In this document: one piece after another, positions 1-64,000 of the stretch
How positions within the stretch are numbered: position 1 is the stretch's first letter
Layout: each line of letters begins with the position of its first letter
Assembly (NCBI GenBank): GCA_963827235.1
Contig: CAWHAE010000014.1
Span: forward strand, 32,001 to 96,000
Length of the DNA: 64,000 nucleotides
Direction of reading: 5' to 3'
DNA from: an uncultured bacterium
GTDB taxonomy: Bacteria; Chloroflexota; UBA5177; JANWHV01
The notes under the pieces: generated by a model
Databases searched by the model: none
What the model was told of the DNA's origin: nothing
The model's input: the letters and a program-made list of their open reading frames with translations, nothing else
Program-made: the position numbers and the translations under genes

Positions 1-1
1 C

Positions 2-97
2 GACAGCCTGTTCTCAGGCGACCGCGGGCGAATCGATTGGGCTCTGGACGTGCTGCTCACCGGCCTCATGGCACACGCCCCGCCGTCACCCGGCTGA
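2..97 (+). CDS. C-terminal end of a probable TetR/AcrR-family regulator (truncated by window edge)
   Basis: Frame 2 reads DSLFSGDRGRIDWALDVLLTGLMAHAPPSPG*, resembling TetR C-terminal helices; lies upstream of an MFS exporter. Confidence 0.45.
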   Translation, partial: DSLFSGDRGRIDWALDVLLTGLMAHAPPSPG

Positions 98-361
98 TCC
101 TACTCGATCTCTATCGTTTCACACACCCGAACCAAGGAGCGTCGACCATGTCGAGGCGATCCGTGCATCGCTGTTCCCTGCGAGGCGCCGAGCGCGCCGA
201 TTCCGCTGCCGTCCTGACCGTCAGGGCGCCATCGCTCCCGGTCGGACCGCACCAAGAGATCCCGGCACCTCGAGGATCGGCAGGTCCCGCGCTCCGGCCG
301 CCGCACAACGCGCCGGGCCATCCAGTTGGCCCGGCATCGCGCATCCCAAGGAGTTCTTGAC

Positions 362-1795
362 GTGTCTGCTGCAGTTGACGCACTCGACCAACCCTCGGAG
401 TCCGGGACTCATCCAACGGCGCCGGTGCTGTGGGCCATCCTCATTGTGATCCTCATCGCCGACATGATGGATCTCCTCGACTCGACCCTGACGAACATCG
501 CCGCGCCCAGCGTTGCGAGGGACCTGGGCGGCGGAGTCTCGCTCATCAAGTGGCTTGGATCCAGCTACGCGCTGTCTATGGGCGTTCTCCTGGTGGCAGG
601 GGGACGGCTGGGCGACAGATACGGCCAGCGTCGGGTGTTTCTGATCGGCCAGATCGGCTTCACAATGGCGTCCGGTGTCTGCGGACTGGCCGTCGGTCCC
701 GCCATGATGGTCGCGGCCAGGCTGTGCCAGGGCGCCTTCGGCGCGCTGCTCATTCCCCAGGGCATGGCGATCATGACCGCTACCTTCCCGCGCGAGTTCA
801 TGACCAACGCATTCAGCGCCTATGGGCCTGCACTCGGCATCGGCATGATCGGCGGCCCTCCCCTTGGGGGCTTCATCATTACCGCGAATTTTGCCGGTCT
901 CGGCTGGCGACCCATGTTCCTGATCAACATCGTGCTGGGCTGCATCGGCTGCGCGGCCGCCGTGCGATTCCTGCCCAAGCTCACCGGCGACCGCACGGCG
1001 ACCGTGGACGGCCTCGGTGCGGCGTTACTGGGCGGCTCCATGCTCGGTGCGATGTATGGGCTCATCGAGGGCTCCACTGGCGGCTGGACCATTGTGCCTG
1101 TCGCATGCATTGCCGGCGGCCTCGCCTGCTTCGCACTGTTCTGCCGCCGGCAACTCTCGTCCGAGCAACCACTGATCAAGCCGAGCCTGCTGAAGAACCG
1201 TGGCTTCACCGGCGGCCTCCTGCTTGGCCTGTTCTACTTCGCGGTCGTGAGCGGGCTCATGTACGTCATGTCTCTTTTCCTGCAGGGTGGACTCGGCCGC
1301 ACTGCCGGTGAGGCCGCGGTCGACCTCATCCCCGTGGCGGCCGGTATCGTGATTAGCTCGTTCGCTGGTGCCCGGCTCATTCCCATGCTGGGCCGCACGC
1401 TGATACTCGTCGGCCTGCTGCTGACCGTGGCCGGGGCCGGCGGCTTTCTGGCAGGCGTGCTCGCCGGCGGTCTGCAGGTGAGTGCGTGGGCAGTCGAGCC
1501 GGCCATGCTGGCGATCGGTCTGGGCATGGGTGCCTGTTTCGGCACGCTGTTCGATGCGGCGCTGAGTGCTGTCAGCCCGGACGAGGCCGGCAGCGCCAGT
1601 GGCTCTCTCAGCGCCGTGCAGCAGATCGCCGGCTGCCTCGGCTCGGCGCTCATCACGACCGTGTACTTCCAGGCGCTCCCGTCGAGCGGCTCTGCACACG
1701 CCGTCTCGGCCAGCCTCGCGGTGGTGATCGGCATCGCCGGCCCGTGCTGCTTCCTCGTGTGGCTGCTGCCCGCCAGGATTCGCGTTCAGCACTGA
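362..1795 (+). CDS. MFS drug/H+ antiporter, DHA2 (EmrB/QacA) type
   Basis: MDLLDSTLTNIAAP, GGRLGDRYGQRRVF and GWRPMFLINI motifs, many TM segments; AAGGAG RBS before GTG at 362. Confidence 0.9.
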   Translation: MSAAVDALDQPSESGTHPTAPVLWAILIVILIADMMDLLDSTLTNIAAPSVARDLGGGVSLIKWLGSSYALSMGVLLVAGGRLGDRYGQRRVFLIGQIGFTMASGVCGLAVGPAMMVAARLCQGAFGALLIPQGMAIMTATFPREFMTNAFSAYGPALGIGMIGGPPLGGFIITANFAGLGWRPMFLINIVLGCIGCAAAVRFLPKLTGDRTATVDGLGAALLGGSMLGAMYGLIEGSTGGWTIVPVACIAGGLACFALFCRRQLSSEQPLIKPSLLKNRGFTGGLLLGLFYFAVVSGLMYVMSLFLQGGLGRTAGEAAVDLIPVAAGIVISSFAGARLIPMLGRTLILVGLLLTVAGAGGFLAGVLAGGLQVSAWAVEPAMLAIGLGMGACFGTLFDAALSAVSPDEAGSASGSLSAVQQIAGCLGSALITTVYFQALPSSGSAHAVSASLAVVIGIAGPCCFLVWLLPARIRVQH

Positions 1796-2174
1796 GAGCG
1801 CCACACTGTTCGACGCCGAATGCGCGTCCGGTCAATGTGCCATTACAGCTTGGTGTCTGGCAGACATGGAAGCCATGGCAGGCACATCCAGGGGCGGTCG
1901 GGAGCACAGCAGGCCCGGCATCGCTCGACCGGAGCCGGGTATCGCAGTCTGGGTCCCGGCAGCACGATCCCGAAGGAATCAAGGCCAGGATCGCCAATAT
2001 CGCGTGCGCCCTCGTGTGTCAGGCGGACGGGACGATCGCGCCGCTCGCGGTCCTGGGTCGGGTTAGCTACCAGGAGAGCTCACGCGCAGAATCTGACCGC
2101 ACGGGCGCCGCACCAGCAGAGTCGTCGATACTGCCGTAACCACGAACGGTATACTGGCGACGAGGAATTCTGTC

Positions 2175-3317
2175 ATGACTCAGAGCAACGGTCCTGCGCA
2201 TGGCGTGCGCGCCCGCGTCCGTGAGCTGGGCATCGTGATCGGTAGCCTGCCGCCCGGCCCGCTCAACGCGATCACGGACGTGGCTGGCGTGCGGGTCGGC
2301 TACACCACGCTGATCCGGGGCGAAGGTGCTCTGGTGGTCGGGCAGGGACCGGTCCGAACTGGGGTCACGGTGATTCTGCCACGCCCAGGTGCGGCGGGAG
2401 CCGCGGCGGACCCGCTCTTTGCCGGCTATCACGTTCTGAACGGCAACGGCGAGATGACGGGCCTGGCCTGGATCGAGGAGTCGGGCCTGCTCAGTAGCAA
2501 CGTCGCGCTTACCAACACGCATAGCGTGGGTGTGGTGCGCGATGCGCTGATCGCCCACGAGGTGGCCCTCGGCCATACCGGGACCAGGCAGGATTGGAGC
2601 CTTCCCGTGGTGGCCGAGACGTTCGACGGCTTCCTAAACGATGTCAACGGCATGCACGTTCGCCCCGAGCATGTATTTGCCGCCATCGAGTCCGCGCGCG
2701 ACGGGCCGGTGGCCGAGGGCTGCGTGGGCGGCGGCACCGGAATGATCTGCCACGGCTTCAAGGGCGGTACCGGCACGGCCTCGCGGCGGCTCCCGCCGGC
2801 GGAGGGAGGATGGACGGTTGGCGTCCTGGTGCAGGCCAACTACGGCGTGCGCCGCCTGTTCAGGTTGGATGGTGTCCCTGTTGGACAGGTGATCGGTCCG
2901 GCCGAAGTGCCGGAGCCCTGGTCGCCTCCCTCGGATACCGGATCGATTATTGTGATCGCCGCCACTGACGCGCCACTGCTGCCTGCCGGATGCCGCCGGC
3001 TGGCACAGCGGGCGACCATCGGTCTGGCCCGCATGGGCGGCGTGGGGGCGAATTCGAGCGGCGACCTCTTCCTGGCATTTTCGACCGCCAATCAGGGCCT
3101 CGGGCCTGCCGCCGGCGACGTGCGGCCACTCACCGTGCGGACGCTGCCGAACAGCGCCATGACCGTGCTCTTCGAGGCGGTTGCGGAGGCCGTGGAAGAG
3201 GCCATTGCGAACGCGCTGTGCATGGCGGTCACTACCACTGGCGTCGACGGCCACACGGCCCACGCCCTGCCCTTGGGCCGCCTGCAAGAGGTCATGCGGG
3301 CGTGCCGGCGGCTCTAG
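2175..3317 (+). CDS. dmpA: P1/S58 family aminopeptidase (DmpA-like)
   Basis: NAITDVAGVRVG, NGNGEMTG, EGCVGGGTGM, GSIIVIAATDAPL (G|S autoproteolysis site), SGDLFLAFSTAN. Confidence 0.9.
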   Translation: MTQSNGPAHGVRARVRELGIVIGSLPPGPLNAITDVAGVRVGYTTLIRGEGALVVGQGPVRTGVTVILPRPGAAGAAADPLFAGYHVLNGNGEMTGLAWIEESGLLSSNVALTNTHSVGVVRDALIAHEVALGHTGTRQDWSLPVVAETFDGFLNDVNGMHVRPEHVFAAIESARDGPVAEGCVGGGTGMICHGFKGGTGTASRRLPPAEGGWTVGVLVQANYGVRRLFRLDGVPVGQVIGPAEVPEPWSPPSDTGSIIVIAATDAPLLPAGCRRLAQRATIGLARMGGVGANSSGDLFLAFSTANQGLGPAAGDVRPLTVRTLPNSAMTVLFEAVAEAVEEAIANALCMAVTTTGVDGHTAHALPLGRLQEVMRACRRL

Positions 3318-3646
3318 GCAGGCCCACCACCTGCTGGCGGTGTTGCCGGGAGCGTCGGGATAAGACAGGCTCACGGTGTCCTGCCCGCTGGTGCGCCGCG
3401 TGATGCCTGCCAAGGAGCTTGAGCCGGCAACAGTCGCAAGGAATGTGGAACGCCTGCCTCGCCAGCTGGGCGGCAAACGGTCCGTGTGTATTGGCGATAT
3501 TGATCGTCCGCTGCGACACATTGATCATTATGCAACGACCATCCATAGTGGGATGAACAGAGCGACCCGCGCGGGCGGTGCTGCGTAGTGGGCCCGGGCC
3601 TCGACCTACCGGGGCACCGGAGCGGGAGTTCAGGGAGGGATCCGCG

Positions 3647-4816
3647 ATGCCCATCCGAGTATGTCTGGTCACCGTTCACGGCATAGGCTTCCAGCACGCC
3701 CCGCTCACTGACGGCACGCCCGGGTACGCCGACCCTCTGCACGACCACCTGAAGTCCGTCCTGGGCGACTTGCTCGGCGACGACCCCAATCGCCGCGATG
3801 GCGGGCCGGTCTACGTGCAGAGCAACTGGCCGCCCGGGTCGCTCAGCACCGAGCCGGCCCTTGCTCGCCTGGGCACGTGGGACCCGGCGAATCGCGACAG
3901 GATCCAGGATCCGAAGCCGCCTCTGATCGGCGGCAGCGGATCGATCGCCCACGTGGCCCTCGTCTACTCGCACCTGGAAGACGTTCGCTTCCTGCTTGGA
4001 TCGGCCGCCGAAAGCTTGGCCCGAGTGACGTTCTCGCACGGCGGATACTCTTCGATCGGGTCGGCTGTCAAGACCGGAGTGCAGGACGTCTGGGCCATCC
4101 TCACCCACCATAGCGATCAGTCGGCGATCACCACACCCAGTCTGCGGATACGTAGGCTGAGTGACGCGCCGGCGGAGCGCGACGATGCGCTGCCGGCTGC
4201 ACCCGCCGCTGAACCCGGATCCGGTGCGCCCAGCGTGATCGGTCGTCTCGACGACGACGTCGCGGCCTACGTGGCCCGCAACGACCTGCGAGAGCGCGTG
4301 CGCAGCTTCATCCGCGAGGCCATGCTCAGACTCTGCTGTCGCGACGACGTGCCGCTCGTGGTAGTCAACGCTCATAGTCAGGGCACCGTAGTCTGCTATG
4401 ACGTTCTTCGCCAGCTACCGCTCTCTGCGGCGGCCAAGCTCACATGGCTCGCCACGTCGGGCAGCCCCCTGCGCAAGTTTGCCGACTTCTTCCAGTGGGG
4501 CGCAGACGCCAGCTGTTTGGCGCAGACGCGGTGGACGAATTTCTACGACCAGCGCGATCCGGTCGCCGATCCGCTGCAACCCGGTCCGGGATGGCGGTTA
4601 GGAGACGCCCTGCCGCCCCAAGACGGCACGACCAGCATGTTCTACGCGGTGGACGCCGGCATGGGCTCCCGGCTTCCGGTGGCGATCACGGACGTACCGG
4701 TGGACAACATGCAATTCAGCAAAGGTGGCGGGCTTCAGGCGCACAACTACTGGGACAATGAGAAAGAGGTCGTGGGTGCGCTGGCAGCCGGCCTCAGGAG
4801 CATCCTGGGCGCTTGA
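3647..4816 (+). CDS. Hypothetical alpha/beta-hydrolase-fold protein
   Basis: VHGIG, AHSQG nucleophile elbow, SGSPL, WTNFYDQRDPV, C-terminal HNYW; GGGAGG RBS before ATG 3647. Confidence 0.65.
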   Translation: MPIRVCLVTVHGIGFQHAPLTDGTPGYADPLHDHLKSVLGDLLGDDPNRRDGGPVYVQSNWPPGSLSTEPALARLGTWDPANRDRIQDPKPPLIGGSGSIAHVALVYSHLEDVRFLLGSAAESLARVTFSHGGYSSIGSAVKTGVQDVWAILTHHSDQSAITTPSLRIRRLSDAPAERDDALPAAPAAEPGSGAPSVIGRLDDDVAAYVARNDLRERVRSFIREAMLRLCCRDDVPLVVVNAHSQGTVVCYDVLRQLPLSAAAKLTWLATSGSPLRKFADFFQWGADASCLAQTRWTNFYDQRDPVADPLQPGPGWRLGDALPPQDGTTSMFYAVDAGMGSRLPVAITDVPVDNMQFSKGGGLQAHNYWDNEKEVVGALAAGLRSILGA

Positions 4817-5122
4817 AGCCGATCGCCCGTCGGGCTGCGGCGCCCTTCGGATCCGGTATAGCCTGAGTCCGGTACGCCCGGCGAACGCCTAACTACCGGC
4901 TTTGGCGACGCACGGAGGATCATCTGGGCCCGCGGGTCAAAGAGATGCATTGCCGCGGCAGGTCGCCGCGAGCGCTCCTGCGGCGGCATCCTGGGCCGTC
5001 CCAACGACCATTCGACGTGCTAAGCCTCCGCGTCTGACGTCACTCGCTTCTGCCGGCGGTGTGGCGAGGGTTCTGGGATGCAACCGTGCCTCGCGGCTCG
5101 GCCCAGAGTAGGCGCATGCTGC

Positions 5123-5147
5123 TTGACGTGGTAGAATATATGTACTA
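5123..5147 (+). promoter_or_regulatory. Promoter elements overlapped by a LexA-like palindrome
   Basis: TTGACG at 5123, extended -10 TGGTAGAAT at 5129-5137, imperfect palindrome TAGAATATATGTACTA at 5132-5147. Confidence 0.5.
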
Positions 5148-5164
5148 GAAACAGCGGTGGCAAG

Positions 5165-5455
5165 GTGATAGAGGACAACTCGCAAGCGTTCGAGCCTCGG
5201 TTCCGGCAGCTCGGCAAATACGTGTTCCAGGTACGCAGCCGGCGCGAGCGAGGGCCATACTACACGGTCGATGCTCTGCACCTGAGCTGCACCTGCAAAG
5301 CCGGGTTCTACGGTATCCGCTGCTGGCACTTGGCCTGGGCGATCCAGCAGCAGTATTGGCAGGCGGAAGCCGAAAGGCGCGCGCCGAAGCGCCGCCGCGG
5401 CCGCAAACGCGGCGCAGCCGGCACGCGCGGAGCGTCCGCGAGCCACGTCGCCTGA
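5165..5455 (+). CDS. Small SWIM zinc-finger protein
   Basis: YTV...CTC-x7-CWH SWIM signature, basic C-terminal tail. Confidence 0.75.
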   Translation: MIEDNSQAFEPRFRQLGKYVFQVRSRRERGPYYTVDALHLSCTCKAGFYGIRCWHLAWAIQQQYWQAEAERRAPKRRRGRKRGAAGTRGASASHVA

Positions 5456-5632
5456 TCGCGGCAACTATCCCCTCCTGAAGGGTCATCGCCGCACACGCGG
5501 TCGGCAGCCGACTCAGTGCCCACACACATGACTAGTGCAGTGAGAGATGCTCCGGCTGTGCGCTCCGTTATGTCGGTGTTTGCCGCTGTGCCGAGACATG
5601 GGCTCCGGTAGCCGGGCGGCGCGCCCCTCTTG

Positions 5633-6646
5633 TCAGGGCACCGCGAAGGTCAGGCGGAAGGGTCCATGTACCCTCACCATCCTGCCAGCCTGGCTGAGGT
5701 CGATCTCCGGAATGTCCAGGGTGGCCGATCCACCATGGGCCAAGGGCGGCACGATCCAGACCACCGGGCATGTGTCGTTACCGCAGACTCCCGTCCAGGA
5801 GCCAGCGATTGCCCTGCCGTTTAGGTATGCGCGCGGCAGCAAGGGCAGCGAGCTCGCCGGAACTCCGATCGACCCATGCAGATATCCGCCCACCGGCCAC
5901 AGCATCAACCAGGTGATACTTATCAGTACACCGCCGGCGAAGGTCCGGCTGTGTAGCGGCACGTCTCGACTCTGGGCGAGCGCGCGGAGGTTCAGCGGCA
6001 CCTTGATGGCTGGGAGAAGACGCAGGGGTGGCAGGTGTTGTGGTCCCGCCGGAAGCCGCTCTACCCAAGGCTGTAGCAGCACCACTCTTGTCGCGCGCGG
6101 TACTGTGCCGTAGACTGCCAGGCAGTTTTCACTGGGGCGATCGAATGGCAGCCAATCCGGCAGCAATCCGGACGCCCGCTTGCACGTGCTCGTCGATCCG
6201 GTGTTGAGCCAGCCGCCCGGAACGGCAGTCAGCTTGAAGCCCATGACCTTGGTCGTCCTGGCACTCGATGCTTCGGTCAGATGGTAGGCGACGTAAGTAT
6301 GCTCGCCGTCCACAGCCACACGATCGACAGTTACCGGTCCGCGCGGTTGGCCCGGAGCCGGCCGCGCGACCAACCCGATGCTCTCGAGATAGTGCTCGAA
6401 CGGTATCGAGCCCTCGAGATCCGTGCCGCCTTGGTCGCGGCTGGCCACGAGCGCGATGAGCGTGCCCGAGGCGGCCACGAGCAGCAACAGAAGTCCCACC
6501 AACACCAGGACGCGCATGCCGGAGTGCCTCGACTCGCCGCCTCCTGCCGGCATGGATGCGAGCCTGCGGTCGCCGTATCTGCCGTAATCGCCGAGACTCG
6601 TGCCGGCTGGTTCCATGATCCACTGCTGCGGGCGGGCCGCTACCAC
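5633..6646 (-). CDS. Hypothetical membrane-anchored/exported protein
   Basis: Long ORF with a single hydrophobic segment (VLVLVGLLLLLVAASGTLIALVA); GTG at 6646 overlaps upstream gene end, alternative ATG at 6616. Confidence 0.55.
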   Translation of the reverse strand: MVAARPQQWIMEPAGTSLGDYGRYGDRRLASMPAGGGESRHSGMRVLVLVGLLLLLVAASGTLIALVASRDQGGTDLEGSIPFEHYLESIGLVARPAPGQPRGPVTVDRVAVDGEHTYVAYHLTEASSARTTKVMGFKLTAVPGGWLNTGSTSTCKRASGLLPDWLPFDRPSENCLAVYGTVPRATRVVLLQPWVERLPAGPQHLPPLRLLPAIKVPLNLRALAQSRDVPLHSRTFAGGVLISITWLMLWPVGGYLHGSIGVPASSLPLLPRAYLNGRAIAGSWTGVCGNDTCPVVWIVPPLAHGGSATLDIPEIDLSQAGRMVRVHGPFRLTFAVP

Positions 6647-7482
6647 GTGTTCCCCTCGAGCGGAGCTTGCTGCCGAGAACTGCGTGGCCCGCTGCTTTCG
6701 CCAGCCGTAAGCAGCTCGAGCACCGCATCGGCGAGGCTCAGTCTTTCCGTGAGGGTTCCACACTGACCGAGCTCGCCATCGTCAGTATCGAGTCGCCAAG
6801 CAAGCGCCTGTTCGATTAGCGCCCGCCATTCCGGCAGCTCGTCGGCCGCCCACGAAGCAGCGCGCTTCTTGGAAGTCTGTTCGCCGAAACGGCAGCTACA
6901 CATGCAGCGGCACTGGGTCAGCACGGCGAATGCTTGCCCTTTCGCGCCGCCGCCGTCTTCCAGCCACCGGCGCAGCTCTCGCGCTTTGGCGCGGATGGAG
7001 AGGATATGCTCCTGGCGCGTGATCGGCTCGATGAGGTCGCGCGCCGGCGGACCGTGGAGCGGGAGGCTCACTTCGCGGACCAGATACCAGCTCAGGATCC
7101 GCTCGGGACGACTAACCGTGCGATGGAACGGTTCACCTGGGCTAACGTTCACGACCTCGCTCCGCCTCGACCGCACTGCGGCCAAAGCGTCCACGGATAC
7201 ATAGCATACTTCGATCCGGTCGGACCACTCGACGTAGTCTTTGGCAAAGGAGGCGTGCATACGACCCAGTTCCCCGTACTCGCGCTCGTCGAGCTCGTCG
7301 GCCAGCACGGCGGTGAGGTCCACGTCGCTCACTCCCTCGTCGAAGTCGCCCGTCACAAGCGAGCCGTCCAGGTACAGTCCGACCAGCTTCGCGCCGAGCA
7401 CGGACAGCATACGCTCGTGTAGACGTTGGAGCAGAACGTTGACACGCGGAAAGCTGGTGGGTTGGCACATCGCACCTTCCAC
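6640..7482 (-). CDS. Pol-beta nucleotidyltransferase, aminoglycoside adenylyltransferase-like (DUF4111-type C-terminus)
   Basis: LYLDGSLVTGDFDEGVSDVDL (GS...DxD) and SKKRAASWA...W..LIEQAL. Confidence 0.75.
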   Translation of the reverse strand: MEGAMCQPTSFPRVNVLLQRLHERMLSVLGAKLVGLYLDGSLVTGDFDEGVSDVDLTAVLADELDEREYGELGRMHASFAKDYVEWSDRIEVCYVSVDALAAVRSRRSEVVNVSPGEPFHRTVSRPERILSWYLVREVSLPLHGPPARDLIEPITRQEHILSIRAKARELRRWLEDGGGAKGQAFAVLTQCRCMCSCRFGEQTSKKRAASWAADELPEWRALIEQALAWRLDTDDGELGQCGTLTERLSLADAVLELLTAGESSGPRSSRQQAPLEGNTW

Positions 7483-7590
7483 GGTACTCCTGTTCTGGCG
7501 TTCCGTCGACCGACGGCTTGCCGCGGCAGATGGGCGAAGTCCGGCGGGCAGCCGAATGGTGCCCGCCGGACGGTTGCACGCTCTGGCCGG

Positions 7591-8691
7591 TTACTGCGAA
7601 GCCGCCAGCTCGCCGAGCACAACCTTGATTTGCATTGTCGATCCGCTTCGGACGACCGTCAGATTCATGGTCGCGCCGGGCGAAGACTTGGCGAGAGCGG
7701 TGATAAGGGCGGACTCGCCGGTGATCGGCGTGCCGTTTGCCGCGGTGATCACGTCACCCTGCTGCAGGCCGGCCTGAGCAGCCGGGCTGCCGGAGGCCAC
7801 GGTCTCGATCACCGCGCCTGTGGTTGGCGCCGTGCTCGAGCCGTCGCCGAAGCCGCCGAATCCGAAGCCGGCACCGGCCTGCGATGCGTCTGTGGCTACG
7901 AGGCCAAGGTACGCCCGCCCCGTGTGCGCTACCTTGCCGGTAGTGATGATCTGATGCGCAATCGTCGTAACACGATCACTGGGGATGGCGAAACCGATGC
8001 CCTGAGCGGCGCCGCCGTTGTTGTTTTGCGGGTCGCTCGCCTCGAGCGTCGGAATGCCCACTACCTGGCCGTCCAGGTTCACGAGCGCGCCACCCGAGTT
8101 GCCGGGATTGATCGGCGCCGACGTTTGCACGGCGTTTGGCAGGTACGCGCCGTTCGACTCTTGCACGGTACGGTTGAGGGCGCTGATCAGTCCGGACGTC
8201 ACCGTCTGCTGCAGGCCGAGCGGGCTGCCGATGGCGAGCACCGTCTGGGCGACCGCGTCCCCGCTGATCGGTGTGAAGTGGGCGGCGGGCAGGCCGGTGG
8301 CGCCGATGTGGATGATCGCCAGGTCGTCGGCGGCGTCGGTACCCAGCAGCGAAGCGGTGTACGTCTTGCCGCTGCTCAGCGTGACGGTGATCTTCTGCGC
8401 CTGCTCGATCACGTGGTCGTTGGTGACGATGTCTCCGGTGCTGTCGTAGATGACGCCGGATCCGGAGCCTATGCCCACGTTTTCGACGTAAACGACGGAA
8501 GGGCTGGCCACGCTGTATGCGTGTTCTGTCACCGCATCCAGGCCGGCGGCTGCACTCGCGGCGTGCGACACGGCGAACTGCGCCGATGCAGCCACGCCTG
8601 GTGGCGGAGCGCTGGTGCTCATGGCGCGATCCGCAATGGCCCCCGTGGCCACAAGTGCTGCTGCAAAGAGCGGTCGTGCAAATGCTAACAT
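7591..8691 (-). CDS. HtrA/DegP-like serine protease with PDZ domain
   Basis: GSGSGVI, TNDHV, DLAII, INPGNSGGAL, PDZ (SPAAQAGLQQGDVI); signal-like N-terminus after GAGGGG RBS. Confidence 0.92.
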   Translation of the reverse strand: MLAFARPLFAAALVATGAIADRAMSTSAPPPGVAASAQFAVSHAASAAAGLDAVTEHAYSVASPSVVYVENVGIGSGSGVIYDSTGDIVTNDHVIEQAQKITVTLSSGKTYTASLLGTDAADDLAIIHIGATGLPAAHFTPISGDAVAQTVLAIGSPLGLQQTVTSGLISALNRTVQESNGAYLPNAVQTSAPINPGNSGGALVNLDGQVVGIPTLEASDPQNNNGGAAQGIGFAIPSDRVTTIAHQIITTGKVAHTGRAYLGLVATDASQAGAGFGFGGFGDGSSTAPTTGAVIETVASGSPAAQAGLQQGDVITAANGTPITGESALITALAKSSPGATMNLTVVRSGSTMQIKVVLGELAASQ

Positions 8692-8849
8692 GCTGGTCCC
8701 CTCAGAAATGTTGGCCGTGGCGAAAGTCGGAGCGGCGCTAGTTGCCCTATCTCGGCGGTGTCCGCGGTGCTCCGCTGCGCCACGGAATGGAATGATTGGA
8801 GCTCCATCGGACTCGGGAGCCTGCTCCTCCCGGGCCATCACTCACTCTC

Positions 8850-8881
8850 AAAGTAAAGGACAACTATGACAGGAACGTGAC
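8850..8881 (-). promoter_or_regulatory. Putative OmpR/PhoB-family direct repeat plus -10 upstream of htrA
   Basis: Minus strand GTCAC-N6-GTCAT (11-bp period) followed by TACTTT. Confidence 0.4.
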
Positions 8882-9020
8882 CGCCGGATTAAGCGGATGT
8901 GATAGCGAGATTGCAAATACGCAACCTTGTCCGCCACGGCATATCCCAGCAAAGCTGCGTGGCGCACCCAGTAGGCGGCACATAGACAAGTGAGCACGTG
9001 CCCGTTGCATCCGCTCGTGA

Positions 9021-9329
9021 ATGATTCGCGCACGACTCGCCGACACAACGCAAGGCCGAAGGGGAAGAGTCGCTTGTCGTACGGCACTCGACCTCGACAG
9101 CCTGGAGCGACTGCTTCGCGAGGGCCACGAGATCGGAGAGCACGGCTATCTTCGTCCACACACGGCATCCCCACATCAGCGGGCGGGCCTGCCGCAGCCT
9201 GCTGCTCGAGCGCTTGCTGAGATTCGTGTCGGCCTTTCCGGACGTGGGGTGGGCAACCTGCGGCCAGATCGCCGATTAAGTGCCGGCCACGATGCGTGCA
9301 CCGTGCAGCCCTTCCTCGACCCGGGATAG
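9021..9329 (+). pseudogene. Possible remnant of a polysaccharide deacetylase (NodB-like)
   Basis: Only SLERLLREGHEIGEHGYL resembles the GHEIxxHG motif; the rest is uninformative. Confidence 0.3.
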
Positions 9330-9506
9330 CCACGCTTCGCCGCCAGGCCACTCCCGATAGGGCTAAGCTGCCTGCCAAGTTAAGGTAGTTTAGACATGGT
9401 AAACCGGCCCAAATGACACTACGACTGCTGCTTGCCGTCACGTAGTCTTGAGTCATAGAGAACCGGGACTCGGAACCGGTACGCGGGACAAAGAAAGGAC
9501 ACGTCG

Positions 9507-10064
9507 GTGACGGCTGATCTACGCTGGCGAGTGATAGTGTTGCAAGTGGTCATGGTTGTGGTGCTTGCCTTCGGTACCGGCTTCTTGTATTGGGCGGCCA
9601 ACTTCACGCATTCGAACGTACGGGACCAGCTGGTGGCACAGGACATCACGTTCCCGGCCGCCAACAGCGCGTCCGTCAACGCACTGCCGCCTGCCGACGC
9701 GGCGGCCATGCGGCAGTACGCTGGGCAGGCCCTGACCAACGGCGACCAGGCGCTCGCCTGGGCCAATCACTATATGGCGGTCCATCTGCAGGAGATCGGC
9801 GGCGGCAAGACCTACTCGCAAGTGAGCGCGCTGTCCATGGCCGCACCCAAGAATCAGGCACTGGCGAACGAAGTGCAGACGATATTCCGTGGTGAGACGC
9901 TTCGCGGGCTGCTCCTCAATGCTTGGGGCTGGTGGAACGTAGGGACCTACGCCTTCTACGCCGCGGTCGGCCTCACGGTAGCCACGGTGGCCGTGTTCAT
10001 GGCACTCCTGTACGAGCTGTTCCTTGCACCGGGACTCCGACCTCGCGGGTCGTCGTCCGTCTGA
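9507..10064 (+). CDS. Hypothetical membrane protein (two TM helices around an extracytoplasmic domain)
   Basis: GAAAGGA RBS; QLVAQDITFP, YAGQ, GGKTYSQ, FRGETLRGLLL motifs recalled from actinobacterial hypothetical proteins. Confidence 0.8.
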   Translation: MTADLRWRVIVLQVVMVVVLAFGTGFLYWAANFTHSNVRDQLVAQDITFPAANSASVNALPPADAAAMRQYAGQALTNGDQALAWANHYMAVHLQEIGGGKTYSQVSALSMAAPKNQALANEVQTIFRGETLRGLLLNAWGWWNVGTYAFYAAVGLTVATVAVFMALLYELFLAPGLRPRGSSSV

Positions 10065-10097
10065 GCAGCGCCGGCCCACGATCTCGACATAACACCA

Positions 10098-10146
10098 AGC
10101 CCCCGGCTCACGACCTGCGCATGGGGCAGGTCGTGAGCCGGGGGCT
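10098..10146. terminator. Perfect 21-bp stem-loop between convergent genes
   Basis: AGCCCCCGGCTCACGACCTGC / GCAGGTCGTGAGCCGGGGGCT with 7-nt loop; no clear U-tract. Confidence 0.7.
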
Positions 10147-10567
10147 ATCTGCGCGTCTGCGCGATCGTACCTCTCCCCCGGCCGTTGGCGCCTGCACGCT
10201 CAGGCACCGCGCGACAGCACAGCAAGGCAGCCCCGAACGCCGGCCCGGTGGGCAGTAGCTAGTGCAACGGCAAGGAAAACGACATCTGCGGCATGGTCTC
10301 CGTCAGCCCGGAGTAGCACGCCACCATGCCTGGCAGCCCGAAAACGAAGACCCGCAACAGCCTCCCTGCTACATGCAGAAAGCGCTGCGTGTGAGCGAAC
10401 ACTGCCGGTGTACGGCCGCTGACCCGGCGTAGTGCGGATCAAGCCAAGCCGCCGTGCGTACTAGCCGGTGGCAGGCGTCCCGGCAAGTCGCGGATCCGGG
10501 GAGGGCGGCGGCGCCCGCGACTAGTTCCGGCCGAACGTTGCGGGCCGGATGGGCGACAACTCGGCGC

Positions 10568-11410
10568 CTAGCCTTTGACCGCGCCTGCGGTGAGACCTTC
10601 CACCAGCCAGCGCTGCACCAGCGCGAAGAGGATGACCACGGGGATGATGATGATCACCGTGCCAGCGGCAACCTGTCCCCACTGCAGTATGAGCGACGAG
10701 CTGATCTGGTAGATGTAAAGCGGCATCGTAGCCGTGGCACTGCTGCTCGAGATCACCGATGCAAACAGGTAGTCACCCCAGGACACGATGAAGGCAAAGA
10801 AGGCGGCCACTGCCAATCCGGGCAGCGAGGTGGGCAGCACCACGCGAGTCAACGCGTTCAGCTTGTTGCATCCGTCCACGAGCGCCGCCTCGATCAGCGC
10901 CTGCGGCACCGCGTCCATGTAGCTCTTCAGCATCCACACGCAGAACGGCAATGCCAGGATGGTTTGGGCCAGGATCATACCGAGGTAGGTGTTTGAAAGG
11001 TGCATGTCCAGTATGAGGGTGTAGAACGGCACCAGGATGAGCACACCGGGGAACATCTGCGAGGTCAATACGGCGATCAGCAGCACGTTTCGGCCTCTGA
11101 TGCGATATTTGCTCAGCCCGTATGCCGCGAGCGTGGAGACGACCAGCGACAGAGCAGTCACAGACAGGGCGATGATCGTAGAGTTCTTGAGGTAGTCCTC
11201 GATTGAACCGGACGCGGACTGCCAGATGTCCTGGTACGAGCTAAAAGTCAGATCGCTCCTCTGCGGGATCAGGTTTCCACCGAAAATAGACTGCGTGGTC
11301 TTGAACGACTGCAGCACCAGCCACAGGATCGGTATCAGGAAGAAGCCATAGTACAGGAAGAGCAATGCATAGATCAGTACCATCCTGTACCACGTCATCC
11401 GGTGTATCAC
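10568..11410 (-). CDS. Carbohydrate ABC transporter permease (MalG-like)
   Basis: EAA loop LIEAALVDGC; FIVSWGDYLFA. Confidence 0.93.
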   Translation of the reverse strand: MIHRMTWYRMVLIYALLFLYYGFFLIPILWLVLQSFKTTQSIFGGNLIPQRSDLTFSSYQDIWQSASGSIEDYLKNSTIIALSVTALSLVVSTLAAYGLSKYRIRGRNVLLIAVLTSQMFPGVLILVPFYTLILDMHLSNTYLGMILAQTILALPFCVWMLKSYMDAVPQALIEAALVDGCNKLNALTRVVLPTSLPGLAVAAFFAFIVSWGDYLFASVISSSSATATMPLYIYQISSSLILQWGQVAAGTVIIIIPVVILFALVQRWLVEGLTAGAVKG

Positions 11411-12399
11411 GTCTCCGTCTCCTTCACAGTCAGGATGTACGGGATCGTAACCACCAGGAGCATGAGCAGCATGATCACGCCGGCGGATGCGGCGTATCCC
11501 GCCGTGTAGTTGTCCCAGAACTGCTTGTAGACGTATACCGGCATGACCAGCGTGGCGTTGATGGGCCCTCCGCCGGTTGACAGATACACGAAGTCGAAGT
11601 TGTTGAACGTCCAGAGCACGTGGATGATCACCATGATCATGGCGATGTAGGAAATGCCCGGTACGGTGATATGCCGGAACCTGGAGACCGCCGAAGCACC
11701 GTCAATGGCGGCGGCCTCGTACCGTTCGATCGGGATGTTATTGATCCCGGCGAATAGCGCGATGCCGAAGAACGGAGTGTTCCGCCAGAGGTGCATGATC
11801 ACGATCGAAGGCATGGCGGTATTCAGATTGCCGAACCAGTATGTGTTGAACCGCTTCAGCCCGATATCCCGAAGGATAATATTGAACAGGCCGTAGCCGG
11901 GCAGCCACACCAGGTTGAACATCATCACCGTGGCCACTACCGGGATGGTCCAGCTTGCCATCGTGACGCTGCGGAAAATCTGAATCCCCGGCACCTTCTC
12001 ATGCAGCAGGAGTGCCAGCCCGGTGCCAAGCACCAGCTCCAGGATGACGACGGTGGCCGTCAGCTCCACCGAATTGACCAGTGCGGAGGAACCCGGAAAG
12101 CCACCCCAGAAGTCCGTATCGGCGAAAAGATTGCGGAAATTGTCGAAGCCTATCCAGCTCTGCTGTCCCGGGTTTAGGGTACCGGCGTTGGTGAAACTGA
12201 GGATCACGCCCTGTACGACGGGGTACAGCACGACAAGACCGATGAGCGCCAGAGCGGGCAATGCCAGCAGGTAGCCAAACCATTCACGATCCTGTACATG
12301 AAGCACAGAGGCAATGGCACGCGTGAGCGGACCGGGCTGGAGCCGAAGCCCCAGCCCGGTCTCTTCGGAGATACCGGTGCGGTCAGTCGGATCTCGCAT
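11407..12399 (-). CDS. Carbohydrate ABC transporter permease (MalF-like)
   Basis: YEAAAIDGAS...FRHITVP; TGGGP. Confidence 0.93.
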   Translation of the reverse strand: MRDPTDRTGISEETGLGLRLQPGPLTRAIASVLHVQDREWFGYLLALPALALIGLVVLYPVVQGVILSFTNAGTLNPGQQSWIGFDNFRNLFADTDFWGGFPGSSALVNSVELTATVVILELVLGTGLALLLHEKVPGIQIFRSVTMASWTIPVVATVMMFNLVWLPGYGLFNIILRDIGLKRFNTYWFGNLNTAMPSIVIMHLWRNTPFFGIALFAGINNIPIERYEAAAIDGASAVSRFRHITVPGISYIAMIMVIIHVLWTFNNFDFVYLSTGGGPINATLVMPVYVYKQFWDNYTAGYAASAGVIMLLMLLVVTIPYILTVKETET

Positions 12400-12410
12400 C
12401 AGCGATTCTG

Positions 12411-13754
12411 CTAGAGCACACCGCGTGCCAGCAAGGAGTTCAAGTCGTTGTACAAACCCGCGCCGGCCTTGGCCGCCGTGGTCTGGTTGTACACCACTGG
12501 CTGCAACTCCTTGAAGATAGCGTCGAAGACGGCCGTCCAGTTGAGCGGATCAAGCGCCACGCCGTTCGGCACGAGCGCGCCGAAGTCCTTGTGCCACCAG
12601 TCCGCGGCCTGGGCATCGGACCGCGTAGCAATGAAGCCGGAGTCCGCGGCCCACGTACCCAGGACGCTCTTCGAGGACAGGAACTGGATGGCTTCCCAGG
12701 CCGCAGCCTGGTTCGGGCTGTACTTGTTGAGCAACAGCGGTTTGACTTCCAGGTATGTGCCGTGGCTTCCGCCCGGCGCCACGGGAAGCGGCACGATCGC
12801 CGTATCCTCCTGGATAATCTGCTTCGGCAGGCCGCCACCGTACGCCTGGTACGCCAGCATCCAGGGGCCTTCAGGTACCATGGCGAACTTGCCGGTCACG
12901 TAGCCGATGTCTTCGGAGTTGTAGTCGATACCCAGATACGTGTTGTCGACTGCCGGCTGGCTCGTCTTCGAATTTCCGTAGAACAGGTCGTGGTACAGCT
13001 GGTAGACCTTGGCGAGCTCTGCCGGCGTCGAATTGACCGACCATTTCTTGGTGGTCGGATCCAGCTTGAAGAGGTGCTTGTTGAGCTGGAAGAACCAGGA
13101 GATCCACTCCTGCGGGCCACGTACCGAGGTCACCTTCGTGCACACCCCAAAGCCCGACATGCCGAGGACAGGGCCGTACGTTGTCTCGGTCTGGCCTTTG
13201 GTTGTGATGTACGAAGCCGTTTCCAGTAGCTCGGGCCAGGTGGTGGGAATCTTCAGCCCGTAGTGCTTCAGGATGCTCTTGCGAACGAGCATGCCGCGGG
13301 CATTGGTGTTGTAGGGCACGCCATACAGATCGCCGTTGTATGTCAGGGCATTGACGGTCGACGGGAAGAACTTGGTGTGGTCCGCCCACGCGGCAAAGTT
13401 CGTCGTCAAAGGCGAAAGGTCGCCTGCGCGAACGTACGCCACCATGTTCTCCCAGAGGCCTTCGAGAATATCCGGAGAGCCCGTCTTGGCCTGGGCGAGG
13501 AACTTATTCTGCTGGATTCCGTAGTCTCCTGGACCGTAATCGGTCGTGAACTGAATGTCCGGAAGCGTGTCATGTTTCAGGAACCAGGGTAGAAACACCT
13601 TGGTATCCTGGCCATTGATGAATGGAACAGACCAGAAGGTGACGGGCGTCTTGCTCGCTGCCAGAACACGCTGCAAGGCCCTCGGGTTACCCATCGCGGC
13701 CAGGGCCGCTGCCGCTCCAGCGCCTTTGAGGAACGTCCTCCGAGATGATGCCAT
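12411..13754 (-). CDS. Sugar ABC substrate-binding protein with Tat signal
   Basis: SRRTFLK twin-arginine motif; LYGVPY, PTTWPELL, GKFAM..GPW. Confidence 0.9.
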   Translation of the reverse strand: MASSRRTFLKGAGAAAALAAMGNPRALQRVLAASKTPVTFWSVPFINGQDTKVFLPWFLKHDTLPDIQFTTDYGPGDYGIQQNKFLAQAKTGSPDILEGLWENMVAYVRAGDLSPLTTNFAAWADHTKFFPSTVNALTYNGDLYGVPYNTNARGMLVRKSILKHYGLKIPTTWPELLETASYITTKGQTETTYGPVLGMSGFGVCTKVTSVRGPQEWISWFFQLNKHLFKLDPTTKKWSVNSTPAELAKVYQLYHDLFYGNSKTSQPAVDNTYLGIDYNSEDIGYVTGKFAMVPEGPWMLAYQAYGGGLPKQIIQEDTAIVPLPVAPGGSHGTYLEVKPLLLNKYSPNQAAAWEAIQFLSSKSVLGTWAADSGFIATRSDAQAADWWHKDFGALVPNGVALDPLNWTAVFDAIFKELQPVVYNQTTAAKAGAGLYNDLNSLLARGVL

Positions 13755-13962
13755 AGCATTGTCTCCTGTCTAGTAAAGGCGATTACGACGACTATGCTCA
13801 TGGACTCGCGACCGGAGTGGCCCGTCGCGAGACGTACGCCTATCTCAGCGGAATCTACGTGCAACTCCACGGAGCGGACTCGACCTGGTCGAGCCGGCCC
13901 GTGTCGGGCGACCGCGGCATCAGGATCGCTACATCGCCGGGCAGGCGATGGTGCCCTGGACC

Positions 13963-14284
13963 CGCGTTTCCAGATCTGCACAGACGATTCGGGAGCTGGC
14001 AACGCTCTTACTGCCGGCCCATCCTCCTGCCGTAGGGATGCAGCCGCGACTGCTCTCGGCAGTCACAGAGTTCTGTTTCATCGCGAGAGTTACCGGAAAA
14101 CCGGGAAACAGAGATCGCTTTCGTACAGTCAAGGGAGCGGACACACAGCTTGATGTGCTCGATAACACCGATGCTACAAGATCTCGTAGTGGCGTGGACG
14201 TACAAGCGCGTTTCCAGTATAATACGCCTATTGCCGGGATGTCAAGGCGCTTGTTTCCCAGCATCACTCGTTTCACGTTTCCAG
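13963..14284. promoter_or_regulatory. Three putative LacI-family operator half-sites
   Basis: CGCGTTTCCAG at 13963 and 14207, CACGTTTCCAG at 14274. Confidence 0.55.
14195..14245. promoter_or_regulatory. Overlapping divergent sigma70-type promoters
   Basis: Plus: TGGACG-17-TATAAT (14195-14223) toward lacI; minus: TTGACA-18-TATACT (14245-14216) toward the ABC operon. Confidence 0.75.
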
Positions 14285-14369
14285 GACTTGCGGCCGTTGT
14301 CGGACCACCGGGCAACATCTATTCACGCCGTTGCGGCGTGCAGGGGGTATTTGAGGACGGGAGGCAACC

Positions 14370-15407
14370 ATGCCTGCGTCGCTCCGTGATGTTGCCCGTG
14401 CAGCCGGTGTCTCCGTGGCAACTGCCTCGCGCGCGCTCAACGGTGCCGGCGGTCGCACGGTCTCCGCGGAGAAGCACGACCTGATCCTGCGCGCTGCATC
14501 GCAGCTGGATTACCGTCCGGCCCGGGCCGGACGGGCCGACGCCTCGCCGGTCGCGGCTCGACGCACCAACAATATCGGGCTGGTGTTGCGCGCTACCTAT
14601 CGATACACCGATCCCTTTTGGTCGCATGTTCTGGAAGGGCTGACGGCGGAGATTATGCGGCAAGGCTACCACCACCGCTTTGCCTACACCATGGACGATC
14701 TGCAGAATCAGCGTCGCCGGCGGTTGCTCAGCAGCCGCTTCATCGATGGTCTGATTCTGGTCGGAGACATGAGCATGGCGGCGGAGATCGCGGATACCAA
14801 TCCGCCGGGGAGCCTGGTCGTGATCGCCGGCTACGACTCCACGCGCTGGGAGTCGGACGTACGACTCAACGTGGTCACCATGGAAAAGCACACTGCCATG
14901 GACAGCCTGGTCCGACATCTGGCCGAGCTGGGTCGCCGCAGGCTCGCCTTCCTTGGGCCAACGCCCGACCGCGACCGGCGGGGCGAAGGGTTCGTGCACG
15001 CGCTGATCCGTCACGATCTGCCCGTGGTCTCCGATCTCTTCGTCGAGTGCGACTTCAGTTCCGAGGCCGGTTACGCCGCGACCTTGCGCCTGCTGAACCG
15101 TGGGCACGGCGTGGACGGTCTGGTTTGCGCTTGCGACACCATCGCCATCGGAGCGGTACGCGCGGCAAAGGAGGCCGGGCTGCATCTGCCTGACGATCTG
15201 GCGGTTGCCGGTTACGACAACATTCCGTTCTCACGCGACCTCGATCCGCCGCTGACCACCGTTCAAGTACCCAAAGAGCTCATGGGCGAGCTGGCTGCCC
15301 GTCGCGTCATCGAGTGCATTGCCCACCCGGACTGGCCGCCTATCATTCAGATGGTGCCGACCAGGCTCGTGATCCGCTCCTCATGCGGCGAGCCTGCGGG
15401 CGGCTGA
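14370..15407 (+). CDS. LacI-family transcriptional regulator
   Basis: SLRDVARAAGVSVATASRALN HTH; GYDNI...PPLTTV. Confidence 0.95.
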   Translation: MPASLRDVARAAGVSVATASRALNGAGGRTVSAEKHDLILRAASQLDYRPARAGRADASPVAARRTNNIGLVLRATYRYTDPFWSHVLEGLTAEIMRQGYHHRFAYTMDDLQNQRRRRLLSSRFIDGLILVGDMSMAAEIADTNPPGSLVVIAGYDSTRWESDVRLNVVTMEKHTAMDSLVRHLAELGRRRLAFLGPTPDRDRRGEGFVHALIRHDLPVVSDLFVECDFSSEAGYAATLRLLNRGHGVDGLVCACDTIAIGAVRAAKEAGLHLPDDLAVAGYDNIPFSRDLDPPLTTVQVPKELMGELAARRVIECIAHPDWPPIIQMVPTRLVIRSSCGEPAGG

Positions 15408-15444
15408 TTGCCTCTAGACACTGTTTGTTGAAAGGACAGCGCAC

Positions 15445-16773
15445 ATGGCCAAGATCGCCCTCATCGGCGCAGGGAGCGTCGTCTTCACGCGCAACTTGCT
15501 CAGCGACGTGCTCTCGTTCCCTGCCTTGCAGGACAGCACGATAAGCCTCATGGACATCGACACCGGCCGGCTAGAGCTGGCTCGGGACCTCGTGCAGGCG
15601 ATGATCGATCGCCGAGGTCTGGCAGCCACGGTAGAGGCCACCACGGACAGGGCAGAGGCCATACGTAACGCGCGCTACGTGATAGTGACCATCCAGGTGG
15701 GCGGGCTAGAGGCATACGCCCACGACATCGAGATTCCGGCCCGCTACGGTGTCGGACAGTGTGTTGGAGATACGCTCGGTCCTGGAGGAGTCTTCCGCGG
15801 GCTGCGCACGATGCCTGTATTGCTCGACCTGTGTCGCGAGATGGATCGGCTCTGCCTCCCGGACGCCCTGCTCATCAACTACTCGAACCCGATGGCCATT
15901 AACTGCTGGGCGATCGCCTCAACCGGCCGGCCGCACGTTGGCCTCTGCCACAGCGTGCAGGGCACGTCTCGCATGCTGGCCGGGTGGATCGGCGTGCCGT
16001 ATGAAGAGGTCAACTACCGCGTGGCGGGCATCAATCACCAGGCCTGGTTCCTGGACTTCAAGCATCGCGGGGCCGACGCCTATCCTCGCCTGCGAGAGCG
16101 CGTGAAGGACCCGGAGATCGTCGGTCAGGAGCCTGTGCGCGTCGAGCTCATGCGCCAGTTCGGCTATTTTGTTACGGAAAGCAGCGGGCACGCTTCTGAG
16201 TATGCTCCGTATTTCCGCCGGACTCCAGGCATGATCGCAGAATTGAGCACCCGTTTCCTGTCTCCCGAAGACGAGTGGATCGATTGGGGAAAGACGGGGG
16301 GCTATCTCAAGGAGTGCCGCCGGCGGCTGCCGACGTTCCTCAGCGACGTTCGGGCTCAGGTCAGCGGCCAAAAGGACCTTCCGATGGAAAGAAGCGACGA
16401 GTACGGTGCCGGGATCATCAACGCGGTGGAAACCGGGGCGGCCTTTGCTTTCAACGGCAACGTGCCCAATTCGGGCGCCATTACCAATCTGCCGCCTGGC
16501 TGCTGCGTTGAGGTTCCCTGCCTGTGCGATGGCTCCGGGGTGCAGCCTACCATCGTAGGATTGCTGCCACCGCAGCTTGCTGCGCTCAACCGGACAAACA
16601 TCAACGTGCAGGAGCTTGCCGTCTTGGGCGGTTTGCGAGGCGATCGCGAAGCCGTCGTCCATGCTGCCATGGTGGATCCGCTTACCGCGGCCTCGTGCGG
16701 CCTCCACCAGATTCGCAACATGGTCGACGAGCTGTTCGCGGCAGAGCGAACCTGGCTTCCCCAGTTTGCTTGA
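15445..16773 (+). CDS. GH4 NAD+-dependent alpha-galactosidase/alpha-glucosidase (MelA-like)
   Basis: KIALIGAGSVVF, GDTLGPGG, NYSNPM, GLCHSVQ, AGINH, TESSGH. Confidence 0.92.
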   Translation: MAKIALIGAGSVVFTRNLLSDVLSFPALQDSTISLMDIDTGRLELARDLVQAMIDRRGLAATVEATTDRAEAIRNARYVIVTIQVGGLEAYAHDIEIPARYGVGQCVGDTLGPGGVFRGLRTMPVLLDLCREMDRLCLPDALLINYSNPMAINCWAIASTGRPHVGLCHSVQGTSRMLAGWIGVPYEEVNYRVAGINHQAWFLDFKHRGADAYPRLRERVKDPEIVGQEPVRVELMRQFGYFVTESSGHASEYAPYFRRTPGMIAELSTRFLSPEDEWIDWGKTGGYLKECRRRLPTFLSDVRAQVSGQKDLPMERSDEYGAGIINAVETGAAFAFNGNVPNSGAITNLPPGCCVEVPCLCDGSGVQPTIVGLLPPQLAALNRTNINVQELAVLGGLRGDREAVVHAAMVDPLTAASCGLHQIRNMVDELFAAERTWLPQFA

Positions 16774-16951
16774 CGACGCGGCAATCCTCCACCGAGAACG
16801 CGATCACTGATGCGCGGGACGAACAAGCGCGTCATCCGGCGTAGCTGCTTGCCGGGAGCCGAAACCGGGTATGCTACAGGAAGTGGATCGCGATATCGTG
16901 TCGGACACGAGCCGGCATTTCTGGCATGGGCCGGTGCCTGTCGCGAGGTGA

Positions 16952-18043
16952 GTGAAACACAGCGCTTACGTGAGTGTTGCATCGTATCCGCGCATCATCG
17001 ACGGGCACAACGATGTCCTGCTTCGGCTTTCCGAAGCGGGCGACCAGGCGGAGTCCATGTTCTTCCAGCGCGGATCGTCGGGTCACATGGACCTGCCGAG
17101 AGCGCGAGAAGGTGGCTTGGGAGCCGGTTTCTTTGCCGTTTACGTACCTGACCCGGCGGAGACCAAGGACAGTGTGACCTCTGCCGCCGCGACTTACCAG
17201 TCGCAGCCGGCAGCCCCGTTGCCGGTCGACTACGCAACACACGCCGCGATGGCGCAGATGGCCGTCCTGTTCAGGCTGGAGGAACGGTCCTGCGGTCAGC
17301 TCAAGGTAGTCCGCACGGCGGATGAGATGGAGCAGTGCCTGCGATCCGGCGTGCTGGGTGCGGTGCTGCACATGGAAGGCGCCGAGGCCATCGACGCGGA
17401 TCTCGCCGCCTTGCGAGTTTTCTTTGAGGCAGGTCTTCGCTCGCTGGGCATCGTGTGGAGCCGTCCCAATGCGTTTGGGCATGGTGTGCCGTTTCGCTAT
17501 CCGTCGTCGCCGGACACCGGCCCAGGCCTTACCGACACCGGTCGCGTGCTCGTACGCGAGTGCAACCGGCTTGGCGTGCTCGTCGACCTGTCTCACCTGA
17601 ACGAGCGAGGCTTCTGGGACGTCGCCGGCTTGTCCACGGCGCCGCTCGTGGCCACTCACTCCGGCGCGCACGGCGTGTGCGCCACCTCGCGCAACCTGAC
17701 GGACAGGCAGCTCGACGCGATCAGGGAATCAGGCGGCATCGTTGGCATGAATTTCGCGGTGTGCTTCCTGCGACCCGATGGACTGAACAGTCAGGATACT
17801 CCCCTGGACGTGATGGTGCGACACCTGGACTACCTGGTACAGCGGCTGGGTATCGACCACGTGGGGCTCGGCTCGGACTTCGACGGCGCTGTGGTCTCCG
17901 AGTCACTCGGCGATGTCGCCGGTCTGCCTCGGCTCCTGGACGCGTTGCGGGCTGCCGGTTTCGGCGAACGCGACCTGGCGAAGCTTGCACATGAGAACTG
18001 GCTACGCGTGTTGCGCGCTACCTGGTCTCGAGAGCAGGCATAG
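16952..18043 (+). CDS. Membrane dipeptidase (peptidase M19)
   Basis: IDGHND, HMEGAE, VDLSH, ATHS, GLGSDFDG. Confidence 0.92.
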   Translation: MKHSAYVSVASYPRIIDGHNDVLLRLSEAGDQAESMFFQRGSSGHMDLPRAREGGLGAGFFAVYVPDPAETKDSVTSAAATYQSQPAAPLPVDYATHAAMAQMAVLFRLEERSCGQLKVVRTADEMEQCLRSGVLGAVLHMEGAEAIDADLAALRVFFEAGLRSLGIVWSRPNAFGHGVPFRYPSSPDTGPGLTDTGRVLVRECNRLGVLVDLSHLNERGFWDVAGLSTAPLVATHSGAHGVCATSRNLTDRQLDAIRESGGIVGMNFAVCFLRPDGLNSQDTPLDVMVRHLDYLVQRLGIDHVGLGSDFDGAVVSESLGDVAGLPRLLDALRAAGFGERDLAKLAHENWLRVLRATWSREQA

Positions 18044-18189
18044 AGAAGCAGGCGACGGCGCAGAGTCGCGTCGTGGGGCATGATGGGGCCCGGGCTCACC
18101 GGAGAGCCCCCTACTGGCATAGAGGCCGGAGTGCGCTCCGCTGGAACGCACGAGGCAGCGACGCATGCCCTTACCCGGTTGGGCGTCGT

Positions 18190-18219
18190 TTGACACGATT
18201 GAGCTCGACCACCTACACT
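18190..18219 (+). promoter_or_regulatory. Sigma70-type promoter of peptide ABC operon
   Basis: TTGACA-18-TACACT. Confidence 0.6.
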
Positions 18220-18368
18220 AAGGCACCGTTTAGAGGTATGCCTGGGGCTCGCGTGAGTGAGGGAGGTGTTGATAGGCCATCGCAACGGCGAGGTTCGCCG
18301 AGTAGCTGACGAACTTTCAAACCTGTTCGGCCGGACGGAGAGGTACTCATCTCTGGTTCATTGGGAGG

Positions 18369-19997
18369 ATGGAGAACATGACTCGTAGAAGGGCTGCCCG
18401 ATCTCTAGCCGTCGCACTCTTGCTGGGCGCTACGGTGGTGGCTCCTGTAGCGGGCCAGCGCGCCTTGGCGCATTCGCCGCAGGCGAAGATCACCACGCTC
18501 GTCGTGGGCTGGGACGTGTCGGATGCCAAGACGCTCGATCCCGGGCGCGAATACGAATTCACGGGCCAGACAGTCGATCACGCGCTCTATGATTCGCTCG
18601 TCACGCTGAAGGGTGGAGACGTGGCGAATGCGCAGCCGGACCTTGCCACGAGCTGGAAGATCACCGGCGGCGGCACGGTGTTCACGTTCAAGCTTCGCCA
18701 GGGCGTGAAGTTCGCCAGCGGCAACCCGGTCACGGCCGACGACGTGGTTTTCTCGTATAAGAGATTCCAGAATCTCCACGACAATCCCTCGACGCTGATT
18801 GCCGGTATGAAGGACATCACGGCGGTCGACCCGTCGACAGTGCAGATCACGCTCAGCGCCCCCGACGTGTCGTTCCTTGCTGCCATGGTCGGACCCCAGT
18901 TCGCCGTCCTTGACTCCAAGACGGTCATGGCTCACGGCGGTACCGATGCGGCGGACGCCGCAAAGACGGACACGGCGACCGCGTACCTGGATGCGAACTC
19001 CGCGGGCACTGGCCCCTACACCTTGAAAGAGTGGACTCGCAACACACGTATAGTGCTCGAGCGCAATTCAAGCTATTGGGGTCACGCTCCGTACTTCCAG
19101 GAAGTGATTCTTAACGGTGTGAAGGACTCCCAGACCCAGATGCTCCAACTGGAGAAGGGCGACGCCGACATGGCATTCAGCCTGTCGTCGGACCAGGTGG
19201 CAACGCTCAAGTCCAATTCGAGTGTGAAGGTTGCGCTCGGATCGACGCTTGACTACATCTACATGGCCATCAACGTTGGTCCCGCCATCTCCAAGCCGCA
19301 GTCCAGCCCGCTCGTGCGGCAGGCGATGAGGTACGCGATCGACTACAACGGGATCATCCAGAAGCTTCTGAACGGTACAGGACAGCAGGTCGCCGGCGTC
19401 ATCCCGATCGGTTATGTCGGCAACAGCGCTGCGCAGAACGCCGCGCAGCGCTTCCACACCGATCCGGCCAAGGCAAAGGCTCTGCTGACACAGGCCGGCT
19501 ATCCGAACGGCTTCACCACGTCGCTTGAGTATCCCACGAATTACTCGTTCGACGGCGTCAACTTCGACGTCCTGGCACCGAAGATCGTGGACGACCTCAA
19601 GACCGTGGGTATCGTTGCAACCCCGAAAGCCGTGCAGTTCTCCGTCTGGCTGGCCGACTTCCGGGCGCGTAAGCTGCAGATCAGCCTGGGTCCCTGGGGC
19701 GCCGACTATCCAGACGCCTTTGACAACCTGAGCTACTTCGGCCCCGGCGGAAACGTGGGGCTGCGCGCCAACTACGCGAAGGACGGGAACCTGGCGGCGC
19801 TGATCGCCAAGGGTGACACGATTGCCGACAATGCACAGCGAGGCGCGATCTACAACCAGGTGCAGCAGCAGATGCTGAAGACCGGGCCGTGGATCACCCT
19901 TGTCGAGCCGGCATTCCCGGTCGGTTTGCGTGCCAACATCAAGGGCTATGTGTACACGCCGATCTGGGAGGCGGACTTCTCCACGTTGAGCGAATAG
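18369..19997 (+). CDS. Peptide/nickel ABC substrate-binding protein (family 5)
   Basis: Signal peptide; LATSW...FKLRQGVKFASGNPVTADDVVFS; GTGPY. Confidence 0.93.
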   Translation: MENMTRRRAARSLAVALLLGATVVAPVAGQRALAHSPQAKITTLVVGWDVSDAKTLDPGREYEFTGQTVDHALYDSLVTLKGGDVANAQPDLATSWKITGGGTVFTFKLRQGVKFASGNPVTADDVVFSYKRFQNLHDNPSTLIAGMKDITAVDPSTVQITLSAPDVSFLAAMVGPQFAVLDSKTVMAHGGTDAADAAKTDTATAYLDANSAGTGPYTLKEWTRNTRIVLERNSSYWGHAPYFQEVILNGVKDSQTQMLQLEKGDADMAFSLSSDQVATLKSNSSVKVALGSTLDYIYMAINVGPAISKPQSSPLVRQAMRYAIDYNGIIQKLLNGTGQQVAGVIPIGYVGNSAAQNAAQRFHTDPAKAKALLTQAGYPNGFTTSLEYPTNYSFDGVNFDVLAPKIVDDLKTVGIVATPKAVQFSVWLADFRARKLQISLGPWGADYPDAFDNLSYFGPGGNVGLRANYAKDGNLAALIAKGDTIADNAQRGAIYNQVQQQMLKTGPWITLVEPAFPVGLRANIKGYVYTPIWEADFSTLSE

Positions 19998-20080
19998 GCT
20001 GAGCGCGAGTCTGCCGGCGCGCGTCGGGCAGGTGGCCACTGCGTAAGCAGACCTCTTTGACTGGCGCGCCGTCCGGCATC

Positions 20081-20118
20081 GGAAGCACGAGACCGGCAAT
20101 TGCCGGTCTCGTGCTTCC
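20081..20118. repeat. Perfect 38-bp palindrome between SBP and permease genes
   Basis: GGAAGCACGAGACCGGCAA|TTGCCGGTCTCGTGCTTCC. Confidence 0.8.
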
Positions 20119-20252
20119 CGTAGACGGTATGCTTTGTTGCAGGGGTTGCGTCTCTCCTAAACGCAGGCGAGGGACGAGTTGACCGCAGTGGTCTCGGGCG
20201 CGTTGACGGGCCGCCGAGAATCAGAGATCGGGCTGGGGGTTGCCGCAGTAGG

Positions 20253-21272
20253 ATGAGTCTGGGATCGTTCGTTCTTCGCCGCTTGCTGCTGATCATCCCC
20301 GTGTTGTTCGGCATCACCTGTGTGACGTTTCTGGTCTCGCATGCCGTGCCGGCTGACCCGATCGCGGCGAACCTGGGTCAACGTGCCCAGGATGACCCAG
20401 CGATCATTCAGGAGTATCGTCACGAATGGGGCCTGGACAAGTCGCTGCCGCAGCAATACGTGACCTACGTGTGGAACATCGTCCACGGTGACATGGGCAT
20501 CTCGATTTCCACTCGAAGGTCGGTGGCCGAGGACCTGAAACAATACTTTCCCGCCACCGTTGAGCTATCCGTGGCCGCGCTGTTGTTTGCCCTGCTGGTC
20601 GGCATCCCGCTCGGCGTGATCGCGTCGACGCATCGCGACAGGCCGATCGATCACCTGGCGAGAGGGCTATCCTTGATCGGCGTAGCCACGCCCACTTTCT
20701 GGCTGGGCCTGATGCTACTCGTGATCTTCTACTCGAAGCTGGGCTGGGCCCCGGGCCCGGGTCAGCTCGACTCGGACTACAGTCCGCCGCCGGTGCACAC
20801 CGGGATGATCGTGGTGGACAGCATTATCGTGGGAGACACCGACGACCTTCAGAACAGCCTCGAGCATCTCATACTGCCTGCGTTGACCCTGGGAAGCTAC
20901 ACCATGGGCATCATCACGCGCATGATCCGCAGTAGCATGGTCGAGGCGCTGGCCCAAGACTACATACGCACTGCTCGTGCCAAGGGTGTGTTTCGTCGCC
21001 GTATCATTTATCGCCACGCGCTACGCAACGCCTTCATCCCCACGCTCACACTCGTCGGTCTCGCATTCGGCAGCCTGCTCTCGGGCGCGGTGCTGACGGA
21101 GACGATTTTTTCCTGGCAGGGCATCGGTTCCTACGCCACGAAGACGGCCTCGCTGCTTGACTACCCGGCAATTATGGGTGTGGCGCTGGTCACAGCCGTG
21201 GTCTATGTGTTCGTCAATCTCGTCGTCGACATTCTCTACGGCGTGGTGAACCCCCAGATACGGTCGCGTTGA
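20253..21272 (+). CDS. Peptide ABC permease (DppB-like)
   Basis: DYIRTARAKG...HALRNA; ETIFSWQGIG. Confidence 0.93.
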   Translation: MSLGSFVLRRLLLIIPVLFGITCVTFLVSHAVPADPIAANLGQRAQDDPAIIQEYRHEWGLDKSLPQQYVTYVWNIVHGDMGISISTRRSVAEDLKQYFPATVELSVAALLFALLVGIPLGVIASTHRDRPIDHLARGLSLIGVATPTFWLGLMLLVIFYSKLGWAPGPGQLDSDYSPPPVHTGMIVVDSIIVGDTDDLQNSLEHLILPALTLGSYTMGIITRMIRSSMVEALAQDYIRTARAKGVFRRRIIYRHALRNAFIPTLTLVGLAFGSLLSGAVLTETIFSWQGIGSYATKTASLLDYPAIMGVALVTAVVYVFVNLVVDILYGVVNPQIRSR

Positions 21273-22174
21273 TGAGGCTCTCCGAAGCTGCTCAACGCGA
21301 GACCGACGAATCGGCAAAGGATCAGGCCGGACCAGTGCAGATTAGCCGGCGCAGCAGGACCAGGCTGCTCCTGCAGAACCGGCTCGCCGTTTCAGGCCTG
21401 GTAATCGTGCTATTCTGGCTGGTCATTTCCTTGCTTTCGCCGCTCCTGCCGCTGCTCGATCCGTACTTTGAGGATCTCTCGCACCGGCTGCAGGGCCCAG
21501 GGATCGCAGGTCACCTGCTAGGGACCGACACGGTAGGGCAGGATGTGCTCAGCCGCCTATGCCACGGGGGTGCGACCTCGCTCGAGCTGGGCGCGATGGT
21601 GGTCATCCTGGGAGGAGTGATTGGCCTGACTATTGGCGTGACGGCCGGATACTACGGTGGCATCGTGGACGAGGTCCTGATGCGTATGACTGAGGTCGTC
21701 TTGGCCTTCCCAGTGATCGTGCTTGCGATCGCGGTAGCAGCCGGTCTTGGGTCCAGCGAGAGGAACGCGGTCATCTCGCTGATGGTCGTATGGTGGCCTG
21801 CCTACGCCCGGCTTGGCCGAGGCCTCGTGCTGGGCATCAAGGAGCACGAATACGTGACGGCTGCGCGGGCGCTTGGCCAGAGTACGAGGGGCATACTGTG
21901 GCGAACCGTCCTTCCCAACATGATCAGTCCGGTGGTCGTCTATGCCACCATCGACCTGGGCAACGCCATCACCACGCTCGCCGCTCTCAGCTTCATTGGC
22001 GTGGGCGTGCCGCCGAACACACCTGAGTGGGGCGTTATGATCAGCCAGGGCAGCAACAACTTCGATCAGTGGTGGATCTCCGTGTTTCCCGGCCTCGCCC
22101 TGTTCAGCGTCATTGTGGGCTGCAATTTCTTCGGCGACGGCCTGCGCGACGCACTCGACCCGAGAGCAGGCTGA
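21269..22174 (+). CDS. Peptide ABC permease (DppC-like)
   Basis: HLLGTDTVGQD; EYVTAARALG; PEWG; GDGLRDALDP. Confidence 0.93.
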   Translation: MMRLSEAAQRETDESAKDQAGPVQISRRSRTRLLLQNRLAVSGLVIVLFWLVISLLSPLLPLLDPYFEDLSHRLQGPGIAGHLLGTDTVGQDVLSRLCHGGATSLELGAMVVILGGVIGLTIGVTAGYYGGIVDEVLMRMTEVVLAFPVIVLAIAVAAGLGSSERNAVISLMVVWWPAYARLGRGLVLGIKEHEYVTAARALGQSTRGILWRTVLPNMISPVVVYATIDLGNAITTLAALSFIGVGVPPNTPEWGVMISQGSNNFDQWWISVFPGLALFSVIVGCNFFGDGLRDALDPRAG

Positions 22175-22639
22175 GATCGATTCGACCCATCCATCAGAGG
22201 CCATCACGCACGGCCCAAGATGATCGAAGGTGAGTGCTCTCGGCGCCCCCAGCTCAAGGCATCGGCGCGGCGTGGATGGCGCTCGTAGCTCAGGCAGTTG
22301 TGTCGACCGGGGGCTTCATGGTCGGCTCTCCGGACGCGGAGCCCCGTCTGGCCTCGCCACCACGGTATAAGGCCGCCCCACCGTCAACGATGGACGCATC
22401 ACCTCCGGGCGCCTGGCGCGGCATGGATGCGTGCGGATGGTCAGCCTCCGCTACTACCGTGCGGCATACGGCAGGCCCAGTCGATGCGGAGCGAAACACT
22501 CGCTCATGGTCGTGGGCCGTCGCGTCGCCCATCGCATTGGTGCTGTCTGATTGAAGGTGCCTCACCGCGTACTGGCGCGGCGCGCTACGCGGGTTGCTGG
22601 CTCGTATTCTGCGTCGTGAAGCGGTGCCGTCACGCGCTA

Positions 22640-23923
22640 TCAGGGTGGCCGAGCGACTGCCGCACCGCGACCGGGCGTGCAGCGCCATAGCTCTGCCAGG
22701 ACGATGAGAATGCCGGCCGGGTAGAGCCTGAAGGCGACGGAGACGGCGGATATTGCCATGAACGGGCTGAACAGGATGATAACTATTCCGATCCAGAGCG
22801 TGAGTCGTGCGGTGGCGTTTCCGGCGCCGGTCTTGAGATGACGCAGTAGCCGTGACGGCAAGACGCCTGCGGTATCGCGGCCAGCGAAAGCCAGCACCAG
22901 CGTCGGAAATAGAGCGATGCTGTCGTACTGGTGTGAATACGGGGAAAGCAGCGTGGCTAGCAACGAGAGTGCGGCGAGTGCGTCGTTCGACGGCTTCGTG
23001 CGCCAGCGCGCGAGCAGGGCAACGACACACAGTAGCAGCAGGACAATCATGCCCGTTCCGATCCATGTTGCGATAGGGCCGGTCAACCATCCACCGTATA
23101 GGGAGGAGATTCCCAATCCGTCGGCCTTGGCCTGTTCGTGCGCGTAGCCGGTGAACCGTCGCAGAGTCTGGAGGTACGCCCAGGCGCCGTGTACTCCCAG
23201 CAGCCCGAATGTGCCGGCTACCAACATCACCACAGATGTCGCGAACATCTTCCACGATTGGCGACGGGCTCCCCAAAGAAGCGGCAGCGCGGCGCAGACT
23301 CCTATCTGCGGCTTGACCAACGTTGCCGCGACACACACGCCAAGCAGCTGCCAACGGCCCGCCACGCGCGCGTAAACGGCTAGCGCTGCACAGAGAAATA
23401 CCACCGCGAGGGGCTGGCCATAGTAGCCCATCAGGAACGCAGCTGGGCTTGCCATTATGACCGCGACGAGCGCAACGCGATCAGAGCGAGGAAGAAGTAA
23501 GCTGAGCATGGCGGCACCGCTCAGCACCAACAGGTACTGTGCCGCGGAATAGAGTACGTATGCCGTGCGCGGAGAGTACAGCAGGAACGGCGAGGTCAGT
23601 ACGAGTATCGGCGGTGTTTCGTTGACCCCTTGCTCGAAGACATGTAACTGCGCGGCGTAGAGCGCGGGCGCGGTGCTGCAGCAAGGATTCGCGCCGTGCC
23701 AGAGCGCGAGGGCTCCCACGAAGTCTGTCGTGAAATCCTGGCCGATTCCTGCGCTGAAGGGCTGCACCAGCAAGACTGACCATGCGGCGATCAGCGCGGC
23801 AATACTGAATGCGGCGACAAGCATTGTCGCGCGTGAGATGACCCGCCGTTGCTCGCTCGCAGCGCTCAAGCTCGTGTCTGTACTCCACAGCAAGGACTCC
23901 CGGCAATCGTAGGGTTTCACCAA
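22640..23923 (-). CDS. GT-C fold glycosyltransferase family 87 (DUF2029-like) membrane protein
   Basis: Multi-TM protein with DF, PP, GQ, VKPQ and SPYSHQYD motifs; start uncertain. Confidence 0.7.
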   Translation of the reverse strand: MVKPYDCRESLLWSTDTSLSAASEQRRVISRATMLVAAFSIAALIAAWSVLLVQPFSAGIGQDFTTDFVGALALWHGANPCCSTAPALYAAQLHVFEQGVNETPPILVLTSPFLLYSPRTAYVLYSAAQYLLVLSGAAMLSLLLPRSDRVALVAVIMASPAAFLMGYYGQPLAVVFLCAALAVYARVAGRWQLLGVCVAATLVKPQIGVCAALPLLWGARRQSWKMFATSVVMLVAGTFGLLGVHGAWAYLQTLRRFTGYAHEQAKADGLGISSLYGGWLTGPIATWIGTGMIVLLLLCVVALLARWRTKPSNDALAALSLLATLLSPYSHQYDSIALFPTLVLAFAGRDTAGVLPSRLLRHLKTGAGNATARLTLWIGIVIILFSPFMAISAVSVAFRLYPAGILIVLAELWRCTPGRGAAVARPP

Positions 23924-24289
23924 GCCTTGTGCAACCGCCCGATCGTCATCTCGTGGGCGCTGACCCTCGCGATGCCGCGAATCGTGTGCAGTAAGGAGTC
24001 GCGATCGGAGTCAGGGTACGAGTTGCACCGGCGCGTGATGCAGGATGTGCGGGTCCGCCGTCCAGCGGGGCGAGCCACCGGCAAGACAAAGCACGAATGA
24101 GGAGCTCGACCCCAGCACGGCAAGCACTGGCGGTCGTATAGCCTATAATGCCGCATCCGCAGGCTGCAGGCACCGAACATGGGACCTCGCTCACTGCGCA
24201 AGGCTACGTGTAGCGGCAAGCGATCTGCAGCCAAGAACCAGCATCCACAGCGCCCATCCGCCTTGGGGGCACAGGTGGAATTGGGGAGT

Positions 24290-24377
24290 TGGTGCCGAGG
24301 AGGAGACTCGAACTCCTATGGGCGCAATGCCCGCTAGCCCCTCAAGCTAGTGCGTCTGCCAGTTCCGCCACCTCGGC
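24290..24377 (-). tRNA. tRNA-Leu (anticodon GAG), CCA encoded
   Basis: GCCGAGG...CCTCGGC-A-CCA acceptor, CTAGC-TTGAGGG-GCTAG anticodon arm, long variable arm, GTTCGAGTC T-loop. Confidence 0.97.
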
Positions 24378-24388
24378 TTACCTCCGGT

Positions 24389-24417
24389 AGTATAGGGGTC
24401 GCCGCAGCGAATGTCAA
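24389..24417 (-). promoter_or_regulatory. tRNA-Leu promoter
   Basis: TTGACA-17-TATACT on minus strand. Confidence 0.8.
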
Positions 24418-24448
24418 ACACTGTCTAGGACGCGCTGATGCGTGCGAA

Positions 24449-24477
24449 TTGACACGTCCACGGCCACGGGTTAGACT
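24449..24477 (+). promoter_or_regulatory. nusA operon promoter
   Basis: TTGACA-17-TAGACT. Confidence 0.75.
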
Positions 24478-24678
24478 CCCCAAGGGAGCCATAGCCGTTG
24501 GCTGCGTTTTTGCGTGCCCGGATTCCGCGCGAGCGGTTAGGCGAGGCCGGGGACCCTCGTGGACTGCTGCAGGATGCCGGACACGCATTCGACCGAGACT
24601 TGAAGGGAACCACAGCGTAGCAGCATTGGCGCAGTGAGCGGGTCCTCGAGGACCAGCGTGATGGCTGTCACGGCGTGG

Positions 24679-24703
24679 AGAAGTGGGCACGGTGCCCACT
24701 TCT
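24679..24703 (+). promoter_or_regulatory. rimP-leader-like hairpin upstream of nusA
   Basis: AGAAGTGGGCAC-G-GTGCCCACTTCT, matching the GTGGG...CCCAC hairpin known ahead of rimP-nusA-infB. Confidence 0.7.
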
Positions 24704-24766
24704 TGCTATCTGGGGAACGTTTTCGTGTGGGTCGGGATTGGCCATGGAGCAGTAAGGGCGGGTGAC

Positions 24767-25939
24767 ATGATGAAGAACGACTTTCTCACCGCAATCCTGC
24801 AGATCACGGACGAGAAACATTTGCCCAAAGACGTCGTGGTCCAAGCGATAGAATCGGCGCTCACGGCAACATACAAGCGGAACCTCGGTCAAGTGCCCGA
24901 GGTCCACGTCAGGCTCAACGAACATACCGGCGAGTTCAGGATATTCGCTGAAAAGCGGGTCGTGATTGACGTCAAGGACCCCAAGGTCGAGGTGTCGCTG
25001 AAAGACGCGCAGAGCCTGCCGGAAAGAGCCGGTCTCGACGACATCGTGGAGATTGAGATCGAGAAGCCAGCGGACTTTGGGCGTATCGCCGCCCAGACTG
25101 CTCGGCAGGTGATCATGCAGCGCATCAACGACGCCGAGCGGGATAAGCTCTACTCTGAGCTGGTCGGGCATGAAAACGACCTCCACAGCGGCATCGTGCA
25201 ACGCATAGAGCCCGGGCGAGGCGTAATCCTCGATCTCGGTAAAGTTGAGGCGGTGCTGCCACCGCAGGAACAGGCGCCGGGCGAGCACTATCGCGTGGGC
25301 CAACGACTGAAAGTCTATATGATGGAGATCGCCAAGACGCCTCGCGGGTTGCAGGTCACGGTGTCGCGCACGCACCGCAACCTGGTCAAGCGTCTTTTCG
25401 AGCTCGAGGTACCTGAGATCTACACGGGACTGGTTGAGATCAAGGCAATTGCCAGGGATCCTGGAGTGCGTACCAAGGTTGCGGTAGCAGCTCGTCAGGA
25501 CAATGTCGACCCGGTCGGTGCGTGTGTCGGCCAGCGAGGCGTGCGAATTCAAAACGTGGTGAATGAGCTGAACGGTGAGAAGATCGACGTTGCTCAGTGG
25601 CATAGCGATCCGGCAACGTTCGTGGCCAACGCGCTCAGGCCGGCCACCGTGTTGCGGGTGACGATTGAAGAAGGCACAAAGAGCGCACTCGTCGTCGTGC
25701 CTGAGCGAGAGCTCTCGCTGGCAATTGGTAAGGACGGGCAGAACGCCCGACTCGCGGCCCGCCTGACGGGCTGGAGAATCGACATCAAGCGGCCCTCCGA
25801 ACAGTCCGGCGGCGATCAGCCCGGCTCTCACGTTGCGAGCGAGGGACAGAGCTCGCATTCCGCGGGTGCCGGTCACAACGCGCATGCTTCAGGTGCCGGC
25901 CACAGCTCGCGCACGGCAAGCGCGGGACGCAAGCGATGA
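24767..25939 (+). CDS. nusA: Transcription termination/antitermination factor NusA
   Basis: [53 protein letters not shown]. Confidence 0.97.
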
Positions 25940-26272
25940 CCACGACCGCGCCCGACGCGACCCCGGCACCGACTCGGGCGAAAAAGCGACCTGCGATCAA
26001 GCACGTGCCTGAGCGCACGTGCGTTGCCTGCCGCACATCGCGGCCGAAGCGGCATCTCGTGCGAGTCGTGCGTACCGCGGAAGGCAATATCGAAGTGGAT
26101 CGGACCGGCCGCAAGGCCGGCAGGGGCGCATACCTGTGCCCGGCTCAGGAATGCTGGCGACTTGCTAGGGCACGGAGATCGCTGGACCAAGCGCTGTCCG
26201 TCGTCGTAACCGCCGATGCCTGGGATCAGCTGGACGCATATGCAGAGCGACTACCGGAGACGCGCGATTTGA
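25936..26272 (+). CDS. ylxR: YlxR/RnpM (DUF448) RNA-binding protein; stop apparently lost to an extra T at ~26269
   Basis: [16 protein letters not shown]; removing one T from GATTTGA restores TGA before the infB RBS. Confidence 0.88.
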
Positions 26273-26293
26273 CGCGTCTTCACGGAGGGTACT

Positions 26294-28228
26294 ATGGCAG
26301 GACAAAGACCAGGCGGCGGCAATCGGGGCAACGGCAGACGTCCGGGTGGTGGCGGTCGTCCTCGGCCGTCCGGCAGGCGGGGGACATCGAGGTGGACCCG
26401 GTGCCGTCGGCTTACTGGAGAGCAGCGATGACTCCAGATCGTCGGTCGATAGACCGCATTCTATCGAGCTGCCTTCCGTCATGACGGTCAAGGAGCTGGC
26501 AGACTCGCTGGCCGTCGAGCCGGTGCAGGTCATGAAGCTCCTGATCAAGAACGGCATGATGGCCACGATCAACCAGGAGATTGACTACGATACCGGCGCA
26601 ATCGTGGCCTCGGAGCTGGGCGTGGAAGCCTCGGAGCAGAAGCGGGCCGAGGTCGAGGTGGACGCGCGAGCCGAGGCTTCGCATGGCTCGTCTGTCCTGG
26701 ACGAGGACCCGGCCAAGTTGAGGCCGCGTCCTCCGGTGGTCACGATCATGGGTCACGTCGACCACGGCAAGACGTCACTGCTCGACGCGATCCGCCAAAC
26801 CAACGTCGTCGCCGGAGAAGCTGGAGGAATCACCCAGCATATCGGAGCCTATCAGGTCGAGAAAGAGCGGGAGGAAGATCACCTTCCTCGACACGCCCGG
26901 TCACCAGGCATTCACCGCTATGCGGGCTCGTGGCGCGCAGGTGACCGACCTAGTGATCATCGTGGTGGCGGCGGACGACGGTGTCATGCCACAGACGAGA
27001 GAGGCGATCGCGCATGCGCGCGCCGCCCGAGTGCCCATCATCGTCGCAATCAACAAGATCGACACGCCCGGCGCCAACCCCGATCGGGTGAAGCAGGAGC
27101 TTGCGCAGGTTGGCGTCCAGGTCGAGGAGTACGGTGGAGACGTAGTCTGCGTCGAGGTATCGGCCAAGAAGAAAGTCGGGCTGCAGGAGCTGCTCGACAT
27201 GATTCTCCTGGTCACGGAGATCCAGGACCTGAAGGCCAATCCGGATCGGCCGGCGTTGGGCACCGTCGTAGAAGCACGTCTTGATCGCATGAAGGGCTCG
27301 ATGTGTACGGTACTGGTGCGCAGCGGCACGCTTCGACTCGGCGATACCGTCGTCGTGGGCAGCGTCTACGGCCGGATCAGGGCCATGTATAACGATCGTG
27401 GCAAAGCGATCAAGGTGGCCGGACCGTCCTTCCCAGTCGAGATCCTCGGGCTGCTCGACGTGCCCGCGGCAGGCGACACCCTCCAGGTGTTCGGCGACGA
27501 GAAGTATGCGCGAACGCTTGCCGCGGAGCGGGCGCGTGAAAAGCGCGCGGAGTCGCTACAGCCTACCAAGAAGCTTGGCCTGGCCGACCTGTCGTCGTTC
27601 ATACAGGCCGGTCAGATGAAAGAGCTCAATATCGTCCTCAAGGCAGACGTCAAGGGCTCCGTTGAAGCGGTGAAGAGCGAGTTGGAGAAGCTTTCCAACG
27701 AGACCGTGAAGCTAAGCGTGCTCCTGGCCGACACCGGACCGGTCACCGAGTCCGACATCCAACTGGCCGCGGCTTCGCAGGCAATCGTGGTCGGCTTCAA
27801 CGTGCGCCTGGACCCTGGGGCCAAAAACGCCGTGACGGCCACTGGCGTGGACGTTCGCTTCTACGACATCATCTACAAGCTGACGGAGGACATCGAGGCC
27901 GCTCTGCGAGGTATGCTCGATCCATCGTATCAGGATGTCGTGACTGGGCACGCCGAGGTGCTGCAGATCTTCCCGGCCTCCAAGACCGAGAAGGCAGCTG
28001 GATCGCGGATAGTCGGACGGCACTGTGCACCGGGGGGACAATGTCCGGGTGCTGCGAAACGACAAGGTGGTCGGCGAGACCAAGATCACGTCGCTTCGGC
28101 GCGGGCGCGATGACGCGCGTGAGGTGAACGCCGGCTTCGAGTGCGGCATCGTGCTGGATCAGTACAACGATTTCGAAGTCGGAGACGTTCTCGAGACCTG
28201 GACGCGGGAAAAGGTAATATCTGCATGA
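26294..28228 (+). CDS. infB: Translation initiation factor IF-2 (three apparent +1 indels at ~26363, ~26863, ~28015)
   Basis: GGAGG RBS; [27 protein letters not shown] and GFECGI motifs spread over frames. Confidence 0.93.
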
Positions 28229-28578
28229 CCCAGTACCGATCCGAGCGCTTGAGCCACGCAATTCGCCGCTATGTGAGCGAGGCGCTGGAGTTTGAGCTTC
28301 GCGATCCTCGCCTGAACATGGCAAGCGTCACACGGGTCGAGGTCAGCCAGGACCGACAACACGCCAAGGTCTTTATCAGTGCTGTCACGGCGAGTGACCG
28401 CGACGAGGCAGCAAAGGTGCTTGAGCGGGCCCGCGGCTACCTGCGGAAAGGCCTTGCGTCCAGGCTGACCACACGAACGACTCCAGAGCTGCATTTCGTG
28501 GCCGACGCGGCGATCGCCGGAGGCGATCACGTGCTCGCCCTGATGCGCGAGATGGAAGATACGGAAGGAACGCAATAG
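28225..28578 (+). CDS. rbfA: 30S ribosome-binding factor A
   Basis: ELRDPRL, VEVSQD, TPELHF; ATGA overlap with infB. Confidence 0.93.
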   Translation: MTQYRSERLSHAIRRYVSEALEFELRDPRLNMASVTRVEVSQDRQHAKVFISAVTASDRDEAAKVLERARGYLRKGLASRLTTRTTPELHFVADAAIAGGDHVLALMREMEDTEGTQ

Positions 28579-29596
28579 TGCAAGACGGTCCCGACTTTGC
28601 GGCCGGCGGCAACGTTCCTCTGAGCACGATAGCGGAGACGTTGCGCAGCAGTCACGACGTCATGATTGTCACTCACAGGAACCCGGATGGCGATGCCGTG
28701 GGATCGGCCGCGGCGCTCGCCGCCTCGCTACGCACTCTGGGCGCTCAAGTCACTCTGGTGTGCCCGGATCCCGTACCGGGCTACCTGCTCAAGCATGCCT
28801 GGTGCACGGGACTTCATTCAGGCTGTCGAACGAGATGATTATGACCTTGTCGTCGCGGTCGACGTATCCGACCCTGCGCTGCTCAAACCACTGCCCATCA
28901 CCGAGCCGCGCTTCTTTCTCGATCGGCGATCCGTCAATATCGACCATCATTTCAGTAACCTGTACTATGCGACGCTCAATCATGTCGACGTGGAGGCGGC
29001 GTCGGCAACTGAGATCGTCGGCCGGCTGTTCAGGGAGGAGCTATCGCTTGCCTACACCGCGGACATTGCCTCGGATCTGCTCTATGGTGTGGTGAACGAT
29101 ACGCATTCCTTCCAGAACACAAACACCACACCGAGGACCTTGCGCTTCTCCGCCGATCTGGTGGAGGCGGGCGCGGATCTCTCCGCCATTGTCTTCAACC
29201 TGTTGTTGGAGAAGCGCGTTTCGGCGGCGCGCCTGTGGGCGGAGACTCTACCGACACTGCGCTTTGCCGAGCAAGAACGGGTCGCCTTCCTTACCGTGTC
29301 GCTCGATGCGCTCAATCGCGCTGGAGGCACGCTGGAGGATGCCGATGGGCTTGTCGAGTTTCTGCGCAACATTCAGGGCGTTGACCTGGCGGTCCTGTTC
29401 AAACAAACGTCGCCGGACGAGTATCGGCTCAGCCTGCGCACCAAGCTTCGCGGTAGACGCGACCGTCGTCGCAGGTATATTCGGCGGTGGCGGACATCAA
29501 CGGGCGTCGGGAGGAGACGCCAGAGGGGACCTGAGTGCGATCGAACGCCGTATCGTGGACGTCTATCGCGCGACTCGTACGCCTGGCGGCGCGTAG
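28578..29596 (+). CDS. nrnA: DHH/DHHA1 oligoribonuclease/PAP phosphatase (two apparent +1 indels at ~28791, ~29443)
   Basis: HRNPDGDAVGS, NIDHH, SLRT, FGGGGH motifs. Confidence 0.88.
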
Positions 29597-29763
29597 CCCA
29601 TCCCGGCTGACCTGCACGTTCAGGCGTGGGCCCGGCAGCGAGCAGCGACTCTCGAGTTGAGGGACGGCTGCGGCGACACATCGGCAGTATCTGTGGAGGG
29701 CCCGCAAGGTGCGCGCCGGGTGTGCCGGTGCCGGGGCGAGCCAATGTGATGCGCGCGAGTTCT

Positions 29764-30765
29764 ATGGATGGTATTCTGGCGATCGACAAACCATATGGCT
29801 GGACGTCTCACGACGTCGTGGCCAAGGTCCGCGTACTGGCGGGACAACGAAAGATCGGGCATGCAGGCACGCTCGATCCGATGGCCACCGGTGTGCTGCT
29901 GCTGTGTCTGGGCGACGCGACGCGAGTGAGCGAGGCACTGATGGCCGGGGTGAAATGGTATCTCGCCCGGGTCGCTTTTGGCGCTGCTACCACGACGGAC
30001 GACGCGTTGGGCGAGGTCACCCTGTCTCGCTCACCTGAGTTCACGCAACGTGAGCTGATAGCGGGTCTCGAGGAACAGGTCGGTGCCATTGAGCAGCGGC
30101 CGCCGGCGTATGCCGCGGTCAAGCGGGAAGGCGTTCCGGCGTACAAGATGGCGCGCACGGGCCAGGAGGTGGTGCTCGCCCCGAGAACGGTATACATCCA
30201 CTCCATCTGCCTGCTGGAATTCGCTTCAGGCGGTGGCGAGGCGGTGCACGAGGTGGCAGAGCGCTTGCCCGTTGATCATTTCGCTGGGCAAGACGGGCCT
30301 CGTGCCGCACCGGCAATGGAGCTGGCATACGCCACGCTGCTCGTCTCCTGCGGTAAAGGCACCTACATCCGGTCAATCGCGCGTGATCTGGGCGCCTCGC
30401 TTGGTTGCGGAGCGCACCTATGCGGTCTCCGCAGGCTTGGTAGCGGAAGCTTCACCACGCGCGACACCGTGACGGTGCCTGACCTGCAGAATCGTGTCGC
30501 CGCTCAAGGACCGGTGGGGCTGGCGAGGGCGCTGGTGCCGGCGGACCGAGCCCTCGAGGATTGGCCGGCCTTCGTGGTTGGCGCTGAGCAGGCCGGGCTT
30601 GTGGCAAACGGTGCTTCGCTGTCCGTGCCTTGCAGTCTGCCGGGGCCGCGCGCCAGGCTCTACGACACGCGTGGCGCGCTGATCGGCTTGGCGGCCCTGG
30701 AACAGCCGCGGCCGGATCACGTTACGGTTCGTCCATTCACAGTGTTTGCGGGAGCAGCGAGGTGA
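29764..30765 (+). CDS. truB: tRNA pseudouridine(55) synthase
   Basis: DKPYGWTSHDVV, GHAGTLDPMATGVL, CGKGTYIRSIARDLG. Confidence 0.96.
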   Translation: MDGILAIDKPYGWTSHDVVAKVRVLAGQRKIGHAGTLDPMATGVLLLCLGDATRVSEALMAGVKWYLARVAFGAATTTDDALGEVTLSRSPEFTQRELIAGLEEQVGAIEQRPPAYAAVKREGVPAYKMARTGQEVVLAPRTVYIHSICLLEFASGGGEAVHEVAERLPVDHFAGQDGPRAAPAMELAYATLLVSCGKGTYIRSIARDLGASLGCGAHLCGLRRLGSGSFTTRDTVTVPDLQNRVAAQGPVGLARALVPADRALEDWPAFVVGAEQAGLVANGASLSVPCSLPGPRARLYDTRGALIGLAALEQPRPDHVTVRPFTVFAGAAR

Positions 30766-31664
30766 CAGTGAGTGTGGCACGCTCGTTTCAGGAAGTGAAG
30801 CTCGACACGCCCGCCGTGGTTTCGATAGGAACGTTTGACGGGGTCCATAGGGGGCACCGTTACCTCCTGGAGCAAGCCCGCGATCGGGCCCACGAGCACG
30901 GACTGGCGCTTGTCGTGATCACCTTCGAGCCGTGCCCGGCCGTCGTGCTGCGATCCGATGTGGGTCGCTACCAGATCAGTACTTGGGAGCAGAAGCTGAG
31001 ACTGCTTGAGGACCTGAAGGCGAATCTCGTCGTGCTCCTTCCATTCACTACAGAGCTGTCCCGGCTTACTGCTGACGAATTCCTAGATAGAATCGAAGAG
31101 CGGCTCGACGTCACCGAGCTGTGGTTCGGCGAGGACTTCCGGTTTGGCCATGCCAGGGGCGGCGATCTGGCAATGCTGGTAGAGCGCAGCCGAACGTCGA
31201 AGTTCTCTCTCCATGTGGTTAGCCGGCGAATGGAGGGTAAGGAAAGCATTTCCAGTTCGCGCGTGCGGAGGGTGATTGCCGGCGGCGACGTCGAGGGGGC
31301 ACTTCCCTTGCTCGGATATCCCTTCAGACTGGCGTGCACAAGCGTAGCAGACTGCACAAGTCCCGGAAGCGGCAGCAGTGTGCCGTACTCCGTGTCTCCG
31401 TTCCAGCTTCTTCCCGCGGATGGCGCCTACGCGGTGCTCGCCTCTACAGGCGCTCGCACAACCGCGGTCGTGGTGGGCTCAGGTACGGACGCGCAGGTGG
31501 CCCTAAAGGGCGCAGCGGCGCAATCCTCGCTTGAGCTGGAATTCATAGCCGGGCTGGCGACGCCTGGAGACTATGCCGCCGATCCGGAGGTCTGGGACGC
31601 GAGGGGTCGGGGATTACTGGCAGAATGGCAGCGCCCAATATACGCGCCGATCAGCGACTACTGA
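30762..31664 (+). CDS. ribF: FAD synthetase family protein with degenerate riboflavin-kinase domain
   Basis: IGTFDGVHRGH, GEDFRFG, ISSSRVR present; GFPTAN kinase motif absent. Confidence 0.8.
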   Translation: MTVSVARSFQEVKLDTPAVVSIGTFDGVHRGHRYLLEQARDRAHEHGLALVVITFEPCPAVVLRSDVGRYQISTWEQKLRLLEDLKANLVVLLPFTTELSRLTADEFLDRIEERLDVTELWFGEDFRFGHARGGDLAMLVERSRTSKFSLHVVSRRMEGKESISSSRVRRVIAGGDVEGALPLLGYPFRLACTSVADCTSPGSGSSVPYSVSPFQLLPADGAYAVLASTGARTTAVVVGSGTDAQVALKGAAAQSSLELEFIAGLATPGDYAADPEVWDARGRGLLAEWQRPIYAPISDY

Positions 31665-31757
31665 GTAGTCCCATTGGCGCGATTCAGCTTGCCGGCCGCA
31701 CGGAGCTACTTGCCGGCGACAGAGCGCCTTCGCGCCCCCGATATCAGGAGATCCCAG

Positions 31758-31994
31758 TCAGTGGCAGCCGCACGAGCCGCACGAACCGCCGCTGCAACCG
31801 GCGCAGCCTCCGGACGTGCTTGCCGATTGGTCGCCTTCGTCGGCGCCGCCGACACTGGCAAATGTGGAAACCAGCTTTCGCACCTGCGGGCTGTGGCAGT
31901 GCCTGCAGACTACCGAGTCCGACATCGCGCGTTGCTGCACGAACAACTCGAATCGCCTGGAACAATCAGCGCACTTATACTCGTAGATAGGCAT
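31758..31994 (-). CDS. FmdB-family zinc-ribbon protein
   Basis: MPIYEYKCADC...CRHC; Cys/Gly-rich tail. Confidence 0.88.
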   Translation of the reverse strand: MPIYEYKCADCSRRFELFVQQRAMSDSVVCRHCHSPQVRKLVSTFASVGGADEGDQSASTSGGCAGCSGGSCGSCGCH

Positions 31995-32176
31995 GAATTC
32001 CTCCAGCTACACGAACTGCGGCCCTTGCCGCGAGGGTTCAGCCTGCAGCTCGATTCCCGTCCCAGATCACACAAACAGATGCGGGCCCGGCAACTCACGT
32101 CGGCACCGGGCCAACTGAATTGGTGTTGACAATGGTAACAACTTCCTGGACCGCAGCCAATGGCGAAGAGCCGGCG

Positions 32177-32956
32177 ATGCCTGATGCAGCTGAACGCGTG
32201 CAGGCCATGGAAACGCTCCTGGGCATAGTGTTCAACGATCGACGACTTCTGCTTCAGTCGCTGCTGCACCGCTCGGCGATACTGGAGCGGCAGAGAGACC
32301 ACGCTGTCCTGCCCAATATGGAGTCCAACGAGCGCCTGGAGTTTCTCGGCGACGCGGTGCTCAGCATGTTGGTAGCCGAGTACGCGTATACGAACTTTCG
32401 CGGGTACGACGAGGGACGACTGACCGAGGTGCGGGCAGCCCTCGTCAGGCGTTCGACGCTGTCCATTCTTGCCGAGGAGCTCGGCATGGCAGATCTACTG
32501 TACGTGGGTCGCTCGGAACGGCGACCCGGTACGAGGGGACGGATGACCGTCCTGGCCGAGGCTTTGGAAGCCGTTGTGGCGGCAGTGTTTCTCGACCAAG
32601 GGCTGGAAACCGCTCGGCGGTTCGTTGTCACTCTGCTCGAGGGAAGGATACCCTACCTCTTGCAGCGCGCCGGTTCGCTCAACCCCAAATCGCGCTTGCA
32701 GGAGCTGGCGCAGTCGACATTGCATCAGCTTCCCACGTATGCGTTGCTCGGCAGATCGGGCCCTGCACACGACAGCCGGTTTACGGTGGAGGCGAGCGTT
32801 GGCGGCTACCACGCAACCGGGCACGGGACGTCCAAGCAAGAGGCGGAACAGCAGGCGGCGCAGATGCTGCTCGAGCAAATTGCAGCGCTGCTGCACGGCT
32901 CCGAGGATCCTTGCAAGTCCGACGACCGTCAGCTGGAGCAGCCGGATGGCAGATAG
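32177..32956 (+). CDS. rnc: Ribonuclease III
   Basis: NERLEFLGDAVL, dsRBD NPKSRLQE...GPAH...SKQEAEQQAA. Confidence 0.95.
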   Translation: MPDAAERVQAMETLLGIVFNDRRLLLQSLLHRSAILERQRDHAVLPNMESNERLEFLGDAVLSMLVAEYAYTNFRGYDEGRLTEVRAALVRRSTLSILAEELGMADLLYVGRSERRPGTRGRMTVLAEALEAVVAAVFLDQGLETARRFVVTLLEGRIPYLLQRAGSLNPKSRLQELAQSTLHQLPTYALLGRSGPAHDSRFTVEASVGGYHATGHGTSKQEAEQQAAQMLLEQIAALLHGSEDPCKSDDRQLEQPDGR

Positions 32957-34133
32957 GCGACCACGGCGGGACGATGCATGGCAGAGCGATGGGCCGCGGC
33001 AGCTGGCTTTGTTCGACCTACCCGAGACCAGCAAACATGAGCGCGCGGGTACCGGACATCTAGCCACCGATCATGGCTCGCAGGCAGCGCCTGGGGCCGA
33101 AATCGCGTCTCTCCAGGCCATAGACGAGAAGCCCACGGACGAGCGACCCGCCAGGAGCGGCGATCTGGCTCTGGCGGAAGCCAAGGGTGCCACAATCGCC
33201 CTGCGGCCGCTCGTCACGACGCTGCGCGCGGCGATCGAGGAGTACAAGCAGTACCTGGCGGCAATGAACCGCTCCAAACACACTCGCGAGAGCTTTGCCC
33301 TCGATCTCAGACTGCTGCTGGAGCATCTGGGCAACGCACCACTGCAGAACATCGGCGAGCGTGAGTTGCGCTCGTTCATCAGTTGGGTGAGCGTGCAGCG
33401 CGGCAATAGCGCCACATCCGTGCGCAGGAAAGTGGCAACGCTCAAGAGCTTCTTCGCTTACTTGCACCGCGAGCGCGCCATTGCCATGGATCCCGCGGCA
33501 ACGCTGATCTACCCGGAGATCTACCCGGCGCTACCCGAGTTTCTCGAGGATCAGCAAGTCGAGGACCTGCTGGCTGCGGCCGAGGAGCACCAGTTCTGGA
33601 ACGCGCTCGTGATGCTGATGCTGGCCACCGGCCTGAAGCGCGATGAGGTAGTGGCCCTGGGCCGCTCGGACGTCGTGCTGGCGCCTACCGGTGGTGAGTC
33701 GTATCTGGTGGTTCGGGAGACCGAGCAAGCGAAGCGGCTGCGGTCGCGTCGCCTGGATCTCGATGGCGAATTGGTCGACGTGCTGGCAGGCTACCTTGCT
33801 GCGCAGCCGGTCCGCGAACGGTTCTTTGACGTTTCAGCCCGCGGCGTCAACTTCATCGTCGAGACCTGCGGGCGGCGGGCGCACATCGCCGCCAAGGCCA
33901 ACAAGCTCACGCCCCAGATCCTGCGCTCCACCTTCGCCGTGCGAGCCATGCGCGCGATGATAACGGCTGAGGATGCACAGCGTATGGCTGGCGTATCTGA
34001 GATCACGGTGGCCGGTGTGGCGGAGCAGCACGATCTTCAGCTACTGAGGCTGCTCGGATTACACGAAGAACCGGAGTCGGCCAAGAAGTACCGCAAGCTC
34101 GTGCGAGGCTGGTCGGCGCACACCAGGCAGTAG
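32946..34133 (+). CDS. Xer-like tyrosine recombinase homolog with substituted catalytic residues
   Basis: Core-binding domain (TSVRRKVATLKSFFAYL, LPEFL); TGLK, QILRS and LGL instead of TGLR, HxLRH and LGH. Confidence 0.8.
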   Translation: MADRRPRRDDAWQSDGPRQLALFDLPETSKHERAGTGHLATDHGSQAAPGAEIASLQAIDEKPTDERPARSGDLALAEAKGATIALRPLVTTLRAAIEEYKQYLAAMNRSKHTRESFALDLRLLLEHLGNAPLQNIGERELRSFISWVSVQRGNSATSVRRKVATLKSFFAYLHRERAIAMDPAATLIYPEIYPALPEFLEDQQVEDLLAAAEEHQFWNALVMLMLATGLKRDEVVALGRSDVVLAPTGGESYLVVRETEQAKRLRSRRLDLDGELVDVLAGYLAAQPVRERFFDVSARGVNFIVETCGRRAHIAAKANKLTPQILRSTFAVRAMRAMITAEDAQRMAGVSEITVAGVAEQHDLQLLRLLGLHEEPESAKKYRKLVRGWSAHTRQ

Positions 34134-34177
34134 CGGACGCTACGCCAGGGGGCTGAGTGCGGGTTATATGCGCCGGC

Positions 34178-35361
34178 TTAACCGAGTTCGATGATCGCGT
34201 CGAGTATCGCCTCGGCCACCTGCCGCTTGCTAGCCATGGGAACCTCTCGCGGCTCGAGGCCCGGCCGGCATAGCCAAACGTGATTGGTGTCATGATCAAA
34301 GCCGGCTCCGGGCTCGCAGACATCGTTGGCTACAAGTAGGTCGGCACCCTTTTGATCCATTTTTGCACCGGCCCGGTGTAATAAGTTCTCAGTCTCTGCC
34401 GCGAACGCCACCACGCGGAGCCCGTTTGGCCTGCTGATTGAGCCCAGCACGTCGACAGTGGGGACGAGCGACAGCGTAAGCTCATGGGGAGCTCGCCTAA
34501 TTTTGCTGGGGGAGGGTTCTGCAGATTTGTAATCGGCCACCGCCGCGGCCATGATCAGGACGGAGTTCACTCTGATATATTTTTGCACCCCAGCAAAAAG
34601 ATCTTCGGCCGTTCTGACGCGAACTACAACGACGCCGGGAGGCGGCGTCAGCGCAACCGGTCCGCTGATAAGCGTGACGTCTGCTCCGCGCTGCACTGCG
34701 GCCGCCGCGATCGCGTAGCCCATCTTGCCGGAGCTGCGATTGGACAGGAAGCGTACCGGATCGATCGCTTCTTGCGTCGGGCCGGCCGTGACCACGAAGT
34801 GCCGCCCCGCCAGATCCTGCCGGCTCCGCGCGAGAGCGAGAATAATGGACACGATTTCCGATGTCTCCGCCAGGCGCCCTTCGCCGGTCGTTCCTTCCGC
34901 GAGATAACCGCTTCCGGCCCGACGACGTGCGCGCCTCTCTCGCGGAGCAGTGAAACGTTCTGCCGCGTGGCGGCGTTGGTCCACATGGACGTGTTCATCG
35001 CCGGCGCCAGCAATAGAGGTGCGGACGAAGCCAGCAACGTAGCCGTCAGCGCGTCGTCCGCAATGCCCAGCGCGCACTTGGCGATCACGTTTGCCGTGGC
35101 GGGCACGACGGCCACGACGGCGGCACCGTGCGCCAGGCGAATATGAGAGATGTCCATGTCCGACTGCTCTTCCCAGAGGCTGGTTAGCACGCGATGGTGC
35201 GTGATGCTCTCGAATGAGAGCGGCGCCACGAAGCGCGTGGCGTTCTCGGTCATGATCGTGCGCACCGACAGACCGCTCTGTACCAACTTGCTGGCGACGT
35301 CCAGCGCCTTGTAGACCGCGATGCTGCCCGTGACTCCAAGGACGACCGTGCTATCGTCCAT
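34178..35361 (-). CDS. coaBC: Bifunctional CoaBC (apparent -1 indel at ~34912)
   Basis: GVTGSIAVYK, APAMNTSM, TAGPTQEAIDPVRFLSNRSSGKMG, FAAET. Confidence 0.93.
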
Positions 35362-35967
35362 CTCAACTCCCCCGCGATTAACCCCAGATCACAGATCCAC
35401 GTGCATTGCGTCCTGGCCAGGCGCATGGGCCTGCCCAGGAGCAGCACCAGCCGGAAACCGAGGTGGCCTACGAGCACCTCCGGCAAACTGTCGCACTGAT
35501 ATGTTGCGCCGGCACTGCTGTCGGCGCGCCGGCCGTTGCTCCGCCCGGCCGCGGGCGGCCGGGGCCCTTGGTACCTGCCTCTGGGACCCCTAGCGAGGCA
35601 GACGTGCCGCACGCTGCGTGCTGAGCCGACCGCATAAACTTACGGCAGCCAACAGGGCCAGTGTACCGTGTGCACCTTGCCTGGGGAGTGCCACGGAGAT
35701 CGGGCGAGCCCTGAAAGAGGGTCGCAGCGGTCTGGCGGTCCGGAGCCCCACGAAGCCATGCCGGCATGTCCCGTGGTGGCAGGCGTAGCTGCCGCCGTGG
35801 GCTTGCCCGCTGGAGGCGCCGGACCTGGCGCCGTGTGCACGAGATGTCGTCCCTGTCGTCCCTGCCGGCTGGTCGGAATGCCTGCCGTCCCCTATACTCT
35901 ATATGCTGCGGTGCCGGAGACGTACGAATCCAGAAGGCACGCAGATCCGTAGTAAGGAGAGCGGAGG

Positions 35968-36240
35968 GTGGCTGCCAAGCGCGATGGCGAAATCCAATAC
36001 CCCAGCTCGAAGCTGGTCAAGAACCTGAATGTCTTGTCCGCGGGCCTGGGCATCGCCAGTATCGTGCTCGATGCCGTAGTTCCCGTGGTGCAGCAGGTCG
36101 GCAAGAAGAAGCAGGCCAAGGAAGGTCTCGAGCGTGCGATCTCGCTCATGATCTTCTTCACCGCCATCCGCACCGTGCCGCGCTTGATTCGTGAGATCCG
36201 CAGGCTACGGGCACAGATCGGCACTCCCGTCACTGGCTAG
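35968..36240 (+). CDS. Small hypothetical membrane-associated protein (90 aa)
   Basis: Strong RBS (AAGGAG..GGAGG), two hydrophobic/amphipathic segments, TATACT upstream. Confidence 0.65.
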   Translation: MAAKRDGEIQYPSSKLVKNLNVLSAGLGIASIVLDAVVPVVQQVGKKKQAKEGLERAISLMIFFTAIRTVPRLIREIRRLRAQIGTPVTG

Positions 36241-36318
36241 CGGCCGCGACCGGGATTGAGCGTTGTGGGACCTGGTGTCGCCATGCGCGCCAGAATACAC
36301 AGAGAGTAGGTCAATAGA

Positions 36319-36531
36319 ATGAAGCAAGGAATCCACCCCACGTATTACCACGACTGCAGGGTTACCTGTGCTTGCGGCAATACGTTTCTCACCGGCTCGA
36401 CGGCCAAGAGTGTGCGAGTCGACGTTTGCGCGAAGTGCCACCCCTTCTACACCGGCCAGCAGCGCATCATCGACACGGGCGGTCAGGTGGAGCGGTTCCT
36501 GAAGCGCCAACGGCGAACCGAGGGTGCCTAG
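36319..36531 (+). CDS. rpmE: 50S ribosomal protein L31 (zinc-binding type)
   Basis: [21 protein letters not shown]. Confidence 0.97.
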
Positions 36532-36681
36532 GGTCACGAACACAGCGACCGGATGGCCGGCGCTGTAGACAAGCACTGCTGTAGGGGCGTGTGGCAGGCG
36601 AGAACGCGGCGCCATCGTGCCCACCGCCTGTCATCCCCCGGCAGTGACACATGCTGGGTGACCAGGCGGGAGAGCAAGCTG

Positions 36682-37572
36682 ATGGCTACACACTACGGTG
36701 GTCAGGCACTGATCGAAGGCGTCTTGATACGCGGCCATTCAGGCGTTTTCGCCGCCGTCCGCGCGCCGGACGGCCGGATCATCACGCGCGAACTGCGACT
36801 GGACGCCGCCCAGCACAAGGGTTTGCGGCGTGTCCCGGTTGTGCGCGGGCTGCTGGCCTTGGGCGACACTCTGTCGTTCGGCTCGCAGATGCTGCTGTTT
36901 TCAGCGGACGTGGCGGCGGGCGGCTCGGGTGAGGAGCTGAGTCCGGGCGGCAAACGTGCCACGGTTGGTGCGGCGGCTGTGGCCGCGGCACTGTTCGCCA
37001 TCGCTCCGGCGATAGTGTCGGTGCGCCTGAAGCCGGCACGCCCCGGGGACAAGAAACCGCGCTCCAGTGTCGCCGACCACCTGGCGGAGAGCGCCACTCG
37101 CGCGGGCATATTCCTGGCCTATCTGACGGCCGTGGGTCGCTTCAAAGATGTTCAGCGCGTATTTGCCTATCATGGTGCGGAGCACAAATCGATCAGCGCT
37201 TTGGAGGCAGGGGCAGAGCTCGTACCAGCGTCGGTTCAATCGTTCGACACGGCACATCCTCGATGCGGCACCGCGTTTCTCTTCCAGTCAATCCTGACTT
37301 CCAGCATCGTCTACGGGCTGGTCGGTGACCGGACGCCTCTGGGAAGAATCGGCACCCGCGTTGCCTTGGTCCCGGCAGTCGCGGGCATCAGCTTCGAGGT
37401 GTTGCAGTTCAATGCACAGCACCTTGACTCAGTGGTCGTAAAGCTGCTCAACGTACCGGGAATGCTGCTCCAGCGTCTTACCACGCGCCAGCCGAGCGAC
37501 GATCAGGTAGAGGTGGCGCTGGAGGCCCTGCGCGGGGCCATGGCGATGGATGAACACGCTGGACAAGAGTGA
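36682..37572 (+). CDS. DUF1385 domain protein
   Basis: YGGQALIEGV, YHGAEHK, HPRCGT, LQRLTTRQP; usual rpmE-prfA context. Confidence 0.92.
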   Translation: MATHYGGQALIEGVLIRGHSGVFAAVRAPDGRIITRELRLDAAQHKGLRRVPVVRGLLALGDTLSFGSQMLLFSADVAAGGSGEELSPGGKRATVGAAAVAAALFAIAPAIVSVRLKPARPGDKKPRSSVADHLAESATRAGIFLAYLTAVGRFKDVQRVFAYHGAEHKSISALEAGAELVPASVQSFDTAHPRCGTAFLFQSILTSSIVYGLVGDRTPLGRIGTRVALVPAVAGISFEVLQFNAQHLDSVVVKLLNVPGMLLQRLTTRQPSDDQVEVALEALRGAMAMDEHAGQE

Positions 37573-37575
37573 CAG

Positions 37576-38661
37576 ATGACCGGAGACATCATCGCAGAAC
37601 GATTGGAAGCGTTCAAGCGGCGCCACGACGAGCTCAACGTCAAGCTCTCGGACCCGAAGGTCTTTTCGGACAGCGGGTTGCTCTCATCTTATGGCCGCGA
37701 ACAGGCTGAGATCGCTCCATACGCCGAGCTTTTCTCGAAGCTGGAGGCGATCGACGGCGACATCGCGCTGTACGATGAGCTGGCGGGCTCGGGGCTGGAG
37801 GGCGCCGACCTTGACGATGCTCATGGAGAAGCGCGCCGCCTGCGTGCCGAGCGAGCAGACCTGCTTGAGCGAGCCCGGCTCATGCTGCTGCCCAGGGACC
37901 CGAACGACGACAAGAATGTGATTGTCGAGGTGCGTGCCGGCACGGGTGGCGAGGAAGCGGCGCTCTTCGCGCTCGAGCTGTTCCGCATGTACAATCGCTA
38001 CGCCGAGCGGAAGGGTTGGTCAGTCGATCTGGTCAGCCTCTCTGAAAGCGGCGCCGGAGGTACCAAGGAGGCGGTGTTCGAGATCTCCGGCCGCGGGGCA
38101 TACAGCAGGCTCAAGTACGAGAGCGGCGGACACCGGGTGCAGCGAGTGCCTGTGACGGAGTCCGGGGGGCGGCTTCACACCTCCATGGCCACGGTCGCCG
38201 TGCTACCCGAGGTCGCGGACGTGGACGTGGAGATCAATGAGTCCGACCTGCGTATCGACGTCTACCGCTCCACCGGCCACGGCGGCCAGAGCGTGAACAC
38301 GACCGACTCCGCGGTTCGCATCACCCATGTGCCCACCGGCCTCGTAGTGACCTGCCAGGACGAAAAGTCGCAACTCAAGAACCGGATCAAGGCCATGGCG
38401 GTTCTGCGCGCGCGCCTCTACGACATCGAGCAGCGCAAGCGCAGCCAGGCCCTGAGCGAGCATCGTAAGACCCTGATAGGCAGCGGCGACCGAAACGAGC
38501 GCGTGCGTACCTACAACTTCCCTCAGGACCGGTTGACCGACGAGAGGCTGGACAGCAACTTCCACAATTTGCCGCTGATCATGGACGGCGACCTCGATGA
38601 GTTGCTCGACGCGCTCGCCGCGGTCGATCGCGATGAGCTGCTCGCGGCGAGCTTGTCCTGA
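37576..38661 (+). CDS. prfA: Peptide chain release factor 1
   Basis: PVT recognition motif, GGQ motif, RTYNFPQ. Confidence 0.97.
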
Positions 38662-38684
38662 CGGCCAGAGCAGACCAGCCTGCG

Positions 38685-39590
38685 ATGGATCACCTGGCTC
38701 AGCCCGCCGGCCCACGGGGCAATCCGGTGGCACCGCCAAGAGCGGGACAGGTGATGGCCCGCGCAAGAGCCATGCTCCGGGAACGCGGCGTGCCCGAGCC
38801 CGGGCTGGAGGCTGCAATTCTCCTTGCCGGCATCCTGCGGCGCTCGCGCGCCTGGCTGCTTGCGCATGCCGACGAGCCGATCGCGAACGTTGAGCACACC
38901 CGCTATCTCGCATTCGTGGCGCGGCGTTGCCGGCGCGAGCCCACGGCCTACATTCTGGGTGAGAAGCAGTGGCTTGACATAACGATCATGGTGAATCGGA
39001 ACACCTTGATACCCCGTCCCGAGTCGGAGCTGCTGGCCGAAGAGGCAATGGCAGCTATGCTCGAACTCGATGGCGCTTTCGAGCGCGCACCGGCCGCGAT
39101 CGACGTGGGAACAGGTTCCGGTGCCCTGGCGATCGCCCTCGCACGGCGTGTTCCACTGGCGAAAGTGCTCGGCGTGGATACCTCGGACGGAGCGCTACGC
39201 CTGGCGCGGGCCAACGCGTTGCGCCTCGGCGCACCTGGCGTGCGTTTCGAGCGCGCCAGTCTGCTGGAGTCTGCGGCCGGGTCGCCGGACCTCGTAGTTG
39301 CCAACCTGCCATACGTGCCGTCCGGTGAGATCGAGGCGCTCGCACCCGAGCTTGCCTACGAGCCGCGGGGCGCACTCGACGGCGGAGCGGATGGCCTGGA
39401 TCTGATTCGCGCTCTCGTGCGTCAGGCGCGCGGGCTGCTCCGCGTGCCCTCGTATGTCCTGCTCGAGTGCGGACACGGCCAGGCTCGTGAGGTCGCACGG
39501 ACTCTACGCGAACACTGGCCGGATGCCCTGATCCGGGTACGGGCAGACCTGGCCGGCATCGATCGCGTCGTAGCTGCCCGATTGGACTGA
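38685..39590 (+). CDS. prmC: Release factor glutamine methyltransferase
   Basis: EPTAYILG, LIPRPE, DVGTGSG, NLPY, ALDGG. Confidence 0.95.
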   Translation: MDHLAQPAGPRGNPVAPPRAGQVMARARAMLRERGVPEPGLEAAILLAGILRRSRAWLLAHADEPIANVEHTRYLAFVARRCRREPTAYILGEKQWLDITIMVNRNTLIPRPESELLAEEAMAAMLELDGAFERAPAAIDVGTGSGALAIALARRVPLAKVLGVDTSDGALRLARANALRLGAPGVRFERASLLESAAGSPDLVVANLPYVPSGEIEALAPELAYEPRGALDGGADGLDLIRALVRQARGLLRVPSYVLLECGHGQAREVARTLREHWPDALIRVRADLAGIDRVVAARLD

Positions 39591-39716
39591 CCACACTCGT
39601 CCGCATCGCCGGTGAGCCGACCGACGGATCGAACCCAAGGCGATGCCACCACAGTGAAGGCTCGCCCAGGTCCTTGAGGGCAGCTTTTCAGCAAACCAGC
39701 CCGGCGACGAACGTCG

Positions 39717-40691
39717 CTAGCCGGCGCGACGGCTCGTCACCAGCGCGTAGAGCACAGCCTGCCCAGTGGGCAGCCGATTGGCGGCCTGCTGGAAGACCAC
39801 GGACTGCGGTCCGTCAATCACCTCGCTAGCCACTTCCTCGGCGCGGTTTGCGGGCAGACAGTGCATGAACACCGAGTGCGCGCTGGCATGGCTCATCAGC
39901 TCCGCGTCCACCCGATACCGGGTGAAGACCTTGGCGCGGGCCGGGCGCTCGTGGTCCGCATTGCCCATGGAGACCCAGAGATCCGTGTAGACCGCGTCGG
40001 CGCCCGTGACCGCTTCATAGGGGTCGACTGTGAGCATGAGGTGGCCACCGCTCTCCTCGTTCTTTGCCTTGGCCCAGGCGATAACCTGGGGCTGCGGCTC
40101 GTAGCTGGGAGGCGCGGCAACTACCATGTCCATCCCAACCAGCGCAGCCGCCTCGATCAGGCTGTGGGTCACGTTGTTGTTGCCGTCGCCCACGTAGGCG
40201 AGGCGAAGACCGGCCACGCTGCCGTAGTGCTCTTTCAGCGTGAGCAGATCGGCCAGACTCTGGCATGGGTGGTGCTCATCCGTCAGCGTATTGATTACCG
40301 GGATGCTCGCCGCGTTCGCCAGTCGTTCCACGTCTTCATGGGCGAACGTGCGAATACAACAGGCCGTCGCGTAGGCGCTGATCACGCGGGCCGTGTCTTC
40401 TATTGTCTCTCCCTTGCCAAGCTGCAGCTCGGTTGGGCGCACGGTAATCGGATGCCCGCCCAGCCGGGTGACCGCGGTCTCCATGGAGATGCGCGTGCGC
40501 GTGGACGGCTTGTCGAAGAAGAGCACGACCGTGCTGCCGGCAAGCGCGTCGCGGTGGGCCAACGGGTCCTGCTTATACGACGAAGCGAGATCGAGCAGGT
40601 AGTAGAGACCTTCCTTCGTCAGGTCCGCCGTCTGAAGCAAACTGGCCGGGACTGCCGGCAACGTTTGCGGCGCCAGTGTCGCTGTGCTCAT
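39717..40691 (-). CDS. argF: Ornithine carbamoyltransferase
   Basis: PSTRTR, HPCQ, WVSMG, HCLP; AAAGGAG RBS. Confidence 0.93.
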   Translation of the reverse strand: MSTATLAPQTLPAVPASLLQTADLTKEGLYYLLDLASSYKQDPLAHRDALAGSTVVLFFDKPSTRTRISMETAVTRLGGHPITVRPTELQLGKGETIEDTARVISAYATACCIRTFAHEDVERLANAASIPVINTLTDEHHPCQSLADLLTLKEHYGSVAGLRLAYVGDGNNNVTHSLIEAAALVGMDMVVAAPPSYEPQPQVIAWAKAKNEESGGHLMLTVDPYEAVTGADAVYTDLWVSMGNADHERPARAKVFTRYRVDAELMSHASAHSVFMHCLPANRAEEVASEVIDGPQSVVFQQAANRLPTGQAVLYALVTSRRAG

Positions 40692-40828
40692 AGTTCTCTC
40701 CTTTGAATGCTCGTGCCGGCGCACCGCGTTGTGCCCTGCCGGCGGCGCAGATGCCGGTGGTGGCGCTCCGAGTGGCGTGCGCTTTGCGGGCCGCGCGCTC
40801 GCCCGCGTGGCAAGGAAGCTCATGATTA

Positions 40829-40859
40829 TGCATTATACTGCAACTACATGCGAGATCAA
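40829..40859 (-). promoter_or_regulatory. argF promoter with overlapping ARG-box-like site
   Basis: TTGATC-16-TATAAT on minus strand; TGCATTATACTGCA at 40829-40842 covers the -10. Confidence 0.6.
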
Positions 40860-40926
40860 GACATCAGCCATCAGCCCATCAGCCTTAGCTACCGTGCTGG
40901 GGGACGCGCCGTCTTTAGGTGTTCGC

Positions 40927-42282
40927 TCAGATGAACTGTTGCCACACCTGGTTGGCCAGCAAGTATCCTCGCTGGCTCAGGCGAACATAGTCGCCGACTT
41001 TCTCCAGCAGGCCGGCGGCGCTCAGCCGCTCGATGGCCCCGGCGTGCGCCGCGAGCAGGCTGCCGCCGAATCTGCTATCGAAGGTAGGCACGTGGATGCC
41101 ACGCATGAGCCTCAGACCCAGCATGATTGCGTCGGACCTGGCCCTCGACGGCTCGATCACCTCGCTGGAGGCTGTAGGCAGCCTGCCGGACTTCAACCTG
41201 CCTAAGTAGCTCTGCAGTCCTCGCACGTTCGCGAACCGGACGCCGTCGACGTAACTGTGCGCGGAGAGCCCCACGCCCAGGTACGGATGATGCTCCCAGT
41301 ACAGCAAGTTGTGACGGCTACGGTGTCCGGGACGGGCCCAGTTGGAGATCTCATAGTGCACAAATCCCGCCGATGCCAGCGTTTCTCGCGCTGCCTCGTA
41401 CATGTCCGCGGCCTCGTCATCGTCGGGAAGCGCCCTGTCACCTCTGCGCACCTGGCGGCGCAATAAGGTGCCAGGCTCGAGAATCAGACCGTATGCCGAG
41501 AGATGGTCCGGGCTTTCCGCCAGTACATCGCGCAACGTGGCCGCCCAATTCGACCGGTCCTGACCGGGCAATCCAAAGATCAGGTCGGCACTCACCGACT
41601 GGAACCCGGCGGCACGTGCCTGCCTCAAGGCATCGACGGCCTGTGTCGCGTCGTGGATGCGATTCACACTGCGGAGAATGGCATCATCCAGCGTTTGCAC
41701 GCCGATGCTCAGCCGGTTGACTCCCGCGTCGCGCAGAGCGCAGAGCTTCACCGCGTCGAGCGTGCCCGGATTTGCCTCCAATGTGACCTCTGCGTTCGGG
41801 GACACGAGAAAGTGTTCTCGGATCGACTCGAGAATGCGCTCCACGGCCGGCACTGGCAGCCGGCTGGGCGTGCCGCCGCCGAAGAAGACGGTGGTCACGA
41901 AACGTCCGTACATACCTCGGGCACGGCGGTCGATCTCTTCCAGGAGGCTCGCGACGTAGGCAGCCATGTGCCCGTCCTCACCGGCATAGGTCGCGAAGTC
42001 GCAGTACGAGCAGCGATATTGGCAGAAGGGTATGTGCACGTAAATGCCGAGCACTGAGTCCGCCTGCCTCTGCGCCTCCAGCTCATCCATCTCGGACTCG
42101 GGCGGTGGGCCCTCCGGCAGACGCGTTCGCTCCCGTGTCGTGCTGCTAAACGTCCCGAAGGCAGTGCCGGCGTCTCCGGAGCCTGCCGAGTCGCGCACGG
42201 TGCCGGGAGCTCCTGGCGGGTGCACGGGCAAAGGGGTGGGAGGAGAGTTGGCGGGTGCCCGCCGGGTTTCGCTTTCGCCCAA
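40927..42282 (-). CDS. hemW: Radical SAM heme chaperone HemW
   Basis: YVHIPFCQYRCSYCDF, GGGTPS, YEISNW, HNLLYW; start may instead be 42090. Confidence 0.92.
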   Translation of the reverse strand: MGESETRRAPANSPPTPLPVHPPGAPGTVRDSAGSGDAGTAFGTFSSTTRERTRLPEGPPPESEMDELEAQRQADSVLGIYVHIPFCQYRCSYCDFATYAGEDGHMAAYVASLLEEIDRRARGMYGRFVTTVFFGGGTPSRLPVPAVERILESIREHFLVSPNAEVTLEANPGTLDAVKLCALRDAGVNRLSIGVQTLDDAILRSVNRIHDATQAVDALRQARAAGFQSVSADLIFGLPGQDRSNWAATLRDVLAESPDHLSAYGLILEPGTLLRRQVRRGDRALPDDDEAADMYEAARETLASAGFVHYEISNWARPGHRSRHNLLYWEHHPYLGVGLSAHSYVDGVRFANVRGLQSYLGRLKSGRLPTASSEVIEPSRARSDAIMLGLRLMRGIHVPTFDSRFGGSLLAAHAGAIERLSAAGLLEKVGDYVRLSQRGYLLANQVWQQFI

Positions 42283-42406
42283 TACAGGTTATCCTTTTGA
42301 AGCTGTGCCACACGCGGCGCGCTGGGTCGAGACGCGACCACATGCAGACCAGTCTACGGCAAAGGCATAATCGCGAATATAGCTTGCACATTGCGGGAGT
42401 GAGCAG

Positions 42407-43027
42407 GTGGACGTACTCATCGCGACGACGAACGTACACAAGATCGCTGAATACCGGCGGCTGTTCGCCGAGTCGGCTATCGCCATACGCACTCCATCCG
42501 ATGCGGGCGTCGCGCCGCCGGAGGTTAACGAAGACGGTGCAACATTCGGGGCGAATGCTGCGAAGAAGGCGATCGCCTTCGCACAGGCGGCCGGTATCCC
42601 TGTGCTCGCCGACGACTCCGGAATCTGCGTCGACAGCCTTGCGGGGGCGCCGGGAGTGCGCAGCGCGCGCTTCGGCTCTCCCCACCTGGACGATGCCGGA
42701 CGGCTGTACTACTTGCTGGAATGTCTGAAGGACGTGCCGGTAGGGCGGCGCGGTGCGCACTATAGTTGTGCCCTCGCGCTCGCCACACGTGGTGGCATGG
42801 TTCTCGCAGTTGAAGGCAGGCTATACGGGGAGATCGACCGCGTGCCGAGTGCCGGTTCAACGGGCTTTGGCTACGATCCTGTTTTTGTCGTGCCGCGATT
42901 CGGCAGGACCGTGGCGGACATAAGCCCTGAAGAGAAGGACGCCGTCAGTCATCGAGGGAATGCAGTGCGGCATCTACTCAGTATGCTGGGCCGGCGGTCT
43001 CTCACCCCGGGTACACTGAATCTGTGA
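42407..43027 (+). CDS. rdgB: Non-canonical purine NTP pyrophosphatase
   Basis: ATTNVHK, ADDSG, PGVRSAR, GFGYDP, SHRG. Confidence 0.95.
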   Translation: MDVLIATTNVHKIAEYRRLFAESAIAIRTPSDAGVAPPEVNEDGATFGANAAKKAIAFAQAAGIPVLADDSGICVDSLAGAPGVRSARFGSPHLDDAGRLYYLLECLKDVPVGRRGAHYSCALALATRGGMVLAVEGRLYGEIDRVPSAGSTGFGYDPVFVVPRFGRTVADISPEEKDAVSHRGNAVRHLLSMLGRRSLTPGTLNL

Positions 43028-43968
43028 ACAACCCGCAGCCAGACAGAGGCACCGCGCCGCCTAAGCAGCATCGCTTGAGCCTGGCGCAGGAAACCCGAGA
43101 GATCTTGTATGCACACCATCTGCGTCCGCGACAGCAGCTTGGCCAGAATTTCCTCATCGATCGTGAGGTCCTGGAGTCGGTTGTGGCGGCGGCGGAGCTG
43201 CTACGCGGACAGCAGGTGCTCGAGGTCGGAGCAGGCATCGGTACCCTCACGCTAGCGCTCGCTGAAGCCGGGGCGGATGTGACTGCGGTCGAGCTCGACC
43301 CGGCGCTGGCCCGCATCGCCACGCACCGCGCCGCCTCGTTGGAAAACGTGCGCGTTCGCGAGGCAAACATCCTGCACACCGACGTGTCGACACTCGTGGA
43401 CGTCGGGCGCGACTACGCGGTAGTAGCCAACATACCGTACTACATTACGGCGCCCATTCTGCGCCATTTTCTGGAACGCGTGGCTAGGCCGCGCGCCATG
43501 ATTCTAATGGTGCAGCGTGAAGTAGGAGAAAGGCTTGCCGCGCGGCCGGGCAAGATGAGCGCTCTCACGGTGTTCGCCCAGGTGTATGCGACGGTGGAGC
43601 TGGTGCGCGTGGTATCCGCATCATCGTTTATGCCGCCGCCCGAGGTCGCGTCTGCGATTATCCGCCTGAGGCTGCACGAGTCTCCGCCTGTGCCCTACGC
43701 CGAGCTTCCCTATTTCTTCACCGTGGTCAAGGCCGGGTTCAGCGCCAAGCGAAAGATGCTTCATAATGCGCTCGACCATGGATTACCGAATTCGACCGGC
43801 GTGATCGAAGTCGCTCTTGACGAGGCCGGCATCGAGCGCACGAGGCGCGCGGAGACTCTCAGCCTGCGTGAGTGGCGAACGCTGGCCATGGCGCTGCGCC
43901 TCGACGCGGACAACGTGCCCAAGCACGCGCGCATCGACGCAGCGGCAGCACAAGGCGGGCAGGCATGA
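43024..43968 (+). CDS. rsmA: 16S rRNA adenine dimethyltransferase
   Basis: LGQNFL, EVGAGIG, ANIPYYIT, RRAETLS. Confidence 0.96.
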   Translation: MNNPQPDRGTAPPKQHRLSLAQETREILYAHHLRPRQQLGQNFLIDREVLESVVAAAELLRGQQVLEVGAGIGTLTLALAEAGADVTAVELDPALARIATHRAASLENVRVREANILHTDVSTLVDVGRDYAVVANIPYYITAPILRHFLERVARPRAMILMVQREVGERLAARPGKMSALTVFAQVYATVELVRVVSASSFMPPPEVASAIIRLRLHESPPVPYAELPYFFTVVKAGFSAKRKMLHNALDHGLPNSTGVIEVALDEAGIERTRRAETLSLREWRTLAMALRLDADNVPKHARIDAAAAQGGQA

Positions 43969-44642
43969 CCGCTGAGACGCCGGCAACTCCGGCCATAAAG
44001 CTCATTGTCGGCCTGGGCAATCCCGGCAGGCGATATGCCAGGACGCGGCACAACGTCGGCTTCATGATCGTGGACGAGCTTGCCCGCCGCCTTGGCTGCC
44101 GAGGCTGGCGAGATGAGCGCCTGGCTTCCCTGTGCGAAGCCCCATGCAAGCCGGACCCGGTGCTGCTCATCAAGCCCCAAACCTTCATGAATCTCAGCGG
44201 CCATGCCGTGGTAGCCTACGCATCGCGAGCGAAGGCGGTACCTGAGAGCATCCTGGTAGTCGGCGACGACCTCGACCTGCCGTTTGGCAGGCTGCGCCTG
44301 CGACCGGGCGGGAGCGCCGGAGGGCACAACGGTCTGCGCTCTATCGCCGCCGAGCTTCAGTCGGATACCTTCGCCCGTCTTCGCGTAGGCATCGGCCGGC
44401 CGGCAGGGGGAGATCCGATCGATTATGTGCTTGCCCAGTTCAGCGAGGAGGAGTCGACGGACCTTCCTACAATCGTTGACGCCGCCTGCGAGATGGCGAC
44501 AGGCGCCCTAGAGACCGGCCTGCTCGCGGCGATGAACCGCTTCAACGGCAGGCGCAACGTGCTGGATCCGGCACCCGGGCCGGCTCCAATCTCCGGTGGA
44601 GGATCACCTTCGCCGGATGCGACGGACGGCGATCGTGCCTAG
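43965..44642 (+). CDS. pth: Peptidyl-tRNA hydrolase
   Basis: GLGNPG, TRHNVG, KPQTFMNLSG, GGHNGL. Confidence 0.96.
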   Translation: MTAETPATPAIKLIVGLGNPGRRYARTRHNVGFMIVDELARRLGCRGWRDERLASLCEAPCKPDPVLLIKPQTFMNLSGHAVVAYASRAKAVPESILVVGDDLDLPFGRLRLRPGGSAGGHNGLRSIAAELQSDTFARLRVGIGRPAGGDPIDYVLAQFSEEESTDLPTIVDAACEMATGALETGLLAAMNRFNGRRNVLDPAPGPAPISGGGSPSPDATDGDRA

Positions 44643-47600
44643 CTTATCGGCGAACCTTCACCCGTTAGTCGGGCAGCTTACCGCGACGTCCGCAATCGGC
44701 ACGGTGCTGGCGCAACTTCGCAGTACAGGTTCGACCGCAGTACACGGCGCTCCGAAGGCCGGTCTGCCTGCTCTTGCGGCGATGTTGCAGTCAAGCGCGA
44801 ACGACGGCAAGCCCGGACAGGTGCTGCTGATCACAGCGGACCCGGAGCAGGCTGCGAGCTGGGCCGACGAGCTGCGGTACTGGATAGCGCCTGGAATTCC
44901 CGTCCTGCCCTTCCCCGCTCTCGAGGCGCTTCCCTATGAGCGCGCGGCGCCTGAACCCGGTTTGGTGCAACAGCGACAGGCAGCGCTCGAGGTGCTGGCC
45001 GGCGGTCGACCGGCCATCGTGGTCGCCCCCGCCCGCGCCCTGCTTCAGCCGCTGCAAGAGCCGCGCGCCTTCCTGTCGCTCACCCAGTCGTTCGCGGTGC
45101 GAGACACGCTCTCGGTCTCCGCGATGACCGCGAGGTGGCTGTCGCTTGGATACGCGGCGGCCACCATCGTGCAGCAGCCGGGTGAGTTCTGCAGACGCGG
45201 CGGTATCATCGACGTCTATCCTGCGGAAGCAGAATGGCCCGTGCGTATCGAGCTGGTGGGCGCCGAGATCGATTCACTGCGGCTGTTCGATCCGGCAACA
45301 CAGCGCTCCCACGGTCCTGTCTCGAGCTTCAAGATAGGTCCCCTGCATCCGTTCGCGTTGCCGGCGCCCGAGAGTGTTCTCGCGGCGCTTGAGGCCGTGG
45401 ATGCCTCACGTTGCCTGCCGCACGTGCAGGCGCTCTGGACCGAGGAGCTTCGCAATCTTAGGCTCGGGAAGCGCTTCGATGGCCTCGAATTCTACACGCC
45501 ATACCTGACGGTGCCGCAGGTCTCGGTCCTCGGCTACGTCGCCGAATCCGCGGTGCTTCTGCTGGATGATCGCGAGGAGCTGGCACGGACCCTGGACGAC
45601 CTGGTGCAGCGTGCTCGGGAGCTAAGCGATGAGCTGGTCGGGCGAGGCGAGATTCCATCCGGGTTGACATTCCCGTTGCTGGCTACCGAGCGGATCTGGG
45701 ACGATGTCGACGCGCTCCCGCGGCTCGAATGGCGACCGAGAGGGGGTCGCGGCAGCTACGATCTCGGCACGCACGGAGTGCTCCGCACTTCTCCCAGTTA
45801 TGGGGGCAGTTTGCGGCGCTTCGTGGAGGACTGTGACGAGTTCAGACGGCAAGAGGAGCGAGTGGTCATCGTGTCGCTGCAAGAGCAGCGCCTGGCCGAG
45901 CTCCTGCGGGAGGCCGGCGTACCGGTTACCGGGCTGGCGACCCTCGCTTCTGCACCGGATCGCGGTACGGTCGTCACGGTGCCGGGCCAGCTGCCCGAGG
46001 GCTGGCTCTCACCGGAGTCGCACCTCGTCGTGCTGACCGACTCCGAGATCGTAGGATGGGTCCGGCCGCGCGCGGCAGCTCGCTTCCACCGCGAAGCCGA
46101 CGAGAGCCTTGCCCTGGACTTCGTGCCCGGCGATTACGTCGTGCACATCGAGCATGGCATCGGCCGTTACCAGGGCGTGGTCAAGATGGGCAGCGGGAGG
46201 GCGGAGCGAGAGTACCTGGATCTTCAGTACGCGGGCACGGACCGCCTGTATGTGCCGACCGACCAGCTCGACAGAATCACAAAATACCGGGGCATGGGCG
46301 AGGAGAATCCCGCCCTCAGCCGGCTCGGCACCCAGGAGTGGACGCGCGCCAAAGCCAAGGCGAAGGAATCGGTGGAGGCCATCGCGCGCGAGTTGCTCGA
46401 TCTCTACAACTTCCGCGAGCAAGCGGACGGCCACGCCTTCGGCACGGATGGACATTGGCAGCGTGAACTCGAGGCAGCATTCCCGTTCGAGGAAACGGTT
46501 GACCAGGCGCAGGCCATTGCCGACGTGAAAGCAGACATGGAGCGGCCCCGGCCCATGGACAGGCTCGTGTGCGGCGACGTGGGCTACGGCAAGACTGAGG
46601 TGGCGCTGCGCGCCGCCTTCAAGGCGGTGATGGATGGCAAGCAGGTCGCCGTGCTGGTGCCGACTACCGTCCTGGCGCAGCAACACTACAACACGTTTCG
46701 GGAGCGCATGCAGGCCTTTCCCGTCCGCGTGGCGGTGCTCAGCCGATTCCACGCACGCGGTGACCAGCTGAAGGTGGTGGAGGGGCTCAAGCAGGGCAAC
46801 GTCGACATCGCCATCGGCACCCATAGACTGCTGCAGAAGGATGTCGAGTTTGCCAAGCTCGGACTTCTGATTATCGACGAGGAGCAACGGTTCGGAGTCA
46901 AGCACAAGGAGCATTTGAAGCAGATGCGCAGAAGCGTGGACGTGCTCACACTCACCGCCACGCCGATCCCGCGCAGCCTGCACATGAGTCTCACACAGGT
47001 CCGCGACCTGAGCGTGATCGCTACCGCTCCCGAGGGCCGGCTGCCTATCAAGACCTACCTGGAGCCTTTTGACGAACATCACGTGCGCGATGCCATCATG
47101 CGCGAGATGGATCGCGGTGGCCAGGTGTACTTCGTGCACAATCGCGTGCAGACGATCGAGGCCGTCGCGGAACGGTTGCGGAGGTTGGTGCCGCAGGCCC
47201 GCGTCGCCGTCGCCCACGGTCAGATGGTCGCCGATGCGCTCGAGCGAATCATGTTCGACTTTGCCGATCGGCGGTTCGACATCCTCGTCTGCAGCACGAT
47301 AATCGAGAACGGCCTGGATATCGCGAACGTGAACACGATGATCGTCAATGAGGCCACGCAGTTCGGACTTTCCCAGCTCTACCAGCTTCGTGGCCGCATC
47401 GGCCGGGGGAGCCGCAGAGGCTACGCATACCTGCTCTACAACCCGAACACGCCGGTGAGCAGGACCGCCGAACGACGGCTGAGGGCAATCTTCGAGTCCA
47501 CTGAGCTGGGTGCCGGATTCCAGATTGCGTTGAAGGACCTGGAGATCAGGGGTGCGGGTACAATCCTCGGCAGTGCACAGCACGGGCATCTGATTGCGGT

Positions 47601-48198
47601 CGGCTTCGACCTGTATTGCAATTTGCTGGCCGAGGCGGTGAATGAGAAACGAGGCATCGCCGCCAGCGGGCAGGCCGAACGGATCGTGCCAACGATCGAT
47701 CTTCAGGTCGACGCGTATATCCCGCCGGAGTATGTCGAGGACGAGAATCAGCGGTTGCGTCTCTACCAGCGACTGGCCGGGTTCGTGTCAGTCGATTCGG
47801 TCGACGACCTGGGAGGAGAGATGCGCGATCGCTTCGGCCCCCTGCCTGCTCCCGTGCAGGCCACGCTCGCCATCGTGCGCATCCGCATCAAGGCGGAAGC
47901 GCTGCATATCGCGGCGATCACCGTCGATCCGATGTGGCTTCTGATGCGCGGCTCGCCGGACACGTCCTACGACAGGGTCAGTCTCTACGGTCACTTCGGC
48001 ATGGCGGCGCGGATAGACCGCGGCAACCTTCGCGTTCCCATCGCGCGGGTGCAGCCGACCGCAGTTGAGGTCGTTGAAGAGATACTGGACAGAGGCCTGG
48101 CTCTGGCCGGTTCCGACGGTGAGGAACGCGACCCGCAGGCCGCGCTGCGCCGGGGCGGGTTGCGTGCCGTCACGGCTCCTCGCGGTTTTCCCATCTGA
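44635..48198 (+). CDS. mfd: Transcription-repair coupling factor
   Basis: RGGIIDVYP, VVHIEHGIG, GDVGYGKT, DEEQ, QLRGRIGR, TRCF C-terminus. Confidence 0.97.
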   Translation: MPSLSANLHPLVGQLTATSAIGTVLAQLRSTGSTAVHGAPKAGLPALAAMLQSSANDGKPGQVLLITADPEQAASWADELRYWIAPGIPVLPFPALEALPYERAAPEPGLVQQRQAALEVLAGGRPAIVVAPARALLQPLQEPRAFLSLTQSFAVRDTLSVSAMTARWLSLGYAAATIVQQPGEFCRRGGIIDVYPAEAEWPVRIELVGAEIDSLRLFDPATQRSHGPVSSFKIGPLHPFALPAPESVLAALEAVDASRCLPHVQALWTEELRNLRLGKRFDGLEFYTPYLTVPQVSVLGYVAESAVLLLDDREELARTLDDLVQRARELSDELVGRGEIPSGLTFPLLATERIWDDVDALPRLEWRPRGGRGSYDLGTHGVLRTSPSYGGSLRRFVEDCDEFRRQEERVVIVSLQEQRLAELLREAGVPVTGLATLASAPDRGTVVTVPGQLPEGWLSPESHLVVLTDSEIVGWVRPRAAARFHREADESLALDFVPGDYVVHIEHGIGRYQGVVKMGSGRAEREYLDLQYAGTDRLYVPTDQLDRITKYRGMGEENPALSRLGTQEWTRAKAKAKESVEAIARELLDLYNFREQADGHAFGTDGHWQRELEAAFPFEETVDQAQAIADVKADMERPRPMDRLVCGDVGYGKTEVALRAAFKAVMDGKQVAVLVPTTVLAQQHYNTFRERMQAFPVRVAVLSRFHARGDQLKVVEGLKQGNVDIAIGTHRLLQKDVEFAKLGLLIIDEEQRFGVKHKEHLKQMRRSVDVLTLTATPIPRSLHMSLTQVRDLSVIATAPEGRLPIKTYLEPFDEHHVRDAIMREMDRGGQVYFVHNRVQTIEAVAERLRRLVPQARVAVAHGQMVADALERIMFDFADRRFDILVCSTIIENGLDIANVNTMIVNEATQFGLSQLYQLRGRIGRGSRRGYAYLLYNPNTPVSRTAERRLRAIFESTELGAGFQIALKDLEIRGAGTILGSAQHGHLIAVGFDLYCNLLAEAVNEKRGIAASGQAERIVPTIDLQVDAYIPPEYVEDENQRLRLYQRLAGFVSVDSVDDLGGEMRDRFGPLPAPVQATLAIVRIRIKAEALHIAAITVDPMWLLMRGSPDTSYDRVSLYGHFGMAARIDRGNLRVPIARVQPTAVEVVEEILDRGLALAGSDGEERDPQAALRRGGLRAVTAPRGFPI

Positions 48199-48314
48199 GC
48201 CACGGCACCCCACTGAGAGTCCGATTCCCCTTCTGAACTCCCGTGAAGCCTTGACGCGGGGTACACTTGGCACAAGACGTAGCCGACCTCCACAGCGATC
48301 GGGAGCGAGATCAC

Positions 48315-49322
48315 ATGGCCGCAACAACACCGGATCGTCGCGCCGACCGGAAGCCTTCGACCCGGTGTCAGGTTTCAGCCGCCTCGTCAGGCTCGCCTGC
48401 GACGCTACCGAGCGCTCTGGGCCGGGCGATCGAGGAGTTCTTGCTCGACGAGCTGGCCCGGCGAGGTGAAAAGGCGCAAAGCCTGCGAGCGCGGACCTCC
48501 GACACGCATACACTTCTCGAGTGGGCGATCGGCCAGGGCGTTGCCGAGCCCGAACGGCTGACTCGCAACGTGCTGCGGAGCTGGATTGCCACCCTGCACG
48601 CGCAGGGCTATGCGCGCAGCTCCATGGCCCGCATGCTCTCGACGGCCCGCTCCTTTCTTCGCTTCTGCGAGATCAGGGGTGCGACGATCGATCGCAACGC
48701 GCTCTCGCTGAGCGCGGGCAGGCAGCAGCGGTCGCTGCCGGCGGTGTTGACGGAGCCTCAGGCGGCGCGCTTGCTGGATAGCCCGGCTGGTCGGTCTGCC
48801 GGCAACCGAGATCCTCTGCAGCTCCGCGACCAAGCAGCACTCGAGCTCCTCTATGGCGCTGGGCTGCGAGCAGCCGAGCTCTGCTCGATTCGCCTCGACA
48901 GCTTGTCCCTGGAGCGGCGCGAGCTGATCGTGATGGGCAAAGGTGCCAAGGAGCGGCGAGTGCTCTTTGGCCAGCCTGCGGCGCGGGCCGTGGAGGCCTA
49001 TCTTTCACGCTCCAGACCGATGTTGGTAGCCGGCGCGCGCGGGCACCAGGCGCTGATAGTCAACTGGCGAGGCGGACCGCTGACTGCGCGCGGACTCGCT
49101 CTGATCGTGGAGCGGCGCGCCGTCGCGGCAGGACTGACCGGCGGATTGCATCCGCACACGCTCCGCCACTCCTTTGCCACCCATCTGCTCAACGGTGGGG
49201 CGGATCTCAGGACGGTCCAGCTTCTGCTGGGACACGAAAGCCTGGCCACCACGCAGAAGTACCTGCACGTGGCGGATCCGACGCTGCGGCAGCTCTATCA
49301 CCGCTGCCACCCGCGCGCATAA
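48315..49322 (+). CDS. xerC: Tyrosine recombinase XerC (CodV-like)
   Basis: Complete catalytic set: GLRAAE, GKGAKER, HTLRHSFATHLL, LLGH, TQKY; upstream of hslVU. Confidence 0.88.
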   Translation: MAATTPDRRADRKPSTRCQVSAASSGSPATLPSALGRAIEEFLLDELARRGEKAQSLRARTSDTHTLLEWAIGQGVAEPERLTRNVLRSWIATLHAQGYARSSMARMLSTARSFLRFCEIRGATIDRNALSLSAGRQQRSLPAVLTEPQAARLLDSPAGRSAGNRDPLQLRDQAALELLYGAGLRAAELCSIRLDSLSLERRELIVMGKGAKERRVLFGQPAARAVEAYLSRSRPMLVAGARGHQALIVNWRGGPLTARGLALIVERRAVAAGLTGGLHPHTLRHSFATHLLNGGADLRTVQLLLGHESLATTQKYLHVADPTLRQLYHRCHPRA

Positions 49323-49364
49323 CGTACACTGAGTCTGGGATCGCCTAGGCTGCGATCCAGCGGG

Positions 49365-49910
49365 ATGACTCAAATGGCACGGTATCGAAGCACGACGATA
49401 GTGGCTGTGATTCGCGATGGCGTGGCTGCCATGGCAGGCGATGGGCAGATCACGCATGGCGAGATAGCTCTAAAGCATAATGCGCGCAAGATCTATCGCG
49501 TGTACAATGATAAAGTGGTTGTTGGGTTTGCCGGCTCCGCGGCCGACGGCGTGACGCTGGTCGAGCGACTGGAGGGCCAGCTCGAGCAGAACAGCGGGCA
49601 GCTCCGGAAGGCAGCAGTAGAACTGGCAAAAGATTGGCGAACCGACAAGTACCTCAGACGGCTGGAGGCTGAGGTGGTTGCGGCGACCGCCGAGGAGCTG
49701 CTCGTCGTTACCGGCACGGGCGACGTGATCCAGCCCGACGAGGGCGTGATAGCCATAGGCTCAGGCGGCCCGTATGCGTACGCGGCTGCATCCGCCCTGC
49801 TGAAGCACACCGGTCTCAGTGCGCCGGAGATCGTGCGCTCCGCACTCTCGATTGCTGCGTCGCTATGCATATATACGAACGACCACGTCACCCTTGAGAC
49901 TTTGCCATAA
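49365..49910 (+). CDS. hslV: ATP-dependent protease subunit HslV/ClpQ
   Basis: Propeptide then TTIVAV; GDGQ, GFAGS, AIGSGG, CIYTN. Confidence 0.96.
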   Translation: MTQMARYRSTTIVAVIRDGVAAMAGDGQITHGEIALKHNARKIYRVYNDKVVVGFAGSAADGVTLVERLEGQLEQNSGQLRKAAVELAKDWRTDKYLRRLEAEVVAATAEELLVVTGTGDVIQPDEGVIAIGSGGPYAYAAASALLKHTGLSAPEIVRSALSIAASLCIYTNDHVTLETLP

Positions 49911-50011
49911 TGTGCTCGGCTCGACGCTGCAGCCTCCTATCGGCCGCGCGATCCTGCCCTGCCCGCGTCTCTGCGCCTGCGGCGCGGAGAGACCTGTAGA
50001 AGGAAGCTCCC

Positions 50012-51439
50012 ATGGACGAGAAGAAGCTGGAATCGTTGACGCCTCGGCAGATTGTTCAGGAGCTCGATAAGTACATCGTGGGCCAGGACAAGGCGAAGCG
50101 GGCTCTGGCGATTGCCCTGCGCAACCGCTATCGCCGTCAGCTCGTACCAGCGGAGCTTCGAGAAGAGATCACGCCGAAGAACATCTTGATGATCGGGCCA
50201 ACCGGAGTCGGTAAGACCGAGCTTGCGCGTCGTATCGCCAAGCTTGCGGACGCGCCGTTCATCAAGGTAGAGGCGACGAAATTCACCGAGGTCGGATACG
50301 TCGGCCGCGATGTCGATTCGATTATCCGCGACCTGGTGGAGACGAGCGTCAACATGGTCCACGACGCCCAGGTCGAGGAGGTGCGAGCGGAGGCCGAAGG
50401 GCTGGCCACGGAGAAGCTGATCGGCTACCTGGTCGGATCGCTCGACGGCGAGACACCCGAGAACGCGCCCGCGGCAGCGCCCAGCGAGGCTCCGGCCGGC
50501 GAGAAAGTCACTGCCACCGAGAAGAAACCGCGCTCGGGTGAGCAGGCACGAGAGCGCCGCCGGCGGAAGTCGGTGGCTAAGATGCTCGCGGACCAGAAGC
50601 TGGAAGAACACATCGTGGAGATCGAGCTCGAGCCGGAGGACTATGGGTGGCCGGCCATGGAGTTCACTGCCGGCATGAGCGGCGACGACATGGGAGAGGC
50701 GTTCCAGGATTTCCTGGCGCACATGCAGAGCCAGAGGAAGCGCTCGCGCCAGGTACCAGTGCGCGAGGCTCGCCAGCTGCTCATTCAGGAGGAATCCAAC
50801 AAGCTGATCGACTGGGATGCAGTGGTGGACCGCGCCGTCGAAAAGGTTGAGCAGGGTGCCATCGTGTTTATCGATGAGATAGACAAGATCGTGGGCCGCG
50901 GCGGTGACTCGGGTCCGGACGTATCCGGAGAAGGCGTGCAGAGGGATCTGCTGCCGATCGTGGAGGGTTCGCAGGTCACCACGCGATATGGATCGGTGAA
51001 GACCGAGCATGTGCTCTTCGTCGCTGCCGGCGCTTTCGGGCGCGTGCGGCCGTCCGATTTGATTCCCGAGCTTCAGGGCCGATTCCCGATCCGCGTCGAA
51101 CTGTCTCGACTCAGCTTTGACGACTTCGTGCGGATTCTCACGCAGCCAGACAACGCTCTGACGAAGCAATACCAGGCGCTGCTGGCTATTGAAGGTGTCG
51201 ACCTGCAGTTTACCGAGGAGGGTCTCCGGGAGATGGCTCGTTGCGCTTGCGACATGAACGAGCGCAACGAGGATATCGGGGCCCGTAGGCTGCACACGGT
51301 GGTCGAGCGCGTACTCGAGGAGATCAGCTACGATGCCAGCGAGCACTCGGGCGAGGCGGTCGTGGTCGACGCGGAGTACGTCAAGGGGCATCTGGCCGAT
51401 GTGCTGGCCAGGCCCGATCTGTCCCGATTCATCCTGTAG
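50012..51439 (+). CDS. hslU: ATP-dependent protease ATPase HslU/ClpY
   Basis: GPTGVGKT, GYVG pore loop, FIDEIDK, GARRLHT. Confidence 0.97.
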   Translation: MDEKKLESLTPRQIVQELDKYIVGQDKAKRALAIALRNRYRRQLVPAELREEITPKNILMIGPTGVGKTELARRIAKLADAPFIKVEATKFTEVGYVGRDVDSIIRDLVETSVNMVHDAQVEEVRAEAEGLATEKLIGYLVGSLDGETPENAPAAAPSEAPAGEKVTATEKKPRSGEQARERRRRKSVAKMLADQKLEEHIVEIELEPEDYGWPAMEFTAGMSGDDMGEAFQDFLAHMQSQRKRSRQVPVREARQLLIQEESNKLIDWDAVVDRAVEKVEQGAIVFIDEIDKIVGRGGDSGPDVSGEGVQRDLLPIVEGSQVTTRYGSVKTEHVLFVAAGAFGRVRPSDLIPELQGRFPIRVELSRLSFDDFVRILTQPDNALTKQYQALLAIEGVDLQFTEEGLREMARCACDMNERNEDIGARRLHTVVERVLEEISYDASEHSGEAVVVDAEYVKGHLADVLARPDLSRFIL

Positions 51440-51596
51440 CGGCGCGCACGGCGCGGGTTGCCAGCGCACTGTGGGATCAATGGCATCGGGGGTCGAACTT
51501 CCGTCCTCAGCACCGAAGTAGTCATCTCGGCCGCTCGAGCAGTGCCGTTTCGGCAGGCAGTTGGTCGTGGGAATGCAACCAAGCGCTCGACGTCGT

Positions 51597-51719
51597 TTGC
51601 TCGCGCCCAGGTCGGCTGCTAAACTTCATAACTGGCTCAAATACACACGAGGACCGACCGCGCCATGGTGGCTTCGTCGAAGCTCTGCGCGCGGGAAGAC
51701 GTTCTCGGAGGATGCAACC
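51597..51719 (+). promoter_or_regulatory. rpsB promoter and S2 autoregulatory leader
   Basis: TTGCTC-17-TAAACT with TG extension; leader ACACAC...GGTG...GGAGG...AACC. Confidence 0.6.
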
Positions 51720-51739
51720 AAGAAAAGGGGCATACGCAC

Positions 51740-52636
51740 ATGGCAGTCGCTAGCATGCGCCAACTGCTTGAGTCTGGAGTTCACTTCGGTCACCAGACAC
51801 GGCGCTGGAATCCCAAGATGCGCGAGTACATCTTCGCTGAGCGCAACGGGATCCACATCATCGACCTGCAGCAGACAGTTCATCTTCTGCAAGACGCCTA
51901 CACGTACGCGCGTGGGCTGGCAGAGCAGGGCCGCACTATCCTCTTCGTGGGCACGAAGAAGCAGGCCCAGGAGGCGGTATCGGAGGAAGCCGCGCGCTGC
52001 GGAATGTTTTACGTGAACCAGCGCTGGCTGGGCGGCATGCTGACCAACTTCACCACGATCCAGCAGCGGCTCCGCAGAATGCTGGAACTGGAGAATCAGG
52101 TCAAGAACGGCGATCTCTCTCGACGGACCAAGCGCGAGGCACTTCACGTGCAGGAGGAAATCGCCAAGCTCAACCGTCTGCTCGGCGGCGTCAAAGGCAT
52201 GCACAGGCTTCCCGATGCTGTGTTCATCATCGATACCAAGAAGGAGCGGTTGGCCATCCAGGAGGCGACGAGGCTGGAGATTCCGGTCATCGCCCTTCTC
52301 GATACAAACTGCGATCCGGACGAGGTTCAGTACCCGATCCCGGCCAACGACGATGCCATCCGTGCGGTACGCCTGCTCACCAGCAAGATAGCCGACGCCG
52401 TGATCGAGGGTCACCAGGCTCGCGAATCTGCCAACGCCGACCTGGAAGTCAACGTACGCGGCGCGGAATCGTTTAGCTTTGCACCGACGCCGAATGCCCA
52501 CGACGACACGCCGGCGCCACGTGAGGCGGCTGGCGCCGAAGCAGCCGACAAGGCTTCGGCTCCACTGGTGGACGAGAGCGAGATGAGCTTTGCCCCGCCT
52601 GCCATCGCTGAGGAGCCGGCCGCCGAGACCGCCTGA
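51740..52636 (+). CDS. rpsB: 30S ribosomal protein S2
   Basis: [34 protein letters not shown]. Confidence 0.98.
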
Positions 52637-52702
52637 TCCCTCGCTTCGCTCATGCTGCACGACCTACAGCTCAGGTGCAATCAGACTCGAAGGGATGACA
52701 AC

Positions 52703-53293
52703 ATGGAGATCACTGCGCAGATGGTCAAGGAACTGCGCGACAAGACCGGTGCTGGCGTTATGGACTGCCGGAAGGCGCTGACCGGGGCCGAGGGCAACAT
52801 GGCCAAGGCCGAGGCCATGCTCAAGGAGAAGGGCATGCGCGGACCCAAGGATCCGACCCGCGTGACTAAACAGGGGCTTGTCGAGTCGTACAAGCACCCA
52901 GGTGGGCAGCTTGGCGCTCTCGTCGAGCTGAACTGCGAGACCGACTTCGTATCGCGAACAGAGGACTTTCAGAAGCTCGCTTACGAGATTGCTCTGCAGG
53001 TCGCGGCTGTTGATCCAAAGTACGTCGACCGTGACTCCGTGCCGCAAGGTGACGTCGACGCCCAGAAGGCCGCCTTCGCCGAGCAGCTTGCTCTTTCCGG
53101 TACGCCGGAGCAGGATCTGCCTGGCAAGCTGGAGGAACGGCTGGCGGAGTGGTTCAAAGAAGTCGTGCTGCTCGAGCAGGCCTACGTGCGCGATCCGAAA
53201 CAAACCATCAAGCAGCTGATTCTCGGCCTGGTGGCCACGACTCGAGAGAATATCCGCGTCGGCAGGTTCACGCGTTTCAAGGTCGGGGAGTAA
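52703..53293 (+). CDS. tsf: Elongation factor Ts (short form)
   Basis: [28 protein letters not shown]. Confidence 0.96.
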
Positions 53294-53300
53294 CCGGTAC

Positions 53301-54020
53301 ATGTATCGTCGCGTCCTGCTCAAGCTCAGCGGTGAGGCGCTGGTCGGACAGGTTGGCTACGGCATCGACCCAGGTGTCGTACAGCGCATCGCCAGGCAGG
53401 TTGCGCGGGTTCGCGAGCTCGGCGTGGAGCTGGCAGTGGTCGTGGGAGGTGGCAACATCTTCCGCGGCCTGGCAGCCAGCTCGCTCGGCATGGATCGAGC
53501 AACTGCCGACTACATGGGCATGCTGGCCACGGTGCTGAACGCACTCGCGCTCAAAGATGCGCTCAGCCAGGTCAGTGTGGATACCAGGGTGCAGACGGCC
53601 ATCGCCATGAACGCGGTGGCCGAGCCCTACATCCGGGGACGTGCCATACGGCACCTGGAGAAAGGCCGCGTGGTCATACTCGCCGCCGGTACCGGGAATC
53701 CGTATTTCACGACGGACACGGCGGCCAGCCTGCGGGCCATCGAGCTCAATTGCGAGGTGTTGCTGAAGGCTACCAAGGTCGACGGAATCTATACCGCGGA
53801 TCCCGAGGTGGACGTCACGGCGACACGGTATGTTAGGCTCGACTATTACACTGCGCTCGAGCGCGAGCTTCGGGTTATGGACAGCACCGCGTTCGCGCTC
53901 TGCAAGGACAACAAACTCCCCATCATCGTCTTCAATCTGGAGGGACCGGACAATATCGAGCGTGCCGTGCGCGGCCTCGAGATCGGTACGCTGGTGACCG
54001 CGACGGAGCGCCCTGCGTAG
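53301..54020 (+). CDS. pyrH: UMP kinase
   Basis: [32 protein letters not shown]. Confidence 0.97.
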
Positions 54021-54200
54021 GCCGCAATATGACCGCCCGTCGGCTTCACGCTGCCTCCGCGTCGAGGCGAGGGACAATCTGTGGCAGGGTGCGCCCAACG
54101 ATCTACAATGTGATCGCCGGCCACCGCGGCGGGAGGGAGCCGTGGATGGCAGAAGGAACGGCGCACGTGAGTTTGTCCGTTTCAGTGGAGGAGCAGACCG

Positions 54201-54758
54201 GTGATTCAGGAAGTTCTCGATGACGGCGATCGCCGCATGCAAAAGGCGATCGCCGTTCTGACGGAGGATCTCGCCACCGTGCGCACGGGCCGTGCATCGA
54301 CATCCCTGCTCGATAGCGTCCAGGTACAGTACTACGGCGCGCCCACCCCGCTGAATCAGCTAGCCTCAGTCACCGTCGGTGACGCGCGCACCTTGCTGAT
54401 CACCGCGTATGACCGCTCGGTGCTTTCGGAGATCGACAAGGCGATCCGCAAGGCGGACCTCGGATTCAACCCGTCCAGCGACGGCACCATCATGCGCGTG
54501 ATCGTACCGTCCTTGACGGAAGATCGACGCCGCGAGATGGTCAAGATGGTGCACAGAAAGCTCGAGGAGCACAAGGTCGCGGTGCGCAACGTGCGCCGTG
54601 AAGTTCATGACAAGCTCAAGGCGCTTGAAAAGGATAAGTCCGTGTCGGCTGACGAGGTACGCCGTGCAACCGAACGGCTGCAGAAGATCACCGACCACGC
54701 GATCGCCGAGATGGACCAGCTGGGCGCGCAAAAGGAAGCGGATGTGATGGCGGTCTAG
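54201..54758 (+). CDS. frr: Ribosome recycling factor
   Basis: VRTGRAS, YYGAPTPL, LTEDRR, AVRNVRR. Confidence 0.97.
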   Translation: MIQEVLDDGDRRMQKAIAVLTEDLATVRTGRASTSLLDSVQVQYYGAPTPLNQLASVTVGDARTLLITAYDRSVLSEIDKAIRKADLGFNPSSDGTIMRVIVPSLTEDRRREMVKMVHRKLEEHKVAVRNVRREVHDKLKALEKDKSVSADEVRRATERLQKITDHAIAEMDQLGAQKEADVMAV

Positions 54759-54845
54759 GGCCACGTCGGCGCGCGACTGGCTTGAGGCCGGGCACGGTCC
54801 GTTCCGAGAGTGGGTAGCCATCGATACTGAAACGGCCCGGCCGAA

Positions 54846-55706
54846 GTGCGTCACGCCACGGCCCAGACTAAGGCGGAGACAGAGATTCCGCGAGCTGCAG
54901 GAGACGAGGACAACGCGGTGAGCACTTCCGATGCCGCTCCCGAGGTCGACTCACCGTTGGGCGACGATGCTGCCGGTTCCCCGGGCAACGGGGGCGAGCC
55001 TGCTGCGTCCCAGCTACTGGGTCCACCGCCGAGGCATGTCGCGATCATCATGGACGGCAACGGCCGCTGGGCACAGTCACGCAACCTGCCGCGGCTAGAC
55101 GGCCACCGGGCCGGCATGGACAACATCCATCGCATCGTGCCGTGTGCCATCGATCTCGGAGTCGAGATACTGACGCTGTACGCATTCTCCACCGAGAACT
55201 GGGGTCGACCGCGGGAAGAGGTGAGCGGCCTCATGCGACTGTTCGCCCTCGCGAGCCGACGCGATACACAACGATTGCACCGAAACGGCGTGCAGGTGCG
55301 GCACGTGGGCTCGTTCGTGGGTGTGAGCAAGTCGCTGGAACGCGCCATCCGCGGAGCCGTCGATCTGACGAAGGACAACAGGCAGCTGATCCTCAACATC
55401 GCATTCAACTACGGCGGTCGCGCGGAGATCGTAAGCGCCGTGCGCGAGCTGATTCGTGAGGGTGCCATGGCCGAGCAGGTAACCGAGGAGGCGATTTCGA
55501 AACGGCTCTACACTGCCGGTTTGCCCGACCCAGATCTGATCATTCGTACGGCAGGCGAGATGAGGCTTTCCAACTTCTTGCTCTGGCAGGCTGCCTACAG
55601 CGAGTACTACTCAAGCCCGAAGTGCTGGCCCGACTTCGGGCCGGATGACCTGACGCATGCCGTGAAGACGTTCGCGGGCCGCAAGCGCAAGTACGGCCGG
55701 TTGTAA
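54846..55706 (+). CDS. uppS: Undecaprenyl diphosphate synthase
   Basis: HVAIIMDGNGRWA, YAFSTENW, RLSNFLLWQ; start uncertain. Confidence 0.95.
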   Translation: MRHATAQTKAETEIPRAAGDEDNAVSTSDAAPEVDSPLGDDAAGSPGNGGEPAASQLLGPPPRHVAIIMDGNGRWAQSRNLPRLDGHRAGMDNIHRIVPCAIDLGVEILTLYAFSTENWGRPREEVSGLMRLFALASRRDTQRLHRNGVQVRHVGSFVGVSKSLERAIRGAVDLTKDNRQLILNIAFNYGGRAEIVSAVRELIREGAMAEQVTEEAISKRLYTAGLPDPDLIIRTAGEMRLSNFLLWQAAYSEYYSSPKCWPDFGPDDLTHAVKTFAGRKRKYGRL

Positions 55707-55712
55707 CAGCGC

Positions 55713-56526
55713 ATGAAGCTACGCGTATTGAGCGCCGCAGTGCTTGCCCCGGTAGCAGTCTTGCTCGTGGCGCTCGGCGGATTGCCTTTTCTGGCGGGCG
55801 TGGTGGTCATGTGCCTCATTGCCCTCTGGGAGCTCACGGGACTCTGCTGGCCGCCGTCGCGTCGGCTTTGCTGGAAGGCAAGATCTGGCGCTATCTGAGC
55901 CTGGCTGCCGGTGCCGTGCTGCTGATCGGCGTCTACGGCGACCATTTTCGCAGCGGAGCGGGTCAGGCAACGGCGGCGGCCCTGATTGTTGTCAGCCTGG
56001 CCGAGCCTTGTGCTCGCCGGACCGCCGGGCAGACGCGTCGTCGCCTGGGCAGCCGGCGCGGCCGCGATCATCTACATCTGTGGCCTCGGCCTGCACTTCA
56101 TTCTGCTTCGCGAGACCACCCGGGGGCTGGTGTGGACGTCTGCTGGCATGCCTGGTGACCTGGGCCACGGATATCGGCGCCCTCTTTGCCGGCAAGTACT
56201 TCGGCACGCACCCGTTCTTCCCTTCCATCAGCCCGAAGAAGACGATCGAGGGCGCTGCCGGCGGTCTGCTGGCTGGGACCCTCGTGGCACTGCCGGTGAT
56301 GGCGCTGGGCGACCTCCGCGCCCCCATCGCACTGGCTCCTCTGGTCGGACTCTCGGTAAGCGTCGCGGCGCAGCTGGGCGATCTCGTGGAGTCGCTGGTC
56401 AAGCGAGAGGCGGGTGCTAAGGACTCGGGCACGATTATTCCGGGTCATGGCGGTGTTCTCGACCGCATCGACAGCTTGCTTTTTGCCGTGGCGGTGATGT
56501 ACTACTGGAGATTGGTGTTCCCGTGA
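55713..56526 (+). CDS. cdsA: Phosphatidate cytidylyltransferase (apparent indels at ~55838, ~56001, ~56139)
   Basis: SPKKTIEG, GDLVESLVKR, KDSG.IIPGHGGVLDRIDS; uppS-dxr context. Confidence 0.9.
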
Positions 56527-57665
56527 AACGCGTCGTCATCCTTGGCAGCACCGGCTCGATTGGCGTTCAGACGCTGGACGTGGTTGCCCGGTTCCCAGAC
56601 AAGCTCCAGGTGATCGGCCTGGCTGCGCGCCGACAGGAAGTGCTTGCTGCACAGGCGCAGGCGCATTCAGTCCCGCTGGTGAGTATCGGCAACGCGGCTA
56701 TCACGGCTGACTTCCCTGCCGGCACGACTGTGCTCGCGGACCCCGATAGCCTGCAGACCATGGCGACGCTGCCTGAGGCAGACGTCGTTGTGGTCGCGAC
56801 GGTGGGGCGTGCCGGACTGGCGGCAACGCTCGCCGCGTTGCGTGCAGGCAAGCGCGTGGCGCTCGCCAACAAGGAGGTTCTGGTCATGGCCGGCGAGCTG
56901 GTGCGGCGGACCGCTCGCGAGCATGGCGGTAGTCTGCTGCCCGTGGATAGTGAGCACAGCGCAATCTGGCAATGTCTGGTAGGCGAGAGCCACTCGAGCG
57001 TGCAGCAGATCATACTGACGGCGTCCGGCGGTGCCCTGCGTGAGCTGCCGCTGGAGTCGCTGCGCTCGGTAACACCGGAGCAGGCACTGCGACATCCGAC
57101 CTGGAAAATGGGCCCGAAGGTGACCGTTGACTCCGCAACGCTGATGAACAAGGGACTCGAGGTCATCGAAGCGCACTGGCTGTTCGACTGCCCATACGAG
57201 CGCATCCGGATCGCGATACAACCAACCAGCTCCGTACATTCACTGGTGCAGTTCGTGGACGGATCGGTAAAGGCCCAGCTTGGGCGCCCCGACATGCGCG
57301 TACCCATCCAGTACGCGCTCAGCCATCCCGAGCGCTGGCCATACCCCGAGATGCTAGTCGACATAACAGCGTTTGGCAACCTTCAGTTTGCTGAGCCTCA
57401 GTGGGAGCGATACCCGTGCCTGCGACTGGCACTTGAAGCCGGGAAGCGCGGCGGCACATACGCGGCCGCCCTGTGCGCCGCGGACGAGCTGGCAGTGGAC
57501 ATGTTCATCGCCGGCGCTATTCCGCTGACCGCGATCTCGGAACTGGCAGAACGGGTGCTCGATCTGCACCAGGGAGCGGTAGCGCCGAGCCTCGACAACG
57601 TGCTGGCGGCAGATGCGTGGGCGCGCGAGTGCTGCCTGAAGGTCTACAGGTCCGGCACCTGGTGA
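56523..57665 (+). CDS. dxr: 1-deoxy-D-xylulose-5-phosphate reductoisomerase
   Basis: LGSTGSIG, LANKE, PVDSEHSAI, HPTWKMG. Confidence 0.97.
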   Translation: MKRVVILGSTGSIGVQTLDVVARFPDKLQVIGLAARRQEVLAAQAQAHSVPLVSIGNAAITADFPAGTTVLADPDSLQTMATLPEADVVVVATVGRAGLAATLAALRAGKRVALANKEVLVMAGELVRRTAREHGGSLLPVDSEHSAIWQCLVGESHSSVQQIILTASGGALRELPLESLRSVTPEQALRHPTWKMGPKVTVDSATLMNKGLEVIEAHWLFDCPYERIRIAIQPTSSVHSLVQFVDGSVKAQLGRPDMRVPIQYALSHPERWPYPEMLVDITAFGNLQFAEPQWERYPCLRLALEAGKRGGTYAAALCAADELAVDMFIAGAIPLTAISELAERVLDLHQGAVAPSLDNVLAADAWARECCLKVYRSGTW

Positions 57666-58451
57666 GAGCGGCTTCAGCCGACGTGCTCCTTGAATCGCCG
57701 GATCGCCGCGATGTGCTGAGCCGGACCTGCCAGGCTGGCACCCGTCGTGTTCAACGACAGATGACTCGCGCCTTGCGCTCGCAAAGCCCGAACCATATCT
57801 GCCCACCTTTCGGCCGTGCCCCCGGCGTAGGTGATGCGGCCCTCGACGGCGATTGCCGCCGATCCCTGCCCGCCGCAATCGCCGTGCCATGAATCGTCTC
57901 GATTGCCGCGCTGAGCGAATCATCCGGCGGCAATTGCGGGAACCAGCCGTCCGCGAGTCTGCCGACCCTGCGGAGCGTCGCCTCGGTGCCGCCGCCCAGC
58001 CAGTTTGGAAGCGGCTGCCTACCGGCCGCGGACCGATGCCCGCAGCCTCGATGGTGTGCCAGCCACCGCGAAAGGTGACCGAATCCCGGCTGAACGGGGC
58101 TTTCAGGACGGCGATTGAAGCAGACCGATGCGCCTGCAGAGTCGGGGCGCGTCTGGTCGACTCGCCCGCTGAGCCAAACGGCGCGGCCCGAGGCGACAAG
58201 GCGGCATGAACAACGTAACGGAGATGGCTGGCTGACCGCACCCGGGAACCAGACCGCTTGGTATGCTCAAGTGAGGTCTTGACCGCTCTTTCGACCCCTG
58301 AGGCCCTCGCGGAGGGACACGGTAGCGGCGGGATCAACCTTCACGCCGCAACTATCAGGGCGGGCCGAGCATCGATTCGCTCCCCGGCTGGCAAGTGGCA
58401 TCGCCCCGGCGCACGTCGACGGCCGTGTGCATGGCAAAGCAGAGATACACG

Positions 58452-59492
58452 ATGAGTGTTATTGTAGACATAATGTCCTTCGCAGCCATGCTGCTCGTGC
58501 TGGTCGGTGTTCATGAGCTCGGGCACTTCGCTACCGCGAAGCTCTGCGGCATTCGTGTCGAGGAATTCGGATTCGGATTCCCACCGCGGATCTGGGGACG
58601 CCGTTACGGCGAAACCCTGTATAGCGTGAACGCCATTCCCTTGGGTGGCTTCGTCAGGCTCAGCGGTGAGAACGGCGACGTGGTCGGAACCGGAAGCTTC
58701 GCCTCCAAACCGGCTTGGCAGCGGTCCGCCGTCCTGGCAGCGGGCGCGGCGATGAATCTGCTGCTTGCCTTCGTGCTCTTCTTTCTGGTTTACACGATCG
58801 CGCCGATCCCGTTCGACCAGCCGCGCGTGTCTATGGTGCAGCCGAATTCTCCCGCCGCTGCCGCGCTGCGAACAGGCGACCTGGTTACCGCCGTCAACGG
58901 CATCGCGGTGACCACCCAGAGCGACCTGCAGGACGAGGTTGCCTGTGCGCTGGGCAAGCCGACAGTGCTGTCGATCGACAGGAGCGGGCGCCACATCAAG
59001 GTCACCGTGGTGCCGCGCGTCGATCCGCCGCCCGGACAGGGCCGCATAGGGTTCCGCGGTAGCATTGCCTGGACGGGAACGACCGGCTGGGATGCTCTCG
59101 GCCAGACGCTCAGCCAGCCGGGCGATTTCGCCAGCAGTATCGTGCAGCTCGTCACTAAGCGCTCCTGCAACGCGGCGGACAGCGGTGTGACAGGGCCGGT
59201 CGGCATTGCTAGGGCCACGGGCGATGCGACCAGCGAGGTCAGTAACCTGGGTTCTGGGCCTGTGCTCTATCTCGCCGCCGTAGTGAGCATGAATCTGGCG
59301 TTCGTCAACATCCTCCCGTTCCCGGCACTCGATGGCGGACGGCTGGCGTTCGTGTTGATAGGCGCGGCTCGCAGACGCCGAATCGATCCGCGGCGCGAAG
59401 CTATAGTCCACCTGATTGGCTTCGCGCTCTTGCTACTGTTTGTGCTGGCGGTTAGCGCGCACGACATAGGCATCTGGATGGGCAGCAAGTAA
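58452..59492 (+). CDS. rseP: RseP/RasP M50 intramembrane metalloprotease with PDZ
   Basis: HELGH, PLGGFV, NILPFPALDGG. Confidence 0.93.
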   Translation: MSVIVDIMSFAAMLLVLVGVHELGHFATAKLCGIRVEEFGFGFPPRIWGRRYGETLYSVNAIPLGGFVRLSGENGDVVGTGSFASKPAWQRSAVLAAGAAMNLLLAFVLFFLVYTIAPIPFDQPRVSMVQPNSPAAAALRTGDLVTAVNGIAVTTQSDLQDEVACALGKPTVLSIDRSGRHIKVTVVPRVDPPPGQGRIGFRGSIAWTGTTGWDALGQTLSQPGDFASSIVQLVTKRSCNAADSGVTGPVGIARATGDATSEVSNLGSGPVLYLAAVVSMNLAFVNILPFPALDGGRLAFVLIGAARRRRIDPRREAIVHLIGFALLLLFVLAVSAHDIGIWMGSK

Positions 59493-59511
59493 AGTCGGTG
59501 GCCGATCTGCT

Positions 59512-60252
59512 ATGATGATCGCTTTGAGCGCGCGCGAAGGGGGCTTTCCGGTGCCGGTAATCGAGGTGGCCATCGTCGGTGATTACGACCCGGTCTCGCC
59601 CACGCACGTAGCCACCGACGCTGCTCTGGAGCACGCGGCTCGGCGCATCGGCGTGAAGGTTCGCAGCACCTGGATACCAACGCCGGAGCTGGACGCCGGC
59701 GCGGAGCAGCGCCTCTCAGGCTACGGCGCCGTCTGGTGCGCGCCCGGCAGCCCGTATCGCAGCTTGAAGGGCGCCCTAAACGCCATTCTCGCGGCACGTA
59801 CGACCGGTACGGCGTTCATCGGCACCTGCGGCGGCTTCCAGCATCTCGTGCTGGAGTACGCGCAGAACGTGCTGGGCATCGAGGATGCGAGCCTCGCCGA
59901 GTACAATCCGTACTCCTCGCGGCTTTTCATCACAGCTCTGGCGTGCTCGCTGGTGGGCAAGACCATGCAGGTCAGGATCAACCCGGCCTCACGAGCCTTC
60001 CAGGCCTACGGCTGCGAGACCGCCGAGGAGCACTACTACTGTAAGTTCGGTCTCAACCAGCAATACCGTGCGCAGCTGCATGATGCGGGACTTCGCGTAG
60101 TCGGCACGGACCAGGACGGCGAGGCACGCATCGTCGAGCTGCCCACGCATCGCTTCTTCATGGGCACGCTCTTCGTGCCGCAGACATCCTCAACGTTCGA
60201 TCACCCGCACCCGCTTATCGTGGCGTACCTTCAGGCAGCGCTCAAGGAGTAA
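59512..60252 (+). CDS. Stand-alone CTP synthase C-terminal (glutamine amidotransferase)-related protein
   Basis: IVGDY, PGSPY, GTCGGFQH; FVPQ replaces FHPE; no synthetase domain. Confidence 0.8.
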   Translation: MMIALSAREGGFPVPVIEVAIVGDYDPVSPTHVATDAALEHAARRIGVKVRSTWIPTPELDAGAEQRLSGYGAVWCAPGSPYRSLKGALNAILAARTTGTAFIGTCGGFQHLVLEYAQNVLGIEDASLAEYNPYSSRLFITALACSLVGKTMQVRINPASRAFQAYGCETAEEHYYCKFGLNQQYRAQLHDAGLRVVGTDQDGEARIVELPTHRFFMGTLFVPQTSSTFDHPHPLIVAYLQAALKE

Positions 60253-60300
60253 TGAGTGAGGGCAGGACGCGTGCCCGACCGGAGCCGGGCAATAATGTCA

Positions 60301-60328
60301 TCTTCACATAACCTACATTATCAGAAGT
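60301..60328 (-). other. dif-like XerC/XerD recombination site
   Basis: Minus strand ACTTCTGATAA-TGTAGG-TTATGTGAAGA: 11+6+11 layout with ATAA/TTAT inner ends and a TTATGT XerD-type arm. Confidence 0.8.
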
Positions 60329-60457
60329 TAGCAGCAGAAGTGTGCTGGCTGACCGTGGCGCGGCAGGGAACATAGGCGTAACGGGTCACCATGTACGCTG
60401 CAGGCTGCCGCGTTGCTTGAGCTCGCCGGAGTGCATCGTTCACCAGAACTGGCCCGC

Positions 60458-60736
60458 CTACATGACCTGGACACGGGGCAGCAGTCGGATCGCTGAGCGC
60501 CGGCAGACGGCGCTGCAGTCGCCGCAACCGTAGCACCGCGCCGGGTCAACCTGAATCTTGGCCAGCAAGGACGAGTAGATCAGCGCACCGCACCGGCTGT
60601 GTTTGGAGCAACGTTGACAGCCTCGACACAGCTCCGAGTCCACGCGCGCAACGTACTCGCTCCGCAGGTAGCTCTTCTCGACTATCTTTTCGACAGGCGC
60701 CTCCCTGCCGGCGAAGCGGCGTACGCGCTCGCTCAT
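60458..60736 (-). CDS. 4Fe-4S ferredoxin-like protein, probably truncated/degenerate
   Basis: CRGCQRC (following Cys-Pro absent) and CYGCGDCSAVC motifs. Confidence 0.6.
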   Translation of the reverse strand: MSERVRRFAGREAPVEKIVEKSYLRSEYVARVDSELCRGCQRCSKHSRCGALIYSSLLAKIQVDPARCYGCGDCSAVCRRSAIRLLPRVQVM

Positions 60737-60820
60737 CGGCTCGCGCCCCGTTCGTGCATCCGATCGCTTCTAGCCATCGGTCCTGCCTCGCACACGTCTC
60801 GTAGTAGTTCTCTCGATATA

Positions 60821-60852
60821 TCTATGATATACATAGAGTGCTACGCTGTCAA
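60821..60852 (-). promoter_or_regulatory. Sigma70-type promoter with operator-like inverted repeat
   Basis: TTGACA-17-TATCAT; TCTATG-ATATA-CATAGA overlaps the -10. Confidence 0.6.
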
Positions 60853-61015
60853 CGGGGCAGAGGTGCGGATTGGACTCCAGGTCACCGAGCCATGCAGATA
60901 CGACACTGATTCTTCCGATTCGGAAAAAGCAACTTTGTCGTACCGCGGAAAAAGCAATCTTGCGTCAGTCTGCAGGGCTCATGAAGACTGCGACAACTCG
61001 TTCGCGCACCAGGCA

Positions 61016-64000
61016 GGCTTCCCAGTAGTATTCGCCGAAAAAACAACGGATAGAGCGCTGGCCATGGGCACGGGTGACGTGCGCAGATTAGTTCCGTGGC
61101 GACACGAGTGTTCTCGGAGGAGGAGCTGGAGCGTCTTCGGGGCTTTCCGGAGATCAGTGGTGAGGCGCTGCTGCGGTTCTTTACCCTTACTCCAGCAGAG
61201 GTGGAGTTCATCGCTCCGGGCCGGGGTCGCGGTCCGGCGGACCGCCTGGGTCTGGCTATTCAGCTGTGCACGCTCCCTTGGTTGGGGTTTGTCCCGGACG
61301 ATGTCGGCGCGGCTCCGACGGCTGCGGTCGCCCGGCTGTCGGAAAGGTTGGCTATCCCGATAGGGGAGCTGCGCTTCTATGGCCACCGGGAGCAGACACG
61401 TACGGACCATCTTGGGATGGTGGCGCGCTATCTGGGTTGGCGGCAGGCGGGACCGTTGGAGCTGGCGGCGTTGGATGAGGTCCTCTTGGCCAGAGCGATG
61501 GAGCACGATTCGCCCACCCTCCTGTTCCGTCTGGCAGGTGAGCAGCTGATCTCCTCCCACGTGATCCGACGTGGTGTCGTCACCTTGGTCGGGCGCGTGG
61601 CCAAGGCGCGCGCGGCGGCGAGCTGGGAGACCTTCGATCGCGTTGCCCATCTGCTCACGCGTAAGCGGCAGGAGGAACTGGACGCGCTGCTCGTGGTCGA
61701 TGCCGCAATTGGTACCACCCGCCTGGCCTGGTTGGGCAGGGGTCCGACTGAAGCGTCCGCTGCAGCCGTGAAGGCGGAACTCGGCAAGTTGCGGTACCTG
61801 CGCAGTCTGGACGCCCACACGCTCGATCTGTCGACGTTGCCAGCCGCACGCCGCCGCTTCCTCGCCGCTGTGGGTCGGCGACTGAGCGCACAAGCGTTGG
61901 CACGGCGGGAGCCGGAGCGCCGGCATCCGATCCTGCTGCTGCTGGCCCAATCGGCCAGCGACGTGTTGGACGAGGTGATCCAGCTGTTTGAACCAGGCAC
62001 TGTCGGCCGAGAGAGCCTGGCGCGCCACCGGATGATCGAGCAATTGGCCGAACGCGCTAAGTCTGGTGAGGACTGCCAGGCGCTGCTCGATGACATCCTG
62101 GCGATCGTGACCGACCCCGCGATCCCCGACGAAGCGATCGGGGCGCTGATCCGAGGCGATCGGATCGGGTGGGAACGGCTGACGGTGGCGGTCGCAATGG
62201 CACCCGCGCGGTTACCCCGCGATCACCGTCACCTGGCGCGGGTAGCTACCTCCTACCTGTACTTACGCCAGTTCTCACCAGGGTGATCGACGCCATCGAC
62301 TTCGTGGGGAGCAGCACGGCGCAGCCATTGATTGCAGCGCTGAGCATCCTGCGGGAACTGAACGCGACCGGGGCGCGCAAGGTGCCCAAAGGGGCACCGA
62401 CTGACTTCGTCCCCACCCGCTGGCGGGGGTACCTGGAGCAGGCCGCCACAGCGGGGAACCCGACCGCCTATCGGCATTACTGGGAGTTGACCGTGTTGCT
62501 CGCCTTGCGGGACGGGCTTCGCTCCGGGGATGTGTCCGTTCCAGGCTCCCGACGCTATGAGAATCCGACCGCCTACTTGATCGCCCCCGCTACGTGGGAA
62601 AGCCAACGGGCGACGTTCTGCCAGTTGGTGGGAAAGCCCGCCACCGCATACCTCGCGCTGCAGCAGGCCGACGCGGAGCTACGGACTGCCCTGGCAGCGT
62701 TGGAGCGGGTGCTGGCTTCGGGAGCGGGTCCGATCCGTGTGGCTCAGGACGGCGACCTTGTCATCCCACCGCTTTCCGCCGAGGACATCCCCGCTGCGGT
62801 GCAGGCGTTAAAAGCGGAACTGGCCGAGATGCTCCCCCATGCGCCGATTGTCTCGCTGCTCATCGAACTGGACCGGCGCACTGGCTTCCTGGACTGCTTC
62901 ACCCACGCAGGAGGCAAGCAGTCCAGGAGTCCCGAGCTCACGCGCAACCTGATCGCGGTCCTGGTTGCCAGCGCAACCAACCTCGGTCTGGTCCGGATGG
63001 CGGAGTCCTGTGGCATCTCCTACGAGGTGCTGGCCTGGACTGCGGAGTGGTATGTGCGAGAAGAGACGCTGCGGGCGGCGAACCTGGTAATCGTGAGCTA
63101 TCACCAACGGCTGCCGCTCGCCCGGGTCTTCGGCGGTGGCACCCTGTCCAGCTCGGACGGTCAGCGCTTCCCGACCAAGGGTAAGTCGCTGACCGCGCGC
63201 GCCCTGTCACGCTATTTCGCTGACGAGGGGCTGAGCACCTATACCCACGTGACTGACCAGCACGCGACGTACGGGACCAAGGTCATTGTGGCCACCGACC
63301 GCGAGGCGCATTATGTCGTGGACGATGCTCGGCAACGCCACCGACCTGCCCATCACCGAGCACGCCACCGACACCCACGGGGTGACCCTGGTCAACTTCG
63401 CCTTGTTCGATCTCGTCGGCCTCCAACTTTCGCCCCGCATTCGCGACCTGGGCAAGATCACCCTGTACCGGACTGGCCCAAGAGCCGCCTTCGAGGAGAC
63501 CTATCCCACTGCGGAGATATTGCTGACGCGACGGCTGAACACCGCGCTGATCGCCGAACACTGGGACGACCTGCTCCGGTTGGGCGGCTCGCTCAAATTC
63601 GGGCACGCCACTGCATCCTTGATCGTCGGCAAGCTCTCTCGCTCGGATCGCCAGCAGAATGCGGTCGCTGCCGCGCTCAAGGAGTACGGGGCGCTGCGCC
63701 GTACTATCTTCACAGCGCGCTACCTGACCGACGAGGCCTACCGGCGGAAGATCACCCGGCAACTCAACAAGGGCGAGAGCATCCATGCGCTACGCCGAGC
63801 ACTGCACTATGCGCACCAGGAAGCGGTCCGTCAGCGGCACCTGGAGCAGCAGACCGAGCAGGCCTGGTGCCTGACCCTGGCCACCAACGCCGTCGTGACC
63901 TGGACCACGGAGTACTATGGCCTGGCGGTGGCGGCGATGCGGGGGCAGGGGCGGCGGGTGGACGACGAGGCGCTGGCCCACATCTCCCCCGCGCACACCG
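61016..64000 (+). mobile_element. tnpA: Tn3-family element: degenerate left end plus frameshifted transposase (CDS from 61096, runs off window)
   Basis: N-terminus RLGLAIQLCTLPWLGF (DUF4158-like); SSSDGQRF, TDTHG, QLNKGE DDE motifs; frame breaks at ~62280 and ~63325. Confidence 0.9.

Follow-up and report, generated by a model that had tools for sequence, protein, structure and literature searches.

The closest described relatives of the site reported here are the dif sites of Bacillus subtilis, Escherichia coli and Frankia alni (the last of them a prediction), which served as seeds in the survey of Kono et al. 2011 (PMC3025954) and whose sequences are given in the Methods of that paper. The survey predicts dif in 16 phyla, including in three Dehalococcoides, which are the sole Chloroflexi in it, the profiles used having come from other phyla. 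A full-text search of the literature for dif in Chloroflexi or Dehalococcoides found this paper only. The predicted Dehalococcoides sites belong to the same phylum as the DNA studied here, and the comparison with them is one of phylum.

Here we analyze a stretch of 64,000 nucleotides (hereafter the window) from a 461,890-bp contig of an uncultured Chloroflexota bacterium. Near its right end lies a 28-mer, ACTTCTGATAA-TGTAGG-TTATGTGAAGA on the minus strand, with an 11-6-11 layout and imperfectly inverted arms, which, judging from its match to known sites, is very probably an Xer recombinase site (Table 1). The B. subtilis dif (the CodV/RipX site), as it stands in the Methods of Kono et al. (PMC3025954), is likewise a 28-bp 11-6-11 sequence; it is identical to the window site at 19/28 positions, with both left arms starting ACTTC and both right arms starting TTATGT.AA. 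The two differ in the center (TGTAGG in the window versus TATATA), the inner left arm (GATAA versus TAGAA) and the end of the right arm (GAAGA versus AAACT). The E. coli seed from the same source has the core ATAAT.TA..TTATGT.AA in common with the window site (18/28 identical positions), and the predicted F. alni dif, whose center reads GCACA, is also identical at 18/28; in both of these, the outer left arm is unrelated to that of the window site. The latter is a divergent variant, with TGTAGG as its center and an A as the outermost base of its right arm.

The site and its neighborhood

A sequence-only reading of the window had picked out this 28-mer as an AT-rich, dif-like element invisible to the track of open reading frames, and its placement is confirmed. 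The site is intergenic and lies in a 205-bp gap in which both adjoining genes end in convergent orientation, 48 bp from the stop codon of the amidotransferase gene and 129 bp from that of the ferredoxin ORF. It occurs only once in the window even when up to 3 mismatches are allowed (matches in shuffled sequences: 0/100). Its G+C content is 9/28, as against approximately 64% for the window, in which 54 of the 63,973 possible 28-mers, forming 9 clusters, are equally AT-rich. As read from the sequence, the arms match as inverted repeats at 8/11 positions, owing to the mirroring of C5 by G24 and of C2 by G27.

The immediate surroundings of the site hold little else. No tRNA or Rfam family was found near it; the sole tRNA gene of the window, a tRNA-Leu(GAG) at 24290-24377 on the minus strand, is far away, and a tRNA-type integration target is therefore not involved. 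The repeats around the site are short and probably chance pairs. Directly adjoining the putative XerD arm is CAATAATGTCA, at 60290-60300 on the plus strand, whose ATAATGT and the ACATTAT within the site (inner left arm) are inverted copies of each other, 16 nt apart. Read on the strand of the site, this ATAATGT is an extra ACATTAT that follows the 28-mer, and it has a counterpart in 0/118 other dif-type sites among the matches listed from the genome scan described below.

Table 1. Features at and around the putative Xer site, in window coordinates
Feature	Position	Strand	Evidence or remarks
Gene order toward the site	43.0-60.25 kb	+	RrnaAD rRNA adenine dimethylase, mfd, Xer-family recombinase, hslV, hslU, rpsB, tsf
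Gene order, continued	up to 60.25 kb	+	pyrH, frr, uppS, cdsA, dxr, rseP, amidotransferase
Xer-family tyrosine recombinase, intact	48267..49322	+	Pfam Phage_integrase 2.6e-42; directly upstream of hslV, hslU
Glutamine amidotransferase, CTP synthase C-terminal region-related	59512..60252	+	NF004836 310 bits, cut-off 260; left flank of site
Putative dif-type Xer site, 28 bp	60301..60328	-	14/16 seed-invariant positions, PWM, uniqueness
Putative XerC arm, ACTTCTGATAA	60328-60318	-	Analogy with E. coli and B. subtilis sites
Central region, TGTAGG	60317-60312	-	6 bp
Putative XerD arm, TTATGTGAAGA	60311-60301	-	Analogy with E. coli and B. subtilis sites
92-aa ferredoxin ORF	60458..60736	-	Two 4Fe-4S Cys motifs; Pfam Fer4 families ~5e-6; right flank of site
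Sigma-70-like promoter match, TTGACA-17-TATCAT	60824..60852	-	11/12 consensus; upstream of ferredoxin ORF
Tn3-family left terminal inverted repeat	~61016..61053	+	Alignment with two actinobacterial plasmid copies
Tn3-family transposase, runs off window	61096..64000	+	Three frame pieces, collinear with intact 1003-aa relative

Match to published dif seeds and to a wider family of sites

Raw identity to the three seeds is a weak test, because two unrelated 28-mers of the window also score 19/28; it was accordingly dropped as non-discriminating, and we used instead the 16 positions that are identical across the E. coli, B. subtilis and F. alni seeds. The 28-mer agrees with 14/16 of these (the mismatches being positions 17 and 28), and the second-best place in the window reaches 11/16, so that no better dif match, which the sequence-only reading had named as counter-evidence to itself, is present elsewhere in the window. 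Simulating the window 60 times with a first-order Markov model never yielded 14 (the maxima were 13 in one, 12 in 12, 11 in 43 and 10 in 4 simulations), and the expected number of 14/16 sites from base composition is 1.1e-3 per window or 0.07 per 4 Mb.

We then looked beyond the seeds with a scan of genome contigs, using a pattern that fixes 20 positions of the 28-mer. It matched at least 119 loci, with exactly one match in each of the 119 listed, and the phyla among the matches listed include Bacillota, Actinomycetota, Nitrospirota, Acidobacteriota, Planctomycetota, Omnitrophota, Thermodesulfobacteriota and others. Several positions left free by the pattern are nevertheless strongly biased among the 119 listed sites, namely position 1 (A in 108/119), position 16 (T in 110/119), position 27 (C in 98/119) and position 28 (T in 107/119), and the two bases 5' of the 28-mer are T in 86/118 and A in 77/118. 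Since these pattern-free positions agree, we take the retrieved sites to be one family of functional sites and not a product of chance. The likeness to dif claimed from the sequence alone is thus borne out by the seed-invariant positions, the simulations and this family of single-copy sites.

The window site carries the majority sequence of these ACTTCCGATAATATATATTATGTAAACT-type single-copy sites (119 listed) at 21/28 positions, among them the free position 1 with the A that the family prefers, and has the upstream TA as well. Like it, the listed sites are AT-rich islands, even in high-GC loci. It departs from them by G16 and G24, each found in 0/119 of the listed sites, and by G17 and A28, found in 4/119 and 3/119, respectively; position 24 also differs among the three published seeds and, like position 27, is variable in true dif sites. 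With a position weight matrix (PWM) built from the 119 listed sites, the window site scores 29.1 bits (consensus 60.5), and the runner-up, at 2.6 bits, is the same site on the opposite strand.

The flanks of these sites were surveyed in 60 of the 119 listed loci, which have full 2-kb flanks and, to either side, an open frame of 80 codons or more, the other 59 having been omitted for their short flanks. By the crude ORF heuristic used, the longest flanking frames converge, as in the window, in 27 of the 60 loci, run in tandem in 28 and diverge in 5, and 5 dif-type sites fall within a long open frame. None of the 119 matches listed has flanking genes in common with the window, and no Chloroflexota-labelled locus is among them. 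In the sole record among the matches listed that is titled a complete chromosome (L111, 3,159,449 bp), the site is found approximately 48% of the way along, a position opposite the origin only if the record begins at the origin. A tyrosine recombinase gene occurs in the fetched flanks of 8/119 listed loci (L003, L044, L047, L048, L057, L066, L073 and L078); they may be Xer genes, each linked to its own site, or else encode the integrases of elements that have inserted at dif.

Core genes and an Xer recombinase on the left

To the left of the site, 14 consecutive plus-strand genes run toward it, in keeping with what had been seen in the sequence-only reading, and among all called genes on this side the coding bases amount to 37,371 on the plus and 10,023 on the minus strand (79% plus). 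That reading had also placed an intact xerC about 11 kb away. An intact Xer-family recombinase does end 10,979 bp from the site, but XerC cannot be told from XerD: the NCBIfam models TIGR02224 (XerC, 272 bits) and TIGR02225 (XerD, 255 bits) do not separate the two for this protein, because both scores are under the cut-offs. When aligned to E. coli XerD (1a0p), it displays the Arg, Lys, His-x-x-Arg, His and Tyr motifs. Its closest named homologs are proteins from Chloroflexota metagenome-assembled genomes (57-67% identity), and its top match in a plasmid collection, which is without a Chloroflexota replicon, is 44% identical. As in the window, the B. subtilis recombinase gene adjoins homologs of hslV and hslU, in the order codV-clpQ-clpY. 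The protein is a candidate for the enzyme that acts on the site.

It is also the one catalytically complete Xer gene in the window, and a second Xer may be located outside it. Another tyrosine-recombinase-like ORF lies at 33066-34133 on the plus strand, 3' of rnc, and is matched weakly by the Xer models (80-90 bits). In the 1a0p alignment, it is without the catalytic Arg, the His-x-x-Arg His and the second His; it is not a credible XerD because these catalytic residues are missing and, on this alignment, may represent an inactive or repurposed version of the recombinase fold.

A ferredoxin ORF and a Tn3-family transposon on the right

The sequence-only reading had mobile and decayed DNA beginning right after the site, and neither part of this description is upheld. 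What comes first is the ferredoxin ORF, preceded by its promoter-like match, which was the one site found in a search for sigma-70-like promoters (shuffle mean 0.3). In a search of 5.8 billion proteins for those of nearly its own length, this ORF was its own sole match; the protein may be confined to its lineage or be a fragment. The mobile DNA proper starts at approximately 61016, 688 bp from the site, where a Tn3-family transposon has its left terminal inverted repeat: the mutual homology of two actinobacterial plasmid copies of the element begins at the GGGG-type repeat GGGGTCCCGGTAGTAATGG, with which the window aligns over the interval given in Table 1. The transposon is an independent insertion, which arrived by transposition and not via the site. 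Its transposase DNA shares approximately 71% identity with plasmid-borne copies from Rhodococcus, Mycobacterium and Nocardia, and similarity at the DNA level to these begins at the transposase gene itself (query position 843, corresponding to window position 61095).

As for decay, the frame shifts twice by a single base between the three transposase pieces (residues 1-395, 396-744 and 745-968), near 62280 and again near 63325, and no residue is lost. Elsewhere in the window, a single-base frame change near 26880-26925 likewise leaves infB (IF-2; 26346-28113) in two overlapping frames. Given that infB is essential and shows the same type of frame change, the breaks in the transposase are no less likely to be assembly indel errors than signs of decay. 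Just outside the Tn3 repeat, there are two direct copies of CGGAAAAAGCAA(C/T)(T/C)TTG at 60921-60962 on the plus strand, 25 nt apart, and an inverted repeat at 60899-60942 overlaps them; together, the repeats at 60899-60962 may form a protein-binding site.

Search for replication-terminus signals

The GC skew inflection expected near 60.3 kb by the sequence-only reading did not materialize, there being no skew switch within the window. Bulk GC skew climbs across the whole window and flattens from 57 kb. Calculated on plus-strand letters, the third-codon GC skew is -0.018 for plus-strand genes and +0.052 for minus-strand genes; as it is thus close to zero, the bulk skew reflects coding strand and not replication, and it was dropped as evidence for a terminus. 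The E. coli KOPS and B. subtilis SRS motifs show no skew in the window, and a de novo search for skewed 7- and 8-mers gave no signal, the top 7-mer having p = 7e-4 among 2565 tests. On the right, these tests cover 3.7 kb, which is mostly transposon. Gene orientation does converge at the site.

Discussion

We interpret the 28-mer as very probably a XerC/XerD-type site and, with a rough probability of 0.65, as the chromosomal dif of this organism, a divergent variant in Chloroflexota. On the model of E. coli and B. subtilis, from whose Xer systems each of the steps is drawn, FtsK at the septum would bring the sister copies of the site together after replication and would switch on the recombinase at the TTATGT arm; a chromosome dimer would then be converted into monomers through two pairs of strand exchanges, made at the borders of the 6-bp center. 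Should this hold, an uncultured Chloroflexota genome would have its dimer-resolution point, and probably its terminus region, here; the few dif predictions in Chloroflexota would gain a divergent member, which could aid in orienting and closing the assembly as well as in building a phylum-specific dif profile. Knowledge of the Xer systems themselves is unchanged by it.

IMEX elements, such as the CTX phage and the gonococcal genetic island, reside at dif, and in the window, too, mobile or accessory DNA lies beside a dif-type site. The sequence-only reading accordingly suggested an IMEX-like integration on the right. The 28-mer would then be a secondary Xer site, either an IMEX junction or a degenerate copy, and the functional dif would lie beyond the window or elsewhere. 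This would account for the bases at positions 16, 17 and 28 that are rare among the 119 listed sites, and it would suit the accessory-looking right side, where an ORF that matches only itself is followed by a transposon. The eight recombinase genes in the flanks of the 119 listed loci point the same way, since by their count mobile or Xer genes beside dif-type sites are not rare. Against it, and unlike in the known IMEX elements, no second flanking dif-like site is visible in the window: PWM and half-site scans of the 64-kb window found neither a second dif-like site nor a half-site pair, and with them no trace of the degenerate copy that had been anticipated to the right. Further, the 3.7 kb on the right contain no phage or plasmid replication gene, no phage-, plasmid- or island-type cargo abuts it (what is there being the ferredoxin ORF and then the Tn3 transposon), and the sole demonstrably mobile DNA, 688 bp off, is bounded by its own Tn3 inverted repeat; positions 24 and 27, for their part, are variable among true dif sites too. 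Integration of the IMEX type thus has no positive support in the window; we consider a secondary site unlikely but worth keeping in view, as the window extends for 3.7 kb on that side. It is quite improbable that the lineage has a non-canonical dif, with a GG center, near-symmetric arms and possibly a single Xer recombinase in place of a XerC/XerD pair, or that the 28-mer is one end of an Xer-integrated island with its other end beyond the window.

An AT-rich palindromic operator of a dimeric regulator, a feature of a terminator region or mere chance might be suspected from the arms, which by hand count are more symmetric (8/11) than those of the E. coli and B. subtilis seeds (6/11), and from the extra ACATTAT, which pairs with the inner left arm and for which 0/118 other listed sites have an equivalent. 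However, a 14/16 match by chance is expected only 1.1e-3 times per window, the 20 fixed positions and three of the free ones are common to a single-copy family spanning multiple phyla, and there is no promoter beside the 28-mer, both neighboring genes terminating there; we judge an origin of this kind very improbable. Finally, the lack of a resolvase gene between the inverted repeat and the start of the transposase could be taken to mean that the Tn3-family transposon resorts to the host Xer and uses the 28-mer as its resolution site. This is scarcely credible, as the left inverted repeat leaves the 28-mer 688 bp outside the element and the similarity to the plasmid copies sets in only with the transposase gene, at 61095; a location of the 28-mer inside the transposon is ruled out by the mapped repeat.

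Two other stretches of the window deserve mention. The 730-bp gap between dxr and rseP (57666-58394) has no family match, and the only long ORF there, at 57354-58337 on the minus strand, is without a Pfam or NCBIfam match or a coding-type GC3 signal. An AT-rich stretch at 5123-5153 on the plus strand, 5' of a small ORF, scores 19/28 against the B. subtilis dif seed; having no TTATGT arm and low invariant-position and PWM scores, it was rejected as an Xer site and is probably a promoter region.
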